From positions 102,545-166,544 of the forward strand of contig CAZJVD010000004.1 of NCBI GenBank assembly GCA_964549505.1: a DNA stretch of 64,000 nt, written 5' to 3'. Below are positions 1 to 64,000 of this stretch, piece by piece. Under the pieces are notes generated by a model. That model ran no database searches and was not told the origin of the DNA. It saw nothing but the letters and a program-made list of their open reading frames with translations. How positions within the stretch are numbered: the first letter of the stretch is position 1; each line of letters opens with the position of its first letter. A program made the position numbers and the translations under genes. This DNA is from an uncultured Oligoflexia bacterium (GTDB lineage Bacteria > Bdellovibrionota > UBA1018 > CAZJVD01).

Positions 1-382
1 GTCGACGAAAAATCCAGGCACTCGAGACAACCCCTGCCGATTCGAGCTGGTGCGAGATAGCCACGGGCGTGCTCCCGCGTGCGATTTCGAAAACACGTGA
101 AACACTGGGGTTTCTCGCGGGATCCCTTGAGAGACTTCGGTAGGCAACGGTCGTCGTGCCCCAAAAAGCAAGGGCAGCGGTGGCGGCCAGAAGGCCAAGA
201 AGCGTGAGTTTCCGCGAGGTGATCGGCACGTTTCAATTATAACCCCCAAGGGTCCGTCTCAATCTGTACTTTTTTCTTTGACTCCAGTGCTGCTGTTTGT
301 TAGCCAAAGATTTGTCAACGAACAATTCAATCCGCATCGATCACCATCGATCTAGTGAACGAACCCATTAAAAGGAAATCCT

Positions 383-1630
<1,248 letters not shown>

Positions 1631-1665
1631 GCTCCTGCGGCCGAAGTCTGCCGGAGTCTAGTCTA

Positions 1666-1695
1666 TTGACGAAGCGAGCCGCTTGGTGCTAAATA
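1666..1695 (+). promoter_or_regulatory. Putative sigma70-type promoter for rpmE
   Basis: TTGACG (1666-1671), an 18-nt spacer and TAAATA (1690-1695), placed about 28 nt upstream of the rpmE ATG. Confidence 0.35.
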
Positions 1696-1722
1696 CCGAG
1701 AACTTAAGACAGCGGAATTATT

Positions 1723-1926
1723 ATGAGAGACGCCTTTCATCCAGCATTTACGGAAACCACGATCACCTGCGCTTGCGGGAACGTGATCAAAACGCGTTCG
1801 ACGAGGGCTGATATCCACGTCGAAATCTGTTCGAGCTGCCATCCGTTCTTTACGGGTAAGCAAAAGCTTCTTGATACCGAAGGACGCGTGGAGCGGTTCC
1901 TCAACAAATACAAAAAGAAGAAGTAG
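1723..1926 (+). CDS. rpmE: 50S ribosomal protein L31
   Basis: 67 aa. CxxC...CxxC zinc ribbon 'CACGN...[13 protein letters not shown]' and a Lys-rich C-terminus, a typical L31 layout. Confidence 0.9.
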
Positions 1927-1932
1927 GTCCAT

Positions 1933-2835
1933 GTGGGCCCAACCCGTCAGGATTTGACCCTCGCGGGACAGGGGATTTTTCGGGGCGCTTTTGTGCTCTC
2001 GCCTAAATTTGTCGTGATGGCGTTACGGAAACCGGATCAGACCATTCTTGTGCGTTCGCGGAGGCGGCGCTTCGAGGAGTGGGATCGCAGGTTGGGCGCC
2101 GTTCCCGTTCTTCGCAAGGCGGTTTGCCTTCTCGAATGGCTTTATGAATCCTTGGATCATTGGACCGTGAGTGTGCAGTGGCGACTGCGCGGGGAAAGCC
2201 ATGAGGCGCTCGCGAAGCGTTTAGCTGGCGGATGGGGTCTTGTGGTCGCACTGGGTTTCGGAATGGCGATCGCCATGGTGGCGTTTTCTCCAGCGTTACT
2301 CGGTGATGGACTTGCTCGGGCTCTCGCGTTTTTAGGATTGTTCTGGGTTTTGAAATGGCTTCCTGGAACCGATGGACTTTTTCGGATGCAAGGTGCAGTT
2401 CATCGCGCGCTCTCGGCGTCGCGATCGGGAAAAATTGAACCGGAACGTCTTGCAGAGGCCTCAGCGGCCTTTCAACCATGTCCTTTTCTTGCGTTTGTTC
2501 TCGGGGGTTTTGCTTTGTTTGCGGTTGCGAGTGGCGTGTCGTTTTATGGCATTCGTGGTGAGGGCGTTAGCGGCGTTTTGTTTCGCCTTGTTCTTGTGTT
2601 GGTGGTGTTCAGCTTGGTCAGTGAGGTTCTTGATCGGTTTCCAAAACTTTTTGCAGGGTTACAGAAGGCACTTTGGGGAACGGCTTCGATCGAAGAGCTC
2701 GAAGTGGCAGGCGCGGCAGTGAAAGAGATGCTTCGCCTCGAGGCGGGTGCATCGGTCGTCGACAAACTAGGGCGTTCAAAGTTCATGGAGCACGAGATGG
2801 TCGTACGATCGATTCGGGAGATTCCGGATGTTTGA
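1933..2835 (+). CDS. Hypothetical integral membrane protein
   Basis: 300-aa ORF with a GTG start and several long hydrophobic segments. It fills the rpmE-prfA gap on the same strand. No motif recognised. Confidence 0.4.
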   Translation: MGPTRQDLTLAGQGIFRGAFVLSPKFVVMALRKPDQTILVRSRRRRFEEWDRRLGAVPVLRKAVCLLEWLYESLDHWTVSVQWRLRGESHEALAKRLAGGWGLVVALGFGMAIAMVAFSPALLGDGLARALAFLGLFWVLKWLPGTDGLFRMQGAVHRALSASRSGKIEPERLAEASAAFQPCPFLAFVLGGFALFAVASGVSFYGIRGEGVSGVLFRLVLVLVVFSLVSEVLDRFPKLFAGLQKALWGTASIEELEVAGAAVKEMLRLEAGASVVDKLGRSKFMEHEMVVRSIREIPDV

Positions 2836-3901
2836 TCGCCTGGAGTCCGTTGAACGTCGCTACGAAGAACTCGAGAGTCGTCTCGGAGATCCTGATCTTG
2901 GATCCAATCCGGCTGAGTTCCAAAGGCTGTCGCGCGAGTACGCCAGTCTTCGCGATCTGATTGCGACGTTTCGTCGTTACAAGAAACTCAGGCAGGAGAT
3001 TCGTGAGAACCAGGAGATCTTGCGTGGCGCGGACCGAGATATGTCGGGTCTTGCGAAAGAGGAGCTTAAGACGCTCGAACCCGAACTGACTGCGTGCGAA
3101 CATTCTCTTAAGATCTTGCTGCTCCCAAAGGATCCCAACGACGATAAGAACGTCATCTTAGAAGTGCGTGCGGGCGCTGGTGGCGAGGAAGCCGCACTTT
3201 TTGTGGCTGAACTCTTTCGTGCCTATCAAAAGTTTGGAGCAGAGCTCGGGTGGCGTGTCGAAGTTTTGTCCGCTAATCCAACGGGTCTTGGCGGTCTCAA
3301 AGAGATCATCGCGTCGATTGAGGGGCAACGAGTGTACAGCCGCCTCAAGTGGGAAGGCGGCGTTCATCGTGTCCAGCGTGTGCCCGAAACCGAAGCACAA
3401 GGTCGCGTTCATACCTCGACGGTCACCGTGGCAGCACTGCCCGAGGCCGAGGAGGTCGACGTGAAAATCGATCCGGCCGATCTTCGAATCGATGTATACC
3501 GAGCCGGCGGTCATGGCGGTCAAGGCGTCAACACCACGGACTCCGCGGTGCGTATCACGCACAATCCTTCTGGACTGGTTGTGGTCTGTCAGGACGAACG
3601 ATCGCAGCTCAAGAACAAGATGAAAGCGATGAAGATTCTGCGTTCGCGACTCCTCGATCTGGAAACGGAACGTGCCGCAACGGAGCATTCCGAAAAGCGA
3701 CGGACGATGGTGGGTACGGGCGACCGGAGTGAGCGCATTCGAACGTATAACTTTCCGCAAGGACGCGTGACCGATCACCGTATCGGCCTCACCCTCTACG
3801 ACTTGCCCGCTGTGATGGAAGGCAAGATGACCGAGATCTCCGAGAAACTCGAAGCCCACTTTCAGGTCGAGGCGCTCAGGCAGCAGGGTTACGTCGTATG
3901 A
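2828..3901 (+). CDS. prfA: Peptide chain release factor 1
   Basis: GGQ motif 'AGGHGGQGVNTT' and an RF1-type tripeptide region 'RVQRVPETE'. Its stop overlaps the prmC start. Confidence 0.92.
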   Translation: MFDRLESVERRYEELESRLGDPDLGSNPAEFQRLSREYASLRDLIATFRRYKKLRQEIRENQEILRGADRDMSGLAKEELKTLEPELTACEHSLKILLLPKDPNDDKNVILEVRAGAGGEEAALFVAELFRAYQKFGAELGWRVEVLSANPTGLGGLKEIIASIEGQRVYSRLKWEGGVHRVQRVPETEAQGRVHTSTVTVAALPEAEEVDVKIDPADLRIDVYRAGGHGGQGVNTTDSAVRITHNPSGLVVVCQDERSQLKNKMKAMKILRSRLLDLETERAATEHSEKRRTMVGTGDRSERIRTYNFPQGRVTDHRIGLTLYDLPAVMEGKMTEISEKLEAHFQVEALRQQGYVV

Positions 3902-4824
3902 TGTCGCGTCTCGAGCTTGAGAGAGCTGTCAAGGATCTGTTGCGTGGCCGGCTGCTTGCGGGGCGCGATCTTTCGGAGCAGGAGCCTTTTCTTATTATCG
4001 AGCAAGGCTATCGTTTAGCAAAACTGCCGCGTCCATCGCGACTCGAGTGGGTCACGAGTCCGACTTCGGAGGTTCCCGCTGCGGTTTCTGAGCGAGCGCT
4101 GGGGCTTGCTGAGAAGCGCGCGGAAGGCGCGTTGTTACAGTATCTGTTAGGGCGAACGGAGTTTGCGGGTCTCGAACTTGCGGTCGGGCCGGGAGTCCTC
4201 GTGCCCCGTCCGGAGACCGAGTTCTGCGTGGATCAAGCGGTCGCTGATTTGCGGTCCAAGTTTGAGAAAAGCGTGCGACGGAGTCCCGTCGGACTTGAGA
4301 TTGGTTTGGGATCCGGAGCCATCAGCTTGGCGCTGCTGAAAACGTTCTCGGAGCTGCGGATGACAGCAACCGAATGGTCCGTGGAAGCGCGGGCCTGGGC
4401 CGAGATCAACGCGCGAGCGACGGGCTTAGAGGAACGATTGACGATTGTGAGTACAGGTCATGCTCGCGACGTGTTCGAAAGTATCGAGCGCCGTGAAAGT
4501 CCCGCGTTTGACTTCTTAATCGCAAACCCTCCCTATCTGTCGGTTGGCGATCAAATCGACGAATCCGTTCTCGTGCACGAACCGCATGCCGCCCTTTTTC
4601 CGCCTTCAGAGCCTCTCTTCTTTTATCAAGTCATCGCATCGCAGGCGGGTCGCATGCTTCGCCCGGGAGCGCCGATTTACCTCGAGATTCCACACGAGCG
4701 CGCCGCTGAAGTGCGTGCGTTGTTTGAGAAAGAAGACTACATTGTTGCTGTGGAAAACGATTTGACAGGACGGCCACGTTTTTTAAGGGCTGGGCGTCAG
4801 GAGCACGGGCATGGATCGGTTTGA
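3898..4824 (+). CDS. prmC: Release factor glutamine N5-methyltransferase (HemK/PrmC)
   Basis: NPPY motif 'FLIANPPYLS' and a SAM-binding 'GLGSGAISLAL'. Conserved prfA-prmC gene order. Confidence 0.88.
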   Translation: MMSRLELERAVKDLLRGRLLAGRDLSEQEPFLIIEQGYRLAKLPRPSRLEWVTSPTSEVPAAVSERALGLAEKRAEGALLQYLLGRTEFAGLELAVGPGVLVPRPETEFCVDQAVADLRSKFEKSVRRSPVGLEIGLGSGAISLALLKTFSELRMTATEWSVEARAWAEINARATGLEERLTIVSTGHARDVFESIERRESPAFDFLIANPPYLSVGDQIDESVLVHEPHAALFPPSEPLFFYQVIASQAGRMLRPGAPIYLEIPHERAAEVRALFEKEDYIVAVENDLTGRPRFLRAGRQEHGHGSV

Positions 4825-6088
4825 AATCGAAGGCGGTCGAAGGTTGTCAGGTTCTGTCGTGGCAGGTGGGTCAAAGAACTCGTCATTGCCTTGTCTCTTC
4901 GCAACCCTACTCTCCGAGAAGGAGTCCGTTGTTCGGCGTGTTCCGAATCTTCAAGACATCACCTCGACGGTGAGTTTGCTTCAGTCTTTGGGCTGCGATG
5001 TTTCGCGGGATCTCGAGCGTGGAGAGGTCCGGTCGAAACTCGTGTCTCTGAAAACAGACGAAGCTCCCTATGATCTTGTTCGAAAGATGCGCGCGAGTGT
5101 TCTTGTGTTGGGACCGCTGCTTGCGCGGTTTGGTCGCGCGCGCGTGAGTATGCCCGGTGGGTGCGCGATTGGTGCACGGCCAGTCGATTTTCATCTGGCG
5201 GGACTGAAGCAGATGGGTGCCCAGATCACGATTCAGGAAGGCTTTATCGAAGCGCGTTGTCAGAAGCTTCAGGGCGCTCGCATCGGTCTTGAGTTTCCAA
5301 GTGTCGGTGCTACGGAAAACTTGATGATGGCCGCTACACTTGCTTCGGGAGAAACACTTCTCGAGAACTGTGCGCAAGAGCCCGAGATCGTGTGTCTCGC
5401 GAATGCTTTGCGTTCGATGGGCGCTGTGATCGAAGGAGCTGGTACGCCGGTGATTCGGGTTCAAGGAGCCGCATCGGGAAGTCTCGGTGGCATCGAACAC
5501 GCTGTGGTCGGAGATCGCATCGAAGCAGGAACCTTTCTCGCCGCTGGTTTTGCAACGGGGGGCGATGTCGAGGTGAAAGGGATTCATCCCGAGATGCTCG
5601 AGGCCGTTCTTTTGGTTTTTGAAGCTGCCGGTGCAAAAGTTCATCGAGGTACCGTGAGCGCAGGTGATGGCGTTCGCGTTCAGGCTCAAGGGCGTTCGCG
5701 TGCCGTTCACTTCCGTACGTTGCCGTTTCCAGGATTTCCGACCGATATGCAGGCCCAGCTCATGGCTGTTCTCACGCTAGCGAGTGGGACGAGCGTGATT
5801 GAGGAAACTGTTTTTGAAAATCGTTTCATGCACGTTCCGGAACTCACTCGAATGGGAGCGCAGGTCGTGATCAAGGGTAACGCTGCTTTGGTCGAAGGTG
5901 TGGGCGAGTTGCGAGCCGCCCCTGTCATGGCGACCGATCTACGGGCCAGTGCGGGTCTTGTGATTGCAGCGTTGGCGGCGCACGGGACTTCTGTGATCAA
6001 TCGTATCTACCATCTGGACCGGGGCTACGAGTGCATGGAGGAGAAACTTCGGGCGCTTGGCGCCGATGTTAAGCGGGTCTCGGCTTAG
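4811..6088 (+). CDS. murA: UDP-N-acetylglucosamine 1-carboxyvinyltransferase
   Basis: 425 aa. N-terminus 'FEIEGGRRLSGSVVAGGSKNSSLP' is characteristic of MurA/EPT-family enzymes. Confidence 0.9.
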   Translation: MDRFEIEGGRRLSGSVVAGGSKNSSLPCLFATLLSEKESVVRRVPNLQDITSTVSLLQSLGCDVSRDLERGEVRSKLVSLKTDEAPYDLVRKMRASVLVLGPLLARFGRARVSMPGGCAIGARPVDFHLAGLKQMGAQITIQEGFIEARCQKLQGARIGLEFPSVGATENLMMAATLASGETLLENCAQEPEIVCLANALRSMGAVIEGAGTPVIRVQGAASGSLGGIEHAVVGDRIEAGTFLAAGFATGGDVEVKGIHPEMLEAVLLVFEAAGAKVHRGTVSAGDGVRVQAQGRSRAVHFRTLPFPGFPTDMQAQLMAVLTLASGTSVIEETVFENRFMHVPELTRMGAQVVIKGNAALVEGVGELRAAPVMATDLRASAGLVIAALAAHGTSVINRIYHLDRGYECMEEKLRALGADVKRVSA

Positions 6089-6101
6089 GGCGTGTCCGGC
6101 T

Positions 6102-6476
6102 TTAGCCAGCGTCCCCATCGATGATACCGCCCTTTTTCCGGCGAGCGAGCTGACGTTTGTTTTCATTGCTCTCGCGGTAACGGCGGAGCCCCTGACGCGC
6201 GGACGTCTCTTTACCCGATCCAAGATTCTCTAAGATTTTGATGAAAGACGTAGAAACACTGGCTGGCGGGGGTGTCTTTCCGTCTGCTTCGGCGACAGCT
6301 TGGTCGGCTGTCCCCTCATGATCTTGGGCCTCTTTTGGGGTGTCTTTTTTCGGGGCGTGGTGCTGCTGCGACGGCACCGGATCGTGCGGGCTATCGCGGT
6401 CGGTGCGAGCCGTCTGACGGGGTTCCGTGAGCGGCTTAACGAATTTTCGTAGAGCTTGGGCGACGCGAGAGAACAC
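6102..6476 (-). CDS. Hypothetical small basic/low-complexity protein
   Basis: 124-aa ORF in the murA-downstream gap, charged and low-complexity. It could be a spurious ORF. Confidence 0.2.
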   Translation of the reverse strand: MFSRVAQALRKFVKPLTEPRQTARTDRDSPHDPVPSQQHHAPKKDTPKEAQDHEGTADQAVAEADGKTPPPASVSTSFIKILENLGSGKETSARQGLRRYRESNENKRQLARRKKGGIIDGDAG

Positions 6477-6517
6477 AGGTCACGACCTTTCCGATCAAAG
6501 CTTGCCGAGAGGCTATA

Positions 6518-7858
6518 ATGCGCCCAGCTGTATTATCGGCAGGTACCTGTGAAAACTTGAGAAAAAAAATCGTAGATGTTACTAATGGAATTTTAATGGA
6601 CAGCTCTAAGGATATCTTTTCAAAAGCATTCACCTATTCGGCTGCCAATGAGGTCAAGAAGTCGGGTTTGTATCCGTTTTTCCGTGTGATCCAGTCGACA
6701 TCTGGGTCATCCGTGGTTTCGGGGGGCAGTCACCGGGTCATGATCGGGTCGAATAACTATCTCGGCTTTACGCATCACCCTCGTGTGATCGAAGCAGCCC
6801 GGGATGCCATTGTTCGCTTTGGTAGCGGATGCACCGGCTCGCGTTTTCTGAACGGCAATCTTGAGCTCCATGAGCAGCTCGAGGCGGAGTTTGTTAGGTT
6901 TTTAGGTAAGCCAGCCGCCCTTGTGTTGACGACGGGGTTTCTCACCAATCTGAGTGTGATCTCGGCCATCAGCGGTCGCAAGGACGTGATCTATAGCGAT
7001 CGCGAGAACCATGCGTCCATTATGTGTGCGCAGCAGATGGCAATCTGCGAGACCATTAAGTTCAAGCATAACGATCCTGCTGATCTCGAGCGTGTTCTTG
7101 AAATGACACGGTCCAAGTACGAAGGTGCCATGATTGTGGCGGACGGTGTTTTCTCGATGTCCGGTGATATTTTTCGTCTCGACCAGGTCGCTAGGATTGC
7201 AAAAAAGTATGGGTGCCGAGTCTACGTCGACGACGCACACGGCATGGGTGTCATGGGACCCCAAGGTCAGGGTACGGCTCACCACTTCGGCATTCAGGAC
7301 GATGTCGATCTCATCATGGGGACATTCTCGAAGTCCTTTGCCAGCTTAGGTGGAGTGGTCGCCGGTGACGAAACCGTGATCGATTTCATCCGTCACAATG
7401 CTCGCCCGTTTATTTTCAGTGCTTCGATTCCGCCATCCGCCGCAGCGACGGTCCTCGAATGTCTCAGGATTTTGCGTGAAGAACCGCAGCATCTCGAGAA
7501 CCTTCGTCGTAACGCGCTTAAAATGTCGGAAGGGTTTCGTTCAATCGGTTTCAACACACTCGGCAGTCAGACGCCGATCATTCCGATCTTAATCGGTGAT
7601 GATTTGGATGCGTTTAAGTTTGCAGCCGCACTTTATGAAAACGGTGTGTTTGCGACTCCGGTCGTTTCGCCCGCCGTGCCGAAGGGCTGTGCGCTGATTC
7701 GCACCAGTTATATGGCCAGCCATCGTGATGAGGATCTCAATTATGTTCTCGAAGTTTTCGAGAAGTTGGGTCAGCAGTTCGGTATTACCGGAAACGCTGG
7801 TCGGCAGGCTGAGTTGAACGAGCTTGCTTCTCATCATTTTGGAATTCAAACCGTTTAG
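6518..7858 (+). CDS. PLP-dependent alpha-oxoamine synthase family enzyme (BioF/Kbl/serine palmitoyltransferase-like)
   Basis: Class-II aminotransferase fold of the 8-amino-7-oxononanoate synthase/SPT type: 'SNNYLGF', 'DDAHGMGVMG' and 'GTFSKSF' (the PLP-lysine region). The true start may be the internal Met at 6596. Confidence 0.8.
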   Translation: MRPAVLSAGTCENLRKKIVDVTNGILMDSSKDIFSKAFTYSAANEVKKSGLYPFFRVIQSTSGSSVVSGGSHRVMIGSNNYLGFTHHPRVIEAARDAIVRFGSGCTGSRFLNGNLELHEQLEAEFVRFLGKPAALVLTTGFLTNLSVISAISGRKDVIYSDRENHASIMCAQQMAICETIKFKHNDPADLERVLEMTRSKYEGAMIVADGVFSMSGDIFRLDQVARIAKKYGCRVYVDDAHGMGVMGPQGQGTAHHFGIQDDVDLIMGTFSKSFASLGGVVAGDETVIDFIRHNARPFIFSASIPPSAAATVLECLRILREEPQHLENLRRNALKMSEGFRSIGFNTLGSQTPIIPILIGDDLDAFKFAAALYENGVFATPVVSPAVPKGCALIRTSYMASHRDEDLNYVLEVFEKLGQQFGITGNAGRQAELNELASHHFGIQTV

Positions 7859-7870
7859 CGTGGGGTCTTT

Positions 7871-7914
7871 GTAGTTTCCGGGTAGTTTCCGGGTAGTTTC
7901 CGAGTAGTTTCAGG
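7871..7914. repeat. 4 x 11-bp tandem repeat (GTAGTTTCCGG consensus) immediately upstream of a CDS start
   Basis: Units at 7871-7881, 7882-7892, 7893-7903 and 7904-7914. The last unit degenerates into the AGGAG Shine-Dalgarno sequence 6 nt before the ATG at 7922. Confidence 0.9.
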
Positions 7915-7921
7915 AGTTCTT

Positions 7922-9052
7922 ATGATCGAAGTTCGTCCCGTCCGGTCCAAGCGCGATTGGAAAACCTTTGTAGACCTCGCGTGGAAATTCAATCAGAACG
8001 ACCCACACTGGGTTCCCCCTCTTCGCATCGCTGTTCATGAAATTCTTGATGTTGAGAAGAATCCTTTTTTTAAACATGCCTACATGAATCCGCTGATCGC
8101 CTATGAGAATGGCAATCCGGTGGGACGCATGGTGGGTGTGATCGATGAAAATCACAATCGCGCCTACTCCGAGCACACCGGTTTTTTTGGATTTTTTGAA
8201 TCCGACAACCGTACCGATGTTGCGGCGGCTCTGTTTCGCGAGACGGAGACCTGGCTCAAAGGTCTTGGCATGAACAAGATTCGTGGTCCCATGAATCCCA
8301 GCACGAACGCCGACTTTGGTCTTCTCATTGATGGGTTCGACGTCGATCCGACCATCATGACCACGCACAATCCACGCTACTATGCTGATCTGGTGGAAAA
8401 AAACGGTCTCGCGAAGGTGATGGATCTCTATGCTTACGCGCTTACGCACAGCTTGAAAGTACCTGAGAAAGTGCTTCGCCATTTCGAGCGACTCAAACAG
8501 AGCGCCAAGATCCACGTTCGAACGATCAACACGGCTGACTTTGATAACGAAGTGGGCCGCATCATGGACGTCTACAACGACGCCTGGCAGGACAACTGGG
8601 GTTTTGTCCAAATGGATCCGCTGGAGATCAAGCAGCTCGTGAAAGAACTCAAGATGATCTATGACCCCCGCATGGTTCTCATGGTCGAAGTGGACGGAGA
8701 GCTCGCGGCTTTCGGGATTGGTTTGCCCGACGTCAATATCGCGATCAAAAAAGTTCCGAACGGAAAACTCTTTCCATTTGGTCTTCCAAAGCTACTCTGG
8801 AATCTCAAAGGTCCCGGCAAAAAGGCCATCAATCTTTTGCGCGTCTATGGTCTAGGCGTTCGCAAGAAATACGAAAAGCTCGGCATTGGTCCACTGCTGT
8901 ACCTCGAGTATTTCAAACGCGGATTGGCGGCGGGTTACGAGTTTGGTGAGGCTTCGTGGATTCTGGAGTCCAATGTTCCCATGCGCAAAGCGATGGAGCG
9001 TTTCGGCGCGCCTGCGCGGAAGATTTGGCGGATTTACGAGAAGGCACTTTGA
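7922..9052 (+). CDS. FemAB/GNAT-superfamily acyltransferase ('BioF2-like' Acetyltransf_6-type), putative N-acyltransferase
   Basis: 376 aa, a size and N-terminus ('MIEVRPVRSKRDWKTFVDLAWKF') typical of the BioF2-like acetyltransferase family, which is usually found next to BioF-like genes. This is recognition, not a computed domain hit. Confidence 0.45.
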   Translation: MIEVRPVRSKRDWKTFVDLAWKFNQNDPHWVPPLRIAVHEILDVEKNPFFKHAYMNPLIAYENGNPVGRMVGVIDENHNRAYSEHTGFFGFFESDNRTDVAAALFRETETWLKGLGMNKIRGPMNPSTNADFGLLIDGFDVDPTIMTTHNPRYYADLVEKNGLAKVMDLYAYALTHSLKVPEKVLRHFERLKQSAKIHVRTINTADFDNEVGRIMDVYNDAWQDNWGFVQMDPLEIKQLVKELKMIYDPRMVLMVEVDGELAAFGIGLPDVNIAIKKVPNGKLFPFGLPKLLWNLKGPGKKAINLLRVYGLGVRKKYEKLGIGPLLYLEYFKRGLAAGYEFGEASWILESNVPMRKAMERFGAPARKIWRIYEKAL

Positions 9053-9055
9053 ACC

Positions 9056-9316
9056 TTGAAGAAAGTCACCGTTTACACGATTGATCCATGTCCTTACTGT
9101 ACGCAGGCAAAAAGCTTGTTGCAGTCGAAGGGAGTCTCCTTTGAGGAGGTGCGTGTTCAGCGCGATGACGATGCCATGCGCGAAGCATTGCTCCGAAAGT
9201 CTGGCATGCGCACGTTTCCTCAGATTTTTTTCGGCGACGAACTTGTGGGCGGTTATGCCGAGTTGAAGCGTCTGGAAGACACGCATGGAATATTGAAAGC
9301 GCTTGGACGGTCATGA
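9056..9316 (+). CDS. Glutaredoxin (Grx3-like)
   Basis: CPYC active site 'DPCPYCTQAK', a 'TFPQIF' motif and a GG. TTG start. Confidence 0.85.
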   Translation: MKKVTVYTIDPCPYCTQAKSLLQSKGVSFEEVRVQRDDDAMREALLRKSGMRTFPQIFFGDELVGGYAELKRLEDTHGILKALGRS

Positions 9317-9348
9317 CACATTCTGTCCGCGCGTGATACACTGACGGC

Positions 9349-10038
9349 GTGATTGTTCTTGGAGTCGATCCTGGCTCACAGCGTACGGGCTATTCTCTGA
9401 TTCGTGTCAAAGCTGGAAAGTTTTCTCTCGTCGATAGTGGCGTGATTGATGTGCACACGCTCGCGATGGAGCGGCGCTTGGCTCGCATGCACGCTGTGCT
9501 CGAAGGTGTCATCGACGTGTACGCGCCGAGCCTTCTTGTGCTTGAGCGTATCTTTTTCGCAGAGAATGCGGTTTCGGCGCTCAAGCTCGGACAAGCGAGG
9601 GGAGTGGTGATGCTTCTGGCGGGACAGAAGAAACTCACACTCTTGGAGTTTGCACCCACCGAGGTCAAACACCTTGTGGCAGGGTATGGGCACGCCTCGA
9701 AGGAACAATTATTAAAAACATTGGAACTTCTTCTAGCGCTTGCACCTCAGCATCGAGAACGGCATTTTCCGACAGCTGACGCTTCGGATGCGACAGCGCT
9801 TGCGCTTCTGGGTGCGATACGAAAAGGCGCCCCACGACGCGGATCCATATCCGGTTTTCAGCCAGGTAAGCCTTCTCGACTCGGAGCGTGGCAAGCTCTA
9901 GCCGAGCGTCACTTAAAAGGGGACGTAAAAGCTGCCGTAGGCATCGAAGCGGGCGCGAATAAGCCGAGTCGAAAGAGGCCCAAGGTGCCAAAGATGCCAA
10001 AAGTATTTGACCGTCGCAAGACGCACGATCCAAGATAG
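9349..10038 (+). CDS. ruvC: Crossover junction endodeoxyribonuclease RuvC with a basic C-terminal extension
   Basis: 'IVLGVDPGSQRTGYSL' catalytic N-terminus (GTG start). It is followed by about 70 aa of Lys/Arg/Pro-rich tail that canonical RuvC lacks. Confidence 0.8.
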   Translation: MIVLGVDPGSQRTGYSLIRVKAGKFSLVDSGVIDVHTLAMERRLARMHAVLEGVIDVYAPSLLVLERIFFAENAVSALKLGQARGVVMLLAGQKKLTLLEFAPTEVKHLVAGYGHASKEQLLKTLELLLALAPQHRERHFPTADASDATALALLGAIRKGAPRRGSISGFQPGKPSRLGAWQALAERHLKGDVKAAVGIEAGANKPSRKRPKVPKMPKVFDRRKTHDPR

Positions 10039-10045
10039 AGGCGCC

Positions 10046-10672
10046 ATGATCGCATTTCTTCAGGGCAAATTGATCGAAGTATCTGAGAACCATCTCACCA
10101 TCGGAGTGGGTGACGCCGAGTCGTTAGTCGGTTATCGCGTGTCGGTTCCGGCCTCGTACGCATCGTCGGGTCGCCATGAGCGTGGAAACAAGGCGACATT
10201 TTACGTCTACACCCATGTGCGCGAAGATCAGCTCGACCTCTATGGTTTCGAGACGATTTCCGAGCGTGAACTCTTTGTTTCGCTGATGAAGTGTAACGGC
10301 GTGGGTCCCAAGGCAGCGCTTGCGATTTTGTCGGGTGCATCTGCCGATGTGATTGTGGACGCTGTTATCGAAGGCCGTGCAGCGGCGCTGACCGCCATTC
10401 CTGGTGTTGGTAAGAAAACCGCCGAGCGTCTGACTCTTGAGTTACGAGATGAGTTTATAAAAAAGCGTGACGCCGGGATCTTCTACGCTCCGGCCAGTAT
10501 TGCAGCGTCGAACGACCGATCGGCATTTCCTGTTTTCGAAGAAGCACGTCAGGCACTCACTTCTTTGGGGTTTAAGTCGGCCGATATTGAAGCCGTTCTA
10601 AAGAAGACAAAGACTTTTGATCGTGTCGAGAGCGTTGTTCGCAGTGCTCTCCGCGAGTTAGGTCCCTCATGA
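10046..10672 (+). CDS. ruvA: Holliday junction branch migration protein RuvA
   Basis: 'MIAFLQGKL' N-terminus and an HhH motif '[15 protein letters not shown]'. The start was trimmed to the internal Met. Confidence 0.88.
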
Positions 10673-11763
10673 CGCGTGTGACGGATCCGATCGTCGAGCC
10701 GAGCGATATGGAACACGTGGAGAACGTGGATGGCGCCGGTCTGAAAGCGCTTTCCTTGCGCCCGCAAATTCTTTCGGAGTTTATTGGGCAGGCAAAGATT
10801 CGGGATCGCCTCGAGCTGTTTGTGCGGGCCGCGCGCCAACGCGGAGATGCACTCGATCATGTACTACTGGCTGGGCCACCGGGTCTCGGAAAGACGACGC
10901 TCGCTCACATCGTCGCGCATGAGATGGGTTCGCGCTTGCACTCAGTTGCTGGCCCCACGATTGAAAAAAAGGGAGATCTCGCGGCAGTTTTGACCGGACT
11001 CGAAGCGCAGGATGTTCTCTTCATCGATGAGATTCATCGCCTACCGCGCGCGATCGAAGAAGTTCTCTACTCAGCGATGGAGGATTTTCGTCTCGATCTG
11101 ATCGTCGGTCAAGGCACGGGAGCGAAGACGATCACGATCGATCTTCCAAAGTTTACGTTGGTTGGTGCGACGACCCGAACAGGGCTCTTAACGGGACCGC
11201 TGCGCGATCGTTTCGGTGTCTTGCTCCGAATTGATTTTTATCCCGAAGGAGAGCTTCGACAGATCGTGGAACGATCGGCGACGAAGCTGGGTGTTTCGAT
11301 TTCAAATGACGGTGCTTTCGAGATCGCCAAGCGCGCACGCGGAACCCCACGGGTCGCCAATCGATTGTTGCGTCGGGTACGGGACTGCGCTCAGGTTGAG
11401 CAAACGAGTGGGACGCCCAAGATTGACCGTGCGATCGCCGATAGCGCGCTCGAGATGCTCGAGATTGATGGGCGAGGTCTCGATAGTCTCGATCGCAAAT
11501 TCTTGCTCACCTTGATTGAAAAGTTTGATGGTGGTCCAGCGGGTATCGAGACACTGGCAGCGGCTATCGGTGAAGAGCGCGAGACCCTCGAAGATGTCGT
11601 CGAGCCGTTTCTCGTTCAGCAGGGATTTTTACAGCGCACTCCACGCGGACGACTGGCCACACGCTTGGCTTTTGAGCACTTCGGTCGCGCCTGGGAAGAG
11701 AAAGATAACGCACCGACCCCACCGCTTTCATCCGTTGTTTTTCCGCAACAGCCAGACGTCTAG
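10669..11763 (+). CDS. ruvB: Holliday junction DNA helicase RuvB
   Basis: '[12 protein letters not shown]', Walker A 'GPPGLGKTT' and a Walker B '[10 protein letters not shown]'. Confidence 0.93.
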
Positions 11764-11926
11764 AGTTGTAGACTTCCAACGCTTTGCTGGGCATATCGCG
11801 CAGCATTAAATTCGACCTATTTAAACTACTGTTATTGTAGCCGTTTTTCCCTTATTGAAAGGGAGGTTTGGGAGTCCCATCGGCATGTGTGTTGCTCTAC
11901 GGACAGGTTGGGTGGGGAAAGAATCT

Positions 11927-12829
11927 ATGACCAATCGCGAATGCACCATCGGAAAAGACATCAGTTTGGAAGGCATCGGCCTTCACAGTGGTCGGCCTGC
12001 GCGCATGACGTTGCGACCGGCTCGTCCCGGTACAGGGATTGTTTTTGTAAGAGCGGATCTGCCATCGCGTCCGCGTATTGAAGCGCGCTTTGATCAAGTT
12101 TCGGGAACGACTCTAGCGACGACACTCGGTACAGGTGATGTTCGTGTCGCGACGACGGAGCATCTCTTGTCCGCGTTTTATGGAATGGGTATCGACAATG
12201 CGACGGTCGAGCTCACGTCAGCGGAACTCCCCATCATGGATGGAAGTTCGCGCGATTTTGTCACGGCGATCGAAGCAGCCGGAATCCACGAACAACTCGA
12301 GCATCGTCGGCTTGTGAAACTCAAGCGTTCGGTCCAGGTGTTTCTTGGTGATAAGTGGGCGGTCGCAGAGCCATCGGCTCGCTTTCAAGTGCATACACGC
12401 GTTTCGTTTCCACATCCTGCAATTGGTGAGCAAGAGCTGTCCTTCGAAGATGGCCGCGACTCTTTCCGCGATATCGCCTCAGCGCGAACATTTGGTTTTG
12501 CTCATGAGGTCGAACATCTCCGTAAAAATGGTTTAGCGCTCGGCGGTTCGTTAGAAAATGCGGTTGTTTTCTCGCCGACAGGCGTGATGAACCCGGAAGG
12601 CCTACGTTTTCCAGATGAAGTGGTTCGTCACAAGATGCTCGACGCGCTCGGGGACTTCATGTTGGCCGGAATTCGCTTTGAAGCTGCTTTTGTATTAAAC
12701 AAGTCGGGTCATGACCTTCATCAGAAACTCCTGGCTGCGATCTTTGAGAACTCGGCCAACTACGCGATCGTGGACTCCCGTCCTGCCGCGCTTCAACCGC
12801 GCGTTTCCGCGCTTACGGCGGTCAGCTAG
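11927..12829 (+). CDS. lpxC: UDP-3-O-acyl-N-acetylglucosamine deacetylase
   Basis: 'GIGLHSGRPARMTL' and 'HLLSAF' regions of LpxC. The start was trimmed to 'MTNRECTIGK'. Confidence 0.88.
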   Translation: MTNRECTIGKDISLEGIGLHSGRPARMTLRPARPGTGIVFVRADLPSRPRIEARFDQVSGTTLATTLGTGDVRVATTEHLLSAFYGMGIDNATVELTSAELPIMDGSSRDFVTAIEAAGIHEQLEHRRLVKLKRSVQVFLGDKWAVAEPSARFQVHTRVSFPHPAIGEQELSFEDGRDSFRDIASARTFGFAHEVEHLRKNGLALGGSLENAVVFSPTGVMNPEGLRFPDEVVRHKMLDALGDFMLAGIRFEAAFVLNKSGHDLHQKLLAAIFENSANYAIVDSRPAALQPRVSALTAVS

Positions 12830-12847
12830 TACGGGCGGCAGTACCGG

Positions 12848-13687
12848 ATGACCGTCGAAGCGGTTGGCTTTCTTCAGGACACGGCCTTTCGTATTTTGGA
12901 TCGCTTTCGACGCGAGCGATTGTCATTGGCACTTTCGGTGCGGCGACTTCGTTTTGAGTCATTGAGCGCCTGTCCCTCGTGCGCGTCATCGTCTGAGGCG
13001 TGGAGTGTTGGTCCCGAGGGCCGTGACTTTCGAGCACGTATTCGAACATCCGAGTGCACGCGCTGTTCACTGGTTTTTCAAAATCCCCGCCTGACGTCCG
13101 AATCAGCTTCGATGTTTTATCGGCGTTACTATCGCAACTCGTTTCATACGAGGCAGAAGTCGGAACAGCTTTTTGCGCGGTCGTGCCGGCGAGGGAGTGA
13201 GATTGTAAAGTTTCTCGGCCAGGACTTGGATGGTGTGCGATCTGCTCTCGAAGTCGGATGCGGGTACGGCGGAATTCTCGTCGCGCTTGCTCGGCGTGGG
13301 ATTGATGTGCAGGGCTGCGATGAAAATCCGATGTCGGTTTCTGTTGCGACAGCGCACGGAGTTCCTGTCACGCTTGGTGGATTCGATGCGCTGCCCGAGA
13401 GGCGCTACGATTTGATTATTCTTTCCCATGTTCTCGAGCACGTGGATCAGCCTGTTCCGTTTCTTGAGCGGCTCAAGTCGTTACTCGCGCCGGGAGGTAG
13501 CATCTTTATTGAGGTCCCACGTATCGTGGCATCGACGGAGGATCGGGTTTTCCAGTTAGGGCACGTGCTTTATTTTGATTCTAAGTCTTTAGCGAACGTA
13601 TTGAGTAGAGTAGGGCTTTCAATTCAGAAACTCGAGGACCGTCGAGACGTCCTTCGTCGGCTTGTTACAGCGACGGCCGTATCATGA
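12848..13687 (+). CDS. Class I SAM-dependent methyltransferase
   Basis: Motif I 'LEVGCGYGGILVALARRG'. No further assignment. Confidence 0.65.
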   Translation: MTVEAVGFLQDTAFRILDRFRRERLSLALSVRRLRFESLSACPSCASSSEAWSVGPEGRDFRARIRTSECTRCSLVFQNPRLTSESASMFYRRYYRNSFHTRQKSEQLFARSCRRGSEIVKFLGQDLDGVRSALEVGCGYGGILVALARRGIDVQGCDENPMSVSVATAHGVPVTLGGFDALPERRYDLIILSHVLEHVDQPVPFLERLKSLLAPGGSIFIEVPRIVASTEDRVFQLGHVLYFDSKSLANVLSRVGLSIQKLEDRRDVLRRLVTATAVS

Positions 13688-13743
13688 CTGACGACCGACG
13701 TTGACTTTGAGTTTTCGTTTTCATAATTTGGGTTTTTCCAAAT

Positions 13744-13821
13744 CGGGGTGTGGCGCAGCCTGGCTAGCGCACTTGCTTGGGGTGCAAGAGGTCGTGGGTT
13801 CAAATCCCGCCACCCCGACCA
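13744..13821 (+). tRNA. tRNA-Pro (anticodon GGG)
   Basis: Cloverleaf read by eye: acceptor CGGGGTG/CACCCCG, anticodon arm CTTGC-TTGGGGT-GCAAG, T-loop TTCAAAT and an encoded CCA. Confidence 0.8.
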
Positions 13822-13835
13822 TAGCTCATAAAAAA

Positions 13836-13886
13836 GTAAAGAGGCAGGTCTCGCTTGCGAGATGACCTGCCTCTTTACTTTTTTAT
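13836..13886 (+). terminator. Rho-independent terminator after tRNA-Pro
   Basis: 15-bp perfect stem GTAAAGAGGCAGGTC/GACCTGCCTCTTTAC followed by T8 'ttttttat'. An A-tract sits upstream, so it may be bidirectional. Confidence 0.7.
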
Positions 13887-14023
13887 GAGCGGATGGAGTG
13901 ACGGAGATGGAACTCAGGCGTGGGTTCCTCATTTTTAGCAGGATGCTAAAAATGCGCGCGAGCCCTGAGCGAAGCGAAGGGTCGAGGCTAGGATGGCCGA
14001 GACAAATCCCGCCACCCCGACCA
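13848..14023. repeat. 176-bp direct repeat copy 1, ending in a 21-bp copy of the tRNA-Pro 3' end (att-like)
   Basis: Identical by eye to 14778-14953. The last 21 nt 'caaatcccgccaccccgacca' equal tRNA-Pro 13801-13821. Confidence 0.85.
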
Positions 14024-14037
14024 ATGCTCGACCGCGG

Positions 14038-14064
14038 CATTTCGATACTGAATGTATCGAAATG
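14038..14064. repeat. Perfect 11-bp inverted repeat (CATTTCGATAC-tgaat-GTATCGAAATG)
   Basis: It sits 15 bp after repeat copy 1 and 60 bp downstream of the higA-like stop on the minus strand. Confidence 0.8.
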
Positions 14065-14123
14065 AGCGCGGCGCATTTTCAACGACAGCCAGTACCTTAA
14101 ATCCGGAGCTTCAATCACAGTTG

Positions 14124-14444
14124 TTATGCCGCTTCCACAGTCACTTTCAATTTAAGTCCACCTTCTCGGACCGCGTCTTGGAGTGCGAGTTGAACTAAGA
14201 CACTCGGAGGATGGCCAAAGGCTTTGGCAAATCTCGCAGCTTGTTCTGGGCTGACCAGTCTTCGTCCTTTTTCCACGTCACAAAGATATTGCCTGGAAAC
14301 ACCAAGTTTTTTGGCAAATACCGTCTGAGACAGGTCATCTCTTAAGCGGAGTGACTCGACAGCCATGCCAAAAGTCAGAGGACCATCGAGAAGCCCTTCA
14401 ATAAACTCACGCTCCGAAGAGCTGTTCGATTTTTTTATAGTCAT
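14124..14444 (-). CDS. HigA-type antitoxin (XRE-family HTH)
   Basis: 'TVFAKKLGVSRQYLCDVEKGRR' is a classic XRE helix-turn-helix. It lies downstream of and overlaps a RelE/HigB-like toxin ORF. The start may be the internal Met at 14366. Confidence 0.7.
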   Translation of the reverse strand: MTIKKSNSSSEREFIEGLLDGPLTFGMAVESLRLRDDLSQTVFAKKLGVSRQYLCDVEKGRRLVSPEQAARFAKAFGHPPSVLVQLALQDAVREGGLKLKVTVEAA

Positions 14445-14715
14445 GCTTGTTTACCTCTTCAATCAGGACAAATTCGATCGAATCCCGTACGATTCGATAA
14501 TATCCACGATAACCCAACGAAAGCCTAAAAGAGCGGATTCCCTTCAATTTTCCGTGCAGTGGTTCATCATGATAACCAGATATTTTCTGGATTTCCGCTA
14601 GACCCACTTCACGCACGGTTCGCTCCCAAGTCGCATAAGCCTGGGCCACTTGCTTTGGTGCCCTTTCTAGGCTCTTACGCGCCCGTTTGGTTGAACGAAC
14701 CAAGGTGATCATCAC
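14407..14715 (-). CDS. RelE/ParE-superfamily toxin (HigB-like, toxin-first arrangement)
   Basis: 102 aa. 'HGKLKGIRSFRLSLGYRGYYRIVRDSIEFVLIEEV' resembles the RelE C-terminal core and the protein has the size expected for this family. Confidence 0.65.
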   Translation of the reverse strand: MMITLVRSTKRARKSLERAPKQVAQAYATWERTVREVGLAEIQKISGYHDEPLHGKLKGIRSFRLSLGYRGYYRIVRDSIEFVLIEEVNKHDYKKIEQLFGA

Positions 14716-14777
14716 AAATCCATTATTACGTCAAATAGACGTACTTGTCAATAAATTTAGTAGTGGAGGAAAATCGC

Positions 14778-14953
14778 GTCTCGCTTGCGAGATGACCTGC
14801 CTCTTTACTTTTTTATGAGCGGATGGAGTGACGGAGATGGAACTCAGGCGTGGGTTCCTCATTTTTAGCAGGATGCTAAAAATGCGCGCGAGCCCTGAGC
14901 GAAGCGAAGGGTCGAGGCTAGGATGGCCGAGACAAATCCCGCCACCCCGACCA
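14778..14953. repeat. 176-bp direct repeat copy 2, ending in the tRNA-Pro 3' 21-mer
   Basis: It matches 13848-14023, and the two copies bracket the toxin-antitoxin pair. Confidence 0.85.
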
Positions 14954-15060
14954 TTTGTTTAAAATTTCTTTCGGCCAGAACCAAAAATCAACAAACACAA
15001 ACCCTTGAAAACAGGGAGAGGGTCTGAACCCTCGCTCCAGGCATCTTGTGCGAATGTTTA

Positions 15061-15909
15061 TTACATTCCCTTCTGATAGCTAATCTCTCGGATCTTAGGC
15101 GTCTCTGTATTGAACGATTCAAGATAGTCGAGGTAAATTCGAACTCGTGGCTTGTTCATTACCGCGATTTCTTTACCCCCAACAGGTAGTACCTGAGGCT
15201 CGCGAAGCGCCAGATTTACAAGAAGCCAGCTCTGGGAAATCGATAAGGTAGTGCCTTTTGTGCAATGCTTATCATCAATCTTAAGACATCCAACCAAACG
15301 AAGGTCTACGGTTCCGTCGAAGTCGTAATCAACAGCAACCTGAATACGATAAGGACTGACGTCATCCCCAAAGTTAACGCTATCTACACGTGCATCCAAG
15401 CCATTATGGCGAACATGCTCAATTTGTTCGTCGGATAGCGCGACTTTTCCGATCATCGGAGTGTCCATGGATACATCGGGAATGAACCAATTCTTGGTTT
15501 GCTCCACAATTTCGTCCCCAAGCAACTCAACCGAAGCAATCCCAAATGGTTTGTCGGGGCCAGTAAAGGTTATTTTGACTTCTTGGCCAGTTCTAAATGA
15601 TTTTTCTAATTTTCTCTGCTCGGCGTCGGAAACATCATAGCAACCACCGCAATTCGAAATCTCCAAAGCAGGCGCCTTCGCACAGACGTTGAAACCCCAG
15701 TCAGCTGCCGGGTAATCGTAGTTTCCTTGCTTGTTGAGAGAAAATAAAGGGCCGCTGTTGCGGACAGCCGAAAGGCCAACAACCTTTCCTACATAAGGAT
15801 CAACTGCTGACTGTTGGGCGGCCGCGGTCGCGCCCCAAAGCAAAAGGGCAGTGTTTATGGAATGAATCACACTTCTTTTTCCGCTGAAAATGCTCGTTAA
15901 AATGTTCAC
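15061..15909 (-). CDS. Secreted hypothetical protein, paralog A of a two-member family
   Basis: Signal peptide 'ALLLWGATAAAQQ'. It aligns by eye along its length with ORF 17012..17881: 'YVGKVVGLSA', 'FPAADWGF', 'QRKLE.SFRTGQEVKI' and C-terminal 'TETPKIREI.Y..GM'. Confidence 0.6.
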   Translation of the reverse strand: MNILTSIFSGKRSVIHSINTALLLWGATAAAQQSAVDPYVGKVVGLSAVRNSGPLFSLNKQGNYDYPAADWGFNVCAKAPALEISNCGGCYDVSDAEQRKLEKSFRTGQEVKITFTGPDKPFGIASVELLGDEIVEQTKNWFIPDVSMDTPMIGKVALSDEQIEHVRHNGLDARVDSVNFGDDVSPYRIQVAVDYDFDGTVDLRLVGCLKIDDKHCTKGTTLSISQSWLLVNLALREPQVLPVGGKEIAVMNKPRVRIYLDYLESFNTETPKIREISYQKGM

Positions 15910-16145
15910 TTTAGGACTCCTTACAGCAAACAGTTAAATTCGTATTCGAGAAGTGCTTTTATCCTATTTTGACGCAATAGGAAATACATCGTTGATCCGT
16001 GGTTAACCAACTGAAAGTTTTAAGTATTTCTCGGCAACCAGGTTTCCAAGATCAGCTCCGCAAAGCCAAGATCAAGAAGCGCATCAAAATTGAAGACGCT
16101 GCCTAGTGCGGACTTTCAACGCCCCGCACTTAAGTCTTGCTATAA

Positions 16146-17030
16146 TTGACGCCTATCGTTAACCACCCATCTGTTATGAGAGCCTTTTTCTCTGTTCTAG
16201 CAGCTCTGTCCTTTTGGGCATCTGCGTCTGAAATCTGTTTGGCCGAAGACGACGGTGCGATACAGGCGTTGCTTAGGGGGGCCCGCGATGCATCTGAAGC
16301 CCATCGCGTGCTTGATGAGCACTTCGGGCGATTTCTCACCTACGCCGATAGACCCACGACAAGCCGAAAATTGAACAGGTTCGTCGTTCGGGTTGGGCGA
16401 GCTGGTCTGGAAAGTTTGCCGGATAGAGCGCTGTTTGCGACTTTGGTTCGGGCAACCCCTGACATCCACCAAGGATTTCGTCGTGACTGGGAATCACAGC
16501 AAACTCAATTGACAGCGCATGATCGAAGGTGGCTTGGAATTCTCCTTGCAGCCGAGTTAACTCGATTGGGCCTAACCCATCATTATTATGAAGACCGGCC
16601 CCTGAGACATGATGGAGTCCGATACGTTTCGACTGCTTTCGCATTACCGATTGCTACAGCATTGTATTTTGCGACAGGCACCTTAGAGGTAATTAAGGAT
16701 AATTTGTATCTAGATCCCATGATCAGCCCTGTTCATCAGTTGAATTTTTTCGTAGCCGCTTTGGCGGTTGGTTATGCCCTCGGGAGGAGCGTTGAATGGG
16801 CTTATGCTCGAATCGCACTTAGAAGTACACGGTCGTCTTTAGAAGAGCTCCTTGGCTTTATCGAAAGAAACGATCTCGAGGGTTCTGTGGATAACGCCGC
16901 TTCTTACGCTGAACATCACCAAGCTCGGCTTCAACAGTACCTTCGGTATGCTTTGGGGCCGGATGAGTCGCCTCTCTGTAAAACTAAATTGGCGGCCGGC
17001 CACTCGAGTCTTCACATGCCCGTGAAATAG
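16146..17030 (+). CDS. Hypothetical protein (N-terminal signal/TM, helical)
   Basis: 294-aa ORF between the two paralogs with consistent coding character. No motif recognised. Confidence 0.45.
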   Translation: MTPIVNHPSVMRAFFSVLAALSFWASASEICLAEDDGAIQALLRGARDASEAHRVLDEHFGRFLTYADRPTTSRKLNRFVVRVGRAGLESLPDRALFATLVRATPDIHQGFRRDWESQQTQLTAHDRRWLGILLAAELTRLGLTHHYYEDRPLRHDGVRYVSTAFALPIATALYFATGTLEVIKDNLYLDPMISPVHQLNFFVAALAVGYALGRSVEWAYARIALRSTRSSLEELLGFIERNDLEGSVDNAASYAEHHQARLQQYLRYALGPDESPLCKTKLAAGHSSLHMPVK

Positions 17031-17881
17031 CCGATTTCTCGAATCTTTGGAGTTTCAGTAGCGAACCATTCTAAGTAGTCCAGACGAATCCGAATACGCG
17101 GAATCCACTTCTTCTCGCTCTCGAGTTTATCCAGCTTCAGTAACCTTCGTATGTCATCAGCTAACGGACGTCGTTCCAAAGTCTTTCTAAAGGGTTCTGA
17201 TAGAACGAGGTCAACGAGGAGCGACGTTTGCGAAGTCGACAAGGTTGTGCCGGATACGCAGTCCTTATCCTCCGGCCCCAGACATCCCACCAAACGAAGG
17301 TCGGCGACTTCATCAAAGTTATAATCAATCGCAAAGTGAAATCGAAACGGGCTGATCTCGTCGCCCATCTGACTGGACAGTAGGCCAGCCTCTAAACCGT
17401 TATGACGGACGTACTCTAGATATTCGTTCGACAGCGGCACACGCGCGATCATCGGGACAGCTGACAGCTTACTCGGTCGGAGCCAGTCGGTGCTTTCCGC
17501 GATTTCGTCACCCACCAGATCAACGGACTCAATATCAAACACTTGATCTTTAGGAGTGTGGCCGATCTTAACTTCCTGACCCGTTCGAAAAGACGTTTCC
17601 AACTTTCGTTGGTCGATTTCCGAAAGGTCGTAGCATTTGCCGCAATCTGAGTAATACGCCGGCGGAACAGTCCGCTGACAAACGCTGAAACTCCAATCGC
17701 CCGCAGGAAAAACGTAGCTGTCTTTCTTGTTGAGAGCAAACACGGGCCCACAGTCGCGCTTGGCCGAGAGACCCACAACCGTTCCAACATAGGAATTAAC
17801 ATCAGCTTCCTGGCCGAATGCGGGTGCACCACAGACGAGGAAGCCCAGTAGCGGAGCGAGGTTCAACGTACGGACATTCAT
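17012..17881 (-). CDS. Secreted hypothetical protein, paralog B
   Basis: Signal peptide 'LLGFLVCGAPAFGQ' and the same conserved blocks as 15061..15909. Confidence 0.6.
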   Translation of the reverse strand: MNVRTLNLAPLLGFLVCGAPAFGQEADVNSYVGTVVGLSAKRDCGPVFALNKKDSYVFPAGDWSFSVCQRTVPPAYYSDCGKCYDLSEIDQRKLETSFRTGQEVKIGHTPKDQVFDIESVDLVGDEIAESTDWLRPSKLSAVPMIARVPLSNEYLEYVRHNGLEAGLLSSQMGDEISPFRFHFAIDYNFDEVADLRLVGCLGPEDKDCVSGTTLSTSQTSLLVDLVLSEPFRKTLERRPLADDIRRLLKLDKLESEKKWIPRIRIRLDYLEWFATETPKIREIGYFTGM

Positions 17882-17952
17882 TTGCGATCTCCTTGAAAAG
17901 TCCTTCTATCACCAATTGACGCAATCGCATATTCAGGGTAGACCATGTCGCC

Positions 17953-18642
17953 ATGCGAAACCGTAACAGAGTCCTTTTTATCGCGGTGAGTTTGCTTCTT
18001 ATGCCGGTGTCTCAGGTGTTCGGTGGGACTACGGAAACACCATTTGACACTCTTAGTACCCGGGGATTTGACCGGAAAACTACGTACGGACTCACGAGGC
18101 GGCCAAGACATGATTTGAACCTCGTCGGGCAAAATGAACGCGTGCCAAGATCGTGTTTGAACGCGCTTTTGGCGTTTCCGGGTATGAACTGGTTCCTTGG
18201 ACGACCCCACGAGGACTTTGTCGCTGTAGGTTCGGAATCAGAAGAAATCCTTAGAGAGGCTTGGGGTTACGATATCGAAATGATTCCGATCACGGATCTT
18301 GAGGCTTTTGTTCCAGCGGGAAGTGTCACCCGATATGTGACCGATTCAATAGCGGGACTGCGGACAGTTGCCTTCCAATCTCCTAAGATTGAGTATACGC
18401 GGGAAATTCCAGAAAAAGTTTTGACGCGCTTGAAGACGTTCCGCGGTGTGGGTGGCGAACCCAAAGCTGTACTTTTTGATACCGGCCCTACGGTGAATGG
18501 CTTTCTCAAATCAGTGAGTCGTCAGAGTGACTCCAGTGATGGCGCGCTGATTTTGCAAATCGTTTCAGCGGACAGCATCATTCATTCAGTGGTATTGAGC
18601 GGACCGTCGCCCAATTACCTCTTTCGACGGACGAATCAATGA
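17953..18642 (+). CDS. Secreted hypothetical protein
   Basis: 229 aa with signal peptide 'LFIAVSLLLMPVSQVFG'. Divergent from paralog B. Confidence 0.45.
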   Translation: MRNRNRVLFIAVSLLLMPVSQVFGGTTETPFDTLSTRGFDRKTTYGLTRRPRHDLNLVGQNERVPRSCLNALLAFPGMNWFLGRPHEDFVAVGSESEEILREAWGYDIEMIPITDLEAFVPAGSVTRYVTDSIAGLRTVAFQSPKIEYTREIPEKVLTRLKTFRGVGGEPKAVLFDTGPTVNGFLKSVSRQSDSSDGALILQIVSADSIIHSVVLSGPSPNYLFRRTNQ

Positions 18643-18709
18643 GTTACCGACGCTGTTTACGAACCCAGTCGCTCGGCTAATCTACGAAAAATAAGTTACT
18701 CTAGCAGGA

Positions 18710-19954
18710 GTGTCACCTCTATCTCACTCTACGGAAGGTCTGCGTCCGCCGAATACGACGTTTACGGGTTACGAGCGATTTGTGATCGCGCTCTTGGCGT
18801 TCTTACAGTTCTCGATTGTTTTAGACTTTATGATTCTTTCGCCGCTGGGGGCTTTCTTAATGCCCGCGCTGGCGATCACACCCTCTGAATTTGGTTGGGT
18901 GGTTTCCGTTTACGCTTTTGCAGCGGGACTTTCGGGGTTTATCACGGCAGGGTTCGCCGATCGATTCGATCGGAAGAAGTTTTTACTTTTTTATTATACC
19001 GGGTTTGTGTTGGGAACGTTGCTTTGTGGCCTGGCACCCTCGTACACGACGCTTCTGGTAGCGCGTATTATCACTGGCATCTTTGCTGGAGCGATCGGTT
19101 CGATCGTGTTTTCGATTGTGACGGACCTGTTTCGGTTCGAGGTTCGCGGGCGTGTGATGGGTGTGGTGCAGACGGCGTTTGCCGCTAGTCAGGTCTTGGG
19201 GCTTCCGTTGGGGCTTTATTTTTCGAATCTCTACGGATGGCACGCGCCTTTTCTACTGATCGTCGGCGTTGCTACGGCTGGCGGTTTTGCGATTCTTTGG
19301 GGACTCAGGCCTGTGCGAGGTCATTTGACACCCACTGGGGGCGGAGTCGATCGCAGTCCGCTCCATCACCTGTTTGATACGTTGAAACAGCCGCGCTATC
19401 TCTTTGCGTTTGCGACGACAGCGCTTCTCAGTACGGGCGGGTTCATGATCATGCCGTTTTCGAGCGCGTTTACGGTGAATAATGTTGGTATCTCGACTGA
19501 GCTTTTGCCGCGCGTGTACTTCATCACGGGTATCGTCGCTGCCGTTGCAGGTCCGCTCTTGGGGCGCGCGACGGACAGGTGGGGATCCTTTCGATTATTT
19601 GTATTTGGAACCGCTCTCAGTGCGCTGATGGTCTGGATCTACACGCATCTTTCGATCACGCCGTTGGTTTGGATGGTTGTGATCAACTCGGTTCTTTTTG
19701 TCGGGATATCAGCGCGGATTATTTCCTCTCAAACATTGCTGTCGACAATTCCCGATCCGAAACACCGCGGTGCTTTTATGGCGGTTGGAGCATCGGTCCA
19801 GCAGCTCTCAGGCGGACTTGCCTCGGCCTTAGCGGGACTGATTGTGGTTCAAGAGATGAACGGTCAGTTGGGGCATTTTGACAGGCTGGGGTACGTGGTG
19901 ATCGCGTCGATGGTGTTTACGTTACTCATGATGCGAAGACTATCGACTCGATAG
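18710..19954 (+). CDS. MFS transporter
   Basis: 12-TM pattern, '[10 protein letters not shown]' loop 2-3 MFS signature and '[10 protein letters not shown]'. GTG start. Confidence 0.8.
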
Positions 19955-21910
19955 GAGCTCGCGACCGGCCACAAGATCTTTGACGGCGCTCGGGTCTGCA
20001 AGGGTCGAGATATCTCCAAGACTATCGAGTTCGTTCGAGGCAATCTTGCGCAGAATTCTACGCATGATTTTACCGGAGCGTGTTTTCGGAAGAGCCGACG
20101 CCCACTGGATCACGTCCGGCGCTGCGATCGGACCGATCAGTTTGCGTACCCATAGAACGAGGTCACGCTTGAGTGCATCGCTCGGTGTCTGCCCTGTTTT
20201 GAGTGTCACGAAAACGTAGATCCCCTGGCCTTTGAGATCGTGCGGAAAACCCACGGCCGCAGCTTCAGCGACGACAGGATTTTCAACGAGTGCGCTTTCG
20301 ATCTCAGCCGTTCCGATACGATGACCGGAAACATTGATGACGTCGTCAATGCGACCGGTGATCCAGTAATACCCGTCTTCGTCGCGACGACAGCCATCAC
20401 CTGTAAAATAAGTTCCCGGAAACTGGGAAAAATACGTCGTGAAGAAACGCTGATGATCGCCGTAAACCGTTCGCATTTGGCCCGGCCACGAGTGCGTGAG
20501 GACAAGACTGCCCTCGCAAGGACCTTCGAGAGTCTTGCCGGCCGTATCAACGACCGCGGGACGAACGCCAAAGAAAGGTCGTGTGGCCGATCCGGGTTTG
20601 AGCGGAGTCGCACCGGGAAGTGGGCTGATCATGATCCCGCCCGTTTCGGTCTGCCACCACGTATCGACGATCGGACACCGCTCTTCACCCACGTTCTCGT
20701 AATACCAGTTCCAAGCTTCGGGATTGATCGGTTCGCCGACACTTCCTAAGATGCGCAGGCTTTTTCGTGAACTGCTTTTCACAAAGCTCTCGCCCTCTTT
20801 CATCAGGGCGCGAATCGCAGTGGGTGCGGTGTAGTAGATCGTCACGCCGTACTTATCGACCATCTGCCAGTGCCGCGAGGGATCCGGAAAGTTTGGAACG
20901 CCTTCAAAGATCACGCTGGTCGCACCATTGGCGAGTGGCCCGTAGACGACGTAGGAATGGCCCGTGACCCAGCCGACATCGGCCGTGCACCAGTAGATAT
21001 CGTCACGCTGAAGATCAAAAACATACTCGTGCGTGATCGAGGCATAGAGCAGGTACCCCGCTGTCGTGTGTAAGACCCCCTTTGGTTTTCCTGTCGAACC
21101 CGACGTATACAGAATGAAAAGCGGGTCCTCGGCGTCCATGACCTCAGGCGGACAGTCGGCCGAAACTTCGGCACACTCGTCGTGGTACCAGAGATCGCGT
21201 CCGGCTTTCCACGGAATCTCGGCGCCCGTACGTCGCACGACTAAGACACTCTTGATGGTCGGACAGCTTGCAAGAGCTTCGTCGACACTTTGTTTCAGGG
21301 GAATGGTCTTTCCACCCCGCAGACCTTCATCGGCTGTGATTAGAAAGGAGCTTTGGCAATCGCCGATGCGGCCGGACAGAGACGTCGCCGAAAAACCCGC
21401 AAACACGACCGAATGAACAGCGCCGATACGCGCGCAAGCCAACATGGCAAACGCCGCCTCCGGAATCATCGGCAAGTAGATCGTCACGCGATCGCCTTTT
21501 CCGACGCCGTGCTTTTTGAGAACATTGGCGAGCCTGTTTACGTGCTCGAGCGTCTCACGGTAGCTGATCGCACGACTGGGTTCGGTCGGCTGGTCCGGCT
21601 CCCAGAGAAACGCGATTTTCTCCGGAGTCGTGGCCACATGTCGATCGAGACAGTTCACGGTCACATTGAGCTTGCCACCCTCAAACCATCGGATTGAAAT
21701 GTCGTCTTTGAAACTCGTGTTGGAAACACGCTTCCACTTCGAAAACCACTCGAGCCGAGACGCCCGCTCACCCCAAAAGGCGTCGGGATTTTCTACGGAC
21801 TGTTTGTAAAGACGCTCGTAGGTCTGCGCCGTGATCGCGGTTCGCGCCAGAATCGAATCGGGTACCGGCACCGGTACAGGATACTTGCGAGGAATCGTGT
21901 TCTCAGTCAT
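19940..21910 (-). CDS. acs: Acetyl-coenzyme A synthetase
   Basis: '[11 protein letters not shown]' AMP-binding motif, 'WWQTETGG' and a C-terminal 'SGKIMRR'. The start was trimmed to 'MTENTIP'. The start overlaps the dps stop (ATGA). Confidence 0.92.
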
Positions 21911-22379
21911 CGAGCAAACTGCGGAGCATCCAGGCGGTCTTTTCATGCAGCTGAATGCGTTGTGTGAGCAGATCGGCGGACGCTTCGTCGGAAGCCTTTT
22001 CAACCGACGAGAACGCGGCTCGCGCTGTACGAACCACGGTCTCCTGCCCTTGAACGAGTTCGCGGATCATATCGCGTGCAGCAGGAACACCCTTGGGTTC
22101 CGGGATCGACGTGAGCTTTTGAAACTCACTGTAAGTCGCCGGAGCAGGGAAGCCCAATGCGCGGATGCGCTCTGCCACCAAATCGACTGCCGTCGCAAGT
22201 TCGGTGTACTGAGTTTCAAACATCAAATGCAACGTCTGAAACATCGGACCTGTGACGTTCCAGTGAAAGTTGTGCGTCTTGAGGTAGAGCGTGTACGAAT
22301 CGGCAAGAACACGCGAGAGATGATCGGCGATGATCTTTCGGTCGGACTCCGGAATTCCAATATCAATCTGAGGTTTCAT
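21903..22379 (-). CDS. dps: Dps (DNA protection during starvation) ferritin-like protein
   Basis: 158 aa. '[25 protein letters not shown]' is the Dps ferroxidase-site region. Confidence 0.88.
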
Positions 22380-22405
22380 GGTGGCTCCTTTTTTGGTGCG
22401 GCTAC

Positions 22406-22933
22406 TTAGCCTATAGCAAGTGCTTGTGCAGCTGCGTTTATCACGGAAGCGATGCGAACAGAAGACTGAGCTCCCTCATTCGAGAGTCCTGCCTTTCTCA
22501 CTTCGGCGATATGAGAGTTAACACACATCCCGCAGCCCGCGATCGCTGATACCGCAAGACAAAAGAGCTCAAAATCGACTTTTGGAATACCGGGCTTACC
22601 AATCACGTTCATTCTGAGCCGCGCCGGCATCTTGGAGAACTCCTTGTCATCGCTTAGGTGCAGGAAGCGATAGTAAACATTGTTCATTGCCATAATCGTC
22701 GCAGCGCCTTTGGCCGCCTCCACATACTCCGGGGAGAGTATCTCGACAGCATCCCCTTCGACGGCGTCGATCAAAGCTTTTGATCGTGTGGCATACGCAC
22801 ATGAAAGCGCCGTACCCCAGATCTGGATTCGGTTCAGTCCTGGAGCACCTTCCTCGGACAACACTGCCTCGAAATTGAGCCGAGTGTCGCGAGCGTAGTC
22901 TTTTAATCCGTTTTTAAGCTCGAGCGTTTTCAT
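22406..22933 (-). CDS. ahpD: Alkylhydroperoxidase AhpD-family protein
   Basis: 'GCGMCVNSH' (the CxxxxH/CxxC AhpD core) in the carboxymuconolactone decarboxylase fold. It lies immediately downstream of ahpC. Confidence 0.85.
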   Translation of the reverse strand: MKTLELKNGLKDYARDTRLNFEAVLSEEGAPGLNRIQIWGTALSCAYATRSKALIDAVEGDAVEILSPEYVEAAKGAATIMAMNNVYYRFLHLSDDKEFSKMPARLRMNVIGKPGIPKVDFELFCLAVSAIAGCGMCVNSHIAEVRKAGLSNEGAQSSVRIASVINAAAQALAIG

Positions 22934-22954
22934 GTGCGTTCTCCCTATTAACTA

Positions 22955-23494
22955 CTAGCCGACCTTGATCGTGGGTTGGCCCTTTTCCCAGTTACAGGGA
23001 CAGAGCTCGTCCGACTGAAGGCCGTCTAAGATTCTCAGAACCTCTTTGGGGTTACGTCCCACACTCAGGTCTGTGACGTACACAAACCGAATGATGCCAT
23101 CCGGATCGACAATGAACGTGGCTCGTTGAGAAACACCTTCCTGTTCGTCGATGATTCCTAACGCCATCGAGAGTTCTCGTTTGACGTCAGCAAGCATTGG
23201 AAAGGGAAGGTTGTTCAGGTCCTTGTGATTTTGGCGCCAAGCCAAGTGGACAAACTCGGAATCCACGCTTGCGGTTAAAACCTGTGCGTCTCGGTCTTTG
23301 AACTGGCCGTTCAGATCTCCGAAGCCCTTGATCTCTGTCGGACAGACGAATGTAAAGTCTTTGGGATAAAAGAAAACGACTAACCACTTACCTTTGTAGG
23401 TCGTGTTGTCGATCTCTTTGAACGCCGTTTTCTGATCGTTCGATACCGTGGCCTTTAACTTAAACTGAGGAAACTTCTTACCTACACTGAGCAT
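22955..23494 (-). CDS. ahpC: Peroxiredoxin AhpC/Prx (2-Cys)
   Basis: 'FYPKDFTFVCPTEI' peroxidatic Cys motif and a resolving Cys near the C-terminus, 'LCPCNW'. Confidence 0.9.
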   Translation of the reverse strand: MLSVGKKFPQFKLKATVSNDQKTAFKEIDNTTYKGKWLVVFFYPKDFTFVCPTEIKGFGDLNGQFKDRDAQVLTASVDSEFVHLAWRQNHKDLNNLPFPMLADVKRELSMALGIIDEQEGVSQRATFIVDPDGIIRFVYVTDLSVGRNPKEVLRILDGLQSDELCPCNWEKGQPTIKVG

Positions 23495-23584
23495 GGTCTT
23501 TTTCTCCTTTGTGCTGAAGACAGTATCGCCGGATTAGAGTCATATGTGAAATATATCGTTTTTATGATATGATAGTTTAAAGCT
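23495..23584. promoter_or_regulatory. Divergent oxyR/ahpC promoter region with probable OxyR operator
   Basis: 90-bp AT-rich intergenic region between divergent ahpC and a LysR/OxyR gene, carrying repeated ATGATAT/ATAG elements. The function is inferred from the gene arrangement. Confidence 0.4.
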
Positions 23585-24538
23585 ATGGCAACAGTCACGC
23601 AGCTCGAGTACATTGTCGCGGTCGATCGGTTTCGGCACTTCGCCCGGGCCGCGGAACACTGCCATGTCTCTCAGCCAAGCCTGAGTATGCAGATCCAGAA
23701 GGTCGAAGACGAGATTGGCGGACCGATTTTTGATCGAACCAAAAAGCCGATTTTACCGACCGATCAGGGTGCGCGTTTCATCGAACAAGCCAAGGTCGTT
23801 CTTAGGGAGCATCGCCGTCTGATCGAAGCCGCAAAGACGGGTCTTGCCGAAGTCAGTGGGCATTTTCGATTGGGAGTGATTCCGACGCTCGCTCCGTATC
23901 TTCTGCCGCTCTTTTTAGACGACTTTGCAAAGCGGTATCCCAAAGTCAGTGTTCACATCGAAGAACTCAATACCGAGACGATCGTTGGTGAGCTTTCCAA
24001 CGACCGGCTGGACGGCGGTTTGCTTGCGACGCCCTTGTCGGAGACTCGCCTGAAAGAGGAAGCTCTCTTCTATGAACCCTTTTTCGTCTATCTGCCACCG
24101 GATCATCCGCTCACGAAGAAAAAGTACATCGCAGAAGACGATCTTGATGGCTCGGAGATGTGGCTCCTTGAAGACGGACACTGTTTGCGCAATCAAGTCG
24201 TTCGCGTTTGCTCGCTGAGTAAAGGCAAAGACGTTTACAAGAACATTCACTTCGAGGGCGGGAACCTCGAAACGCTTCGGTATCTCATCCAACAGGGTAG
24301 AGGCTACACCGTCGTGCCGTATCTCTTTGCAACTCATCTCGGTGGGACCGAACGCGCGCGTTGCATTCGGCCGTTTCACGATCCGGTCCCGACTCGAGAG
24401 ATCAGTCTTGTGTACCATCGCGATCAGTGGAAGGCGCCGATTCTTCGAGCGATCGCCGAGTGTGTGAGAAAGCATGTGCCGCCCGAGCTTTTAGAGCGCG
24501 GAGATCGGAAGTCGCAAGCCGTAGTCAAGGTCAGCTGA
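23585..24538 (+). CDS. oxyR: LysR-family transcriptional regulator, OxyR-like
   Basis: N-terminal HTH 'TQLEYIVAVDRFRHFARAAEHCHVSQPSLSMQIQKVE'. Cys residues in the regulatory domain ('GHCLRN') fit redox sensing. Divergent from ahpCD. Confidence 0.75.
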   Translation: MATVTQLEYIVAVDRFRHFARAAEHCHVSQPSLSMQIQKVEDEIGGPIFDRTKKPILPTDQGARFIEQAKVVLREHRRLIEAAKTGLAEVSGHFRLGVIPTLAPYLLPLFLDDFAKRYPKVSVHIEELNTETIVGELSNDRLDGGLLATPLSETRLKEEALFYEPFFVYLPPDHPLTKKKYIAEDDLDGSEMWLLEDGHCLRNQVVRVCSLSKGKDVYKNIHFEGGNLETLRYLIQQGRGYTVVPYLFATHLGGTERARCIRPFHDPVPTREISLVYHRDQWKAPILRAIAECVRKHVPPELLERGDRKSQAVVKVS

Positions 24539-24598
24539 CGGCGGGTTTAATGTCATCCCCATGTTTACTCAGCACGCTTCGCATGCGACGCTAGGCCC

Positions 24599-25498
24599 AT
24601 GTCTCAGTTCGGTCATCTTCTCGGGCCACTATCGGCCATCGCTTCGGCGTTCACATGGGCGCTTGCGATTCAGTATTACGCGAAAGCTGCTGATCGTTAC
24701 TCGCCATTTGCCGTCAATTTTTTTCGAGCCCTGTTTGCTCTCGTTTTCTACTTTGTCGGGATTTTCTTTGTAACGGACGCATGGGACGGTCTCAACGCAC
24801 ACAACATCACGTGGTTGGGTCTGGCCATGGTCGGCAGTTATGGATTTGGTGACTCCGTTTTCTTTTGGGCGACTCGGTCTCTGGGTGTGACGTTGCCGTT
24901 AGCAGTCGCTTCGATCTATCCGATTTGGGCCGCACTGGGAGGTTGGATTTTTCAGGGGCAGATACTCACGACGCCGCAGCAGCTGGGGCTCTTGGTGACG
25001 GTGGTGTCTACGGTTCTTGTCATCTTAGCGGGACGTTCTGAAGTAGGCGAGGGACAACGAAAAAAGTTTGCACTCGGTATTCTGCTGTCCATCATGGTTT
25101 CGGTGTTTTGGTCGCTCAACAGTTATGGTGTCAGCGTGGGTGGCCAAGGTGTTCATCTGTTTACGGCAAATCTTGTGAGGATGATCGCAGCCGTTGTGCT
25201 GACGAGTGCGCTCCACGGTATTATTCGTGTGCAGAAACCGTTTCTGATGCCGATGCGCGATCTAAAGCCCTTAGTTTGGGTTTTTGTGATGGAGTCCATC
25301 GGAGGATCGCTACTTTACTTGTACGGTCTCACGCACAGTCCGATTGCTGTTGGATCCGCGCTTTCGTCGCTCTCACCGGTTATGGCTGTTCCTTTGGCGT
25401 GGGCCTTTCGGCGTGAACGTGTGAGTCCCTTAAAGGCGATGGGGATCGTCGGCGTCGTTATAGGGGTGGTGCTTTTGGTGGCCGGAAAAGATCTATAA
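24599..25498 (+). CDS. DMT-superfamily (EamA-like) transporter
   Basis: 299 aa, about 10 TM helices in a duplicated EamA-like arrangement. Confidence 0.6.
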   Translation: MSQFGHLLGPLSAIASAFTWALAIQYYAKAADRYSPFAVNFFRALFALVFYFVGIFFVTDAWDGLNAHNITWLGLAMVGSYGFGDSVFFWATRSLGVTLPLAVASIYPIWAALGGWIFQGQILTTPQQLGLLVTVVSTVLVILAGRSEVGEGQRKKFALGILLSIMVSVFWSLNSYGVSVGGQGVHLFTANLVRMIAAVVLTSALHGIIRVQKPFLMPMRDLKPLVWVFVMESIGGSLLYLYGLTHSPIAVGSALSSLSPVMAVPLAWAFRRERVSPLKAMGIVGVVIGVVLLVAGKDL

Positions 25499-25525
25499 TC
25501 CCTTTCTATCCGATAATGACATATT

Positions 25526-26278
25526 GTGTTATGCCCTTCTGCGATGCCTGGTGAAATCACCCTTATTCCAACCCCTCTGGCTGACGATCTTCCCCTCGAT
25601 CCTACGGCCCAGCGCTGTCTTGCGGGACTTGCATCGGCCGAAAAAAAGCCGCTTCTCTTAGTTGAGAACGCCAAAACGGCGCGTGCCCGTTTTGCACAGT
25701 GGGGACTCGGACGCGACTTGTTTGAACAGATGACGGAGTTCCATGAGCAGAACGAAGCGGGATTGCTCGATGAGGTCCTCTCGGCGGTGAAGTCGGGCCA
25801 GTCCGCTTTTCTTCTTAGTGACGGCGGTCTTCCTGGATTTTGTGATCCTGGTACGCGCCTCGTGAGTCGCGCTCATGAGAATCGCTTGCGCGTTCGGTGC
25901 CTGCCTGTTGCTAATGCTGTCGCTGCTGCGATGGCGCTTTCGGGTTTTGTTTCGGTGGGTGGAGGCTATATTTTTCAGGGCTTTCCTCCGGCGGCAAACG
26001 AAGAACGGGCAGCTTTTTTGCGCCGTCTTTCGAACTCGACGATTTTTCTCCCGCAGTTTTTGATGGACACGCCCTATCGCTTGGGTGCCGTTCTTGAAGA
26101 CGTCACACAGTTCTTTGACGAACGCTGGCGGGTACTTGTGGCCGCAGATCTTTTCACGCCACGGGAATGGGTGATTCGTGATCGTGCGAGTGTGGTGGCT
26201 TCCGAGTGGAAGGCGCGCGTCGCAAAGGATCCAACAGAAAAGAAGAAAGAGTTTGTTCTTGGACTCTGTCGTTTTTAG
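25526..26278 (+). CDS. Tetrapyrrole-methylase-fold SAM-dependent methyltransferase (RsmI-like)
   Basis: 'ITLIPTPLADDL' resembles the RsmI N-terminal 'LYVVATPIGNL' block. The size fits. Confidence 0.45.
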   Translation: MLCPSAMPGEITLIPTPLADDLPLDPTAQRCLAGLASAEKKPLLLVENAKTARARFAQWGLGRDLFEQMTEFHEQNEAGLLDEVLSAVKSGQSAFLLSDGGLPGFCDPGTRLVSRAHENRLRVRCLPVANAVAAAMALSGFVSVGGGYIFQGFPPAANEERAAFLRRLSNSTIFLPQFLMDTPYRLGAVLEDVTQFFDERWRVLVAADLFTPREWVIRDRASVVASEWKARVAKDPTEKKKEFVLGLCRF

Positions 26279-26978
26279 TAACGAAGATTTTATTGTTTTC
26301 GATAAGCCAGCGGGTTGGCTTTCGGTTCCTTCGATTCGAGGGGTGAACGACCCACGACCTGTCCTGGGACTTTTCCTCGAAAAGAGTTTGGGTTGTCGTG
26401 TTTATCCCGTCCATCGGGTGGATGTTTTGGTTTCAGGTCTCGTTCTTTTTGCACGGAATTCTGATGCCCAGGCTGCGGCTCATCAGTGGTGGGAGAGCGG
26501 TCAGGTCAAGAAGACCTATTGGGCGCGGACGACTTGGCCGATTGATTATGAACCAGCCGAAACGGTTTTTGAGGACCGCCTTGTCATGGGAAAGCGGCGA
26601 TCGTTTCGCGCCATCTACGGAAAACAATCTGTCACGCATGCAAAGATCCATGCGCGCGATGAGAGTGCGCGAACTGTGGACTGGACGTTAGAACCGGCTT
26701 CGGGTCGACGGCATCAGCTTCGCGTGCAGCTGGCGCTTCGTGGTTATCCGATCGTAGGCGACGAACTGTATGGCTCGAAACTCGCTTGGGAGGAGTCGAA
26801 CGGAATTGCTTTACGTGCGACGACACTCGATTTTTCAAAAATACCGGTGACGGAACGCCGTGGGTTGCCGGAACGCATCAGCGTTCCTCAGAACGAGAAA
26901 TCCATATTGACGGCTGGTTTTCCGTCGCGACCACCTTCTGAGAAAAACTCACCGGTGTCGACCGGCGCGGTTCCTTGA
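26253..26978 (+). CDS. RluA-family pseudouridine synthase
   Basis: 'VHRVDVLVSGLVLFAR' (HRLD-type catalytic Asp motif) and 'FDKPAGW'. The start is uncertain; a TTG near 26253 is assumed. Confidence 0.7.
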   Translation: MFLDSVVFSNEDFIVFDKPAGWLSVPSIRGVNDPRPVLGLFLEKSLGCRVYPVHRVDVLVSGLVLFARNSDAQAAAHQWWESGQVKKTYWARTTWPIDYEPAETVFEDRLVMGKRRSFRAIYGKQSVTHAKIHARDESARTVDWTLEPASGRRHQLRVQLALRGYPIVGDELYGSKLAWEESNGIALRATTLDFSKIPVTERRGLPERISVPQNEKSILTAGFPSRPPSEKNSPVSTGAVP

Positions 26979-27175
26979 GCGCCTTTTTTAATGGAATCCG
27001 CTTGGAGCGTGGCTCGCGGAACGACGATCTCGTAGCCCGAAGGCTGCTTGAGGGTCACAAAATCGCCGTCAAAATCCCAAATCGTGCCGTGCACTTCGAC
27101 GGTTTCGCCCATCGAACCGAACGCGCTCGCGTGGAGTAAAAAAAAGGAAAGTGTCACGAAGGTCGAACGTTTCAT
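26888..27175 (-). CDS. Small secreted hypothetical protein
   Basis: Start trimmed to 'MKRSTFVTLSFFLLHASAFG' (a signal peptide). It overlaps the convergent rluA 3' end by about 90 bp, which lowers confidence. Confidence 0.3.
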   Translation of the reverse strand: MKRSTFVTLSFFLLHASAFGSMGETVEVHGTIWDFDGDFVTLKQPSGYEIVVPRATLQADSIKKGAQGTAPVDTGEFFSEGGRDGKPAVNMDFSF

Positions 27176-27191
27176 GGTCTGTTCCCTTACG

Positions 27192-28283
27192 TTAGTTTCC
27201 TTTCCGAACTTTGGTCCCGGCAGGATGCTTGTGGTCATCGGGGGTTTTTTCGTGTCGCTTTTTTAAATCGGGCTGTGAATCTGCCTGCGAATCGGGTCGT
27301 GGAGTGAGCTGGGGCGGTCGACCTTCGTTGCTCATGAAGCGGACGCTTCGATCGCGCGCGAGGGATTCAGCGCTTGGACAAGAAGTACCGTCCTTGGAGG
27401 GACGTCCGACAACGGGCGATACGCCCGACTTTGCTCCGCGGTTTGTAAAGATCGTGAACCGTGCGTCGCCAACACAAGTCGCTCCTGACTTTGGGCTGAT
27501 GATCGATGGAGGGTCGAGATAGTCGACGTTGATGGATCCTTCTTTGTTGGTCTTCCCAGCTTTGCCGGCGTCGTCAGGCTGATTTCGGACACCTGCATGA
27601 CTGCTGTCGGACTGGAGCGGAAGCGCTTTGCCGAGACATTCTTCGACTCCGGGACAGGTGCGCTCATCGACCGGACGGCAGTAGACTGCCTCCTGAGATT
27701 TTCCGCACTTGAGATTCAAAACGCAGATTCGGTTCTTTGTTTCCTGATCGACAATCATGTCGACCGGAACGCGGGTTGACGAATCCAGAACGCATTCCTT
27801 AGCGTGCGCAGGTACGATTACGGAAAGCGACGCGAGCATCACAGTCCAAAACAGGGTGGTGAGTTTTATTGCGGGTGATCGACGCATGTGTTCCGAGAAC
27901 TCCTTCTCGATCAATGCTTTGATCTGATCGCGTGCAGCTCGAAAGCGCGCCAGACGTTCGGCTTCGCTGCGACCATGTGTGGGATCGGCGATTGGATGAT
28001 GAAGAAGATGAGGTGTTTTTATCGTGGTTGGACAGACCTGTTCATCGCAGAGTGTGACGACGTGATCAAAGCTTTCCCGATCGAAGCCGTCGACCGACTT
28101 GGAGGTTTGTCCACGTCCGTCGATGCCTATCTCTTCGAGCACGCGAAGTGCTAGAGGGTTGACATGCGAAGCAACGGCGCCGGCACTTTCAATCTCGACG
28201 GAGTCGTCGAGTAGGGCACGCGCTAGTCCTTCGGCCATTTGGCTTCGCGACGAATTTGCATAACAGAGGAAAAGAACCCGCAT
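27192..28283 (-). CDS. ArsC/low-molecular-weight phosphotyrosine phosphatase domain fused in frame to a signal-peptide-bearing Cys-rich domain
   Basis: N-terminal 'RVLFLCYANSSRSQMAEG' is the CX5R P-loop of LMW-PTP/thioredoxin-coupled ArsC. At residue 133 an internal Met opens 'MRRSPAIKLTTLFWTVMLASLSVIVPAHA', a canonical signal peptide, followed by a domain with 12 or more Cys. Confidence 0.6.
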   Translation of the reverse strand: MRVLFLCYANSSRSQMAEGLARALLDDSVEIESAGAVASHVNPLALRVLEEIGIDGRGQTSKSVDGFDRESFDHVVTLCDEQVCPTTIKTPHLLHHPIADPTHGRSEAERLARFRAARDQIKALIEKEFSEHMRRSPAIKLTTLFWTVMLASLSVIVPAHAKECVLDSSTRVPVDMIVDQETKNRICVLNLKCGKSQEAVYCRPVDERTCPGVEECLGKALPLQSDSSHAGVRNQPDDAGKAGKTNKEGSINVDYLDPPSIISPKSGATCVGDARFTIFTNRGAKSGVSPVVGRPSKDGTSCPSAESLARDRSVRFMSNEGRPPQLTPRPDSQADSQPDLKKRHEKTPDDHKHPAGTKVRKGN

Positions 28284-28331
28284 AGATAAGGTTCTAGTTT
28301 AATGCAGACTTTTCGAAAAGGCACGCCCCCG

Positions 28332-30944
28332 TCAAAACAGAGCGAGCAAACTGCTTGCCCACTTCTGATAAAAGCGGTCCTCAATGGTGACCGGTGTACC
28401 GGCCACGACTTTGCGGAGCGTCTCCTTCGCGTTAGACGGATCCACCGTGCTGGAAGCCGTGAGCGATCGCAATGCCAAGAAGAACGAAGCTTTGATTTCG
28501 AACTTCGCCTTGTTTGCTTCAGCCATGAACTGCAGCACGTTGATCTTGCTGAGCAAGAACGATTGAATCAGCTGGTCTTCGGGGTTCGAAAACGCTGTCA
28601 CTGTCATCAGACCTTGATTCGCGGTTTCTTGACTCTCGCCAATGGCGACCGTGGCCCAGCGAAGCAGAGCGAACTCCGAATCCGAAGGGTCAGACGTTAG
28701 CTTTTCAATCATGGTTCGCGCATTCGTATAATCCCCTTTGAGGACGAGGGCACGGACGAGCATCTGCTGTGCCTGTGGAAAATCAGGTACGGAAGCCACG
28801 CACTGCCGAAGCAAGCTCTCTGCCTCGTGCGCAGCGAGATCGCCGGTCGCATGATCGAAGTTTAGCTTGGCTCCAACCCAGCGTTTGAACGCACGCGCAG
28901 CTTTTCCTACCGACGATTCAGAATCGTCCGATGACGCTTGCCGGGTGGCATCCACGCAAAGGCTTGGGTCCGAGGTAAACGCGCTCGACCATCGGGCATA
29001 CGCGTCCGCATTGTTGCCGGAAGCGAACTCGATAATACCGAGCATGATCAACGACGGTGCGATCATGTTCGCGCCGACCTGGCCCGATTGTGCCGATGGC
29101 CCCGACACTCTGGCAAGCTCGATGGTTCGTTCCAGTGATCGGCGGGCTTCTACCAAGTTGTGTAACTGAAAGAGTAAGTTGCCGCGCTGAAATGAATAAG
29201 CAATCAACTGCTCCGCCGAAGAACGCGACTCATTGAAAAGCGACCAATACTGATCGAGATCTTCGAGTGCGCTCTGAAGATTTCCCATCTTACGATTGGC
29301 CTGCGAGCGCAGCCAGTAAAGGTTCGCATTTTCTGGATCCTGTCTGAGTGCGGACGAGAAGTAATTGATGGCGCTCGCCACGTCGCCGTTTGCCATGACA
29401 AAACTTCCGCGTGCGGCAGCAGCCTCGGCATCCATGGGTCTCAGCTTGAACTCGCCATTCGACACTGCTGTCGCGAGCACACGTCCCTGGGGGCGCAGAA
29501 CACGATAGCGGTCATAACTGTCGTTGAACAGGCGCTCCACCGCTCCGGCTCCTTTCGCCATGACAGCGGCGGCTGTAAGGTGGGCTTGTGCGCTGTCATA
29601 GTCCCCTCTCAGCGCGTAACAAAGAGCTTGTCCCACGTCACCGTCCGGACTCGTAGGGTCCACTCGACATACCGACGCATAATCTTGGCAAGCCAAGTCC
29701 TCGCGATAGAGGCCCAGAAGAACATCACTGCGGGCTTTGAAAATCTTTGCGATCGGATCAAAGTCGTTTTCAATGGCTGTTGTGAAAGCATCGGCCGCCT
29801 CCATTAAAAGGCCCTTCGCTGCGAACACGGTTCCTCGCAAGTAGTAAAGCTCGGGGTCTTTCGACTGCGTTGAGGCCGACAGACGTGAAAGAATCGCGTG
29901 GGCTTCATCCATCTTTTCGAGCGCAATCAACGCCCGTGCGAGGCCTTGTTGGCAGGCGGCTGAAGCTTGGGCTTCAGCTGAGAGGCCTTCGAAAGTATCG
30001 ACGACGAGACCCGGGCTCGAAAAACGCGACAGTGCGACGAAGCGACTGACTTCGATCGCGCCGGCGTTCGTACCCACCCGATTTGCGGTGACGATGTCAC
30101 GTTCGAGTTGGATCATACTGCCGGCCGTTGCGATCCGTGCTGGCATCAGGGCTGCGACTTCTCTTCGTAGGGACTCGCACTCTGCCGGACGGTATTCGCA
30201 ATAGAGATGGAATCCTTCTTCGGCGGCGAGGTCGTTGCGAATTTTATACTGATTTTTGACCGAGTGCTGCCACTGAACCGAAAGACCTGGAACACTGTTC
30301 GCGAACTGTTTCAAGTAACGATCTGCTTCTGTAAATCGTCCCAGCGCTATCAGAGACTCTTCGAGTTCGCTGAGTGCGCGATCTCGTAATGGGTTGGTCA
30401 TCTGGGCGAATGTTGCTTCGAGATCCGTGACCGCGTCTGCATACTGATGGCTCTCGGATCGGCATATTCCTCTCAGGAGACGAACCTGGGCAGCTCTCGG
30501 GTGAGCCCACGAAACCTCGAGCGCGGAAGTGAACGCACCGACAGCCTTATGCCATTCGGGTGAGAGGTGCTTGAACTTGTCAGCCATGTAATGGAGGCCC
30601 ATGGCCTCATAAAACTCGAAACTTCCCGCTGGATGCTCTCGAGAAATCGCAGCCTCCTCGCCGCGGTACTCTAGGAGCTCTGCGGTCCTGAGACGCTGCA
30701 GCTCTTTTGAAACACGTCCTTCCAAGTCGCCCGCGACTGCATCAGGGCCCGGAGGATAAGTCTCAGAATCCTCTCGACTGGGTCTCTGAATAGGAGGGCA
30801 CATCTCTTGAGGCGATCCATCAGCACCGTGCCCGCCGCCCGCTACTCCGCCCACGCCGCCGCCAGCCGCGCCACCACCGCCCGCACCGCCTTGCGCGAAT
30901 GTCAGCGTCGGAAACAAAAGAACAACCCATAGAACTGATTTCAT
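28332..30944 (-). CDS. Secreted TPR-repeat protein with Gly-rich N-terminal linker
   Basis: 870 aa. Signal peptide 'VLLFPTLTFAQ', then a GGAGGGGAAGGGVGG tract, then many TPR-like helical repeats (recurring 'A...Y..LG/RG' patterns). Confidence 0.6.
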   Translation of the reverse strand: MKSVLWVVLLFPTLTFAQGGAGGGGAAGGGVGGVAGGGHGADGSPQEMCPPIQRPSREDSETYPPGPDAVAGDLEGRVSKELQRLRTAELLEYRGEEAAISREHPAGSFEFYEAMGLHYMADKFKHLSPEWHKAVGAFTSALEVSWAHPRAAQVRLLRGICRSESHQYADAVTDLEATFAQMTNPLRDRALSELEESLIALGRFTEADRYLKQFANSVPGLSVQWQHSVKNQYKIRNDLAAEEGFHLYCEYRPAECESLRREVAALMPARIATAGSMIQLERDIVTANRVGTNAGAIEVSRFVALSRFSSPGLVVDTFEGLSAEAQASAACQQGLARALIALEKMDEAHAILSRLSASTQSKDPELYYLRGTVFAAKGLLMEAADAFTTAIENDFDPIAKIFKARSDVLLGLYREDLACQDYASVCRVDPTSPDGDVGQALCYALRGDYDSAQAHLTAAAVMAKGAGAVERLFNDSYDRYRVLRPQGRVLATAVSNGEFKLRPMDAEAAAARGSFVMANGDVASAINYFSSALRQDPENANLYWLRSQANRKMGNLQSALEDLDQYWSLFNESRSSAEQLIAYSFQRGNLLFQLHNLVEARRSLERTIELARVSGPSAQSGQVGANMIAPSLIMLGIIEFASGNNADAYARWSSAFTSDPSLCVDATRQASSDDSESSVGKAARAFKRWVGAKLNFDHATGDLAAHEAESLLRQCVASVPDFPQAQQMLVRALVLKGDYTNARTMIEKLTSDPSDSEFALLRWATVAIGESQETANQGLMTVTAFSNPEDQLIQSFLLSKINVLQFMAEANKAKFEIKASFFLALRSLTASSTVDPSNAKETLRKVVAGTPVTIEDRFYQKWASSLLALF

Positions 30945-32173
30945 GGTCGACCGCCGCTACGTGGTGGAGTGACTCCCCCGCGACCGCGAGAAATTCTTTC
31001 CTCGAGCGAAGACGGAAGATTCGGACGGGTGTCCCGTCCTGGGCGCGAGCGCCCCGCCGAGGCTCCAGATGTCTCGTAAGTCCTGGACGCATTGATACGA
31101 TTCTCTAGATTTCCCGTCGAACGAGCTAAAGGATCGGGCCGAGGATCGCCGCCATTACCGCCCCCATCAGGATCGACCGGATAGTAACCCTGACTGCCGT
31201 TTTTCTTCGGTGGCTCGGGTTTCGTTTCGTCGTCTTTGTTCGGAGCGCAGTAACGAATGACCTCTTCTTTAAGTTTTCGATTGGCATTGTCGAGGTCCTC
31301 CTGCTTTTGCTCGCTGCTCTCGATCGTTTCCTGCTTCTTTTCCAACTCTGTTTTCTGGTCTTCTAACTTCTTGTCTCTGGATTCGATTTCCTTCTTCTGC
31401 TCGTCGATGGTCTTGTCCTTTTTTTCTGACTCAGCTCGGAGCTTTTCGTTTTCGCGGACAAGTTCTTCAAACCTTTGCGTGTCATTCGGTTTTTCGGTGA
31501 CCTTATCGGCGACGATATTCGAAGCGATATCGACCACAAATCTGACAATCGTTCTGCCGATCGATGAAGCGGGTGCCATGCCTAATTGATCCGTTTTGCT
31601 CATTCGAGTCGGTGGCTGCATTTTGGCTTCCATATCGAAGCGGGGTGCGTAGCGGTCCACGAGACCTTGAGCTTTGCCTTGTTTCAAGACCTCGACTTTG
31701 GCCAGCAGTGATCCCATCATGTCTTGAGTCATCGGCTGGCCGATTCCGAAACGGTCTTGCATCACGCGACCGAGGTTGGGATTGATCGATCCAAGTCCGG
31801 GCGCCATCATATGAGTGATTTCCGGAATTCCAAGACGTTGACCCCGTTGCATAAGCGCCATACTCGGGAGAACAATGGCCTGATTCGCGCCAAACTGAAT
31901 GGCATTTTGCAGCGTGCGATTTCGAAACTCGCTCGGATTTCGTGTTAGAGGAAAACGTTCAGCACCGTCGAGAATCTGCGTGCCTAAGCGTAGGGCTTCG
32001 ATAGGGTCGAAAAACTTTTGATGGTTGCCGCCCTCGACGTCCACTTCTTCTGTGTAAGAAAGAGATCCGGTGATCTCGTCCGCGACACCTCGGATCCAGG
32101 TGTCCTGACTGTGTACGGGTGCCGCTGCCAGTAGAAAAGTGATCGAAAACAAAAATGAAAAGCCGACATTCAT
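30941..32173 (-). CDS. Secreted protein with central coiled-coil (KE-rich) segment
   Basis: Signal peptide 'LLAAAPVHSQ' and a central 'EKLRAESEKKDKTIDEQKKEIESRDKKLEDQKTELEKKQETIESSEQKQEDL' heptad-like region. Its stop overlaps the TPR gene start (ATGA). Confidence 0.5.
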   Translation of the reverse strand: MNVGFSFLFSITFLLAAAPVHSQDTWIRGVADEITGSLSYTEEVDVEGGNHQKFFDPIEALRLGTQILDGAERFPLTRNPSEFRNRTLQNAIQFGANQAIVLPSMALMQRGQRLGIPEITHMMAPGLGSINPNLGRVMQDRFGIGQPMTQDMMGSLLAKVEVLKQGKAQGLVDRYAPRFDMEAKMQPPTRMSKTDQLGMAPASSIGRTIVRFVVDIASNIVADKVTEKPNDTQRFEELVRENEKLRAESEKKDKTIDEQKKEIESRDKKLEDQKTELEKKQETIESSEQKQEDLDNANRKLKEEVIRYCAPNKDDETKPEPPKKNGSQGYYPVDPDGGGNGGDPRPDPLARSTGNLENRINASRTYETSGASAGRSRPGRDTRPNLPSSLEERISRGRGGVTPPRSGGRP

Positions 32174-32318
32174 GACGCGACGAATATATCTATGCCCTCA
32201 GAACGTCAAGCAAGGCGCTCGTTTTGTCTCCGTTTTTGTGCGTACCTTTTGGTATAGAAAGAGTTCTAGTCCTAAAGATGACCGAGTGGTTGACGCCTCA
32301 ACTAAGCGGGTTTTGCGT

Positions 32319-32408
32319 GGAAAGGTGGCCGAGCGGCTGAAGGCGCACGCTTGGAAAGCGTGTTATGGGTAACACCATACGAGGGTTCGAATCCCTCCCT
32401 TTCCGCCA
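32319..32408 (+). tRNA. tRNA-Ser (anticodon GGA)
   Basis: Acceptor GGAAAGG/CCTTTCC, anticodon arm CACGC-TTGGAAA-GCGTG, a long variable arm and an encoded CCA. Confidence 0.75.
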
Positions 32409-32441
32409 TTTTTAAATACCGGTATTCAGGAATTCCAGTAT

Positions 32442-32732
32442 TTAACCAGCCGCGCTTCTCTTCTTCTGAAACACGGCCTTTTCAAGTTTGGAAAGGCGGC
32501 CTTCCATTGATGACTCTGTAGCCCCAGAAGCGGCATCCCGAAGCACTTTATTAATCAAGGTCTGGTATTTCGTTCCGTTGTTCTCTGCCATTTCGCGAAA
32601 CCGCATGAGCACATCTTCCGGAATGACAATAGAGATCCGATGCCCAATTTTAGCTGGCTCGAAATCGTCTTCCGAAAGAATATCCTTCTTTCCATACTTG
32701 ATATCTGCTTTCTCAGCCTTTTTGATACTCAT
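32442..32732 (-). CDS. Ribbon-helix-helix (BrnA/CopG-like) putative antitoxin
   Basis: The C-terminal 'ISIVIPEDVLMRFREMAENNGTKYQTLINKVLRD' matches the RHH/BrnA-type signature. The start was trimmed to 'MSIKKAEK'. Confidence 0.45.
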   Translation of the reverse strand: MSIKKAEKADIKYGKKDILSEDDFEPAKIGHRISIVIPEDVLMRFREMAENNGTKYQTLINKVLRDAASGATESSMEGRLSKLEKAVFQKKRSAAG

Positions 32733-32946
32733 TCCAAACCTCCAAGAGATACGTTTTCCGGTTCGCCAAGTACTTCTGAATGCGATTAAGGTCTCGTTCC
32801 GTAAAGCCGCGAGAGAACAAACAGGCCAATGTTTCGATCTCAAATTTCGCCTCGTAATCAGGAGCCAGGGCATGAACATGAGGCGGTTGATGATCCTTCG
32901 GATAAACATAAATTTTAATGTTCCCGATGTAGATCACCGCTGGCAT
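32713..32946 (-). CDS. DUF4160-like small protein (putative toxin partner)
   Basis: 77 aa. 'IKIYVYPKDHQPPHVHA' is the hallmark block of DUF4160. It overlaps the downstream RHH gene by 20 bp. Confidence 0.5.
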   Translation of the reverse strand: MPAVIYIGNIKIYVYPKDHQPPHVHALAPDYEAKFEIETLACLFSRGFTERDLNRIQKYLANRKTYLLEVWNEYQKG

Positions 32947-33007
32947 ACATATTAATATATATCAAAATATATATTTGTCAAGTTTGGGTGTCATCTATAG
33001 GTCAAAT

Positions 33008-33499
33008 ATGGTGAGAATTGCCATGAGCCACGTACACACCCGAACCTGTCACTGCGGAAATCTCAGATTGGTGTTCTCCACCGGTAAAGAAACCAAAGAC
33101 CTATTCTTTAGGGAATGTCAGTGCAGTTACTGTACGCCACAGGGAGCGATTTACTGTACGGACGCCGAGGGCAGTCTTGAGATCCATTTAGACAGGAACG
33201 GTGATGTCGGTAGGTACAGTTTTGCTCTGCGGACGGCGGAGTTCTTATTTTGCAAGACTTGCGGTTGTTATCTTTGCGCAGTTCAAGAGAAGGAGGGGAA
33301 AACAAAGGCCGTCATCAATGCCAGATACTTTCCGACACTTCTCCCGACAGTTCTCAAGGCTGCCGACAACATCCGTTCCGTAAACTTTGATGGCGAATCG
33401 GCTGAGGCACGCACAGCTCGTCATGACAAGAACTGGACACCCGCCGAAGTGATAAACGGTCGGTCGAGCGAGAACTCCCCAGAGTTTAAAAAAAGTTAA
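33008..33499 (+). CDS. GFA (glutathione-dependent formaldehyde-activating/CENP-V-like) family protein
   Basis: Zn-binding Cys pattern 'CHCG...CQCSYC...CKTCG'. Start uncertain (33008 or 33023). Confidence 0.6.
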   Translation: MVRIAMSHVHTRTCHCGNLRLVFSTGKETKDLFFRECQCSYCTPQGAIYCTDAEGSLEIHLDRNGDVGRYSFALRTAEFLFCKTCGCYLCAVQEKEGKTKAVINARYFPTLLPTVLKAADNIRSVNFDGESAEARTARHDKNWTPAEVINGRSSENSPEFKKS

Positions 33500-33561
33500 A
33501 CTTTGTGCCTTTACTCCCGATGAGACGGAATAACGGGGGAAATTCGGTGATCAATCATAAG

Positions 33562-33981
33562 ATGCTCAAGATGCTTGGCTGTGTTTCTTTGTTCCTAACC
33601 TTGTTTTTTTCTCATGCCGCAAACGCTGCTTGCACTTGTGCTCCGCCTTACAATGATTGGCTCCACCCCTACGATGAGGAAACTCTTGTAAAGGTATCCG
33701 ACACCTGCACCCTGTTCCCGCAAGGTTCGTGTTTTGCTAATTCTGGTCTTTGTTACTACAGCTGCGATGGCTACGGGATGCAACAGCCTTGCATCACGAA
33801 AACAGCTCTGAACGGGACAAAAAGTTGCGGCTGTCCGGTTGCTCCTTTTGGTTGTCAGGTAACCAGCAGTGACTGCAATAGCTTCCCCTCTGATCACTGT
33901 ACTGGCATGTGCGAGTGGACTTTCACTTACACTATTTCGGGAAGCACCGGTGGGGCGATTACTTACTGCAACCAGCAGTAA
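33562..33981 (+). CDS. Small secreted Cys-rich hypothetical protein
   Basis: Signal peptide 'LGCVSLFLTLFFSHAANA' and 18 Cys in about 120 mature residues. Confidence 0.45.
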   Translation: MLKMLGCVSLFLTLFFSHAANAACTCAPPYNDWLHPYDEETLVKVSDTCTLFPQGSCFANSGLCYYSCDGYGMQQPCITKTALNGTKSCGCPVAPFGCQVTSSDCNSFPSDHCTGMCEWTFTYTISGSTGGAITYCNQQ

Positions 33982-33996
33982 GAAGTCGATCGAGCG

Positions 33997-34323
33997 TTAT
34001 TCCTTAGCTCGGCCACTGTGCGATTCTAAAAGACACGAATCATAAGCCGGGTCACCTGACTGTACGAGAACACCGTTTTTGGTCGTGCAGTTCACTCCAA
34101 AACGAATCGGTGACGTCTTGGGAGCAGGCGCAGTCGGGGCTGTCTTTTGTTCGAGCATCGTTTCAGCCGCGCCAGCATGCTTGGCTTCCTTAAGTTCCTT
34201 TTTTGTCGCTTTTGAAGCGCGCGGTGCAAGATCTGGTTTCTTTGCAGCTGTGCTCGTGTCGCCCTGAGCACTTGCAACCATGAAGGACGCCGTCAGTATC
34301 ACCACCGTCATAAAGTTATTCAT
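33997..34323 (-). CDS. Small secreted hypothetical protein (Ala/Lys/Pro-rich)
   Basis: Signal peptide 'VVILTASFMVASAQG'. Confidence 0.35.
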   Translation of the reverse strand: MNNFMTVVILTASFMVASAQGDTSTAAKKPDLAPRASKATKKELKEAKHAGAAETMLEQKTAPTAPAPKTSPIRFGVNCTTKNGVLVQSGDPAYDSCLLESHSGRAKE

Positions 34324-34398
34324 TGCGATCGATTTAACACAGGCCCAAGCGCATGGAAACGGCCACTCTGTCGCAGAATCATGTAAAATATAAGACGC

Positions 34399-35259
34399 AT
34401 GAGCTCCGCAAAGTCGCTCTTTCTTTTGGTGTTGGGAGTCGGCGTGACGTTCTGGATCCTCTCGAGTTTTTTCGGCCGAGAGCCGGACGTACCGCTGGAG
34501 GTGTCCGACGACTCAGACACTCCTCGCGTGACCCCCGTGCCGTCGCCGCAGAAAGCCCTCGTCGCTGCGCCGATCGCCGCCGTTGAGGATGCGGAGCCGC
34601 ATCCGAAAGAAATTAAAGAAAATACTCCGGACGCGCCAATGACCGCCGCACCCGTGGCGCCAGGTGCACCCGAAGTTTTCCGCGCGGACAATCAGGCCCA
34701 AGCGACGGCGGAGACCCAAGAGACGGCGGAGGCCACGCTGCCTGATGACCGTGGGGGTAAGGTTGCGCGTCAGTATGTGGGATGGGGAGTTCTGACGGGT
34801 GAACGAAACTTTAACGGCTGTAAGAAGGGCGAACCGGGCTGGTTCATCTATGGTGAAAACGTCAGCGACTATAAGTTCGTGTTACCGTCGGCGAGTGAGG
34901 ACGCAAACGCTACCGCGATGATCGAGTCCGTTCACGACAAACCTCGACCCGAGAGTGGCATTCTCGCTCACTGTGCTGACGGTCCGTTTAAGCCAGGTGA
35001 GAGGATTCGTGTGAGGGCGTCGGTCAAGTCGAACGGAGTTCAGGATTGGGCCACTCTCTTTCTTCGCGCCAAAAATCGCTTTGGAGAGACGCTGAAGTAC
35101 GAACGTACCGTCATTCGAGAGCATCCGGGTTGGAGGGTAAAAGCAGTTGAGATGGAGGTGCCGGAGGGCACGACCGCTGTGACGTATGGAGTACTTCTGG
35201 AAACGGTCGGGAAGGTTTGGATTAAGAAAGTTTCGGTGACACGTGTCCCGGGACCTTGA
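34399..35259 (+). CDS. Membrane-anchored hypothetical protein with Pro/Ala-rich linker
   Basis: One N-terminal TM segment 'LFLLVLGVGVTFWILSSFF', an acidic Pro-rich linker, then a roughly 150-aa C-terminal domain. Confidence 0.45.
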   Translation: MSSAKSLFLLVLGVGVTFWILSSFFGREPDVPLEVSDDSDTPRVTPVPSPQKALVAAPIAAVEDAEPHPKEIKENTPDAPMTAAPVAPGAPEVFRADNQAQATAETQETAEATLPDDRGGKVARQYVGWGVLTGERNFNGCKKGEPGWFIYGENVSDYKFVLPSASEDANATAMIESVHDKPRPESGILAHCADGPFKPGERIRVRASVKSNGVQDWATLFLRAKNRFGETLKYERTVIREHPGWRVKAVEMEVPEGTTAVTYGVLLETVGKVWIKKVSVTRVPGP

Positions 35260-35273
35260 ACGCGCCCGTTCGT

Positions 35274-35693
35274 CTATTTGACGAAAACTGTGATGGTCTT
35301 AGCCCACGCCGGTCCGTAACTCGCATGGGTTCCGTCGGCGAACTGTAGCGTGAGTGAGTGTGTTCCCGGCGCCAGGCTGACTTCGGTTTCCGTCTGACCT
35401 TTTCCAAAATGCAGATGTTTCTCATCGGCCGGGACAATCGTTCCAGCCGGCAGTGACCGTTCCGCGTCGATCAGAAGATGATGGTGACCCGTGCCTTTTT
35501 CGAGAGCTCCGGCTGGTTTGACGGTCATTCCGCGTACGCCGAATTTTACCTTCAGCGGAGAGTGGACGTTTGCACCCCGCTTCGGTTCGACGAAGAACAC
35601 GCCGTTTTTTTCTTTTGCGTGAACCGTTGAAACGGCGAGTGTTGCGGACACAAGTACTAACGACACCAACACAGAAGTTTTGAACAGAGTCAT
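35274..35693 (-). CDS. DUF4399-like periplasmic protein
   Basis: Signal peptide, 'GTGHHHLLID' and 'THSLTLQFADG' blocks typical of DUF4399. Confidence 0.5.
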   Translation of the reverse strand: MTLFKTSVLVSLVLVSATLAVSTVHAKEKNGVFFVEPKRGANVHSPLKVKFGVRGMTVKPAGALEKGTGHHHLLIDAERSLPAGTIVPADEKHLHFGKGQTETEVSLAPGTHSLTLQFADGTHASYGPAWAKTITVFVK

Positions 35694-35852
35694 CGCCCGA
35701 TCATAGCCAGAAAGAGGGTGGCTCACAATCTTTCGTGCGCGCGCGGCGCCTCTGAGTCATTTGTCTGACGGGGGTTCGTTTTTTCCTACTTCGGCACGAT
35801 TGAAATCCGAAAGAATCCACCGCTCGTTAAGCTAGGGGGAAGTGGTGGATGA

Positions 35853-36335
35853 ATGAAGACATTGTTCCTAGGGGTCGCGCTCATGACGGCACTATCGGGT
35901 CAGGCGGGTGCAACAACGCGACTCTCAAAAACCGATTCGCGGAAACTTGGCCTACAGCCACCGGTCTCCCAACCGTACTGCGAGGTTCGCGCGGTGTATG
36001 AGGGTGCCGCTCTCATGCCGCAGCAAACTAAGCCGCGCGAGGACCGAGTCTACTGGAAGCTACGAGTTCTTCGTGCTCAATCGTTCAATCAAGGTGAGTG
36101 CCCAGCATTAAGTGTGATGCGATTGGCGATTCGTGGGGCAGAGCTGAAACCCAGGAACCAGTGGCGCGGCTCTGAGTCTCGATACATGTATCCCGTTCAT
36201 ATCGTTCCCCCCGCTCTTTCCGCCGAAGTCACGGCGTTCGTTCGAAAGACCCACGTCGACAACAGTTTCACACGTGCGTCCTATGACGAATGGCTCGTCA
36301 CCGACTGGGATGATGGGTTTCATGTCGAGCCTTAG
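35853..36335 (+). CDS. Secreted hypothetical protein
   Basis: Signal peptide 'LGVALMTALSGQAGA'. Confidence 0.4.
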   Translation: MKTLFLGVALMTALSGQAGATTRLSKTDSRKLGLQPPVSQPYCEVRAVYEGAALMPQQTKPREDRVYWKLRVLRAQSFNQGECPALSVMRLAIRGAELKPRNQWRGSESRYMYPVHIVPPALSAEVTAFVRKTHVDNSFTRASYDEWLVTDWDDGFHVEP

Positions 36336-37344
36336 ACTTCTCGCCGCTGTTGCCGTTCTTGCTTTGCAAGCTCCGCGTGCGGAGGCGTTTATCTTTGTTG
36401 CGGCCGGTGGTTACAACAAAGGTGCACGACCGACAGCCAGCGCGCTTGTCTATACGAGTGGAGTCGTCAACTTTTACATCAACACGAACCAAAATGTTTA
36501 CAACGGTTCACTCAGTCCGGTTCTGTCGTCAGCTAACTTCATGGTGGCGGTGCAAAGCGGGCTGAGTCCGTGGCAAGGTGTCTGTAACCAACGCGTGACG
36601 ATCAATCTTATGGGAACGACATCGGCGTCGAAGACGACCGCTGACGGTATCAACACGATCACGTGGGACAATCGCACGACAGCCGGAGGAAATGTGCTCG
36701 GTAGCACGAGCACGCTTGCGGCGGCATTTGTGTCGAGTTCGGGAGATGCTGTTACCGATTGCGATATCGTTGTGAACGGAGAGTTCGAAACAGTCGGCAC
36801 GTTCGCGGTCGATGGTTCTTCCAATAAGTACGACCTGATCTCGACGATTGCCCATGAGGTCGGTCATTGTCTTGGGCTCGATCATCCGATCGAGCCACCG
36901 ACGTACACGGCCGGAAACAGTTATCTTCAGTACGCGACGATGGTGCAGACGGCGGTGGCTGGTTTCAACCTCTATCGACGGACGCTCAGTCAAGACGACA
37001 TCGATGGTTTTCTATGTGGCACGCATCGCCTGTTATCGGCGTCGCCGGGGTGGGATCCTTGTTCGAGTTATCATGGCACCAACGGTGGAGCCGCGATCAC
37101 GGGTGTTCAGAATGGAGGCGCGACGGGCGAGAGAGCCTCACAGTGCCAAGACGGACGGGCTCGCGATCTGATCAGCGCACAGGCAGTCGGAGCAGGTTGT
37201 GTTCTCGAGTCATTGGCGACGGACGACCCTCACTATCGCCAGAACCTGATCGCGCGTCTTCTATCTCTTGCTAGCTTCGTTTTGTCGATCGCGGCGGTCT
37301 TTGGAATCGTCAAGTGGCGAATGATCAAACGGAGAGCACCGTGA
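36322..37344 (+). CDS. Matrixin-like (M10-type) zinc metalloprotease, secreted with C-terminal TM anchor
   Basis: 'IAHEVGHCLGLDHP' is the HExxHxxGxxH zincin motif. N-terminal signal peptide and C-terminal hydrophobic 'LLSLASFVLSIAAVFGIV'. Confidence 0.65.
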   Translation: MSSLRLLAAVAVLALQAPRAEAFIFVAAGGYNKGARPTASALVYTSGVVNFYINTNQNVYNGSLSPVLSSANFMVAVQSGLSPWQGVCNQRVTINLMGTTSASKTTADGINTITWDNRTTAGGNVLGSTSTLAAAFVSSSGDAVTDCDIVVNGEFETVGTFAVDGSSNKYDLISTIAHEVGHCLGLDHPIEPPTYTAGNSYLQYATMVQTAVAGFNLYRRTLSQDDIDGFLCGTHRLLSASPGWDPCSSYHGTNGGAAITGVQNGGATGERASQCQDGRARDLISAQAVGAGCVLESLATDDPHYRQNLIARLLSLASFVLSIAAVFGIVKWRMIKRRAP

Positions 37345-38108
37345 GAGGTTTGTTCCTTTGGGCCGCCCTGTTCACGGCGGTCATGTCGGTCGCGGTAACC
37401 GCGGCGATAGCCGAAGATGTTTTCATCGAAGGAGGAGGTCACTATGAAAAGGTTCACCCCTCGCTTCTCAATCAGTCTGCCGACGTCAATCCTCCAGGGT
37501 CCGTGAACTTCAATGAGATTCGCAAGAGTGAGTTCTTTCAGAAAATACTGGGTGGCGTTGGACGGATTGGGCTTAAACTTCCGACATGGATCTTGCCCGA
37601 GGGAACATGGGCCGGGATTTACGTAAAAAAGCCGCTCAACGCTGTGGCTGAGTTTGACGGCATTGACAATCTCACGGGGACGCTCATTAACAAGAAAACC
37701 GAACTGAGTCAGATTTCGGCTGGAGGATTTCTTCGGTACTACGTCGGAGAAGCAAACGGACTGAAGCCCTTTGCCGAGGCGTACTTTGGATTAGGCAAAA
37801 TCAGTTACGAGCAAGTCATTAAGGGCAATGCAACCAGTACGTTACTCGCAAAGGCGATCCTCCTCGAGTCCGGCGTGCGTTTGGGGACGGACTTTCCGCT
37901 CTCGGATTCGTTCTATGGTCAGATTGCTGGGGGCTATCACATTCAGACCAGTCAGCCTTTTGTTGTCGAAAACGTGAGTGGTTCGGCTTACACGACTGCG
38001 CTCAAAAAGGGAGACCGTCTCGCGCTCGACCAAGGCGGGGCGAAGACCGATCTGCGTGCCATTCTCAATGGGGTCATGGTCTACGTGACACTCGGACTGC
38101 TGCTGTAG
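37314..38108 (+). CDS. Secreted hypothetical protein
   Basis: Signal-like 'LFLWAALFTAVMSVAVTAAIA'. The start may be the GTG at 37341. Confidence 0.4.
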   Translation: MANDQTESTVRGLFLWAALFTAVMSVAVTAAIAEDVFIEGGGHYEKVHPSLLNQSADVNPPGSVNFNEIRKSEFFQKILGGVGRIGLKLPTWILPEGTWAGIYVKKPLNAVAEFDGIDNLTGTLINKKTELSQISAGGFLRYYVGEANGLKPFAEAYFGLGKISYEQVIKGNATSTLLAKAILLESGVRLGTDFPLSDSFYGQIAGGYHIQTSQPFVVENVSGSAYTTALKKGDRLALDQGGAKTDLRAILNGVMVYVTLGLLL

Positions 38109-38158
38109 AGATTCGGCTCGCCAGGCGTGAGGGGTCTAGTCTATAAGCGGTTCTGACC

Positions 38159-39886
38159 ATGCCTGCACCATCGACCCCAAAGTCTGGGTCTGAGAAACGC
38201 TCAACTGCCTTAGTTTGGGTCGCGACGCTCGGTGGAAACCTCATTCTCTTCGGTTTGTATTTTTTCTCAGCCCGATGGGGCTTGACCCTGGGACCAGCTG
38301 CTGGATTTGCGACGTTTGTTTGGCCACCGACCGGCATCGCACTTGCGGCCCTCTTCACGTTTGGCTTTCGGCTCTGGCCGGGAGTTTTCGCTGGCGCCTA
38401 CCTGATCAATTGGATGACGGGCGCGCCGGAGTTCGTCGCCGTCGGGATCGCCTTTGGAAACACGCTCGAAGCGGTCTGCGGGGCGACGCTCCTGTTGCGT
38501 GTGGGTTTTGATCCGTCGATGCGTCGTCTGCGCGATGTCTTGGGTCTCGTATTTTTAGCGGCGCTTGGAAGCACGTTACTGAGTGCCAGCATCGGTGTGA
38601 TCAGTCTCCTGGGTGGCGGCCTTGTTGACGTCACCGAATTGGGTCGAACGTGGCTCACGTGGTGGTTGGGGGATGTTGGCGGTAACTTGATTGTCGCGCC
38701 CTTTCTCATGGTGTGGATGGCGCGACCCTTTGTCCGTGACGATCCGATGTTTCGGGAGCCGCGGCGCCTGCTCGAGGCCGTCGGAATGGTTTTGCTTTTC
38801 ACAGGCGGTTGCTTCTTTATCTTTACTGATTTTCCCAATTGGTCTCTGGGTTCCGAGCCATTGTTTGCCCGCACTTTTCTTGTTTTTCCAATGTTAACCG
38901 TGGTTGCTTTTCGTCTCGGAACGCTTGGGACGGCCACCGCAACGCTCATTGTTGCTGCCGTTAATGTATGGGCGATCTCGACAGGCCATCATCGTTACTT
39001 TAGTGGAACCCTCTATATGAGTTTGCTCGAAACGCAGATTTTTCTAGCGGTATTGGCGGGCAGCAAGCTCACCCTCGCCGCGGCGCTCTCGGAGAGATCG
39101 CGACATTTCTTGGATGCGCAACGAGCGATCCAAATGCGTGACGAATTTCTGTCAATCGCTTCGCACGAGTTGCGTACACCCCTGACATCGCTTTCTCTTC
39201 AGTTTCAGCTGTTTAATCGCGCTCTCAAGGCACAGGTCGCGAGCCGACCTTTGCAGAGTCAGGACGTTGTGCCTATTCCGTTGCGTACGGCGCTGGCTGT
39301 GTCGTCGGGAGAGAAACAGATTCAGAGGTTTTCCAGTCTCCTCGAGAAGCTCTTTGATCTCACGCGTTTTCAGACGGGGAAGTTTCAGTTGAACGAAGAA
39401 GTGTTGGATCTCAAGACGCTTATTTCTGAAGTGATTCAACGCTTTCAGGTGGATGCGGCTCAAAAGGGTATTTCGATAGGGTTGCGGGCCGACGCACCTC
39501 TGGTCGGAACCTGGGATCGACTTCGAATCGAACAGGTCGCAAGCAACCTGATCTCCAACGCGATCAAGTACGGAGAAGGGAAGCCTGTTTTCGTATCGCT
39601 TTCTCGCGATCCACTCCGACGGCAAGCACGGATTACGGTTCGAGATAATGGACTGGGTATTCCGCAGGGTCAGCAGTCACGCATTTTTGAACGATTCGAA
39701 CGTGGCGATGCATCGGCGCAGAAAATTGCCGGTTTGGGTTTAGGTCTCTACATCTGTCGTCAGATTGTTCGGGCCCACGGCGGTTCGATTTCGGTCGAGA
39801 GCGAGCCCGGAAAGGGCTCCGAGTTCACGGTTGTTCTTCCGGTCGGATCCGGCAAAGTGGTCGAGCGCCCCGATCGAGTTTCCTGA
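38159..39886 (+). CDS. Sensor histidine kinase with N-terminal polytopic membrane sensor domain (MASE1-like)
   Basis: About 8 TM helices, then the H-box 'IASHELRTPLTSL' and the HATPase_c N/G boxes 'NLISNAIKY', 'DNGLGIP' and 'GLGLGL'. Confidence 0.8.
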   Translation: MPAPSTPKSGSEKRSTALVWVATLGGNLILFGLYFFSARWGLTLGPAAGFATFVWPPTGIALAALFTFGFRLWPGVFAGAYLINWMTGAPEFVAVGIAFGNTLEAVCGATLLLRVGFDPSMRRLRDVLGLVFLAALGSTLLSASIGVISLLGGGLVDVTELGRTWLTWWLGDVGGNLIVAPFLMVWMARPFVRDDPMFREPRRLLEAVGMVLLFTGGCFFIFTDFPNWSLGSEPLFARTFLVFPMLTVVAFRLGTLGTATATLIVAAVNVWAISTGHHRYFSGTLYMSLLETQIFLAVLAGSKLTLAAALSERSRHFLDAQRAIQMRDEFLSIASHELRTPLTSLSLQFQLFNRALKAQVASRPLQSQDVVPIPLRTALAVSSGEKQIQRFSSLLEKLFDLTRFQTGKFQLNEEVLDLKTLISEVIQRFQVDAAQKGISIGLRADAPLVGTWDRLRIEQVASNLISNAIKYGEGKPVFVSLSRDPLRRQARITVRDNGLGIPQGQQSRIFERFERGDASAQKIAGLGLGLYICRQIVRAHGGSISVESEPGKGSEFTVVLPVGSGKVVERPDRVS

Positions 39887-40053
39887 AACCGTAATGAAAT
39901 TAAACGGTCCCCTCTCGAGGCTGTGTCGAGCCGGAACCATGTCGAAGTTTATCCATTTTTCATGGCCTGCGTCAGCGTTACACTGAGCTTCGTAACTGAA
40001 ATTTTCTCCGCCTGTTGAACGTAGGTGGATCTGTTCTGTAGGAGAAAACGGTC

Positions 40054-41697
40054 ATGCAAAATTTGGTTGGGGAACACGTGCATTTGCGCAGACGCGCGTT
40101 GCAGAGTTCGTATGTTTTATCGGTGTTGATACCGGTGCTGTTTTCAGTGCCAGTCGCTTCTGCTGAGGACGCGATGTTTCGGACGATTCGTGCCGGGGGA
40201 CACTCCAACGAAGACTCGAACGGATCGCCTCCGTCTCTTTCGGAGGAAACCATGCCGCAGACCATGGGCTCGGTTCAGGTCCCGGAGCGTGGCGCCCCTG
40301 TTCCTGTTCCCACGTTCTTGCAGTTCGCTCCTTCTTCCATACAGTCATCGCAGTCCTCGTTTCCGGTGCTACCTCCGTCTTCCGGGTCGTCCTCGTCCTC
40401 CTCAATGATGGCCGGTACCAGCACAACCCCCATTCTTCTCAATGGCGAGAGCCATGAACCGGACATCGGTATCGGTGCGAACGGTCGCTACTTTGTCGCT
40501 TTTTCGACCAAGGCCACGAACCTTCATCTTTCGGATCTGAACACGAAGTACGATGTCTATCGGTGGGATGTCAGTAACTTCATCTTTGATCTGATGAGTT
40601 TCAATAGCAGCTTTATAGCTTCGAACGGCGATTCGTTCAGTCCCCGTATTACGACCGATGGTAGTCGTTCGTCCTTTTACAATTATTCGACCGATCTGCT
40701 GAATAACGGCACGACGACTCCCGATTCGTTTCTTTGGGATTCCGCGTTTGGTGGGAGCGTCACGCAAGTTTCGATGACTCCCAATCAGATGCAACCCACG
40801 GGATCGAGTACGTTTGCGGATATCGATCCGAGCGGTCGTTACACGATCTACGACACAACAGCTCTTTCGACGATTGTTCCGCCTGCTACGGGATCCGGTT
40901 TCGTGATGTACGACGCTCAACTGGGAACGAACACACTCCTAACGCCCGGCTTTGGTGGGTACATTTCATCGTCGAATGGGGCCGCGAACGTGGCTTTTGA
41001 TGACCGCTACCGAATCAACGGTTGCTCAACGTCGCCGCCGTATTTCACATTTCCGCAAGTCTATCTCTTGAATCGCAGCACGGGCGTGATCACATTCGTG
41101 AGCCGGCCAGCAGGCGGCGGTTGCCCAACTTACTTTGCACAGAAGCCTTCGATTTCGTCGGATGGTGTGTGGCTTGTGTTCGAAAGCGGTTCGATGAACC
41201 TCATCGCTGGCGACACCAACGGCAAAGTCGATATCTTCTTGTACAACACCGTGACGGCTCAACTCACGATGTTGGCTGTTCCTGCGATTGGAGGGGGCCA
41301 GCTCAACGGCCACTCGACAAACCCGTCGATTTCTCCGGACGGTCGTTACATCGCGTTTGAAAGCCAAGCTTCGAACATCGTCTCTCAAAACCTCATGGGG
41401 TTTGCGAACATCTATCTCTTTGATCGGCTCACGAATCAGGTGCGCCTCGTTTCACAAGCGGCTTACAACCCACCAACGAACAGTGTGAGCGTCAATCCCG
41501 AAGTCATGTACAACGCCGTGACACAAGAATGTGCCGTGACTTACGAGAGTCCTGCGACGAATCTCGTGCAGGGTCCTCAAAATGGTCTTAGCCAGATCTA
41601 CATGACCTTTCTGCCGTGCGGACCGCCGTACGTCGTGATGCCAAGGCCCGCTGGTCCTACCAGTGCATTTTCCGGCGTCATTCAGGCGGGGCCGTAG
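40054..41697 (+). CDS. Secreted TolB-like beta-propeller (PD40-type repeat) protein with Ser-rich linker
   Basis: Signal peptide and an 'SSGSSSSSS' tract. Repeated 'S.DGRY(V/I)AF.S.A.N(L/I)...D.N...D(V/I)(F/Y)' blocks are characteristic of PD40/WD40-like propeller blades. Confidence 0.5.
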   Translation: MQNLVGEHVHLRRRALQSSYVLSVLIPVLFSVPVASAEDAMFRTIRAGGHSNEDSNGSPPSLSEETMPQTMGSVQVPERGAPVPVPTFLQFAPSSIQSSQSSFPVLPPSSGSSSSSSMMAGTSTTPILLNGESHEPDIGIGANGRYFVAFSTKATNLHLSDLNTKYDVYRWDVSNFIFDLMSFNSSFIASNGDSFSPRITTDGSRSSFYNYSTDLLNNGTTTPDSFLWDSAFGGSVTQVSMTPNQMQPTGSSTFADIDPSGRYTIYDTTALSTIVPPATGSGFVMYDAQLGTNTLLTPGFGGYISSSNGAANVAFDDRYRINGCSTSPPYFTFPQVYLLNRSTGVITFVSRPAGGGCPTYFAQKPSISSDGVWLVFESGSMNLIAGDTNGKVDIFLYNTVTAQLTMLAVPAIGGGQLNGHSTNPSISPDGRYIAFESQASNIVSQNLMGFANIYLFDRLTNQVRLVSQAAYNPPTNSVSVNPEVMYNAVTQECAVTYESPATNLVQGPQNGLSQIYMTFLPCGPPYVVMPRPAGPTSAFSGVIQAGP

Positions 41698-41701
41698 AGT
41701 C

Positions 41702-44023
41702 ATGAAACACCGAGGAGTTGATGACGTGAACGGTTTGAGGATCCTGGCTACATGTATAGGGTTGGCGATCGCGACAACCGGATGTTCCGAGAGTTTCAAA
41801 AAACTACTCGGACTGAGTTCCGCTCCCGATGCCATGTCCTTGCAAATGCCTTCGATCGCAGGCGCTACCGTCTTAGGTACCAGTTCGTCTGACGAAGTCA
41901 CGAGTCGCACACGCGAGTTAACAAGTTCCAGCGAAGACTTCTCGGTGGCGGACGATCGGATTCTTGTCTCGGACGGTACAGGTAGTCGTGTTCAGGTGTT
42001 CTCGCGTGCATCCATTGACCAGCAAGATTACCCGAAGCCGATCTACGTCATTGGTCAACCGCATCTCGAAGCTCGCGGGCAGACCGTTCCGGCCGATCTC
42101 CTGGGTGGCGACCTTGTCGGACCGAGTGCCGTGTTGGCATTACCCACCCACGATCTCGTCGTTCAGACCGTTCCTTCGCAGGCCGTGGGACTTCACGCTG
42201 TGCTGGGGGTCTACCCAAAAGACCATGGCAACAAACCCCGTCCGCAGGCGCTCATTGAGCGCTTTTCCGTTCAAGGTGGTTCGCCGATCGAAGTGCGTCG
42301 CGTGACGGCCCTTAAGCAGATTGGTGACTATGTTTACCTAGCGATTCGCAGCCTCACCAATCAGAAATCAGTTCTTCGTATCTCGCGCAGTGTTTTCGAA
42401 ACCTTGGAAACCGAAGCGCCGACGTATGTTTCCGCTGAACTTGTATCGCTGTTGACGGGTGCAGATGTGGTCGACGAGACGCGATCGATCGAAGTCGTTG
42501 GTACCGATCTCTGGATTGCAACGGGTGGACGTGTGTATGTCTATGATCTGAACGCATCGCCCGCCGCGAGTTACAAATCGACCTACGGATCGACCTGTAC
42601 GCAAGGCGGTTTGATCACCCGGAGCACGCTTTGCGGTGCTAGTTCGCTGGCGGCGTACACTCCCGAAAGCGGCGGATCGTATGTTTTCATCGTCGATGAA
42701 TTTGCTCATCGGGCGATGGCACGTGACAGCCTTGGAACTCCGAAAGCTATCTTTTTCCAGACCGATGTGAGCTCGAGCCAACCAAACGCCGGCGCCTCGC
42801 TCCCGCACGCTGATGGAGTGGCGAGTCCAAAAAAAGCTGAGATCCGTGGCTCAGCTCTCTTTGTTCACGACGCTGGAAATCGTCGCATCGTTAAGTACGC
42901 GTTCACGCCCGAGGGAAAACGGGCCGTAGCCGAGCGTGTGATCGGGCGTAAGAGTATGACCGACGGTGGTGTCGGTGACCGTCTTGGCGATCCACAGGGC
43001 GCAGTACTCTGCCTTCGCGCCGGGGCCGTTGGATCCACATTTTTTGTAGCGGACGCCGCCCATCACCGCGTTCTCGGCTATCATCTTGGTGAGTCCGGTC
43101 TTCCATCGAGCAATGGTCTTGCACCCGACTTGGTTCTTGGACAAGCGACGCTCGAAGAGAAGAGCCTCAATACCTTTTCGTCGCCCACACGTGTGGCCTG
43201 TTCTCTTGATGGTCGGAGTCTCTTTGTTCTCGCTCGCCCGGTTCAATCGGCAGCGTCTGATCCTACCGATGTCTACTTTTTTTCGGCAGGACCGTCGGGT
43301 TTCGTTTCGGGACAAGCGGTTGCTCACGCGTACTCGCCGTCCGAAAGTGGCAGCATGTTTGAAAATCTCTTCAATCCATTTTTCGGTGATGACAAGATGA
43401 CCGATATACGTTCGTACTCCAGTGCGTCTTCAAGTCTGTCGGGCCAATACCTTCTTGTTTTGTCACGCCAAGGAAAATTGGTTCGTTTCCCGATTACCCC
43501 TACTGGGCTTGCGGAAGATCAGGCCTGGATTATTGTCGATGGAGCAACCGCTGGCGCCGCTTCGGGACAATCGCCGAGTGCCGGAAATGCGTTTGTCGTG
43601 GCGGGCGATCAGCTTCTCATCGCTCGAGACCTCACGCCGTCGGTCGAGGGTCGATACTTCGATGGTCATGTAATGGGCGCGGCGTCTCCTCTGGGGACGG
43701 CGTTTACAGACCCACAGTGTATGGGTCTCCCAGAAGACCAGACGACAGAGTTCTGCTTACGTGGTCCCAGTGCAGTGGCACTTACCGATTCGGTTTGGAT
43801 TGCCGACACCGGTAACAATCGCGTTGGTCGTTACAAGATGGTGGATAAGACGCAGGGCGGACCCGTGTTTTTAGGTCAGGACAACGGTCAATCGGGGTTA
43901 CCGAACAAAGGGACACAAGCATCGATTGACGGGCTGTCAGCTCCTTCGTTCGTCGGGGCGGATCTGTCGGCACTCTACGTTGTCGACTCCGGCAACAACC
44001 GCGTTCTTTTCTGGCAGCGGTAG
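41702..44023 (+). CDS. NHL-repeat lipoprotein
   Basis: Lipobox 'LAIATTGC' and several NHL signatures: 'DTGNNRVGRY', 'DSGNNRVLFW', 'DAGNRRIVKY' and 'DAAHHRVLGY'. Confidence 0.65.
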   Translation: MKHRGVDDVNGLRILATCIGLAIATTGCSESFKKLLGLSSAPDAMSLQMPSIAGATVLGTSSSDEVTSRTRELTSSSEDFSVADDRILVSDGTGSRVQVFSRASIDQQDYPKPIYVIGQPHLEARGQTVPADLLGGDLVGPSAVLALPTHDLVVQTVPSQAVGLHAVLGVYPKDHGNKPRPQALIERFSVQGGSPIEVRRVTALKQIGDYVYLAIRSLTNQKSVLRISRSVFETLETEAPTYVSAELVSLLTGADVVDETRSIEVVGTDLWIATGGRVYVYDLNASPAASYKSTYGSTCTQGGLITRSTLCGASSLAAYTPESGGSYVFIVDEFAHRAMARDSLGTPKAIFFQTDVSSSQPNAGASLPHADGVASPKKAEIRGSALFVHDAGNRRIVKYAFTPEGKRAVAERVIGRKSMTDGGVGDRLGDPQGAVLCLRAGAVGSTFFVADAAHHRVLGYHLGESGLPSSNGLAPDLVLGQATLEEKSLNTFSSPTRVACSLDGRSLFVLARPVQSAASDPTDVYFFSAGPSGFVSGQAVAHAYSPSESGSMFENLFNPFFGDDKMTDIRSYSSASSSLSGQYLLVLSRQGKLVRFPITPTGLAEDQAWIIVDGATAGAASGQSPSAGNAFVVAGDQLLIARDLTPSVEGRYFDGHVMGAASPLGTAFTDPQCMGLPEDQTTEFCLRGPSAVALTDSVWIADTGNNRVGRYKMVDKTQGGPVFLGQDNGQSGLPNKGTQASIDGLSAPSFVGADLSALYVVDSGNNRVLFWQR

Positions 44024-44081
44024 CGTTCACCCGGACCCGTCTTACTATTTCCGAGCAAAACGGCTACAAGACGATAACAAG

Positions 44082-45284
44082 ATGATGACAACGGCGGATG
44101 TTCTTGTGCTGGGTGCCGGTGGTGCTGGTCTCATGTGTGCGACCGAGGCAGCCAAGCGGGGTCGATCGGTGATCGTGCTGGATCATACCGCGAAGATCGG
44201 CGGCAAAATTCTGATCTCGGGCGGCGGACGCTGCAACTTCACGAACGTCGGTGCTAGTTCGGTAAACTACGTTTCCAATAACCCGCACTTCTGTAAGTCC
44301 GCGTTGGCACGGTACGGCCCCGAGGATTTCATCGAGCTTGTTAAAAAGCATCGAATCCCTTTTCACGAAAAGAAACTCGGTCAGCTGTTTTGCGATCGAT
44401 CCGCTCGCGACATCGTGACGCTTCTCGAAGTCGAGGCTGCTGAGGCAGGCGTGGCCGTTCGTTTAGGGCAGAAGATTGTCGAGGTAAACTGTGAGGAGAC
44501 GGGTGAGTTTCGGTTCTCAGTGCGAACGGATGCCGGTCGTTTTCAGTCCAAGAGTCTGGTCCTAGCAACCGGCGGACTCTCGATACCAAAACTAGGAGCC
44601 ACAGGGTTTGGATACGATCTCGCACGAAAATTTGGCCATGCCATTGTTGAAACAGCCCCCGCACTCGACGGGTTTGTCTTATCGGGTGCCGAGCAGACGG
44701 CGTTCGCGGCGGTTTCGGGAGTGTCCGCAGACTGTTCCATGCAAGCCGGAGGTGTTTCGTTTCGGGAGAACGTGTTGATCACGCATTCGGGACTGAGCGG
44801 ACCCGCTTCGTTGCAGGCTTCGCTTTACTGGAGAACGGGTGCGGATGTTCTTATCGATTGGTTACCGGACAGGCACGAGAGTGGTTTTCTTGTTCAGCGA
44901 AAGTCTCGACAAGAAAAAACACTTCTTTCAAATGTCTTGGCAGCATGGTTACCAAAGAGTCTTACAACCGTTTTGCTGGCGAGAGCACTGGGGCCGGATC
45001 GATCCGATGGTCCTATCTTAGAATTTTCTGATCGAACATTAACGGATCTCGAAAATCGCCTGCATCGCTGGAGTTTTCGACCTGAGAAGACGGTCGGTTA
45101 CTCAAAGGCCGAAGTCACGCGCGGTGGCGTCGATACGAACGAGCTTTCGAGTCAAACGATGGAGTCGAAGCGCGTGCGCGGACTTTACTTTATCGGCGAA
45201 GTGATGGACGTCACAGGTTGGTTGGGTGGTTATAATTTTCAGTGGGCGTGGGCTTCTGGATTTGCAGCGGGCCAAAGTGTGTAG
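44082..45284 (+). CDS. HI0933/BaiN-family FAD-dependent flavoprotein
   Basis: 'VLVLGAGGAGLMCA' dinucleotide-binding motif and a C-terminal 'YFIGEVMDVTGWLGGYNFQWAWASG' characteristic of the HI0933 family. The start was trimmed to MMTTAD. Confidence 0.8.
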   Translation: MMTTADVLVLGAGGAGLMCATEAAKRGRSVIVLDHTAKIGGKILISGGGRCNFTNVGASSVNYVSNNPHFCKSALARYGPEDFIELVKKHRIPFHEKKLGQLFCDRSARDIVTLLEVEAAEAGVAVRLGQKIVEVNCEETGEFRFSVRTDAGRFQSKSLVLATGGLSIPKLGATGFGYDLARKFGHAIVETAPALDGFVLSGAEQTAFAAVSGVSADCSMQAGGVSFRENVLITHSGLSGPASLQASLYWRTGADVLIDWLPDRHESGFLVQRKSRQEKTLLSNVLAAWLPKSLTTVLLARALGPDRSDGPILEFSDRTLTDLENRLHRWSFRPEKTVGYSKAEVTRGGVDTNELSSQTMESKRVRGLYFIGEVMDVTGWLGGYNFQWAWASGFAAGQSV

Positions 45285-45294
45285 AGTCTCGCGC

Positions 45295-46398
45295 TTAGAG
45301 CTTGAACCCTTTACCGACGTTTACGGTGTAGAGCTTCCAATGTGGCCAGGTGTGATAGGACTTCAGAGCCCAGAGTTTCACAACATAAGTCCCGGTCGCA
45401 GCGGAGTAGTCGACTTTGAACGAATAAGGGGCTGTTCCACCCAAGTGTCCAAGGAAGGAATAATTGTTCGAAAGCTGCGAAGGTGTCGGTGGCGCGTAGT
45501 ACGTGGCTCCATCCGGACGAACCGTCACGGTTCCCTTGAACTCCCCGTTGTGCTGTCCTCCAGACGGTAACTTACCGACGACCATGAGCGAGCCATTGGG
45601 TGTGACCGTTGTTTCGAACAGCCACTTCTTGGGCGTGAGCATCGTTTGAAAGTCGCTCAAAAATCCTGCTTGCGTGACAGCTTGGAGCACGCTTCCGTCG
45701 CAGTTGATGCCCAGCGAAGCGGGTTCTCGGTAGGCAACGAAGTTTGGATTGGTCACGACCGGTTTCCAAAAAACTCCGGTAGGCGAAGGTGGCGGTCCTG
45801 ACATATCGAAAACGCAAGTAGGCCCCGTCGGACCAGCTGCGCCACCGCAGGCTGTGATCTGGCCTAAACCCGCGTCGTAGTCGACAAAGAAGTCGATTGT
45901 TTTCGTGACCACCGGAGGGCCGCCGTAGAGGTTCGGCTTACCGGATGCTGTCACGTAGTCTTGCGTAGCTGTGATCGTGAGGTGGGCCGGAAACGTTATC
46001 CCTGCTGTCGGTACCATCGGAGCATCGAAGGACAGGTCCACGGCTGTGACCTGAGCTCCGCCGTTCAAGATGACCGCGCCTGGCTGCAAGAGCAATCCTG
46101 GCATCAGAAACTTCACCGGCGTAATCGGCGGCGCGTTCGGATTTGGAATACTGATAGGAGTTCCCGTGAGTCCCGTAGCAGCGCACGTACTCGGAGAACT
46201 GGTGATCTGTTGTGCGATCGATGTGAGATTACTGAAACCGCTTTGGGTTGCGATGCTGTGTTGAAAAAGTGATTGCTGGTTGACCATCGTGGCCCAGATG
46301 CCGGCGACAACGGCGAGCCCCGCAAGTGTGACGAACACTTCGATAAGCGAAAAACCAGCTTGAGCCGAAGCTGACTTGGAGTGACCCCAAATCGTCAT
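45295..46398 (-). CDS. Large type IV pilin-like protein (prepilin N-terminal cleavage/methylation domain)
   Basis: 'AQAG|FSLIEVFVTLAGLAVVAGIW' is a class III signal peptide with the conserved Glu5. 367 aa, a minor-pilin or adhesin size. Confidence 0.7.
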   Translation of the reverse strand: MTIWGHSKSASAQAGFSLIEVFVTLAGLAVVAGIWATMVNQQSLFQHSIATQSGFSNLTSIAQQITSSPSTCAATGLTGTPISIPNPNAPPITPVKFLMPGLLLQPGAVILNGGAQVTAVDLSFDAPMVPTAGITFPAHLTITATQDYVTASGKPNLYGGPPVVTKTIDFFVDYDAGLGQITACGGAAGPTGPTCVFDMSGPPPSPTGVFWKPVVTNPNFVAYREPASLGINCDGSVLQAVTQAGFLSDFQTMLTPKKWLFETTVTPNGSLMVVGKLPSGGQHNGEFKGTVTVRPDGATYYAPPTPSQLSNNYSFLGHLGGTAPYSFKVDYSAATGTYVVKLWALKSYHTWPHWKLYTVNVGKGFKL

Positions 46399-46547
46399 GT
46401 ATTTCCCCCGATAAATCCCAATTCAGAATAAGAACGATGCAAAAAAGGTGCGCTACGAATGGAGGCCGAAAAACCCTCGGAATAATCAGTCTGTGTCACG
46501 CATGACTCTGTTTTCCCACTCGACAGCAGAGCGCGTTTCGGTCCATT

Positions 46548-47120
46548 GTGTTGACGATGCGCTACAACCCTCTGGCTGGCCTTATGGCAGCGTTTGGACT
46601 ACTGTTCGGCCCCATGACAGCGACAAGCAAGCCGGCAGCCGCCCTCTACAGTTTTAAAGTGAAAACCATCACAGGCGAAGAGACGACCCTCGAGCCCTTT
46701 CGAGGTAAGGTTCTTCTGATTGTGAACGTTGCTAGCCGTTGCGGTTACACACCTCAGTATGAGGGACTTGAAAAACTGCAGAAGGAGCTTGGACCGCGTG
46801 GTTTTGCGGTTCTGGGTTTTCCATGCAACCAGTTCGGCGCTCAAGAGCCAGGAAGCGAAGCTGAGATCAAAGGGTTCTGCGAGCGGACCTTCAAAGTAAC
46901 GTTTCCGATGTTTTCGAAGATCGATGTGAACGGTGGCGATGCTCATCCCCTGTATGAGTTTCTTAAGAAGGAGAAAAAGGGGATTTTAGGTACCCAAGCG
47001 ATCAAGTGGAATTTCACAAAATTTCTGATCGCAAAAGACGGCGCTGTCGTCGATCGTTACGCGCCCCAAGACAAGCCCGAAGACCTGCGCGCGAAGATCG
47101 AAGCCGAACTCAATCGTTGA
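46548..47120 (+). CDS. Glutathione peroxidase (secreted/periplasmic)
   Basis: 'LIVNVASRCGYTPQY' (Cys active site), 'FPCNQFG' and 'WNFTKFLI'. N-terminal signal peptide. Confidence 0.88.
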   Translation: MLTMRYNPLAGLMAAFGLLFGPMTATSKPAAALYSFKVKTITGEETTLEPFRGKVLLIVNVASRCGYTPQYEGLEKLQKELGPRGFAVLGFPCNQFGAQEPGSEAEIKGFCERTFKVTFPMFSKIDVNGGDAHPLYEFLKKEKKGILGTQAIKWNFTKFLIAKDGAVVDRYAPQDKPEDLRAKIEAELNR

Positions 47121-48390
47121 GAATCGCTTTCGCATAATAAGCCATGACTTCGGGGTCGGCGCGAAACGACTTCCGGCTCGCTCCGATCACATGTAGATGT
47201 TTGGCCGTCCGGGCCCGACTCATTGCCACGTAGGCTTGGCCGGGTTCCCAGAGGTTAGTCAAATCAATCCACGGTTCTTGAAGAGTCGCTCCCTGTGCTT
47301 TATGAATCGTGAGCGCATAAGCCAGCGAAACCGGAAAATTATAAGCCGACGCAACGGGTTCACCGTCACCATCGAGCTGTGTGAAATGCGCGCGCTCGAG
47401 CATCGCTTCAAAACCTTCTGACAACTGCACGCGTAACGAGTCACCTTCTGTGCGCGGCAGTGACGTCACCCATCCCATCGTGCCATTGACCCAACGACCA
47501 CGCGGATCGTTCTGTCTGAGCATAATGAGAGCACCGGGTTTCAGCGCGAGCATCGGGGGGATCGGACAGTTGCGTTTGAGCTGTTCGATCGATTCAGCTT
47601 TGCCGACATAGAGCGTGGGCATTTCTTTGAGAGGACCTTTGAGTTTTTCGACTTCGATTCGATTGAGTTCGTCGACGCGTTCACGATGTGCGAGCAATAC
47701 GGTCGCCGCCTGCGATCGTTCGGCAAGATCACTTCGGCCACGAGCACGTAGGAAACGTTCGAGGCGATGGGAGTAACTCCCGGCCCGCGCGTCTTCTAAG
47801 GCGTCGAGGAGTTCCTGATCTTGGGTTCGCATGCATGTTTTTAAAAACACGACTTTTGGATTCGAGTCCCGCCAAGCCTGAGACTGAAAAGCCCAGTCCC
47901 GTGAACGCTCACGGCCTCCGGCGTTCCAAGGCTGCACGGGCGGGAGCTGCGCAAAATCGCCGATGGCTAAGATCCGGAGTCCGCCCCAAGGTGCTTTGCT
48001 CTCGCGGGCCGTGCGCGCGAGCTCTTCTGCCGTGTTCAGAACTTCGCCCGAGAGCATCGACACTTCATCAATGATGATCTCTTTTGCTTTTCGAATGCGC
48101 CGTAACGTTTTTGCACTCTTGAGCGCACGTCGAATGGCAGCGTCCGGTCCGCCTTGTAAAATTCCAAGTCCAAAAAAACTATGAAACGTTCGACCGCCAA
48201 CTAAAACCGCGGCAGCTCCGGTACTCGCCAGAACGGGGCGTTCCTTTTCGCTCAAGGGTTTTTCTTTGAGATAGGCACGAACCAGCGTGCTTTTCCCAGA
48301 GCCCGCCGATCCCGTGAGAAAGACGTTGTCGTCGTAGGTCTTTAAAGTGTCGAGTGCAGTAGCTTGATCGGGTGAAAGTTCGATACTCAT
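47110..48390 (-). CDS. Pif1/RecD-like P-loop helicase (AAA_30 + UvrD_C_2-type)
   Basis: 'LTGSAGSGKSTL' Walker A, 'IIDEVSML' Walker B and a C-terminal 'ALTIHKAQGAT'/'YVAMSRAR' helicase motif. It follows the patatin gene after a 19-bp gap. Confidence 0.8.
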   Translation of the reverse strand: MSIELSPDQATALDTLKTYDDNVFLTGSAGSGKSTLVRAYLKEKPLSEKERPVLASTGAAAVLVGGRTFHSFFGLGILQGGPDAAIRRALKSAKTLRRIRKAKEIIIDEVSMLSGEVLNTAEELARTARESKAPWGGLRILAIGDFAQLPPVQPWNAGGRERSRDWAFQSQAWRDSNPKVVFLKTCMRTQDQELLDALEDARAGSYSHRLERFLRARGRSDLAERSQAATVLLAHRERVDELNRIEVEKLKGPLKEMPTLYVGKAESIEQLKRNCPIPPMLALKPGALIMLRQNDPRGRWVNGTMGWVTSLPRTEGDSLRVQLSEGFEAMLERAHFTQLDGDGEPVASAYNFPVSLAYALTIHKAQGATLQEPWIDLTNLWEPGQAYVAMSRARTAKHLHVIGASRKSFRADPEVMAYYAKAILND

Positions 48391-48409
48391 GAAGCACTTA
48401 CGACGTCGC

Positions 48410-49687
48410 CTAGACGGTCTGAGAAGTCAAATGTGTAACAGGAGCGTTCGCTCGTTCGACACCTTGGAACTCGTAGCGTCTCAGAACGTCAGCCGCTGCA
48501 CGAAAACCCGCGCGTACGATCTCGTTCATGCGTCGCGGGTCAAACGCAAAGTGTTCCTGAAAAAACAACTGCGCGTCGCCGGGGCGAGGATGAATGTAGA
48601 CAATTTCGGCGTCTTTCCGGACTCCGAGATCGTTTTCAACGGTTTCGATCAACTCAGAAGCCAGCTTCAGTGAAAGCCCCTTTTTTTCAAAGAACTGCTC
48701 GATCGACGCATAGGCCTGTTTGGCATTCATGCGTCCGCGTACGACCGATTGCACACGCTGTTCGATCGCCAAGTAGATCGATTGGATCATGATGGCGGGC
48801 AGTCCGCGTTCGGACAATCGACCAAACTCAGGACTGAGGTTGTAGGGTTGGTGCGTGTAACTGGCGAAAACGAGATCGGCCCCACGCTCGAGAGCGATAT
48901 GAGTTGATAACGTATCGCGCACTTCACCATCAATCAGGTCCGTCGGGCCTCGATCCGTAAGATCGATGGTCGTCGGTGAAAAGATAAAGGGGAGCGACAC
49001 ACTCGCAGCACACGCTTTGGAAATCGCGATATCCGACCGGAACGTGCAACTCAGGTCGTGTGTCGAGCGCACTTCATGAACGGGACCAAACGCGATCTTT
49101 GCCGACTGATTGAGCTCGGTCGCCACGACAAAGAGTTCAACAGCCAAGTCTCTAAAGTTTTCTGTTTCTAAAACGCGTTCGGCGAGAAACCGTTCGATCC
49201 CGCGCGTGGAAAACAGTCCCGGCGATCGAAACCAACGCATTTCAAAGAGACTGCCCCAGTCCCCGCGCATCGCAAGTCGAAGAAAATCACGCGTCTGTGC
49301 CAGTCCCCGCAGGGGAACCTTCGAAAGATCGTTCCGTAGTGCAAACACGGTTTTGAGATCGAGCCTCGGCAATACCCGAGGAACGCGATCGATCGCCGAG
49401 CGTTCGCCATGCGCCGGATCAAATGAAAAGAAGATGTTCTCAAGGGAGTAGCCCGACGCCAGGTACGCCGCGATCAGGGCGCCGGCACTCGAACCGACAT
49501 AAGTAGCGACCGTTTGTGCGGGTTTGGTGATAGGTGACGATTTCAGGCCACCTCGGAAAACGAAACCCCGTTCGCGCAGGGCGAGCGCGACTCCGAGGTG
49601 AAAGGCGCCGGCTTTGACGCCTCCGCCACTGCAGACCATGGCGACTTTACGACTCGCTTGAATCGGAATGCGGTTTTGGATTCGCAC
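48410..49687 (-). CDS. Patatin-like phospholipase
   Basis: 'CSGGGVKAGAFHLGV' oxyanion/Gly-rich loop, a 'GSSAG' nucleophile elbow and the catalytic-dyad Asp region 'DGE'. Confidence 0.8.
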   Translation of the reverse strand: MRIQNRIPIQASRKVAMVCSGGGVKAGAFHLGVALALRERGFVFRGGLKSSPITKPAQTVATYVGSSAGALIAAYLASGYSLENIFFSFDPAHGERSAIDRVPRVLPRLDLKTVFALRNDLSKVPLRGLAQTRDFLRLAMRGDWGSLFEMRWFRSPGLFSTRGIERFLAERVLETENFRDLAVELFVVATELNQSAKIAFGPVHEVRSTHDLSCTFRSDIAISKACAASVSLPFIFSPTTIDLTDRGPTDLIDGEVRDTLSTHIALERGADLVFASYTHQPYNLSPEFGRLSERGLPAIMIQSIYLAIEQRVQSVVRGRMNAKQAYASIEQFFEKKGLSLKLASELIETVENDLGVRKDAEIVYIHPRPGDAQLFFQEHFAFDPRRMNEIVRAGFRAAADVLRRYEFQGVERANAPVTHLTSQTV

Positions 49688-49757
49688 TTTCCCCCCAAAA
49701 AAGCTTCCTGTGCGGCAGAATACTTGATTTTGATGGTAAAGGAAATAGAATCAAACT

Positions 49758-50076
49758 GTGATGGTCTCCCACCAGGATCAAGCTGCGTCGAGCGAATGGA
49801 TTCCCCTGGTGGAATTTGCGGCGCGACGCGGAATCAGTCTCTCTACTTTGCGGCGTTATATCAAAGCCGACAAGATCGAATACAGACTCGAGAACGGCCG
49901 CTACCTCCTGAAAGACGATGCTCGAAAGGGAAAACCATCCGTCACGCGCGGATCAGCTGGTGCCATGGGTCCAGGCGCGGGCGCCACAGCAGATGACGAG
50001 CGAGCTCGCCGTCTGGAGACAGAGCTCAACCGAGCTCGACAAGAAATCGCAGAGTTGAAAACGCTGATCGCGCTCT

Positions 50077-50105
<29 letters not shown>
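49758..50105 (+). CDS. Small HTH DNA-binding protein (MerR/excisionase-like) with C-terminal coiled coil
   Basis: 'IPLVEFAARRGISLSTLRRYIKADKI' HTH and 'RRLETELNRARQEIAELKTLIALYEE'. Divergent from the patatin gene. Confidence 0.5.
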
Positions 50106-53744
<3,639 letters not shown>

Positions 53745-53846
53745 TCTCGGCCGCGCTTAAGCGAGACTTTGACGAGGCCTTTGCGAGGCCGTAGCAACGG
53801 GTTTGCCGGCGCCCCGATGCGTTCGGAGCGTGCGGTGCTGAGTTCG

Positions 53847-53974
53847 GTGACGCAGCTGCGCTTGTGCCGGAACAAGTACCGACAGCGAATATCGGCTGTT
53901 ATGTGACGCACTAGCGCTTGTGCCGGAACAAGTAAGCGTGCGTTATGTTTGCGTGTGGCCCTGGTGCCGGAAAC
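53847..53974. repeat. Degenerate 32-bp direct repeats (2 full, 1 partial) containing the CTTGTGCCGGAACAAG palindrome
   Basis: Copy A 53847-53878, copy B 53903-53934 (3 mismatches, 56-bp period) and partial copy C 53963-53974. They sit in a convergent intergenic region. Confidence 0.7.
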
Positions 53975-54029
53975 TTCGTCGGATCGGAGGTTACGCGATT
54001 GGTATCAAGCGCCGATTCGCTCTAACCGT

Positions 54030-55391
54030 TTACTCCGTCTTCGACAGAACCGTTTCATAGACAAAAATCTTGGTGGCCTCGTCATCGTGAGGCGCAAAAT
54101 AAAAACGAAACCTAGCTGCTTTCTTGCCACTGACTTCAACGGTTTCGTATTCAAAATCAAAAGCATTATAACTTGGAGGAATATCTCGACTCCAAGTCTC
54201 GGCCCATACGCCCTTTTCATTGATGGTCGGTAGCTCAACCCGGTGAACAATCCGATAGGTGCCCTTTGCGTCGAATTCGATCAGATCGAGCACCCCATCG
54301 GGATCCCAAGGTCCCAGTTTTCCGGCGCAAAGAAAATACTGACCACTACTATTCGGCTGAGCTTTGCAGTCCTGATATTCAAATTCATCTTTCGGAGTGA
54401 ACTTTTGAGCCCCCGCAGGGAAGTGGAGCGTCCCGTCTTTCACCGTATCACTCGTCAAGACGTCGATATCGTAATCAATAAGGTGAACACAGTGGTTCTC
54501 GCTATCGCACAGAATTGTTCCAAAATGTTCTGTCAGCCCATTTGAAAGAAGGACACACGAATTCAAATCTTCGTCGACGCTTACGACGACCGATTGATCA
54601 TCATCGTCCGGTCCCGCCAACGGAAACCACATTGTCGAGCTGGCTAAACCGAAAGCAATTCCACCGGGATGTTGCGGCTTGCAGGAGCGAAAAACAGTCG
54701 GTTGCGCTTGCGATGCTTTTTTATATTCTGCACTGACATCCATCCATTTTGTGAGAACGGCCGCCCATCCTGCATCGGGATCCAGTCCAAAATCATACTT
54801 CATCAGCACAGCACGTTCGGCTGACTTGTCCTGGGAGGTTAAATATGCATAACCCTTCGATACGAGTAATCCTTGCGGATGTGAACGGTTCACACCCTTT
54901 GGCAGAGGTAAAGGGACGGCGGCTTTGAGAACAAGATCTTTATAGGATTTGATCCTATGAAAATCATCGGCCCAAAAGGAATCGTTATCTTTGATCTTAA
55001 GTTCGATCGACACGGGTGACACGGGCGATGCGGGATTCTTTGCACGGAGTGTGATGACAAGGTTCTCACTAGGTTCGCCGATAGCATCATCGAGAAGTTT
55101 TAGACGAATTTCCCCGGAATCATTGCCGGCCGTGATCAATACTTTATTTTCATTCTGACTTTCGGAGCGGATGACTTGAAAATCGATATTTGATTTCGCA
55201 CTTCCAGATAATTCATACGGTATCCAGAGGTCTTGATCAGATTTTGAGTCAAGAACGATCAAGACTTTCACTTCGCCTACGGCTTCACCGTAAGTCTGAG
55301 ATCGTCCTGCGAATCGCGCCTCAGTGGCCTGCGCATAGGCACCGACTCCCCACCCGATGCTCAGAACCGCAGAGAAGAGGATTGATTTCAT
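54030..55391 (-). CDS. Secreted hypothetical protein with N-terminal Calx-beta-like domain
   Basis: Signal peptide 'VLSIGWGVGAYAQA' and a Calx-beta-like block 'VKVLIVLDSKSDQDLWIPYELSGSAKSNIDFQV'. Confidence 0.5.
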   Translation of the reverse strand: MKSILFSAVLSIGWGVGAYAQATEARFAGRSQTYGEAVGEVKVLIVLDSKSDQDLWIPYELSGSAKSNIDFQVIRSESQNENKVLITAGNDSGEIRLKLLDDAIGEPSENLVITLRAKNPASPVSPVSIELKIKDNDSFWADDFHRIKSYKDLVLKAAVPLPLPKGVNRSHPQGLLVSKGYAYLTSQDKSAERAVLMKYDFGLDPDAGWAAVLTKWMDVSAEYKKASQAQPTVFRSCKPQHPGGIAFGLASSTMWFPLAGPDDDDQSVVVSVDEDLNSCVLLSNGLTEHFGTILCDSENHCVHLIDYDIDVLTSDTVKDGTLHFPAGAQKFTPKDEFEYQDCKAQPNSSGQYFLCAGKLGPWDPDGVLDLIEFDAKGTYRIVHRVELPTINEKGVWAETWSRDIPPSYNAFDFEYETVEVSGKKAARFRFYFAPHDDEATKIFVYETVLSKTE

Positions 55392-55491
55392 GTTGCACCG
55401 TATAACAAGGTGCGTATTTCATGTCAACGAGGCCGCCCGCAGCTCCTCGGAACCCCGTGCCTTCAAACATCGTCGATGGTACAGCGCACCT

Positions 55492-55848
55492 GTGAGGGTC
55501 CTAAAAACAGTCTGCTTCTCCGTCCTGATAGCGATGTCGCTTATCGCTGCGACTACGTTTGCCCAAAGAACGCCTCGTGGGTGCGGTTCCGAACTGACCC
55601 CTCAAAGAAAGAGGTTCCGACTCCTTGGTGCCGACGGAAAATTCTACTGGAGCGGGCAACCAGGGACCCTCGGCGGCTACTGGCGCGGTTCGAGAAAGAT
55701 TTACGGTCGGTTGGATTGTCGATCCACTCGGAGCTGGATCAAACGCGGGCACTACGTTCCGTATCGGGTCTTTTTTGCGAGCGAAGAAGACGCCGTAGCG
55801 GCGGGGTTTCGGCCGTGCGGGGTCTGCTGGCGTGAGGACACGCCCTAG
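55492..55848 (+). CDS. Small protein with Ada-like zinc-binding motif, possibly secreted
   Basis: The C-terminal 'YRVFFASEEDAVAAGFRPCGVC' closely matches the Ada N-terminal Zn-binding signature 'FY.s..eA.aAGFRPCkrC'. The putative GTG start gives a signal-like 'VRVLKTVCFSVLIAMSLIAATTFAQ'. Start uncertain. Confidence 0.4.
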   Translation: MRVLKTVCFSVLIAMSLIAATTFAQRTPRGCGSELTPQRKRFRLLGADGKFYWSGQPGTLGGYWRGSRKIYGRLDCRSTRSWIKRGHYVPYRVFFASEEDAVAAGFRPCGVCWREDTP

Positions 55849-55912
55849 AAGTCGGTACCGCGCGCGCGTTTTCCTCACCAATGCGCTTTCCACTGCGCTT
55901 TCCAGTGCGCTT

Positions 55913-57307
55913 TTAACGATCCAGAACCCGCGAGAGTTCCGACAATCGGGCGATACCAATCAATTTGATGCCCGTCGTGAGACCTTCACGCTTTAACTTT
56001 TCAGCCGTTCCCGCTGGCAACACTGCTGCTGAAAATCCAAGTTTTCGGGCTTCCTCGAGCCGTAGGTCCGGGTAGTGAATCCTCTGCACTTCGCCTGTCA
56101 GTCCCACTTCGCCTAAGAAGACATACGATCCTGGAATCGCATGTCCCGTCGCGCTTGACCAAAGTGCCGCGGCAACCGCGAGGTCGGACGCTGGTTCGGT
56201 GAGTTTCAGTCCACCAGCGACGTTTAAAAACAAATCGCTCTGTGCAAGACGGAGCTCGAGAGCGCGATCAAGAACCGCTGCGATCAGTGACGACTTATTG
56301 GTATCGAGCCCGACACTCGTCCGACGAGGCATGGCCAGCGGACTTGTCGCGACGAGCGCTTGAACCTCCACCATCAAAGGCCGCGTGCCTTCGAGTGTGC
56401 ATGTGACAGCTGTTCCCGGAACGGGTTGCTTGCGCTCGGACAAAAAGAGCATCGAGGGATTGGCAACTTGAACCAGACCTTCGCGTCGCATCTCGAAAAT
56501 TCCTAGTTCATGAGTCGAACCAAAACGATTCTTCACCGTCCGGAGCAACCGCGTGCCGAACTGCCCGTCGCCCTCGAAGTACAAAACAGTGTCGACCATG
56601 TGCTCGACCACTTTGGGTCCAGCGAGCGCACCGTCTTTCGTCACATGTCCGACCAACACGACGGCGACGCCGTCAGTTTTCGCTAGCTTCATCAAACGAG
56701 ACGCGATCTCGCGAACCTGACCGACCGAGCCCGGCGCACCCTCGAGCTCATCACAGACAAACGTCTGTAGCGAATCCACGATCAAAAGTCCCGGCTTCTG
56801 TGTGTGAACCAGACTCTCGATCGCATTGATGCGATTCTCGGCGAGCAAACCAATGCGTTTCGACTTTGGACATCCCAATCGCTCAGCGCGCGATCGAATC
56901 TGTTCAACAGACTCTTCTCCGCTAGCGTACAAGATCTGAAAATCTTCAGACGTCTTTGCTAACAACCCGGCCGCGAGCTGCAGTAACAGCGTCGATTTTC
57001 CGATCCCGGGATCCCCACCAATCAAAACAAAACTGTCGCGTACGAGTCCGCCACCGAGTGTTCGATTGAGTTCCGTGATGCCAGTATCGAGTCGCGCTCC
57101 GGCCGCAGTTACCGTCGTGTCCGTATCCGCCATCGTCTGAAGACGAGCGCTCGCGGCACCTGCGTCGGCTCGCGATCCAGCGGGTTCCTGTGAAACACGT
57201 TCCTCAACCATCGTGTTCCACTGCCCACACCCGGGACAACGGCCTACCCATCGCGCTGCTGGCGTTCCGCATTCCTGACACATGAATTGTGTTTTGATTT
57301 TCGCCAT
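55913..57307 (-). CDS. radA: DNA repair protein RadA/Sms
   Basis: N-terminal Zn ribbon 'CQECG...CPGCGQWN', RecA-like 'GGDPGIGKSTLLLQ', a KNRFG motif and a Lon-like C-terminus. Confidence 0.92.
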   Translation of the reverse strand: MAKIKTQFMCQECGTPAARWVGRCPGCGQWNTMVEERVSQEPAGSRADAGAASARLQTMADTDTTVTAAGARLDTGITELNRTLGGGLVRDSFVLIGGDPGIGKSTLLLQLAAGLLAKTSEDFQILYASGEESVEQIRSRAERLGCPKSKRIGLLAENRINAIESLVHTQKPGLLIVDSLQTFVCDELEGAPGSVGQVREIASRLMKLAKTDGVAVVLVGHVTKDGALAGPKVVEHMVDTVLYFEGDGQFGTRLLRTVKNRFGSTHELGIFEMRREGLVQVANPSMLFLSERKQPVPGTAVTCTLEGTRPLMVEVQALVATSPLAMPRRTSVGLDTNKSSLIAAVLDRALELRLAQSDLFLNVAGGLKLTEPASDLAVAAALWSSATGHAIPGSYVFLGEVGLTGEVQRIHYPDLRLEEARKLGFSAAVLPAGTAEKLKREGLTTGIKLIGIARLSELSRVLDR

Positions 57308-57388
57308 AAGAGCCCCCATAGCGGCGCTATAGAGAGCTACAGACGGGTCTATCTAAACTTCGTTTCAAAATCATCCGAAAAGATCGTG

Positions 57389-57805
57389 ATGGCGTTTGAC
57401 GACTGGAAAAAGAAGAATGACTTCGTCTTAGGAAAGAAGCGTGGCGTTCAGACGATTCGCGACAAACATCGTGATCCGAACCAGATCGTCCGTGAACAGG
57501 ACGTCACCTCGCAGGTACGCGAGTTGATGGATCAGATCGAGCCCATGATCGATCAATTGAACACCATGTACCAACAATACATTGCAGGTGTGGACGATCT
57601 TCCTCCAAAAGAACGACGGACGCTTTTAGACAGTCGGATCTTCAAACTTGTTGAAGCTGTCAAAGCCACACCCGCGCTCCGGTTTCGCTTCAATACGATC
57701 GAAAATCGTTACATCTCGTACCGCGATCGTTGGGACAAACAGCTGAAAGACTTTGAGTCAGGTAAGATTGGTCACGCGCGCAATCGAAAGAAAATTTACC
57801 GCTAA
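57389..57805 (+). CDS. Hypothetical protein
   Basis: 138 aa from 'MAFDDWKKKND'. Coding-like. No motif recognised. Confidence 0.4.
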   Translation: MAFDDWKKKNDFVLGKKRGVQTIRDKHRDPNQIVREQDVTSQVRELMDQIEPMIDQLNTMYQQYIAGVDDLPPKERRTLLDSRIFKLVEAVKATPALRFRFNTIENRYISYRDRWDKQLKDFESGKIGHARNRKKIYR

Positions 57806-59289
57806 GACGCATTCGATCCCTTTGCCATCTTGACCGCGGCATTCCAGCCTTTGAGTAACTTCTCGCGATCCTTTTCAGAAATTTCCGGTGTGAAGCTGCG
57901 GTCTTTCTTCCACGCTTTCTTAATCGACTCACGATCGGTCCAGACGCCGCATCCGAGTCCAGCAGCAAAAACGGCTCCCATGACTGTGGTCTCAATCTGT
58001 TTCGGTCGACGGAGCTCGACGCCGAGGACATCCGCTTGAAACTGCATCAAAAGATCGTTCTTACAGGCGCCACCGTCCACAAGAACAGCAGCGATCGGTT
58101 GACCGAAGTCCTTCTGCATCGCTTGCAAAATATCAGCGTTCTGAAACGCAATTCCCTCAAGGATCGCGCGTGCAATGTGCCCGCGCCCCGTTCCGCGCGT
58201 AATTCCCGATAAAAGTCCCGTGGCCGAAGAAGCCCAGTGCGGAGCTCCTAACCCCGTCAGTGCTGGGACAAACACGACGCCTTCGGAGCTCTTCACACTC
58301 ATGGCAAGCTTCTCGATCTCCGACGACTCACGAATGATTCCCAATCCATCGCGTGCCCATTGGACCGCAGCACCTGCGATGAACGCGCTTCCTTCGAGCG
58401 CGTACGTTGTTCGCTCACCGAGAAACGACCACGCGATCGTCGAGATCAAGCGATGACGACTGCGCGCGAGTCGATTGCCGGTGTTCAACAGCATGAACGA
58501 ACCCGTTCCATACGTGCACTTGGCCGCTCCGGGATCAAAACATGCTTGTCCAAAAAGAGCTGCTTGCTGATCTCCGAGGACGCCCGTGATCGGTGTTCCG
58601 TCTTTGATTCCTGGAACGCCGTCAGTAACACCAAACTTTTCGTTGGAAGGCAAAACTTCAGGAAGAATCTCCATGGGAACACCCAGGGTCTGACAAGCTT
58701 CGGGATCCCAACGCGCTTGCTGCAAATGGAAACAAAGCGATCGCGAAGCATTGCTCGGTTCTGTCACGTGTGCTGTTCCGCCCGTGAGCCGATTGATCAG
58801 AAATGTGTCGATCGTGCCGACGGCGAGATCGCCTCGCTTGTGTGCAGCCTTGACGTCCGGCCAGTTTTGCAGTGCCCACGCGATCTTGGTTCCCGAAAAG
58901 TAGGGATCTAAAAGCAGGCCTGTGCGCTCCTGAAAATAAGGTTCCATGCCTTTGGCTCGAAGCGTGTCACAGGTCTCGGCCGTGCGGCGATCTTGCCAAA
59001 CAATAGCGCGTCCAAGCGCTTTGCCGGTCGACCGCTCCCAGAAACAGACGGTCTCACGCTGGTTCGTGATCCCAATCCCAACGATCGTGACCTTGCCCTT
59101 TGTCGTCAGTTTTTTGACAGTTTTGAGAACCGCTCTCCAGATTTCGTCTGGATCGTGCTCTACCCATCCAGGTTGTGGAAAATACTGCTCAAACTCCACC
59201 TGCGCTTGGGCGAGGACGGCGAGTTTCGTGTCCACTAAGAAAGCACGGGTACTTGTCGTGCCTTCGTCCAGAGCCAAAATAGCTTCCAT
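57802..59289 (-). CDS. glpK: Glycerol kinase
   Basis: FGGY kinase 'LALDEGTTSTRAFL' N-terminus and a 'GGG' C-terminal ATP-binding region. 495 aa. Confidence 0.88.
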   Translation of the reverse strand: MEAILALDEGTTSTRAFLVDTKLAVLAQAQVEFEQYFPQPGWVEHDPDEIWRAVLKTVKKLTTKGKVTIVGIGITNQRETVCFWERSTGKALGRAIVWQDRRTAETCDTLRAKGMEPYFQERTGLLLDPYFSGTKIAWALQNWPDVKAAHKRGDLAVGTIDTFLINRLTGGTAHVTEPSNASRSLCFHLQQARWDPEACQTLGVPMEILPEVLPSNEKFGVTDGVPGIKDGTPITGVLGDQQAALFGQACFDPGAAKCTYGTGSFMLLNTGNRLARSRHRLISTIAWSFLGERTTYALEGSAFIAGAAVQWARDGLGIIRESSEIEKLAMSVKSSEGVVFVPALTGLGAPHWASSATGLLSGITRGTGRGHIARAILEGIAFQNADILQAMQKDFGQPIAAVLVDGGACKNDLLMQFQADVLGVELRRPKQIETTVMGAVFAAGLGCGVWTDRESIKKAWKKDRSFTPEISEKDREKLLKGWNAAVKMAKGSNAS

Positions 59290-59359
59290 CCCAATCGATT
59301 ATCAGAAACCTAAATCAAAAACACGCAGCTTTTGGTCCCACTTGGCCGATAGGAAACTG

Positions 59360-60388
59360 ATGCGTTCTTTGCGATCCATGACGATCATCGGAACGGGCGT
59401 CTGTGCCCTTTTCGTAGCCTTTCTCGCGCACTGGGGCGATCGATCACTCTCGGGTGTTCGTGCTCGTGACGAAGCTGTTCGTCGGGCGGAGAGCCTTTTT
59501 AAAATTTTTCAGAGCCTCGCTAACGATCGCAAGGACCTGGAGCAAGCCGCTGCGATTCTCGAGCGCGGGGTTGTGGAGCCCGGGATTCTTATCCGCGTGA
59601 CAAAGAATCCGGTTCCCACCGCGCCGACCTCCAAAGCGACGGCATCGCGTGTGGATCATACCGCGGACACAGTCGACGCTTTTTTTGCTGTTGGTAACGG
59701 ACAGCAAGGCGTCCGCTTCATTCTGCCTGTGCACGAAATCGGTGTCGGCGGCTGGCTGGGTATCCGTCAACGTTGGATTCTAGCGCTTGGGTTTTTCTTT
59801 GCGTTCTGGTTTGGGCTCTACGGAATTGTTTCGCGTACGGGAGTGACGGAAAGCAGCTTCACGATCAAACGTAAACTGGTTCATGCGGGTCGCGAGCTGG
59901 GTCGCTTTGGCGAAGTGTTTGCGATTCAGGTGCGTGATCTTGTCTCTGGTTTAAAAGCCTTCATCGACGCCGCTTTTCTCGCTCGCCAGGCGATTCAACG
60001 AGCGCAGACCATCCATCGCGGCGAACGATCGAACGATCGACCGTCCGATACCGATCGTCTCCTCGAGGTCGAAAAGTTTTTGACCGCGCTCAAGCAGCGC
60101 TTCGAAAATGATACAAAACACGCCGAAGAAGAGAAGATTTGGTCGGGACGCGTGAACGAAACTTTGATCGCTGTTCGGGAAGTTCTCAACAGCTCCCGAT
60201 CACAGTCGAGAATCGGCGATGTCCTCGATAAGGCCGCGGAGGCACTCGGTGATATTCCTGAAGCTCAGAAGCGGTTTCAAAAACAAATCGAAAGTGCAAC
60301 GGACGTCCTTCGCGATTTTACCAGCGAAGCCGCAAATCCATCCTACCAATCTAAGAAACGCGATCCCAAAAACCGCGCGACCGCGTGA
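59360..60388 (+). CDS. Hypothetical membrane protein with coiled-coil C-terminal region
   Basis: Start trimmed to 'MRSLRSMTIIGTGVCALFVAFLAH' (a TM helix), with a second TM 'WILALGFFFAFWFGLYGIV'. The upstream part of the ORF was rejected because it is antisense to glpK. Confidence 0.4.
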   Translation: MRSLRSMTIIGTGVCALFVAFLAHWGDRSLSGVRARDEAVRRAESLFKIFQSLANDRKDLEQAAAILERGVVEPGILIRVTKNPVPTAPTSKATASRVDHTADTVDAFFAVGNGQQGVRFILPVHEIGVGGWLGIRQRWILALGFFFAFWFGLYGIVSRTGVTESSFTIKRKLVHAGRELGRFGEVFAIQVRDLVSGLKAFIDAAFLARQAIQRAQTIHRGERSNDRPSDTDRLLEVEKFLTALKQRFENDTKHAEEEKIWSGRVNETLIAVREVLNSSRSQSRIGDVLDKAAEALGDIPEAQKRFQKQIESATDVLRDFTSEAANPSYQSKKRDPKNRATA

Positions 60389-61194
60389 GCAGCAAGACGC
60401 GCTGTCTTATCGCGATCGTCGTGCAACGGATTCAACTCAAACACTCCGAGCGAACAGACTTTCCTCGAGTGGCCAGCCAGCTCTAGAAACTCAAAGATCT
60501 CCGACGGTGAAAACCCTTCAGGCACCGGAGCCGACACGCCCGGTGCGTACGCTTCACTGACCGAATCCAGATCAAAACTGATTACAATCTGATCGCAGCG
60601 CTTCTCGAGCGCACGAAGCACTTTCGAAAATACTTTTGCTTTTGGCAGATGACGAAGCTCTGAAAAAAGATAGGTCGGTATCTTTTTCTTCCGAGCGTAT
60701 TCCCAGAGCGCCGGAGAGTTACACTGTTCCTGAACACCGAATTCGACGAGATTCTCCGGTGCGACGATTCCTCGTTCGATCGCGAGATAGAAGGGTGACC
60801 CACTGGTGATGACAGGGCGATCGGGACGGAGGTCAAGATGTGCGTCCAAGTTGATGCAACCGAGTCGTTTCGGCTTGAGAGCTTCGAACACCCCTCGGAG
60901 CTGTGAAAAACCGTGATCGTGTCCACCACCGATGACGATGGTCGTTCCGGCCTCATTCTGTGCATGACACACCGTGGTTGCGGCGCGGTCGTGATTGAGT
61001 TGGATGTTTTCGTTCTCGACATCAATGTCCTGATCGAACAGAGAGCCTTCACGGATTTCGCCTATTCCACTGAGACGCGCAAAGGCCGCACGGAACGCTG
61101 CCGGGCCGAACGCAGCACCGAGTCGGCCTCCAACTCCGGCCACACCCGCTTGGTCGGGGATTCCCACTAATGCCCATTTGCAACGCCGCTTCAT
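60343..61194 (-). CDS. Arginase/agmatinase/formiminoglutamase-family hydrolase
   Basis: 'GGGHDHG' and 'DAHLDLR' Mn-binding motifs and 'SFDLDSV'. Start trimmed to 'MKRRCKWALVGIP'. Confidence 0.75.
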   Translation of the reverse strand: MKRRCKWALVGIPDQAGVAGVGGRLGAAFGPAAFRAAFARLSGIGEIREGSLFDQDIDVENENIQLNHDRAATTVCHAQNEAGTTIVIGGGHDHGFSQLRGVFEALKPKRLGCINLDAHLDLRPDRPVITSGSPFYLAIERGIVAPENLVEFGVQEQCNSPALWEYARKKKIPTYLFSELRHLPKAKVFSKVLRALEKRCDQIVISFDLDSVSEAYAPGVSAPVPEGFSPSEIFEFLELAGHSRKVCSLGVFELNPLHDDRDKTARLAAHAVARFLGSRFLDW

Positions 61195-61241
61195 TTTGCT
61201 TAAACTTGTATGAATCAAGGTTTTTGAGATTCTGAGATTCG

Positions 61242-62861
61242 ATGAACAACCTAAACGATAAAATCTGGTTCGTCTACATGGGCGACCATCATGAGGGACC
61301 TGTTTCGCTGCTCGATCTGCGTAGTCGGCTCGAGAGCAATCAGATTTCGGTCGCACACTACGTTTGGCGCGAGGGCATGGACGATTGGAAAGCCATGACC
61401 GAAGTCGCGGAGTGTTCGCAGATCATGGCTCAGGCTCCAGCCTCTGTTCCGTCGATTCATCTCCCCGCACAGACCAACACCCAGCTTTCGTTTACGGCGA
61501 CGGGCACTGGGACAGGTACAGCAACGCAAGAAATTCCGGTTGAGCATTTGGCAATTCAAGAAAAACCACCGTCTCTTGAAGTACCCCACGAGGGAATGCC
61601 GACGGGATCCGTCGCATTCGAATCCGGGCCCGATGTCGAGATTCCGACGGAACTCACACCGGAGCCACAGTCGCGATCGCTTTCGGGCATTGCCAACGTC
61701 AAGGTTGAAGTCGAAGTCGAATCGCCAAGCCAACCGACGATCGTCAGTGACAACAGTTTTCGTGGTGTTTCGTTAAAACCGCCGATTGGACTGATCACAC
61801 TCGTTGCGTTGCTCGGAATATTGGGGTGGGTGATCCACAAGGGCATGTTACCGACGTCCTCGATCTCGATGTTGCGCGCGATTCCGGGGATTGGCAGTTT
61901 GTTCTCGACCTTGCCTGAGATTCCCGACATCAATCCGCAAGATCGTCAGAGTCTCGAGGCCGCGGCTTCGTCCTCGACCGAAGCGCCGCGAGCGGCCTTT
62001 GCGCTCTCGACTCAGAGCCCGGAAACACCGTCGTTTCATATCGCCAGCAATCTTCCCGACGGAACTGGTTTTGAGATCGTGGCGGTGGGAAAGACGGGAA
62101 CGCTTCTCAATCAGTTCGAGTATCAGGCCTCCACGCGTGGGACTCTACAAAAACATTACGTGAAAACCGTGGCTTTGCGCGGTCGCAGTCCGCTTCCGCG
62201 TGGCGAATATACGGTCTATCTTTACGAATCAAAACTCCAGCCACCCGAGACGATGACTCTTTTGCAGAAGGTAAAAGAACAACGAATCAAACTCCCTGAT
62301 GCCATTGCCCCTGGACGCAAGATCATCGAAGTGAAAACGCTTTTCTTGGGGGGAGCCAAAGACGCGTCTTACCTGGGGCGTCTCAATACATTTCATAAGA
62401 AACTTCAGGACCGAGCGAAGAAGGAGTTGGACGACCTTCGCAACTTCTACGCGATTTTGCGGAGCCAGCTCGATGCCACGTCGAAAGCGTATTCGAGCAT
62501 TTTGAAAAACAAGACAGCGAAGAAGCGCGCCAGCGAGTGGAGTCGGTTTTCGGGTAAGTGGAGTGCGCTCGATCGCGAAGTGTTGAGTCGTGTGAACAAG
62601 TGGACTCCACAGTTTCTCGAACGAGGCTTTTTTTATGGGCCTCTTTTCGAGATGACGCGTCTGTCAGCACAGTCCGTATCCCGGGTTCACCACGTTCAGA
62701 CACCGTTGATTCAGGCAAAAAAAGTTTCACGGGCGCAAGCGCAGGACATGGACGCAACAGAATCCACATCGCGCGACGCACTCGAACGCTTGCGAGCAAG
62801 GATTGATGAGACGTCAAAGCTTTCTTTGACAGAAACTGGGATGCCTCAGAGAATTCGATAG
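61242..62861 (+). CDS. DUF4339 (GYF-like) N-terminal domain protein, otherwise hypothetical
   Basis: 'WFVYMGDHHEGPVSLLDLRSRLESNQISVAHYVWREGMDDWKAM' matches the DUF4339 signature. One TM segment near residue 190. Confidence 0.5.
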   Translation: MNNLNDKIWFVYMGDHHEGPVSLLDLRSRLESNQISVAHYVWREGMDDWKAMTEVAECSQIMAQAPASVPSIHLPAQTNTQLSFTATGTGTGTATQEIPVEHLAIQEKPPSLEVPHEGMPTGSVAFESGPDVEIPTELTPEPQSRSLSGIANVKVEVEVESPSQPTIVSDNSFRGVSLKPPIGLITLVALLGILGWVIHKGMLPTSSISMLRAIPGIGSLFSTLPEIPDINPQDRQSLEAAASSSTEAPRAAFALSTQSPETPSFHIASNLPDGTGFEIVAVGKTGTLLNQFEYQASTRGTLQKHYVKTVALRGRSPLPRGEYTVYLYESKLQPPETMTLLQKVKEQRIKLPDAIAPGRKIIEVKTLFLGGAKDASYLGRLNTFHKKLQDRAKKELDDLRNFYAILRSQLDATSKAYSSILKNKTAKKRASEWSRFSGKWSALDREVLSRVNKWTPQFLERGFFYGPLFEMTRLSAQSVSRVHHVQTPLIQAKKVSRAQAQDMDATESTSRDALERLRARIDETSKLSLTETGMPQRIR

Positions 62862-62869
62862 GAGACTTC

Positions 62870-63292
62870 ATGGCAAAAGTGGCTGCAAAATTTGGCGGAT
62901 CCGAGAAACGTCAGTCGGCACGTCGACCGATTCTGGACACGTTTTCCGTGTCGGTGGTCGTTCCTAAAAAGGGTGATTTTCGCTTACCGCTGCACGACCT
63001 GAGCGAACTCGGTCTTGGCTTCGATCTCGACATGGGTGGGGAAAGCCTGGCGGACTATCCGATTCGTGAAGGCGAGAATCTTGATGTTCAGATCTATCTG
63101 AACCAGTCCTTGGCGATTCCTGTCGTCGTGACCGTCGTGCGCTTGACTACCGCCAAAAGCGACGAAGGCGAGGTTCGCCGTATTGGCGCTAAGTTTCATG
63201 AGCGCTCGAAGGGGCTTCCGGCCGTACAGGCCTTTGTGAACTTTCTGGATCGCGTTGTAGAGTCCGGCGCCGTCAAAAAACGAACGGGCTAG
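62870..63292 (+). CDS. PilZ-domain protein
   Basis: 'RQSARRPIL' (RxxxR) and 'DLSELGLGF' (DxSxxG) c-di-GMP-binding motifs. Confidence 0.65.
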   Translation: MAKVAAKFGGSEKRQSARRPILDTFSVSVVVPKKGDFRLPLHDLSELGLGFDLDMGGESLADYPIREGENLDVQIYLNQSLAIPVVVTVVRLTTAKSDEGEVRRIGAKFHERSKGLPAVQAFVNFLDRVVESGAVKKRTG

Positions 63293-63364
63293 TTTTGCCC
63301 GTTGAGCTTTCTTCGGGTCCTTCCGAAGCGTTGGTTGAAGTAACGAACGCCTTTTGGAGGATTC

Positions 63365-63871
63365 ATGGCCAGGGATTCAGGAAGATCAAAGTCGCGGTCG
63401 GAGACCACAGACTCAACAAAAAACAACGACGTCATCGACTTCAGCGAAGTTCGCGCTAAGAAGCTCGAAGAAAAACGCCGCAACACGAGCCGCGTTCTTT
63501 TTAAACAAATTTTGGGTATCTATACCGTAACGGGCGAATCGCAAATGCGCTCTCTTGAACTGATCGATGTCAGTGAGGACGGCTGCTCGTTTCAAGTTCC
63601 GTTCGATGCTCAGAACCCATGGCCGACGGATCTGAAAGAAATTCCGATTCGCATGTACTTCAGTCAAGACACGTACTTGCCGTTGCAGTTGCGGATTCAG
63701 AACTCGCGTCCGTCCATCGAAAACGGGATTCGTTATATCCGGTATGGTTGTGCGATCGATCCGACGTTTAAGAGCTACGAAGCTTTTCGCCAGTTTGTTC
63801 GCTTTTTAAGAGTGTACTCTGAGCACGCTCATCAAGACTTGGGCGGCGATCACACACTCTTCTATCTCTAA
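63365..63871 (+). CDS. PilZ-domain protein (second, tandem)
   Basis: 'EKRRNTSRV' and 'DVSEDGCSF' motifs at PilZ-like spacing. Confidence 0.5.
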   Translation: MARDSGRSKSRSETTDSTKNNDVIDFSEVRAKKLEEKRRNTSRVLFKQILGIYTVTGESQMRSLELIDVSEDGCSFQVPFDAQNPWPTDLKEIPIRMYFSQDTYLPLQLRIQNSRPSIENGIRYIRYGCAIDPTFKSYEAFRQFVRFLRVYSEHAHQDLGGDHTLFYL

Positions 63872-64000
63872 AGCGTTAGTAATCCGCCTCAGCCTCTCGA
63901 GCAGTCTCGAGAACCAGATCAGCATTCTCCCCGGTAGGATATTCGGTAGGGCTTTCTAAGCTGGGTGGTGATCGATCGATGGGACGGTCGTCTGCGAGAG

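Follow-up and report, generated by a model that had tools for sequence, protein, structure and literature searches.

Which lipid or cofactor pathway is served by an alpha-oxoamine synthase (AOS) and the N-acyltransferase encoded directly behind it in an uncultured Bdellovibrionota/Oligoflexia bacterium? The two genes, referred to as ORF1 and ORF2, lie in a window of 64 kb, which is the whole stretch of DNA analyzed here. The reading we favor, with a probability of about 0.8, is that the pair is an spt-bcerS module predicted from sequence to carry out the first two steps of ceramide-backbone formation.

Organization and surroundings of the gene pair

A first-pass annotation had described a PLP-dependent AOS followed by a 376-aa acyltransferase. 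This description is borne out, as the coordinates of both ORFs are exact (Table 1), ORF1 matches the Pfam profile Aminotran_1_2 (PF00155) with 170 bits, and ORF2 has a GNAT fold. The annotated start of ORF1 is probably too far upstream. The alignment with relatives, which have about 418 aa, begins only at residue 27-32, so that Met27 at position 6596 is the likelier start and would give a protein of about 420 aa. Likewise, the approximately 26 N-terminal residues that distinguish ORF1 from the serine palmitoyltransferase (SPT) of Sphingobacterium multivorum (SmSPT) are probably a start-site artefact. The spacer between the two genes contains the ribosome-binding site of ORF2 (AGGAG, 7912-7916) and an 11-bp tandem repeat at 7871-7911 (TRF: period 11, 3.7 copies, 96% matches), which none of the 25 relatives with a compared spacer sequence has at this place. 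A promoter and terminator scan of positions 5900-9500 gave a result no better than shuffles.

Table 1. Positions of the gene pair and its neighbors in the window
Feature	Position	Strand	Length, basis
murA	4811-6088		Pfam / gene calls
spt-like alpha-oxoamine synthase (AOS; serine palmitoyltransferase family), ORF1	6518..7858	+	446 aa = longest ORF
ORF1-ORF2 spacer	7859..7921	+	63 bp, direct sequence reading
bcerS-like tandem-GNAT acyl-CoA N-acyltransferase (YghO / CC_1154 family), ORF2	7922..9052	+	376 aa
glutaredoxin gene	9056..9316	+	PF00462 in precomputed gene calls
ruvC/A/B	9349-11763		Pfam / gene calls
lpxC	11855-12829		Pfam / gene calls

The glutaredoxin gene begins 3 nt past the ORF2 stop codon and is probably co-transcribed with the pair. 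We take it as context only, because no glutaredoxin cluster was found among the recurring neighbor clusters of related loci. The first-pass annotation had correctly named lpxC, murA, and redox genes as neighbors, and had used them as a functional hint. In close relatives, the pair is located inside a conserved block of housekeeping and cell-envelope genes (murA / spt bcerS / ruvCAB lpxC). This synteny does not extend beyond close relatives in Bdellovibrionota, where its clusters comprise 14-25 loci; in other phyla the pair sits in contexts unrelated to murA/lpxC. Hence, the proximity of murA and lpxC was rejected as a functional link; it is a lineage synteny, not a functional cluster. A minus-strand ORF at 6102-6476 was rejected as a part of the system, since it has neither homologues in related loci nor a Pfam domain. 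Pfam scans of the larger ORFs in the window detected no BioA/B/D-type domains, in agreement with the earlier statement that bioA, bioD, and bioB are not nearby. Genes of the bioC type and tdh were likewise not found within the window.

ORF1 groups with serine palmitoyltransferases

ORF1 is a PLP-dependent AOS that, judged by its sequence, groups with serine palmitoyltransferases. Its top NCBIfam models are SPT, the BioF/Kbl family, BioF, and Kbl. The best one, NF047600 (SerpalmtaseCFB), scores 457 bits and so misses its cutoff (640), and two other SPT models, NF047599 (361 bits, cutoff 500) and NF047603 (284 bits, cutoff 670), are also matched below cutoff. All three are narrow equivalogs, and all GNAT-linked AOSs tested from other phyla are under the SPT cutoff too, with 458-564 bits. 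Because the score of ORF1 falls below the equivalog cutoff, the model does not certify its serine specificity. A protein search with the AOS returned no characterized SPT among the top 120; the relatives are unnamed metagenomic proteins or labelled BioF.

The best PDB matches of ORF1 are the SmSPT structures (8GUH/3A2B, E 3e-105), followed by Thermus BioF/Kbl (1e-88), Kbl (1e-68), cysteate acyltransferase (1e-64), and BioF (1e-58). ORF1 is 44% identical to SmSPT over the trimmed alignment columns. It retains the SmSPT residues N52, G80, S81, H138, S185, D210, A212, H213, T241, S243, K244, and F272, of which K244, H138, D210, H213, T241, and S185 include the catalytic Lys and the PLP-binding His/Asp/His; these conserved active-site residues are largely common to all alpha-oxoamine synthases. 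SmSPT Met271, which contributes its main chain only, is replaced by Ile. ORF1 resembles the Bacteroidetes/delta-proteobacterial SPTs in keeping all PLP-binding and substrate-anchoring residues. It is also an AOS of the soluble homodimer type that stands alone, and the lack of a neighboring ACP gene fits what this subgroup leads one to expect.

In an NJ tree with few outgroups, ORF1 falls into a clade of 98% bootstrap with characterized or annotated Spt, namely SmSPT, E. coli Spt, and Sphingomonas Spt. The phylogenetic check among SPT, BioF, and Kbl that the first-pass annotation had suggested therefore comes out on the SPT side. The clade holds all tested SPT-type AOSs adjacent to a GNAT gene, and leaves out E. 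coli BioF, E. coli Kbl, and one AOS of the related genome L020. The latter is a second, unlinked AOS of that genome and could serve a housekeeping role.

The same two-enzyme chemistry might start from another amino acid, either alanine or glycine to give 1-deoxy-type ceramides, or cysteate to give capnine-type sulfonolipids, with N-acylation by the GNAT to follow. This would suit the sub-cutoff SPT score and the detectable homology to cysteate-C-fatty acyltransferases. Moreover, SPTs take Ala and Gly at low efficiency according to PMC10196870, and alanine with the same enzyme set leads to 1-deoxyceramides according to the supplement of PMC11334938. However, SPT structures match ORF1 some 40 orders of magnitude better than cysteate acyltransferases do, the residues that make water-mediated contacts with the serine hydroxyl in SmSPT (N52, G80, and S243) are kept, and the AOS clusters with characterized or annotated Spt. 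We consider an amino acid other than serine unlikely.

ORF2 as a probable bacterial ceramide synthase of the YghO / CC_1154 family

The assignment of ORF2 to the YghO / CC_1154 (CerS/bCerS) family is supported by its full-length alignments, and the link to the Caulobacter protein runs via YghO and synteny. In BLASTP, ORF2 shares 37% identity with E. coli YghO (E 1e-75, residues 1-376) and 35% with a Sphingomonas N-acetyltransferase (E 5e-76), an orthologue by position. The nearest homologue, from an uncultured organism, is 56% identical. The E. coli yghO locus has the order lptF-lptG / spt-acp-epimerase-fatty acyl-AMP ligase / yghO. The Sphingomonas locus reads NAD(P)H-binding - ACP - AOS - ... 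- lptF - lptG - desaturase - N-acetyltransferase, i.e. the cerR-acpR-spt-lptF2-lptG2 sphingolipid locus. An acyl-CoA N-acyltransferase required for dihydroceramide has been reported as 'aca' (CC_1154), with yghO (ECD_02850) and Swit_3908 (PMC9386255). CC_1154 was named cerS (PMC11324152), and bcerS is CCNA_01212 (PMC9393093), the same Caulobacter crescentus gene. ORF2 is like these proteins in its length (approximately 376-383 aa), in being a soluble GNAT-superfamily acyl-CoA N-acyltransferase, in its genomic tie to spt, and in having no dedicated family model in Pfam or NCBIfam.

Fold comparison matches ORF2 to tandem GNATs, e.g. MAB_4324 and MshD. The Pfam GNAT profile PF00583 matches the C-terminal half only (residues 214-362), and since only that half is matched, the acyl-CoA site is expected to reside there. 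The NCBIfam search of ORF2 gave no match, the PDB sequence search gave only GNAT matches at E~0.2, and YghO has no Pfam match either. The first-pass annotation had labelled ORF2 a FemAB/GNAT acyltransferase and expected an HMM match to the Acetyltransf_6/BioF2-like family. The GNAT part of the label holds and the FemAB part is not confirmed: PF13480 (Acetyltransf_6) has no match in ORF2 even at E<=5, and precomputed PF13480 matches occur in many but not all of its homologues. Unlike the 'BioF2-like acetyltransferase' of PF13480, ORF2 is a tandem GNAT.

Conservation of the AOS-GNAT pairing

Related loci were gathered with a closer alignment (A1) of homologues. Of the 75 informative loci, 48 have an AOS gene immediately upstream of the GNAT gene and in the same orientation. 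These paired loci come from at least six phyla and span Bdellovibrionota, Bacteroidota, Ignavibacteriota, Gemmatimonadota, Calditrichaceae, and Planctomycetales. In the other 27 of 75 loci the GNAT gene has no AOS next to it, so members of the family may do something else in certain lineages. Two members, P0138 and P0212, are single-chain AOS+GNAT fusions, in which respect the ORF2 family resembles BioF2-type fusions, and P0129 fuses the GNAT to a fatty-acyl-AMP ligase. A CerR-like gene of the NAD-epimerase family occurs in 20 of the related loci, adjoining the pair in most of them; the encoded proteins share 27-31% identity with the CerR of E. coli and of Sphingomonas.

It is very unlikely that the pair makes a small N-acylated alpha-aminoketone, i.e. 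a signal or secondary metabolite of the CAI-1/CqsA-like or PKS-associated AOS kind, rather than a membrane lipid. ORF1 does have distant homologues among the CqsA-type autoinducer synthases (PDB E 1e-34, NCBIfam 211 bits), the GNAT gene of some gammaproteobacterial MAGs adjoins a FAAL-ACP-AOS megaprotein resembling a secondary-metabolite architecture, and sphingolipid-like metabolites can come from PKS/AOS clusters (PMC12134224). ORF1, however, stands alone, belongs to the SPT clade, and has in CqsA a much more distant relative than in SPT. All close relatives carry the pair in the conserved housekeeping/envelope block, not in a biosynthetic island, and genetic evidence connects YghO/CC_1154 homologues with the formation of dihydroceramide. 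It is scarcely credible that ORF1 is a housekeeping BioF of biotin synthesis or a Kbl (glycine C-acetyltransferase) beside a functionally unrelated GNAT: JGI pipelines name many close homologues '8-amino-7-oxononanoate synthase' and the NCBIfam bioF and kbl models score high (370 and 358 bits), but both scores lie under their cutoffs (TIGR00858, 426; kbl, 460) and under the SPT score, bioA/B/D and tdh were not found in the window, ORF1 is set apart from E. coli BioF and Kbl by the SPT clade, the adjacency is kept across phyla with both enzymes fused in single polypeptides, and the unlinked AOS of L020 could fill the housekeeping role.

Predicted pathway

Because of the two family assignments, the conserved pairing, the fusions, and the co-occurrence of a CerR-like gene, we read the pair as an spt-bcerS module making N-acylated 3-ketosphinganine, a ceramide precursor. 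The same lines of evidence support the earlier preference for a sphingoid or aminolipid pair over biotin synthesis. We infer the substrates, the reaction order, and the final lipid from family membership and homology. In the first step, Spt would form 3-ketosphinganine by condensing a long-chain acyl thioester with L-serine. Since the pair has neither a dedicated ACP gene nor an acyl-ACP synthetase gene linked to it, acyl-CoA is the probable thioester, as it is for SPTs of the Bacteroidetes/delta-proteobacterial subgroup. Bacteriovorax stolpii is among the bacteria having an SPT of this subgroup. In the second step, suggested by homology to YghO/CC_1154 and by published work on Caulobacter, the tandem GNAT would attach a second acyl chain, taken from acyl-CoA, to the amino group, yielding an 'oxidised' (3-keto) ceramide. 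In the third step, a CerR-type NAD-dependent reductase encoded elsewhere in the genome would produce dihydroceramide, and head-group addition would follow to give the outer-membrane lipid.

The core chemistry predicted here and the homologous N-acyltransferase are shared with the rhodobacterial five-gene cluster (aasR-cerR-acpR-spt + cerS) of Caulobacter and E. coli B, the Spt of which is 35% identical to ORF1. The gene arrangement differs. Here, ORF2 lies directly 3' of spt in a two-gene unit, whereas bCerS genes in Caulobacter, E. coli, and Sphingomonas have acpR, aasR, cerR, and lptF2/G2 nearby, which are missing here. Because ORF1 belongs to an SPT subgroup other than that of rhodobacterial Spt, its acyl donor is expected to be acyl-CoA and not acyl-AcpR. 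In the window, tblastn with five CerR-like queries found no CerR homologue, and tblastn also found no AcpR, AasR, or fatty-acid hydroxylase; no gene for ACP, acyl-ACP synthetase, or head-group addition is present within the window. As CerR, ACP, acyl-ACP synthetase, and head-group genes are absent from these 64 kb, the window accounts for only the first two steps of the pathway predicted for this genome. In every close relative, cerR is absent within 10 kb of the pair. It appears improbable to us, but the Oligoflexia/Bacteriovoracaceae lineage might lack CerR altogether, in which case its pathway would either stop at 3-keto ceramides, which would accumulate, or be completed by a reductase not homologous to CerR. 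If true, this would make it a variant form of bacterial ceramide synthesis.

Meaning for the organism and the protein family

The bacterial ceramide pathway was already described in 2021-2022, and the pair is an ordinary additional case that opens no new mechanism. With it, an uncultured Bdellovibrionota lineage joins the bacteria predicted to make ceramide-type lipids; the supplement of PMC11334938 counts Bdellovibrionota among known sphingolipid producers. Neither Pfam nor NCBIfam has a dedicated model for the bCerS/YghO family. Annotation pipelines give its members no more than the name 'N-acetyltransferase', and the Spt partner often receives the wrong label '8-amino-7-oxononanoate synthase'. 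The adjacency of spt and bcerS, together with their fusions across phyla, provides a simple genomic marker for sphingolipid potential, and the distribution of the pair is consistent with published metagenomic surveys.

Organization of the locus

The pair consists of ORF1, encoding an alpha-oxoamine synthase (AOS), and ORF2, encoding a GNAT protein. The first-pass annotation had described a BioF/SPT-family enzyme followed by a 376-aa acyltransferase at 6518-9052, and both ORF coordinates proved exact. On the plus strand, the pair is preceded by rho, rpmE, a 300-aa ORF, prfA, prmC, and murA, and the glutaredoxin gene behind it is followed by ruvC, ruvA, ruvB, lpxC, and a SAM-dependent methyltransferase gene. 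The nearest relatives of both proteins are found in Oligoflexia, Bacteriovoracia, and Bdellovibrionia MAGs. All close relatives from Oligoflexia and Bacteriovoracaceae carry the pair within one and the same block, murA / pair / ruvCAB lpxC. The murA, lpxC, and redox neighbors reported previously are present, but the murA/lpxC neighborhood is thus lineage synteny and was rejected as a functional cluster. When the larger ORFs of the 64-kb window were scanned with Pfam, no biotin genes were detected, as had been claimed, and no epimerase/SDR, ACP, or fatty-acyl-AMP ligase (FAAL), save an acetyl-CoA-synthetase-type enzyme.

Coordinates of features in the window and of variant blocks in other genomes
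Feature	Coordinates	Strand	Remark
300-aa ORF	1933-2835	+	between rpmE and prfA
murA	4811-6088	+	upstream of AOS
124-aa ORF	6102-6476	-	between murA and AOS
ORF1, Spt-type AOS	6518-7858	+	446-aa ORF
11-bp tandem repeat	7871-7911		3.7 copies, 96% matches
ORF2, tandem GNAT	7922-9052	+	376-aa ORF
Glutaredoxin gene	9056-9316	+	after GNAT
lpxC	11855-12829	+	after ruvB
Gammaproteobacterial FAAL-ACP-AOS cluster	L045 6147-12118		also L055, L038, L061
CerR-like / spt / bcerS-like / aminotransferase block	L039 7576-13266; L051 7556-13370

The relatives of ORF1 (about 120 among the matches listed) are typically about 418 aa long and align from residue 27-32, lacking about 26 N-terminal residues of the annotated ORF1 (6518-6595). 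Translation therefore probably begins at Met27 (6596). The spacer between the two ORFs is 63 bp long and bears an AGGAG ribosome-binding site. Most of it is occupied by the tandem repeat GTAGTTTCCGG, which terminates one base ahead of this site and is found in none of the 25 printed spacers of relatives; it may have arisen by slippage or may influence expression. The 300-aa ORF has a sub-threshold DUF1385 match (21 bits vs a cutoff of 22.1), and its position is kept in 10 related Bdellovibrionota loci (neighbor-gene cluster c17). The low-complexity 124-aa ORF has neither a Pfam domain nor a homolog among 80 related loci, and may not be a real gene. In several relatives, a plus-strand HIT-family (histidine triad) gene lies upstream of AOS instead.

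ORF1 as a Spt-type AOS

The best NCBIfam model for ORF1 is SerpalmtaseCFB with 457 bits, followed by the BioF/Kbl-family (385), BioF (370), and Kbl (358) models, all four scores being under the equivalog cutoffs. Its best match among solved structures is the serine palmitoyltransferase (SPT) of Sphingobacterium multivorum (SmSPT, E 3e-105). The next ones are a Thermus BioF/Kbl enzyme (1e-88), Sphingomonas SPT (1e-74), and Kbl (1e-68), and weaker matches are cysteate-C-fatty acyltransferase (1e-64) and BioF (1e-58). The SmSPT residues holding PLP and the serine substrate are described in PMC10196870. Asn52, Gly80, Ser81, His138, Ser185, Asp210, Ala212, His213, Thr241, Ser243, and Lys244 are identical in ORF1, and Met271, which makes only a backbone contribution, is replaced by Ile. 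As most of these residues are common to the whole AOS family, their conservation does not prove serine specificity. The enzyme might use a different amino acid, namely alanine, glycine, or cysteate, but this is disfavored by the much better SPT matches.

The first-pass annotation had proposed placing ORF1 among SPT, BioF, and Kbl. In a neighbor-joining tree with limited outgroups (384 columns, 100 bootstraps), ORF1 falls in a 98%-supported clade with GNAT-adjacent SPT-type AOS of other phyla, SmSPT, and the Spt proteins encoded in the sphingolipid loci of E. coli and Sphingomonas. E. coli BioF and Kbl, together with an unlinked second AOS of a related Bdellovibrionota genome, are outside this clade. 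By homology, we assign ORF1 as a Spt-type AOS.

ORF2 as a YghO/CC_1154-family GNAT

ORF2 matches PF00583 (24.9 bits, residues 214-362) and has no NCBIfam match. The earlier FemAB/GNAT assignment thus stands for GNAT, but is not confirmed for FemAB or Acetyltransf_6/BioF2-like; PF13480 is not matched even at E<=5. One search found more than 6,000 homologs of this large family, and a second gave 6,779 clusters at 50% identity. By tblastn against plasmid-labelled records, we reached E. coli YghO (37% identity over the full length, BLASTP E 1e-75) and a Sphingomonas parapaucimobilis 'N-acetyltransferase' (35%, E 5e-76). YghO itself has no Pfam match and is named only 'protein YghO'.

The E. coli locus has the order lptF-lptG / AOS, ACP, NAD-epimerase, fatty acyl-AMP ligase / yghO, which agrees with ECD_02851-02854 being aasR, epi, acpR, and spt (PMC9386255); its AOS is annotated 'spt: serine palmitoyltransferase' in RefSeq. 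The S. parapaucimobilis locus contains genes for an NAD(P)H-binding protein, ACP, AOS, an ATP-binding protein, lptF, lptG, a desaturase, and the N-acetyltransferase. CC_1154, yghO (ECD_02850), and Swit_3908, among others, are listed as 'aca', the acyl-CoA N-acyltransferase needed for dihydroceramide synthesis (PMC9386255). In Caulobacter, CC_1154 is cerS and CC_1155/1156 are LptG2/LptF2 (PMC11324152), and the bacterial ceramide synthase gene bcerS is CCNA_01212 (PMC9393093). Resting on YghO and synteny, ORF2 is assigned as a tandem GNAT of the YghO/CC_1154 (bCerS) family.

Of 5,426 complete E. coli genomes, 4,068 contain at least 80% of the length of the E. coli spt-acpR-cerR-aasR / yghO block (L082), which is flanked by second lptF and lptG copies and glcC. 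Distant full-length GNAT homologs (27% identity, E 1e-32), unannotated in their records, occur in Prevotella sp. (H28) and Phocaeicola massiliensis (H29), and are bCerS candidates for gut Bacteroidales.

Conservation of the pair

We scanned species-representative genomes, and 75 of the 80 loci returned had enough upstream sequence. In 48 of these 75, AOS precedes GNAT in the same orientation, ending no more than 400 bp before it; they belong to Bdellovibrionota, Chitinophagaceae and other Bacteroidota, Ignavibacteriota, Gemmatimonadota, Calditrichaceae, and Planctomycetales. The SPT model scores top for all tested SPT-type AOS adjoining GNAT. Fusions join AOS to GNAT (P0138, 780 aa; P0212), GNAT to fatty-acyl-AMP ligase (P0129, 940 aa), and GNAT to GNAT (P0121, 784 aa), lending Rosetta-stone support to a putative pathway of acyl activation, AOS, and N-acylation. 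These comparisons indicate a conserved pairing with functional coupling. A BioF or Kbl role for ORF1 is disfavored by scores, tree, context, and fusions.

Twenty loci also have an NAD-dependent epimerase/dehydratase-family gene, mostly directly beside the pair (divergent upstream or directly downstream), whose products share 27-31% full-length identity with those at the position of the reductase CerR in E. coli and Sphingomonas. None of the close relatives from Oligoflexia and Bacteriovoracaceae has a CerR gene within 10 kb of the pair; a CerR-less pathway variant in this lineage is improbable.

In the other 27 loci, GNAT has no adjacent AOS, e.g. in Spirochaetaceae (L028, L029, L032, L040, L043), Kapaibacterium (L049, L071, L080), Cloacimonadota (L065), and L030, L046, L053, and L076. 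This fits spt lying elsewhere in the genome, scattered sphingolipid genes having been reported for Sphingomonadales, Bacteroidota, and Cloacimonadota, and is also compatible with further functions of the family. A trypsin-like peptidase gene replaces AOS upstream of GNAT in several Bdellovibrionales MAGs.

Some gammaproteobacterial MAGs have a block of a single 1,059-aa FAAL-ACP-AOS protein, a fatty-acid hydroxylase, GNAT, and a CerR-like protein, which may represent a sphingolipid-like pathway variant in which acyl chains are loaded on the enzyme. The AOS domain of this protein is outside the SPT clade of the neighbor-joining tree, and the bioF model scores best. Another block, kept in 12-14 Bacteroidota/Ignavibacteriota loci, comprises a divergent CerR-like gene, spt, a bcerS-like gene, and genes for a class-IV aminotransferase (PF01063), a cNMP-binding protein, and a universal stress protein.

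Proposed pathway

Both the housekeeping context and the stand-alone nature of the SPT-clade enzyme speak against a signaling or secondary-metabolite role. SPT-best scores, the SPT clade, the YghO family, conserved pairing, and fusions bear out the earlier preference for a sphingoid or aminolipid role over biotin synthesis, and support the pair as spt-bcerS, the putative first two genes of a bacterial ceramide pathway. The families and linkage of the two genes are direct observations, from which we infer substrates, reaction order, and final lipid. Spt would condense serine with a long-chain acyl thioester to 3-ketosphinganine, the bCerS-like GNAT would N-acylate it from acyl-CoA, and a reductase encoded elsewhere would complete dihydroceramide. 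The order of Spt, N-acylation, and reduction is that proposed for Caulobacter (PMC11087976). Bacteroidetes and Bacteriovorax stolpii have SPTs of the ORF1 subgroup, and Bdellovibrionota figure among the known sphingolipid producers listed in PMC11334938. Hence, the predicted ceramide synthesis would be unsurprising for this phylum.

Follow-up and report, generated by a model that had tools for sequence, protein, structure and literature searches.

Repeated tRNA-Pro(GGG) 3' ends around a toxin-antitoxin operon in an Oligoflexia-like bacterium: a probable trace of tyrosine-integrase integration

The present analysis suggests, with a probability of roughly 0.58, that the DNA downstream of a tRNA-Pro(GGG) gene is the eroded trace of tyrosine-integrase integration into the 3' part of that gene, from the T-loop to CCA. 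The locus lies in a 64-kb stretch of DNA (64,000 nucleotides), which was analysed as a whole and is called the window below. It can be read as two integrase-less units arranged head to tail, each closed at its right by a 155-nt sequence, X, and a copy of the last 21 nt of the tRNA, the core. Unit 1, of 202 bp, would be gene-less and consist of 26 nt, X and the core. Unit 2, of 930 bp, would have as its sole cargo a predicted self-regulated, toxin-first operon encoding a RelE/ParE-like toxin and a helix-turn-helix (HTH) antitoxin, the toxin-antitoxin (TA) pair. The positions of all features are given in Table 1.

Table 1. Features of the tRNA-Pro(GGG) locus, in window positions.
Feature	Position	Strand	Evidence
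tRNA-Pro(GGG), intact	13744-13821	+	ARAGORN; Rfam tRNA model, 63 bits
Core copy 1, last 21 nt of tRNA-Pro	13801-13821	+	Pattern search
Perfect inverted repeat, 27-bp arms, 13-nt loop	13824-13890	.	Repeat search; folds as a continuous stem
Direct repeat copy 1, X (155 nt) and core copy 2 (14003-14023)	13848-14023	+	Repeat search, 100% identity
AGGCGTGGGTTC	13916-13927	+	Sequence; counterpart of tRNA variable loop, 5' half of T-stem and TTC
Palindrome CATTTTTAGCA-GGA-TGCTAAAAATG in X, perfect 11-bp arms	13930-13954, 14860-14884	.	Repeat search
Cassette-specific DNA, 754 bp, GC 0.467	14024-14777	-	Extent of homology to five other TA loci
Palindrome CATTTCGATAC-TGAAT-GTATCGAAATG, perfect 11-bp arms	14038-14064	.	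Repeat search
Antitoxin, 106 aa, XRE-type HTH	14124-14444	-	Pfam HTH_31 6e-11, HTH_3 6.5e-10
Toxin, 101-102 aa, RelE/ParE-like	14407-14715	-	Pfam, NCBIfam
Promoter, sigma-70-like, TTGACA-18-AATAAT (11/12)	14722-14751	-	Promoter scan
Palindromic operator (predicted) within promoter, GTACGTC-N5-GACGTA	14727-14744	-	Alignment by eye
Direct repeat copy 2, X and core copy 3 (14933-14953)	14778-14953	+	Repeat search; junction sequences

The core, CAAATCCCGCCACCCCGACCA, occurs exactly three times in the 64 kb, starting at 13801, 14003 and 14933, and the pattern search agrees with the first-pass annotation of this DNA on the coordinates of the two copies behind the tRNA. No further copy was found in the 64 kb with up to 3 mismatches allowed, the window holds no convincing candidate for a degenerate fourth core (at least 15 of 21 matches), and 100 shuffled sequences gave no match at all. 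The 3' end of tRNA-Ser has no repeat copy. The core starts with the C in the T-loop TTCAAAT and ends with CCA; the T-loop start is what we take to be the classic crossover position of tyrosine integrases. Williams is said to have described in 2002 a crossover sublocation of integrases that runs from the T-loop or the anticodon loop to the 3' end, the tRNA being regenerated. Of the marks of an island that targets a tRNA, the following are found here: the 3' end is present as direct repeats, the tRNA gene is left intact, and the block of identity extends, as the core, from the T-loop to the 3' end. The perfect inverted repeat with 27-bp arms begins 2 nt past the tRNA, is preceded by an A-run and followed by a T-run, and by its predicted fold looks like a candidate bidirectional terminator.

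The two direct repeats are identical at all 176 of 176 positions and lie 930 nt apart, with 754 bp between them, and so exact alignment upholds the identity reported for them at first. Their left edge (13848) falls inside the 27-bp terminator hairpin, 3 nt before its loop, and copy 2 therefore begins with the loop and the right arm of the hairpin, without its left arm. The body of X has a GC content of 0.542, near the 0.536 of the window. Outside the core the repeat had been taken to be free of tRNA sequence, which is wrong: X contains the 5' half of a T-arm, AGGCGTGGGTTC, which agrees at 12 of 13 positions with the tRNA immediately 5' of the core. This fragment recurs at 14846-14857 and is separated from the core by a gap of 75 nt; a shuffle test gave p of about 0.001 for this particular 9-mer and 0.04 when any 9-mer from the tRNA was accepted. 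Both repeat copies have, as described before, a small hairpin with a T-run behind it (GGAACTCAGGCGTGGGTTCC TCATTTTT). The palindrome of X is a candidate protein-binding site or hairpin.

The repeats enclose nothing but a toxin-first RelE-like/XRE-HTH pair, on which the earlier description was accurate, encoded in two minus-strand open reading frames (ORFs) that overlap by 38 nt; the overlap is also found in homologues. The homology to other TA loci is confined to 14123-14751, the TA module proper, leaving unique flanks of 99 nt and 26 nt, and we therefore regard the TA pair as a portable module. The cassette extends just 26 nt past the TA promoter, and its GC content of 0.467 compares with 0.536 for the window. 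The toxin scores just below the cut-offs of both models that it resembles, with 19 bits against 23 for Pfam ParE_toxin (PF05016) and 27.7 against 27.9 bits for TIGR02385 RelE_StbE, and its sequence has no match among those of the PDB. It probably belongs to a divergent RelE/ParE-like group whose members score under the curated cut-offs; several of its 139 homologues carry the source names HigB or RelE/StbE. The antitoxin is HigA-like, with 32.3 bits in the NCBIfam model antidote_HigA, under the equivalog cut-off of 47.7. For the toxin read from a GTG start no exact record was found, and the form with an ATG start is recorded only on a 1032-bp contig, discussed below, and on the source contig. 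The palindromic operator, compared by eye across 5 TA loci, is exact in 4 and degenerate in the locus L044. A weak divergent promoter is predicted at 14745-14774 and points towards X copy 2. The anatomy is that of a type II TA system, with the toxin first, overlapping genes, an HTH antitoxin, and a promoter with a palindromic operator. The palindrome CATTTCGATAC-TGAAT-GTATCGAAATG lies downstream of the antitoxin stop, 15 nt to the right of core copy 2.

No recombinase is present among the 27 ORFs of the 64-kb window that were scanned with Pfam. A tblastn search of the window with the integrases of the homologous loci L040 and L044 gave a best E value of 0.18 and no integrase remnant, and both results bear out the initial remark that no integrase is visible nearby. 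Elsewhere, TA homologues with 76-79% identity directly adjoin tyrosine integrases, namely in L040 and L044, whose integrases share 36% identity (E 2e-47). The TA pair of L044 has a tRNA-Glu gene at a distance of about 1 kb. A further locus, L039, contains the TA pair, pseudogene fragments of an integrase, and a 48-nt fragment of a tRNA-Pro(GGG) 3' end at which the island ends. Its geometry agrees with that of the window; the fragment is of the anticodon-loop type and comes from a different tRNA-Pro sequence, unlike the 21-nt T-loop type seen here.

The nearest available relative, L046, has an orthologous ruvCAB-lpxC-tRNA-Pro(GGG) locus, in which the tRNA is identical at 74 of 78 positions. This locus contains one core, no X and no TA pair, and a long hairpin is found downstream of tRNA-Pro there too; the relative is a distant one, with an LpxC that is 56% identical. 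The searched collections hold no closer relative, their nearest LpxC homologue being at most 56% identical, and the best match in an LpxC search of genome contigs for syntenic relatives was 45% identical.

Outside this locus X was not found in any collection searched. A blastn comparison of 13822-14953 with phage and plasmid collections gave no match, and viral contigs matched neither the palindrome pattern of X, nor the pattern of a non-tRNA core, nor the toxin protein. When JGI metagenomes were searched for the core without a preceding T, the only matches were two real tRNA-Pro(CGG) genes and a single chance match, which lies inside a high-GC coding region. The peptide of an ORF in X, used as a proxy for further X copies in the protein collection, gave no candidate. 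Likewise, the searches turned up no parent element with X; TA homologues adjoin related integrases in L039, L040 and L044.

The integration reading proposes the following course of events. An element with an integrase and a TA pair, resembling those of L040 and L044, would have integrated at the core, after which the integrase and the remaining genes would have been deleted. The addictive TA module would have persisted, since its loss poisons the cell. X would be an arm of this element; since it is common to both units, they would derive from one element type by tandem accretion, or else a TA circle carrying X would have re-integrated. Serial integration at the tRNA with duplication of the core, which had been proposed from the start, is thus the best-supported reading, but it does not by itself account for the 176-bp identity, because the repeat extends 155 nt beyond the core, with a left edge inside the terminator hairpin. 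An extra step would be required, either deletions within a tandem array of a single element or the re-integration of a 930-bp circle that carries the repeat. At present the 930-bp unit would be non-autonomous and CIME-like; as with the att sites of CIMEs, each unit has core copies on both sides and no mobility genes. Recombination between the 21-nt cores, or between the 176-nt repeats via RecA, could excise a 930-bp circle, a loss that the TA pair would penalise. Several observations count against the relic model: the 64 kb contain no integrase or integrase remnant, X was found at no other place in the collections searched, X has a genome-like GC content and starts in the apparent tRNA terminator, and the tRNA fragment of the L039 island is of another type (48 nt, anticodon-loop).

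It is also conceivable, although rather unlikely in our view, that X is resident DNA and that the TA pair arrived by a Campbell-type insertion. The tRNA, the terminator hairpin, X and a core would then be a long-standing chromosomal state that includes an ancient att remnant. Aberrant excision of an integrated integrase-TA element, in the manner of lambda-gal, would have yielded a 930-bp circle (X-core-TA), with breakpoints at the hairpin tip and just upstream of the TA promoter. Its re-insertion, through the 176-nt homology or the core, would duplicate exactly the stretch common to circle and target. A single step would in this way account for both edges of the repeat, the right one being the core end, where circle and flank diverge, and the left one a position that is no att site, 3 nt before the hairpin loop. 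The GC content of X, genome-like where that of the TA segment is not, its start in the apparent tRNA terminator and the long hairpin downstream of tRNA-Pro in L046 are consistent with X being resident chromosomal DNA. The assembly graph can be drawn as a chromosome A-X-C plus a circle X-TA. However, core copy 2 and the T-arm fragment of X still call for an earlier integration, and the absence of X and a second core from L046 means that, at the depth sampled, X is no ancient, conserved feature. The assembly itself raises another alternative, which we consider improbable, namely that the repeat copies are one collapsed node and that a cassette-free chromosome coexists with a TA molecule, another strain, or tandem TA-X copies. 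An independent assembly of sample ERZ27284378, made with megahit (k139), has the locus in three contigs that break exactly at the repeat: one (L001) ends 139 nt into X, one (L003) begins 139 nt before its end, and the one between them (L002) measures 1032 bp, that is, 139 + 754 + 139. The order A-X-TA-X-C and the 100% identity are therefore in part the assembler's resolution of a collapsed repeat; 176 identical positions of 176 are what such a repeat would give, and the collapse may make the two X copies look more alike than they are. Against an artefact, the toxin, the methyltransferase and RuvB are joined on a 197-kb NCBI contig, and no linear path other than A-X-TA-X-C takes in every edge of the assembly. 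A 930-bp circle has, moreover, no replication function and must therefore be integrated most of the time.

Two further readings concern the nature of X. In one of them, to which we assign little likelihood, X and the core form a structured, tRNA-like or attC-like site, served by a recombinase encoded elsewhere, and the one-operon TA cassette is an active, mobile miniature that enters and leaves at tRNA-Pro. The site would be folded as single-stranded DNA or as RNA, its closing helix acceptor-like and its T-arm split, and the whole would be an integron-like system working on a tRNA 3' end rather than a product of decay. The 133 nt at 13891-14023 are indeed predicted to adopt a closed multi-branch fold with a z-score of -3.5, equalled by 1 of 200 shuffles, in which the 5' end (TGGAGTG, resembling CGGGGTG of the acceptor 5' strand) pairs with the core. 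Core copy 2 is also flanked by two perfect 11-bp palindromes, and the boundary lies 26 nt from the TA promoter. However, the z-score is equally strong on the opposite strand, so that the signal reflects DNA palindromes and not a strand-specific RNA. The Rfam scan returned the tRNA, together with spurious matches of miRNA models on the terminator hairpin, and no family for X. The suggestion that the 176-bp unit encodes a short transcript, for which there is nothing beyond predicted folding, was rejected on these two grounds. Chromosomal integrons are known to carry TA cassettes, such as higBA in the Vibrio superintegron, and they resemble the present locus in that a single TA operon of about 0.9 kb, with its own promoter, is set between repeats that are 100-180 nt long and rich in palindromes. 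Here, in contrast, the R'' (RYYYAAC) and R' (GTTRRRY) boxes of attC are absent from X and its ends and matched only inside the TA genes; there is no intI, attI or cassette array; and the repeats are direct, identical and end in a tRNA 3' end instead of being diverse attC sites. For want of R boxes and intI the reading as an integron cassette was rejected; the locus also has a single cassette. The searched collections provide no second X, and hence neither covariation nor a sign of spread. The other reading, in which X is a dispersed REP/MITE-like repeat that stands here twice by chance, is very improbable. X is palindrome-rich, but it has no terminal inverted repeats and no target-site duplication, its two copies in the 64 kb both end precisely in the tRNA core, and the phage, plasmid, viral and JGI metagenome collections gave no match; a dispersed unit, the outcome that would have spoken against att duplication, was thus seen neither in the window nor in the collections.

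The integration reading makes the locus, most likely, a genomic scar of a known type, left by the wearing away of mobile elements inserted at a tRNA. The first-pass annotation called a cassette of a TA pair alone unusual, which overstates the case, since stacked integrase-less CIMEs at tRNA and tmRNA genes are known (PMC5704250, PMC3146451). CIMEs and the tandem accretion of integrative elements have been reviewed for the ICESt1/ICESt3 family (PMC5704250). They share with the present locus the att-type repeats at the 3' end of the target gene, the lack of integration and transfer genes, and the tandem stacking (PMC5704250). The present units are, however, far smaller (0.93 kb and 0.2 kb), their cargo is one TA operon, the identity between them reaches 155 nt past the core, and no helper element is known for them. 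In Dehalococcoides, tandem integrase-less islands at ssrA are delimited by repeats of about 20 bp from the ssrA 3' end, and 15 of them, without an integration module, have been proposed to be CIMEs (PMC3146451). The likeness lies in a series of units downstream of a small-RNA gene, each bounded by a copy of its 3' end. Those islands differ in being kilobases long, in carrying rdhA genes and in having a module of the serine-recombinase type, and they have many comparators, whereas ours is a single locus without one. The TA modules mosAT of SXT (PMC2654960) and sgiAT of SGI1 (as cited in PMC5704250) stabilise integrative elements; like the pair studied here, they are type II TA pairs beside an island integration module, where they would be expected to outlast eroding neighbours. 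In the window, by contrast, the island itself is gone, the toxin is a divergent RelE/ParE-like one, and addiction is putative. The acquisition of TA pairs through mobile elements, followed by streamlining of the linked genes, has also been described (PMC13617665).

Short-read assemblies break at a repeat of less than 200 bp that surrounds a TA pair, and structures of this kind can be hidden or created in this way. The locus would gain greater importance only if the 930-bp unit were mobile in trans. If the integration reading is true, it would represent a clean and very small case of the erosion of a tRNA hotspot down to a TA module and att arms, in a deep-branching Bdellovibrionota/Oligoflexia-like lineage whose mobile-element biology is almost unknown.

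All the elements described by the first-pass annotation (the tRNA gene, three copies of its 3' end, a 176-nt direct repeat and a toxin-antitoxin (TA) pair between the repeat copies) are present in the window. The 21-nt 3' end of tRNA-Pro(GGG), CAAATCCCGCCACCCCGACCA, hereafter the core, occurs in three exact copies starting at 13801, 14003 and 14933. No further match with up to 3 mismatches is found in the window or in 100 shuffles, and a looser scan (at least 15/21) gives no credible fourth copy. The right edge of the repeat is exactly the CCA end. The left edge (13848) lies inside a hairpin that looks like the tRNA-Pro terminator, 3 nt ahead of its loop, so that repeat copy 2 keeps the loop and right arm of the hairpin but not the left arm; this edge is therefore not an att-type feature.

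Features of the tRNA-Pro(GGG) locus (window positions) and of L039, a locus with a TA homologue (own positions)
Feature	Position	Details
tRNA-Pro(GGG)	13744-13821	ARAGORN; Rfam 63 bits
Inverted repeat	13824-13890	perfect, 27 bp, 13-nt loop; begins 2 nt after tRNA; A-run 5', T-run 3'
Direct repeat, 176 nt	13848-14023, 14778-14953	repeat search; 100% identity; 930-nt spacing
AGGCGTGGGTTC	13916-13927	in the repeat; 12/13 match to tRNA positions directly 5' of core
Two palindromes	13930-13954, 14038-14064	perfect 11-bp arms; either side of core copy 2
Sigma-70-like promoter	14751-14722	TTGACA-18-AATAAT; 11/12 match
Palindrome	14727-14744	GTACGTC-N5-GACGTA(C); TA promoter region
L039 iterons	1440-1910	two clusters, 16-bp period
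L039 tRNA-Pro(GGG) fragment	44-91	48 nt

The TA pair consists of two overlapping minus-strand ORFs: a toxin of 101-102 aa that scores just below the curated cut-offs (ParE_toxin, 19 versus 23 bits; RelE_StbE, 27.7 versus 27.9) and a 106-aa XRE-HTH antitoxin (HTH_31, 6e-11). The palindrome in its promoter region, presumably the antitoxin operator, was noted in the window and across the TA loci L033-L038, L039, L040 and L045; of five TA loci aligned, four have it exactly and L044 has a degenerate form, across organisms at ~70% DNA identity. The GC content is 0.467 for the cassette, 0.536 for the window and 0.542 for X, the 155 nt of the repeat outside the core. A weak promoter-like element (TTGTCA-18-GAAAAT, 9/12, 14745-14774, plus strand) diverges from the TA promoter towards repeat copy 2. 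Transcription initiated there would reach a hairpin with a T-run (14839-14866) some 60-80 nt on and could yield a short transcript from this repeat copy only, the promoter match being at chance level.

Core duplication alone leaves the doubling of X unexplained. The AGGCGTGGGTTC segment is equivalent to the variable loop, the 5' half of the T-stem and the TTC of the tRNA, and 75 unrelated nt separate it from the core. X thus looks like the 3' third of a tRNA split in the T-loop, which is the crossover position of T-loop-type integrases. In shuffled X, the frequency of the particular 9-mer of AGGCGTGGGTTC is 0.001, and that of any 9-mer from the 5' part of the tRNA is 0.04. The 133 nt after the terminator have a closed predicted fold with the 5' end paired with the core (z-score -3.5), and the complementary strand folds equally (z -3.4), so that the signal reflects DNA symmetry and not a strand-specific RNA. 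Rfam gives no match for X, and a small RNA is not supported, with neither a family nor strand asymmetry. A 9-bp inverted repeat, AAAATGCGC (13949-13957) and GCGCATTTT (14071-14079), lies 46 and 48 nt from core copy 2 and resembles a pair of arm-type sites of attP, with a chance expectation of ~0.1.

X occurs only twice in the window, each time fused to the core. Neither X nor the core was found in phage and plasmid records or in viral contigs, and an X-encoded peptide used as proxy was not found in the protein collection. In JGI metagenomes, a core not preceded by T matched nothing but two genuine tRNA-Pro(CGG) genes and, by chance, one high-GC gene. A dispersed REP/MITE-like repeat, the alternative that the first-pass annotation had set against an att duplication, is thus unsupported by these searches of the window and the collections. 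An integron cassette was discarded (no R boxes, no intI, no array).

The surroundings are chromosomal, with rho, prfA, murA, ruvCAB, lpxC and a SAM methyltransferase ahead of tRNA-Pro and acs, ligA and radA further on. Among 5.8 billion proteins, no LpxC homologue exceeds 56% identity; those of the nearest ones that carry names are labelled Bdellovibrionales or Oligoflexia, and a GTDB scan gave none closer than 45%. In the nearest available relative (L046, GCA_947379915.1), the order murA...ruvCAB-lpxC-tRNA-Pro(GGG) is kept, the tRNA is identical at 74/78 positions and a long hairpin likewise follows it. That locus has one 3'-end copy, neither X nor TA, and different downstream genes; conservation thus stops at the tRNA, and at this depth the duplicated structure is not the ancestral state. 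The methyltransferase (Methyltransf_23, 12848-13687) between lpxC and tRNA-Pro is also lineage-specific, since lpxC is directly followed by the tRNA in L046. Just past core copy 3, a stretch of lower GC (0.49; 14.9-18.7 kb) that could be older acquired DNA holds two paralogous, apparently secreted proteins of ~285 aa with no Pfam family (15061-15909 and 17012-17881, both minus strand). Elsewhere in the window (32319-33981), a kilobase of low GC (0.46) downstream of tRNA-Ser(GGA) holds three small ORFs, two lacking a Pfam match and one with a weak sub-threshold GFA match; no tRNA-Ser 3'-end repeat is found in the window. A PIF1-like helicase adjoins a patatin-like phospholipase (47110-49687, minus strand), and the two may form a pair of the defence type.

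For the toxin, 139 homologues were found. At the DNA level, five other TA loci are homologous to the window only over 14123-14751, a stretch made up of promoter, operator, toxin and antitoxin. In L040, from an AT-rich MAG labelled Xanthomonadaceae, a tyrosine integrase and an HTH_17 protein come after the pair. In L044 an integrase lies directly upstream of the toxin, with a tRNA-Glu gene ~1 kb off; the two integrases are 36% identical (E 2e-47). In L039 (MAG GCA_023657465.1), the pair is accompanied by integrase pseudogene fragments, ParA and iterons, and the island ends in a tRNA-Pro(GGG) 3' fragment whose start lies in the anticodon loop and which is oriented to the TA pair as in the window. 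The L039 stretch retrieved contained no complete tRNA gene and has a high AT content for a genome labelled Xanthomonadaceae. Groundwater contigs of Bdellovibrionota have the pair amid other TA pairs, with neither tRNA nor integrase. No recombinase is present among 27 window ORFs scanned with Pfam, and tblastn of the L040 and L044 integrases against the window returned only noise.

The same organism was recovered, via exact-protein look-ups, from the ENA sample ERZ27284378 (megahit, k=139), where the locus is split into three contigs, with coordinates confirmed by blastn. The first ends 139 nt into X, the second is 1032 bp long (139 + 754 + 139), and the third begins with the last 139 nt of X. 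With A and C denoting the left and right flanks, this graph fits the window order A-X-TA-X-C and, equally, a 930-bp circle alongside a chromosome A-X-C, the expected outcome of excision. The graph holds X as a single node, so that the 100% identity of its two copies is partly by construction. The toxin and the flanking genes stand together on a 197-kb NCBI contig, and the integrated form is therefore accepted as the main state; a pure assembly artefact is possible but unlikely.

The locus is most economically explained by serial site-specific integration into the part of tRNA-Pro(GGG) that runs from the T-loop to CCA, with later erosion that would have left two att-bounded units without an integrase. 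We give this reading, as eroded integrative elements or a cis-mobilizable element (CIME), a probability of about 0.58. By default, one type of element, with hairpin-X as its arm, would have been present twice in tandem, and each copy would then have been cut down by deletions, one endpoint falling at the hairpin tip. Alternatively, X-core may have been resident and a 930-bp circle [X-core-TA], derived from an aberrant excision with its breakpoint at the hairpin tip, re-inserted via the core or the 176-nt homology. Such a route accounts for both repeat edges and for the genome-like GC of X, but it requires a prior relic as the source of core copy 2 and of the split T-arm, and we consider it rather unlikely. 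A reading of X-core as a structured, tRNA-like site at which a mobile TA mini-cassette recombines is very improbable.

Att-bounded units lacking an integrase correspond to the definition of a CIME (PMC5704250), and the arrangement is similar to that in Dehalococcoides, where ssrA-bounded islands are stacked, some without an integration module (PMC3146451). The earlier interpretation of serial integration at the tRNA is broadly right, although the arrangement is less unusual than claimed, since CIME-like stacks are known (PMC5704250, PMC3146451). The TA pair as the sole survivor is consistent with addiction and with a model of acquisition and later streamlining (PMC13617665, PMC2654960). Judging by its homologues beside integrases or integrase fragments in L040, L044 and L039, this TA family travels repeatedly with tyrosine-integrase islands, in at least one case at tRNA-Pro(GGG). 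In the present organism the operon is intact, with a promoter of its own; a repeat-to-repeat loop-out would be counter-selected through the toxin, and most likely the unit at present does nothing beyond self-maintenance.

Follow-up and report, generated by a model that had tools for sequence, protein, structure and literature searches.

An anciently duplicated pair of putatively exported orphan proteins beside a candidate toxin-antitoxin mini-element at tRNA-Pro in an uncultured Oligoflexia bacterium

Introduction

Genomic islands of the tRNA-linked, tyrosine-integrase type target tRNA 3′ ends, and toxin-antitoxin (TA) pairs often persist in island remnants. The locus described here, positions 15061-18642 of a 64-kb stretch of DNA from an uncultured Oligoflexia bacterium (the window), resembles such islands in adjoining a tRNA-Pro gene and in its atypical composition, and the adjacent 13.8-14.95 kb holds three direct 21-nt copies of the tRNA 3′ end together with a TA pair. 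It differs from them in that the repeats bound a 0.93-kb TA unit, whereas the block itself lacks an integrase, mobility genes and a right-hand att site. The neighboring cassette is similar to type II TA systems of the HigBA/RelE kind, with a toxin gene first, an overlapping XRE-HTH antitoxin gene next, both of them small, and a strong promoter-like site upstream, although it scores just under the curated cutoffs (RelE_StbE and HigA); it has no functional tie to the block.

Two further classes of genes bear comparison. Like lineage-specific ORFans, the block genes have no outside homologs, are lower in GC and less well adapted in codon usage than core genes, and cluster in a variable region; they depart from that class in that two of them, parA and parB, are duplicates that were kept until dS was saturated and that share a conserved putative regulatory block. 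From polymorphic toxin/immunity loci the block differs in two ways: neither paralog is directly followed by a same-strand immunity gene, and the C-terminus of the duplicated proteins is conserved rather than a variable tip.

Results

All four open reading frames of the block that had been listed in an initial annotation are present. Together with a terminator-like signal, they are as follows.

15018..15033, minus strand: terminator-like hairpin and T-run, 28 nt past the parA stop codon
15061..15909, minus strand: parA (paralog A), 282 aa, GTG start, AAGGAG-7nt ribosome site, signal-peptide-like N-terminus
16176..17030, plus strand: orf284, orphan; 294 aa if read from the opening of the ORF at 16146; signal-peptide-like N-terminus
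17012..17881, minus strand: parB (paralog B), 289 aa, ATG start, AAGGAG-7nt ribosome site, signal-peptide-like N-terminus
17953..18642, plus strand: orf229, orphan; signal-peptide-like N-terminus, start uncertain

The description of parA and parB as clear paralogs sharing ordered sequence blocks is fully borne out. The two products are identical at 145 of 288 residues (50%; BLASTP E = 4e-95), with a similarity z-score of 117 in a shuffle control, and their alignment is collinear from the N- to the C-terminus, where it ends in the common motif TETPKIREIxYxxGM that had been singled out before. Relative to parA, parB carries a 15-aa insertion near the C-terminus; the C-terminal 29 residues are among the best-conserved parts of both proteins. 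Nucleotide identity at codon positions 1, 2 and 3 is 0.66, 0.74 and 0.41, and dN is 0.37 against a dS of about 3.8 (synonymous sites saturated), from which it follows that parA and parB are genuine coding genes that arose by an old duplication. Since that ancient event, purifying selection at the protein level has preserved the two of them, and each is preceded by an identical, host-type ribosome site (AAGGAG, 7 nt, start).

Conservation between the two copies extends upstream of the coding regions, to two elements.

15948..15995, minus strand: upstream block A, 48 nt, core ATTGCGTCAAT; putative shared operator/promoter element
17895..17942, minus strand: upstream block B, 48 nt; takes up most of the 71-nt gap between parB and orf229

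These elements are identical at 33 of 48 nt although the synonymous sites of parA and parB are saturated, and their alignment score of 18 (against 8.2 ± 1.3; z about 8) was equalled by none of 2000 shuffles and none of 940 real segments. The near-palindrome ATTGCGTCAAT lies inside the element, and the exact 10-mer occurs at these two sites only. An RNA element was considered and set aside: the 48 nt matched nothing in Rfam, and neither a stable RNA fold nor one common to the two copies was seen, which makes a site acting at the DNA level the likelier reading. The element would appear to be a shared promoter or operator and, so read, suggests that parA and parB are probably co-regulated through it; the palindromic block could also be a promoter remnant without a dedicated regulator. 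Selection sustained to saturated dS, together with the conserved block, marks the paralogs as established, functional genes and not as annotation noise or very young genes.

Judged by eye, the N-termini of the paralogs look like the signal peptides that had been assigned to them: a charged n-region precedes a hydrophobic core, and the residues at -3/-1 are small, with putative cleavage sites at AAA/QQ and AFG/QE, and the same n/h/c pattern with small -3/-1 residues fits all four block proteins. The mature paralogs contain no hydrophobic 19-mer. Five cysteines are conserved (Cys76/87/90/208/216 in parA; Cys68/80/83/200/208 in parB), and these include a CGxC motif as well as a C-x7-C spacing. 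At about 29 kDa each, the products would be soluble proteins of mixed alpha/beta type that are exported by the Sec route, and the conserved cysteines presumably stabilize them or make them functional; the odd number of these cysteines and the CGxC motif could instead reflect redox or metal chemistry. Two catalytic motifs were considered by eye, a thioredoxin-like CxxC and an L,D-transpeptidase-like His...GC, and neither is proposed here, the spacing being wrong and sensitive Pfam models silent.

The initial annotation's remark that no motif in the block could be assigned holds across Pfam, NCBIfam, PHROGs, PADLOC and PDB sequences, none of which matched any of the four proteins, and no housekeeping family to which the paralogs might belong was found in the libraries searched. 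A match of parA to OB_RRP5_4th (E = 0.0095) was discarded, since it fell below the cutoff of that model and was absent from parB. In a word-indexed search of 5.8 billion clusters, each of the four proteins, all singleton clusters, recovered only itself or its paralog, and a paralog profile found nothing when metagenome and viral contigs were scanned in translation. For parA and parB only, 1.84 billion representatives were searched exhaustively with HMMER, which gave a sole match, P0004, a 2311-aa protein of DUF3011 repeats with a summed E-value of 1.8e-11. The match aligns at about positions 164-221 of the paralogs (NGL..SV.L..E.S.Y....V.Y.FD....GC) and was not upheld: it consists of seven stretches of 1.6-10.9 bits each (i-Evalue above 1e4), the sum being inflated by near-identical repeats. 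Kinship with DUF3011 (PF11218) was likewise rejected, with an hhalign probability of 26%; the Pfam model gave no match to the paralogs even at E ≤ 10, and its defining cysteine pattern is absent from them. No homolog of the block proteins was found among about 15 billion proteins.

The structure prediction proposed earlier for the paralogs and the 294-aa protein was run, and no fold could be drawn from it. AlphaFold2 models reached a pLDDT of 41 for the two-sequence parA/parB alignment and 39 for orf284 as a single sequence, both unusable, and Foldseek, when the paralog model (pLDDT 41) was compared with the PDB, found nothing at E ≤ 0.001, with TM-scores of 0.17 or less. At low confidence, orf284 is predicted to be all-helical.

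The standing of orf284 and orf229 as genes is less secure than that of the paralogs. The 294-aa frame does overlap the 3′ end of parB tail-to-tail on the opposite strand, as first described, by 19 nt (17012-17030); public gene calls start it at 16176, giving 284 aa that open directly with MRAFFSVLAALSFWASA/SE, a signal-peptide-like sequence. The 229-aa protein fared less well: the ORF exists and its frame is weakly favored over an antisense ORF (six-frame codon scores of -0.03 and -0.18), but in public calls the span holds a 152-aa gene (18184-18642) and a 77-aa antisense ORF instead. One or both of orf284 and orf229 may not be genes at all, in which case the block would comprise just the paralogs along with long stretches of regulatory or untranslated sequence. 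We regard this as unlikely. In its favor, the codon scores are the lowest in the neighborhood (0.011-0.016 for orf284 and 0.063 for orf229, against 0.211 ± 0.062), orf284 at 0.016 bits/codon lying 3.2 sd below the host mean; no clear Shine-Dalgarno sequence was seen ahead of 16176, 17953 or 18184; gene callers disagree over orf229; and there are no homologs, hence no evolutionary test. Set against this, in each of the four block ORFs the annotated frame outscores the other five, clearly so in both spans at issue, which stay open for 294 and 229 codons and hold no long ORF that would compete. They also show the GC1>GC2 pattern typical of coding sequence and, as judged by eye, plausible signal peptides, and in a window coded this densely, gaps of 0.7-0.9 kb without a gene would stand out.

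Gene order in the block is <parA orf284> <parB orf229>, that is, two head-to-head pairs. The initial annotation had raised the possibility of a toxin/immunity or adhesin/chaperone module, in which the paralogs would be secreted effectors or adhesins and the protein sandwiched between them their partner. All that speaks for such a module is that exported orphans cluster here, that one of them is duplicated and that a TA cassette lies alongside; we consider it very improbable. Each paralog lies on the strand opposite to its neighbor, so that the two are not co-transcribed and have no operon linkage, and the paralogs are collinear up to and including their conserved C-termini. Pfam, NCBIfam, PADLOC and PHROGs revealed no toxin, trafficking or immunity domain in the block, Pfam and NCBIfam no PapD-like chaperone, usher or adhesin repeat domain in the four proteins, and Pfam, NCBIfam and PADLOC no secretion-system domain. 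The possibility that orf284 and orf229 are cryptic paralogs, left by duplication of a two-gene unit, was examined and rejected: they are unrelated (z = 0.56), so there is no duplicated partner.

The block begins 1.2 kb downstream of tRNA-Pro, and the intervening DNA contains the following features.

13744..13821, plus strand: tRNA-Pro(GGG), found by ARAGORN; Rfam tRNA, 63 bits
13848..14023, plus strand: 176-nt perfect direct repeat, copy 1; its last 21 nt (14003-14023) equal the tRNA-Pro 3′ end and are att-core-like
14124..14444, minus strand: HTH (XRE/HigA-like) antitoxin candidate; Pfam HTH_31 6e-11, HTH_3 6.5e-10
14407..14715, minus strand: RelE/ParE-superfamily toxin candidate, upstream of the antitoxin in HigBA-like order
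14778..14953, plus strand: 176-nt repeat, copy 2, ending in the third tRNA-Pro 3′-end copy (14933-14953)

The antitoxin candidate matches HigA (TIGR02607) at 6.6e-08 with 32.3 bits, under the cutoff of 47.7, and the toxin candidate matches RelE_StbE (TIGR02385) at 3.1e-06 with 27.6 bits against a cutoff of 27.9, and ParE_toxin at 0.0022. A near-consensus promoter-like site for the toxin candidate (11 of 12 positions) lies at 14751-14722. In a search of the whole window that allowed up to 3 mismatches, the 21-mer of the tRNA-Pro 3′ end was found three times (13801, 14003 and 14933; 0 expected) and nowhere else in the 64 kb, and hence not to the right of the block. The repeats enclose the RelE/HTH cassette only, copy 2 being the right-hand limit of the unit. 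That the 176-nt repeat is an assembly artefact was discounted, since an independently made k139 assembly from ENA shows no difference from the window over 13,067 nt and stops exactly 139 nt into copy 2, which is the graph branch expected for a true repeat. The RelE/HTH unit is a cleanly delimited, integrase-less mini-element at tRNA-Pro carrying a candidate toxin-antitoxin pair. A second tRNA gene (Ser, 32.3 kb) likewise precedes a TA-like pair and secreted ORFs without Pfam matches, which suggests that tRNA-adjacent accessory patches recur in the source genome.

The tRNA-linked, att-like repeat on which the initial annotation relied is therefore present, in three copies, yet does not bracket the block. 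Since the block follows the last repeat copy, has no copy downstream and contains no integrase, it lies outside the only element that can be delimited, and the claim that the repeat marks it as acquired cargo finds no support. Every ORF of at least 100 aa in the 13.8-18.7 kb interval was scanned; none encoded an integrase or another mobility function, and only the RelE and HTH proteins matched families.

The comparison of base composition and codon usage that had been called for did set the block apart. Its GC content of 0.493 (against 0.541 ± 0.013) is the lowest, and its tetranucleotide distance of 19.7 (against 13.3 ± 1.5) the highest, of the 87 3.6-kb segments in the window, and the codon scores of its genes lie 1.2-3.2 sd under the host mean. 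Low GC3 and low codon scores run across 14.0-18.65 kb and return sharply to the host level at an MFS gene (0.241). These features, with the adjoining triplicated att-like cores and TA pair, would fit an older acquired island at tRNA-Pro. The block would be its cargo, decay would have removed its outer att site and integrase, and the TA cassette would be an inner unit that either arrived later or survived. However, orphan genes are reportedly AT-rich as a rule, whatever their origin, so that composition alone does not discriminate the origin of the block, and the GC3 of parB (0.56) is near the host value. The missing right-hand att copy and mobility genes and the lack of any donor among the proteins searched also count against an older island, and the saturated dS and host-type ribosome sites of both paralogs fit long residence.

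Relatives of the host are distant. With LpxC as bait against GTDB species genomes, the best match was 51% identical, to Bdellovibrionales, Bdellovibrionia and Oligoflexia MAGs; with Acs as bait in metagenomes, the nearest match was 68% identical. In the nearest relatives (loci L002-L004), LpxC followed by tRNA-Pro(ggg) forms a conserved anchor, beyond which gene content differs in every relative examined, none sharing genes there, and tblastn of the block proteins and their neighbors against 161 loci (2.4 Mb) found nothing. This variability past the tRNA speaks for an older island, but at 51% LpxC identity the relatives are too distant for loss of synteny to mean anything. By the same token, orphan status is to be expected, and genes confined to one lineage are ordinary in a poorly sampled bacterium. 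Taken together, we hold an older island to be a possibility of less than even weight.

Discussion

The reading that we favor, with some confidence, sees in the block an accessory cluster specific to its lineage, with four genes that code for extracytoplasmic proteins; the nearest neighbors of the uncultured host are Bdellovibrionota/Oligoflexia MAGs. An older island overlaps with this explanation and differs only in the origin of the genes. At the core of the accessory cluster are the anciently duplicated parA and parB, probably co-regulated via the putative 48-nt promoter/operator; the products of the two genes may serve as accessory proteins of a binding or structural kind, either periplasmic or extracellular. 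The unrelated orphans orf284 and orf229, apparently exported or membrane-associated and divergent from parA and parB, respectively, would be neighbors of the paralogs and putative partners at most. The cluster appears to adjoin, while lying outside, a degenerate, integrase-less remnant of a tRNA-Pro integrative element that now seems to carry the RelE/HTH pair only.

A bolder proposal is that all four orphans form a co-regulated extracellular module under the palindromic ATTGCGTCAAT, constituting a previously unseen secreted family for prey or cell-cell interaction with a CGxC redox or metal site; the Bdellovibrionota-like host would then possibly be a predator. We think this improbable.

As it stands, the main value of the locus is as a calibration point: orphan status is the expected outcome at 51% LpxC identity, and genes that adjoin a tRNA gene are not island cargo on that account, even when att-like repeats lie close by. 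In concrete terms it yields two verified paralogs under selection, a candidate cis-element that they share and a delimited TA mini-element at tRNA-Pro. If a role in predation or envelope remodelling were defined for the cluster in this deep Bdellovibrionota-like lineage, the paralogs would represent a new secreted family without structural precedent.

Duplication, Selection, and Predicted Export of the Paralog Pair

The genes of the block at 15061–18642 are arranged as two head-to-head pairs, one formed by the paralog A gene and the plus-strand ORF orf284 and the other by the paralog B gene and the plus-strand ORF orf229. In addition, orf284 and the paralog B gene share a 19-nt tail-to-tail overlap.

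Gene layout of the region
Upstream of the tRNA-Pro region: RuvC, RuvA, RuvB, LpxC, and SAM-methyltransferase genes
13744–13821, plus strand, tRNA-Pro(GGG)
14124–14444, minus strand, XRE-HTH antitoxin gene
14407–14715, minus strand, RelE/ParE-like toxin gene
15061–15909, minus strand, paralog A
16146/16176–17030, plus strand, orf284
17012–17881, minus strand, paralog B
17953–18642, plus strand, orf229
From 18710 or 18782, MFS exporter gene, then acetyl-CoA synthetase and Dps genes

BLASTP aligned paralogs A and B over their full length at 50% identity (E = 4e-95), and the alignment was collinear apart from an insertion of 15 residues in B. Both N termini are signal-peptide-like, with small residues at −3/−1, in keeping with the secreted paralog pair proposed in the initial annotation. 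No hydrophobic 19-mer is present in the mature part of either protein, and the two share five conserved cysteines (C68, C80-x2-C83, and C200-x7-C208, B numbering). The two genes also have the same ribosome site, AAGGAG, 7 nt, and the start codon.

Nucleotide identity between the two genes was 0.66 at the first codon position, 0.74 at the second, and 0.41 at the third, with dN = 0.37 and a saturated dS of 3.8 (NG86). This pattern points to protein-level purifying selection following an ancient duplication and indicates that A and B are real, old duplicates kept by selection. There was no further copy in the 64-kb window. Given that the databases searched include the proteins of this MAG and returned none, a third copy appears to be absent from its assembled genome.

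A Conserved Element Upstream of Both Paralogs

An ungapped 48-nt block, identical at 33 of 48 positions, lies upstream of paralog A (15948–15995) and paralog B (17895–17942) on the minus strand. Its local alignment score of 18 compares with 8.2 ± 1.3 for shuffles and was matched by none of 2000 shuffles and none of 940 real window segments. The core, ATTGCGTCAAT, is a near-palindrome, and the exact 10-mer TTGACGCAAT occurs twice in 64 kb, both times within the 48-nt blocks. Because synonymous sites are saturated, conservation of this element argues for selection. Rfam gave no match and neither a stable nor a shared fold was found, so the element is read as DNA, a candidate promoter or operator shared by the two paralogs. 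Between the divergent genes for paralog B and orf229 it takes up most of the 71-nt intergenic gap, so it might also control orf229.

The Plus-strand ORFs

For both orf284 and orf229, the annotated frame was clearly the best of six, with low codon scores (0.011–0.016 and 0.063 bits/codon, respectively, versus a host mean of 0.211 ± 0.062). In public gene calls, orf284 begins at 16176 and the orf229 span is divided into a 152-amino acid gene (18184–18642, plus strand) and a 77-amino acid antisense ORF (17878–18111, minus strand) that overlaps the paralog B start by 4 nt. The codon-frame score favors a single 229-amino acid plus-strand reading, which makes an error in the deposited annotation probable; this reading also supplies a predicted signal peptide. 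Neither candidate orf229 start has a good Shine-Dalgarno sequence.

Neither of the two ORFs is related to the other or to either paralog (z ≤ 0.6), and a duplicated two-gene unit was accordingly not demonstrable. The suggestion that the paralogs and their neighbors form a toxin/immunity or adhesin/chaperone module found no support: the neighbors lie on opposite strands, the paralog C termini are conserved rather than polymorphic, the relevant domains were not detected, and the putative partners, orf284 and orf229, are not duplicated.

Homology and Fold Searches

No block protein matched Pfam, NCBIfam, PHROGs, PADLOC, or PDB sequences, in keeping with the earlier failure to assign a motif. Among 5.8 billion clusters, a word-indexed search retrieved nothing beyond the query itself or the paralog, and each of the four proteins forms an unnamed singleton cluster. 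Metagenome and viral contigs, scanned in translation, yielded no paralog homolog. Exhaustive HMMER searching of 1.84 billion representatives with a paralog profile recovered one foreign protein, a 2311-residue DUF3011-repeat protein. This match was rejected: seven near-identical stretches, scoring 1.6–10.9 bits each, add up to its 60 bits, and hhalign put the probability at 26%. AlphaFold2 models of paralog B (mixed beta/alpha, pLDDT 41) and orf284 (all-helical, pLDDT 39) were too low in confidence for a fold claim, and Foldseek found no structural match.

Among species-representative genomes, the nearest are MAGs of Bdellovibrionales, Bdellovibrionia, and Oligoflexia, sharing only 51% LpxC and 67–69% RuvB identity, and an Acs-baited metagenome scan found nothing closer than 68%. 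With relatives this distant, the orphan status of the block proteins is unsurprising.

The tRNA-Pro Element and Its Relation to the Block

The initial annotation had taken the block for horizontally acquired cargo following a tRNA-linked att-like repeat. Across the window, the 21-nt tRNA-Pro 3′ end is present only three times, at 13801, 14003, and 14933. Its last two occurrences each end one copy of a perfect 176-nt direct repeat (13848–14023 and 14778–14953), with a unit length of 930 nt. The repeat is real: a k = 139 assembly made independently for the same organism matches the window without a difference over 13,067 nt and breaks off precisely 139 nt into the second copy, where a repeat should give a de Bruijn branch point.

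The repeats bracket only the RelE/HTH toxin-antitoxin (TA) cassette. The block begins past the last copy, no att-like copy lies on its far side, and no integrase is encoded anywhere in the tRNA-Pro-to-block stretch. The argument for cargo from the att-like repeat therefore fails. The element that can be delimited (13822–14953) is a TA mini-unit of 0.93 kb that lacks an integrase and stands in tandem with a 0.2-kb remnant, and the paralogs are neighbors of this element rather than its cargo. Its perfect repeats could permit loss or amplification of the TA unit by homologous recombination.

Directly after tRNA-Pro lies a perfect hairpin with 27-nt arms (13824–13890; GCTCATAAAAAAGTAAAGAGGCAGGTC, 13 nt, then complement), probably the tRNA-Pro terminator. 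Its right arm belongs to the 176-nt repeat and recurs at 14794–14820. Weak Rfam “mir-583” matches here are hairpin artifacts.

The predicted deviation in composition was confirmed. Among all 3.6-kb window segments, the block has the lowest GC content (0.493 versus 0.541 ± 0.013) and the largest tetranucleotide distance (19.7 versus 13.3 ± 1.5). Low GC3 and codon scores extend over 14.0–18.65 kb; both are back at host levels in the MFS gene (18782–19954), whose host-like codon usage marks the right-hand edge. This transporter scored best against the myxochelin exporter MxcK model (E = 4.6e-67), but its 227 bits fall short of the 525 cutoff; rather than an equivalog, it is a generic DHA-type exporter. 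The block could be part of an older, decayed island, and equally could consist of native lineage-specific genes, AT-richness reportedly being typical of orphan genes regardless of origin.

Relatives and Other Atypical Patches

The nearest relatives keep the order RuvA-RuvB-LpxC-tRNA-Pro(GGG). Genes after the tRNA differ in each, from which, at 51% LpxC identity, nothing specific about the block follows. In the three nearest relatives' loci, tRNA-Pro directly follows LpxC; the intervening class I SAM-methyltransferase gene (12848–13687) is therefore a lineage-specific insertion.

The tRNA-Ser region (32319–35259), in which no tRNA-derived direct repeat was found, ranks second among the compositionally atypical stretches of the window. 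Here, a minus-strand TA-like pair is followed by a gene for a GFA-like protein and by three ORFs that lack Pfam matches and have signal-peptide-like N termini.

Features of the tRNA-Ser region
32319–32408, tRNA-Ser(GGA)
About 32442–32720, minus strand, BrnA/CopG-like antitoxin of the TA-like pair
32713–32946, minus strand, DUF4160 gene of the TA-like pair
33505–33981, Pfam-less secreted-type ORF (Cys-rich)
33997–34323, Pfam-less secreted-type ORF
34399–35259, Pfam-less secreted-type ORF

Another atypical patch is a low-GC (0.48) gene at 54030–55391, whose 453-residue product, probably a surface protein, has weak Calx-beta and DUF6454 matches.

Of the initial annotation, the observation stands, whereas its interpretation holds only in part, without the tRNA-repeat cargo and module ideas. 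The block is best read as a lineage-specific accessory cluster of predicted exported orphan proteins. Its core would be an old paralog pair, kept under selection and probably co-regulated. The cluster adjoins, but is not part of, a degenerate tRNA-Pro element carrying a TA pair. A tRNA followed by a TA-like pair and Pfam-less secreted-type ORFs looks like a general trait of this genome. The block proteins are a new sequence family, yet ordinary as a kind of genomic feature.

Follow-up and report, generated by a model that had tools for sequence, protein, structure and literature searches.

A single uninterrupted open reading frame (ORF) of 363 codons (27192..28283, minus strand) carries, head to tail, a complete ArsC-type domain and a secreted protein, here called X, which retains its own ATG, a Shine-Dalgarno-like site and a full signal peptide of the cleavable type. 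The explanation that we favour, at a probability of about 70%, is that two genes that are separate elsewhere have been joined without an intervening stop codon, in this lineage only, the stop codon of ArsC having been lost. The fused form is a singleton among ~15 billion proteins, and every relative of either half that we inspected stands alone. The initial annotation had listed a recent loss of the stop codon as one of three explanations; with the halves found only separately elsewhere and the fused form found once, stop loss is the best fit, while the word "recent" is one to which no date can be attached. Throughout, the window is the whole stretch of 64,000 nucleotides that was analysed.

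One reading frame and its public gene call

The following features describe the ORF and its first part:
27192..28283, minus strand: fused ORF, 363 aa, from ATG to TAA; the same protein is recorded from M16 as P0001
27888..28283, minus strand: complete ArsC/LMW-phosphatase domain, residues 1-132 (Pfam LMWPc, NCBIfam TIGR02691 and alignment)
28242..28265, minus strand: P-loop, C7-X5-R13-S (sequence and subfamily alignment)
28047..28049, minus strand: C79 
28032..28034, minus strand: C84, with D100-P101 further on

No stop codon separates the ArsC domain from residue 133, as had been read from the sequence at the outset, and neither half of the ORF contains an internal stop or a frameshift. The whole ORF has 11 cysteines. 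Eight of them lie in the 231 aa after M133, where the initial annotation had counted at least 12. An exact protein look-up found the 363-aa form absent from the record and P0001 present. P0001 is the public gene call for this ORF; it is 348 aa long, starts at M16 and has lost Cys7, the catalytic cysteine of the P-loop. The 15 missing residues are encoded at 28239..28283 (minus strand), and the ATG at 28283 restores the full ArsC domain. In its public form, a two-part ORF is mislabelled as one phosphatase-family protein, minus the catalytic cysteine.

The ArsC half

The Pfam LMWPc profile matches residues 3-125 over positions 1-140 of 144 (E 1e-14, 55.4 bits, cut-off 23.2), and the NCBIfam ArsC models span residues 3-131 (E 3.7e-27 for TIGR02691). 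Together with the intact catalytic residues, these matches uphold the early view that residues 1-132 form a full LMW-PTP/ArsC domain. The NCBIfam equivalog cut-offs are missed by both members of the TIGR02691/TIGR02689 pair (95.1 bits vs 174.3 and 86.2 vs 157.6, respectively); judged by its sequence, this half is ArsC-like at the level of the family and not an equivalog.

The CX5R loop noticed earlier proved to be C7-YANSS-R13-S14, of which C7, N10, S11, R13 and S14 do not vary across the aligned subfamily. When aligned with 19 homologues, the window ArsC keeps all 35 invariant subfamily positions, among them the P-loop, C79, C84 and D100-P101. It is off consensus at 5 of the 21 near-invariant positions, mostly by conservative changes plus W96H, and is the second most divergent sequence in the subfamily sample. 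Homologues are abundant (n = 7947), and the best 120 of these 7947 are all stand-alone proteins of 123-171 aa with at most 60% identity. In B. subtilis ArsC (1JL3, 139 residues), the counterpart of the tail KEFSE is KEFAE at residues 132-136. The domain therefore reaches its natural C-terminus, which would place the original stop codon no more than a few codons from the internal ATG.

Among the genes called within ~10 kb on either side, we found no Pfam families indicative of an ars operon (arsR, arsB/acr3). The ArsC half itself reads as a cytoplasmic, thiol-dependent reductase of the ArsC type, with arsenate reduction as its predicted activity.

The secreted half

The second part of the ORF comprises:
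27885..27887, minus strand: internal ATG (M133), putative ancestral start of X; the starts of P0122, P0124 and P0125 correspond to it
27801..27887, minus strand: signal peptide (signal anchor in the fused form), residues 133-161, assigned from hydropathy, charges and the cleavage points of relatives
27195..27800, minus strand: mature X, residues 162-363, 34-39% identical to three relatives, with 8 Cys
27195..27323, minus strand: disordered Pro/charged tail of X

M133, whose ATG lies at 27885..27887, opens MRRSPAIKLTTLFWTVMLASLSVIVPAHA, a segment with a Kyte-Doolittle value of 1.83 over 19 residues and the protein's sole strongly hydrophobic one. Inspection of hydropathy and charge reveals all the parts of a Sec-type (SPase I) signal peptide: the n-region MRRSPAIK with a charge of +3, the 17-aa h-region LTTLFWTVMLASLSVIV (27813..27863) and the c-region PAHA, with predicted cleavage before K162. 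This signal peptide is internal in the 363-aa ORF and would become N-terminal if M133 were used; in the three relatives of X it starts at residue 1. Their predicted cleavage sites (AFA/SDEC, AFG/SEEC and LAA/TEEC, the slash marking the cut) align with AHA/KEC of the window, just before a conserved EC-x-LD motif. Both the three regions and the register of the relatives' sites agree with the signal peptide and AHA site that had been proposed from residue 133.

After the AHA site, X has 202 aa and 8 Cys. Mature X appears to consist of a beta-rich domain followed by the disordered Pro/charged tail; its AF2 model is weak (pLDDT 57). The C-terminal 43 residues are rich in proline and charge. Searches of Pfam, NCBIfam and the PDB with X returned no match, and a word-indexed search of 5.8 billion clusters returned only the window protein itself (P0001). 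A HMMER scan of 1.84 billion representatives found one true relative, P0122 (E 2.9e-25), and a search with P0122 brought in P0124 and P0125, making three relatives among ~15 billion proteins. Each of the three is a stand-alone protein (212-222 aa) with its own N-terminal signal peptide. X shares with this orphan family 34-39% identity over ~175-200 residues and all 8 invariant cysteines. The relatives differ from X in being encoded by stand-alone genes, in having one extra Cys pair and in having Gly/Ser-rich tails instead of a Pro/charged one. The two extra cysteines (in VVCGAIGR and AMSCSKD) align with 27360..27440 of the window (minus strand), and both are missing in X; their joint absence fits a disulfide pair in an exported protein. 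X and its relatives make up an uncharacterised family of four members with 8 invariant cysteines.

An 893-aa repeat protein (P0123, E 3.3e-5) was rejected as a relative because its match is driven by repeats. Residues ~252-268 of X (27480..27530, minus strand), LDPPSIISPKSGATCVG, resemble the nine-fold PPSLVSPANGATI repeat of P0123, a likeness that probably reflects a common domain-start motif rather than homology.

The junction and the internal ATG

One further feature lies within the end of the ArsC coding region:
27900..27905, minus strand: AAGGAG, a Shine-Dalgarno-like hexamer within ArsC codons K127-E128, 12 nt 5' of the internal ATG

The duplex between AAGGAG and the anti-Shine-Dalgarno sequence has an energy of -8.3 kcal/mol. 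Of 191 internal in-frame ATGs, only the top 2.6% pair this well, and the duplex is stronger than that at 81% of the 31 annotated starts in the window. The folding energy at the internal ATG (-11.9 kcal/mol) is close to the mean for starts (-11.8) and differs from that for internal ATGs (-14.7). The hexamer is 12 nt from the ATG, compared with 6-9 nt at strong starts in the window, and the conserved K-E residues in the tail of ArsC account for part of it. Overall, the internal ATG looks like a start site, and initiation there is predicted. The early suggestion that the internal Met might serve as an independent start is consistent with the Shine-Dalgarno-like site, the low, start-like structure and the starts of the relatives, and is compatible with stop loss; initiation itself stands as a prediction. 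A promoter scan detected no sigma-70-like site between the genes, and terminator-like matches were at chance level.

The junction, GAGTTCTCGGAACACATGCG, is without homopolymer or repeat. One substitution in any of codons 126-128, 130 or 131 would be enough to bring back a stop. The two alternative frames run into a stop 8 or 30 codons beyond the ATG, so that a small indel in an overlapping gene pair could also have yielded the ORF.

Genomic neighbourhood and the loci of relatives

The neighbours on the same strand are:
26888..27175, minus strand: Y, a 95-aa secreted orphan, 16 nt past the stop of X
28332..30944, minus strand: 870-aa TPR protein with a signal peptide, upstream, ending 48 nt before the ArsC ATG
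30941..32173, minus strand: 410-aa orphan, also with a signal peptide, which opens the same-strand block and overlaps the TPR gene by 4 nt

Together with the fused ORF, these genes make up a four-gene block (26888..32173, minus strand) with predicted secreted products bearing signal-peptide-like N-termini: the 410-aa coiled-coil/low-complexity orphan, the TPR protein with its Gly-rich N-terminal stretch, ArsC-X and Y. The proteins of the block are singletons at 90%-identity clustering. X fits this block of secreted proteins; ArsC is the odd one out.

In neither of the two loci of X relatives that we read (L002 and L003) is there an ArsC upstream. In L003 (950 bp, 40% GC), each of the three frames of the 78 nt 5' of the X relative is interrupted by stops, and a TGA immediately precedes the ATG. 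In L002 (3.5 kb, 49% GC), the upstream gene encodes an unrelated 222-aa protein and ends 62 nt before the called start. P0122 is preceded, at a distance of 2 nt, by a called gene fragment of 31 aa; in L003, which is 82% identical, the corresponding region is non-coding. The ORF that immediately follows the stop of the X relative in L003 is weakly similar to Y (pairwise E 2e-5), and the pairing of X with Y therefore recurs. At 715..720 of L003, that stop abuts the next ATG (TAA ATG). With genes around X packed this tightly, one lost stop codon could fuse neighbours.

Neither two scans of genome contigs, one with the TPR protein and one with the X alignment, run on species representatives that exclude this genome and those of the X relatives, nor a metagenome scan with the X alignment yielded an orthologous locus. 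As no true orthologue of the locus was found, we infer rather than observe the ancestral ArsC stop, from sequence comparison. A metagenome scan with the full ORF gave a single match (L004), which was discarded: it is an unrelated 137-aa LMW phosphatase beside infA, matched via MRVLFLCY.

Several other features of the surroundings were recorded. A tRNA-Ser(GGA) gene (32319..32408, plus strand) directly adjoins the 410-aa gene, and on its other side lies a pair of small DUF4160/BrnA-antitoxin-like genes (32442..32946, minus strand), a possible toxin-antitoxin module at the tRNA. About 3 kb from the ArsC ORF, a divergent LysR-type regulator stands beside AhpC/Redoxin, CMD (AhpD-like) and ferritin/Dps-like genes (21903..24538), an arrangement that looks like an oxidative-stress cluster. 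The TP_methylase-like and RluA-type pseudouridine synthase ORFs (25526..26978, plus strand) overlap by ~100 nt if each is read from its first start codon; the RluA-type ORF, called as 239 aa in locus L001, probably begins further downstream. There is no rRNA in the window.

Proposed origin of the fusion

We propose that the ArsC stop codon once lay ~0-3 codons from the start of X, or overlapped that start in another frame, and was lost through a point change or a small indel. X would still be producible by initiation at M133. The read-through protein, for its part, would insert into the membrane with ArsC inside and X outside, the orientation expected from the RR and K that precede the helix. 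A cut by signal peptidase I after AHA would then free mature X, and ArsC would keep a membrane tail of 29 residues. By either route, ArsC and X are probably both still made. The fusion itself appears to be near-neutral, and the two halves do not seem to be functionally integrated. If real, the case would be a clean snapshot of the beginnings of a gene fusion, in which two tightly packed genes have merged, possibly without harm thanks to an intact internal start and signal peptide. It changes nothing that is known about arsenate reductases or redox relays, and there is no sign of a new kind of enzyme.

Alternative explanations

The same features could also describe a working natural polyprotein, in which the ribosome continues from ArsC into X, the internal signal peptide directs the chain to SecYEG, and signal peptidase I splits exported X from tethered ArsC. 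We consider this unlikely. Were it true, ArsC-X would be a newly arisen case of one gene giving two proteins, similar to fbcH (see below), caught at its origin.

A less probable explanation is that the ORF results from a consensus or assembly error, with ArsC and X set apart in the true genome by a stop or by a frame difference of 1 nt. Only one metagenome-derived lineage represents this genome, and the junction would lend itself to such an error, given that one indel could make the ORF out of frames that stop 8 or 30 codons past the ATG and that a stop is one substitution away at five junction-side codons. However, the identical protein is present in a 197-kb NCBI contig, a 79.8-kb ENA k139 contig and a Logan contig, although these three public contigs are probably from one sample, so that the base calls are not confirmed at the strain level. 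Over 21,047 bp, the ENA contig, which comes from a different assembler, matches the window at 100% identity. In addition, GAGTTCTCGGAACACATGCG offers neither homopolymer nor repeat as a source of error, and GC content is flat across the junction.

The fusion might also be real but harmful or silent, if the read-through product misfolds or is degraded and a single partner, either X made from M133 or ArsC, does the work; this would be a first step towards the pseudogenisation of one partner. A singleton without conservation is what such a process might leave, and its ArsC lies outside an ars operon and is the second most divergent of the sample, with 5 of 21 near-invariant positions off consensus, W96H included. 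Against it, ArsC retains every one of its 35 invariant positions, including the Cys triad and the DP motif, X retains all 8 cysteines, and both halves are clear of internal stops and frameshifts. We give this scenario little credence.

Similarly improbable, in our view, is a selected bitopic fusion, in which a cytoplasmic ArsC is tethered by an uncleaved signal anchor to an extracytoplasmic disulfide-rich domain, the two acting together as a membrane-localised arsenate reductase or sensor, or as a redox relay. The distribution of charge on either side of the helix points to an N-in, C-out topology, both domains appear intact, and functional fusions of ArsC to membrane proteins are known, namely Acr3-ArsC and AqpS-ArsC (PMC6205960). 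Here, unlike in known ArsC fusions, the partner is not related to arsenic, and ars genes are absent within ~10 kb. The AXA motif still lines up with the points at which the stand-alone relatives are predicted to be cut, and the architecture occurs once among ~15 billion proteins. Cooperation of ArsC and X across the membrane is much less likely than a plain polyprotein. The trans-membrane redox relay put forward in the initial annotation was rejected as unsupported: the only helix is free of cysteine and cannot carry electrons as DsbD/CcdA do, no thioredoxin-like domain was found with Pfam or NCBIfam, nor any DsbD or CcdA match, and the architecture is conserved nowhere. Finally, the idea of ArsC as a mobile element or a chimera was rejected, there being no flanking repeats and GC content being uniform.

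Comparison with known systems

Relays of the DsbD/CcdA/ScsB type have a multi-helix core with paired membrane cysteines and thioredoxin-like periplasmic domains. ArsC-X has one hydrophobic segment with no cysteine in it, and no match to such a domain in Pfam or NCBIfam. A parallel is the fbcH gene of Bradyrhizobium, which Thony-Meyer et al. are said to have described in 1991 as one gene for a cytochrome b/c1 precursor that is cut at an internal signal peptide into two proteins. ArsC-X resembles it in having an internal Sec-type signal peptide between a cytoplasmic or membrane-side first part and an exported second part, an arrangement by which one ORF could plausibly yield two proteins. The fbcH fusion is reportedly conserved and its cleavage experimentally shown, whereas in ArsC-X cleavage is a prediction and the fusion is a singleton.

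As an enzyme, the ArsC half has well-known counterparts. The thioredoxin-coupled reductases of S. aureus pI258, B. subtilis (1JL3) and Synechocystis (2L17/2L19) share with it the CX5R(S) P-loop, the two loop cysteines (C79/C84) and the DP motif. The Synechocystis and B. subtilis structures match residues 1-132 with E-values of 1e-19 to 1e-20, in an alignment that spans the entire fold and stops no more than 3 residues short of the C-terminus. In B. subtilis ArsC, its two cysteines take the positions of C79 and C84, the window loop being 2 residues shorter; C79 and C84 also match the second and third cysteines of the disulfide cascade (Cys82 and Cys89 of pI258 ArsC). The window protein differs from pI258-type ArsC in scoring below the equivalog cut-offs, in W96H, in the lack of an ars operon and in having no stop codon of its own.

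ArsC has entered into fusions before. Acr3-ArsC of M. tuberculosis, AqpS-ArsC of Salinispora, ArsR-ArsC and ArsN-ArsC have been described; in these, the partner handles arsenic and the fusions recur in several genomes (PMC6205960). The partner in ArsC-X, by contrast, is an orphan secreted protein, and the fusion has been seen once. What ArsC-X shares with the known fusions is their basic design, a small ArsC joined to the product of a neighbouring gene, which is sometimes a membrane protein (PMC6205960).
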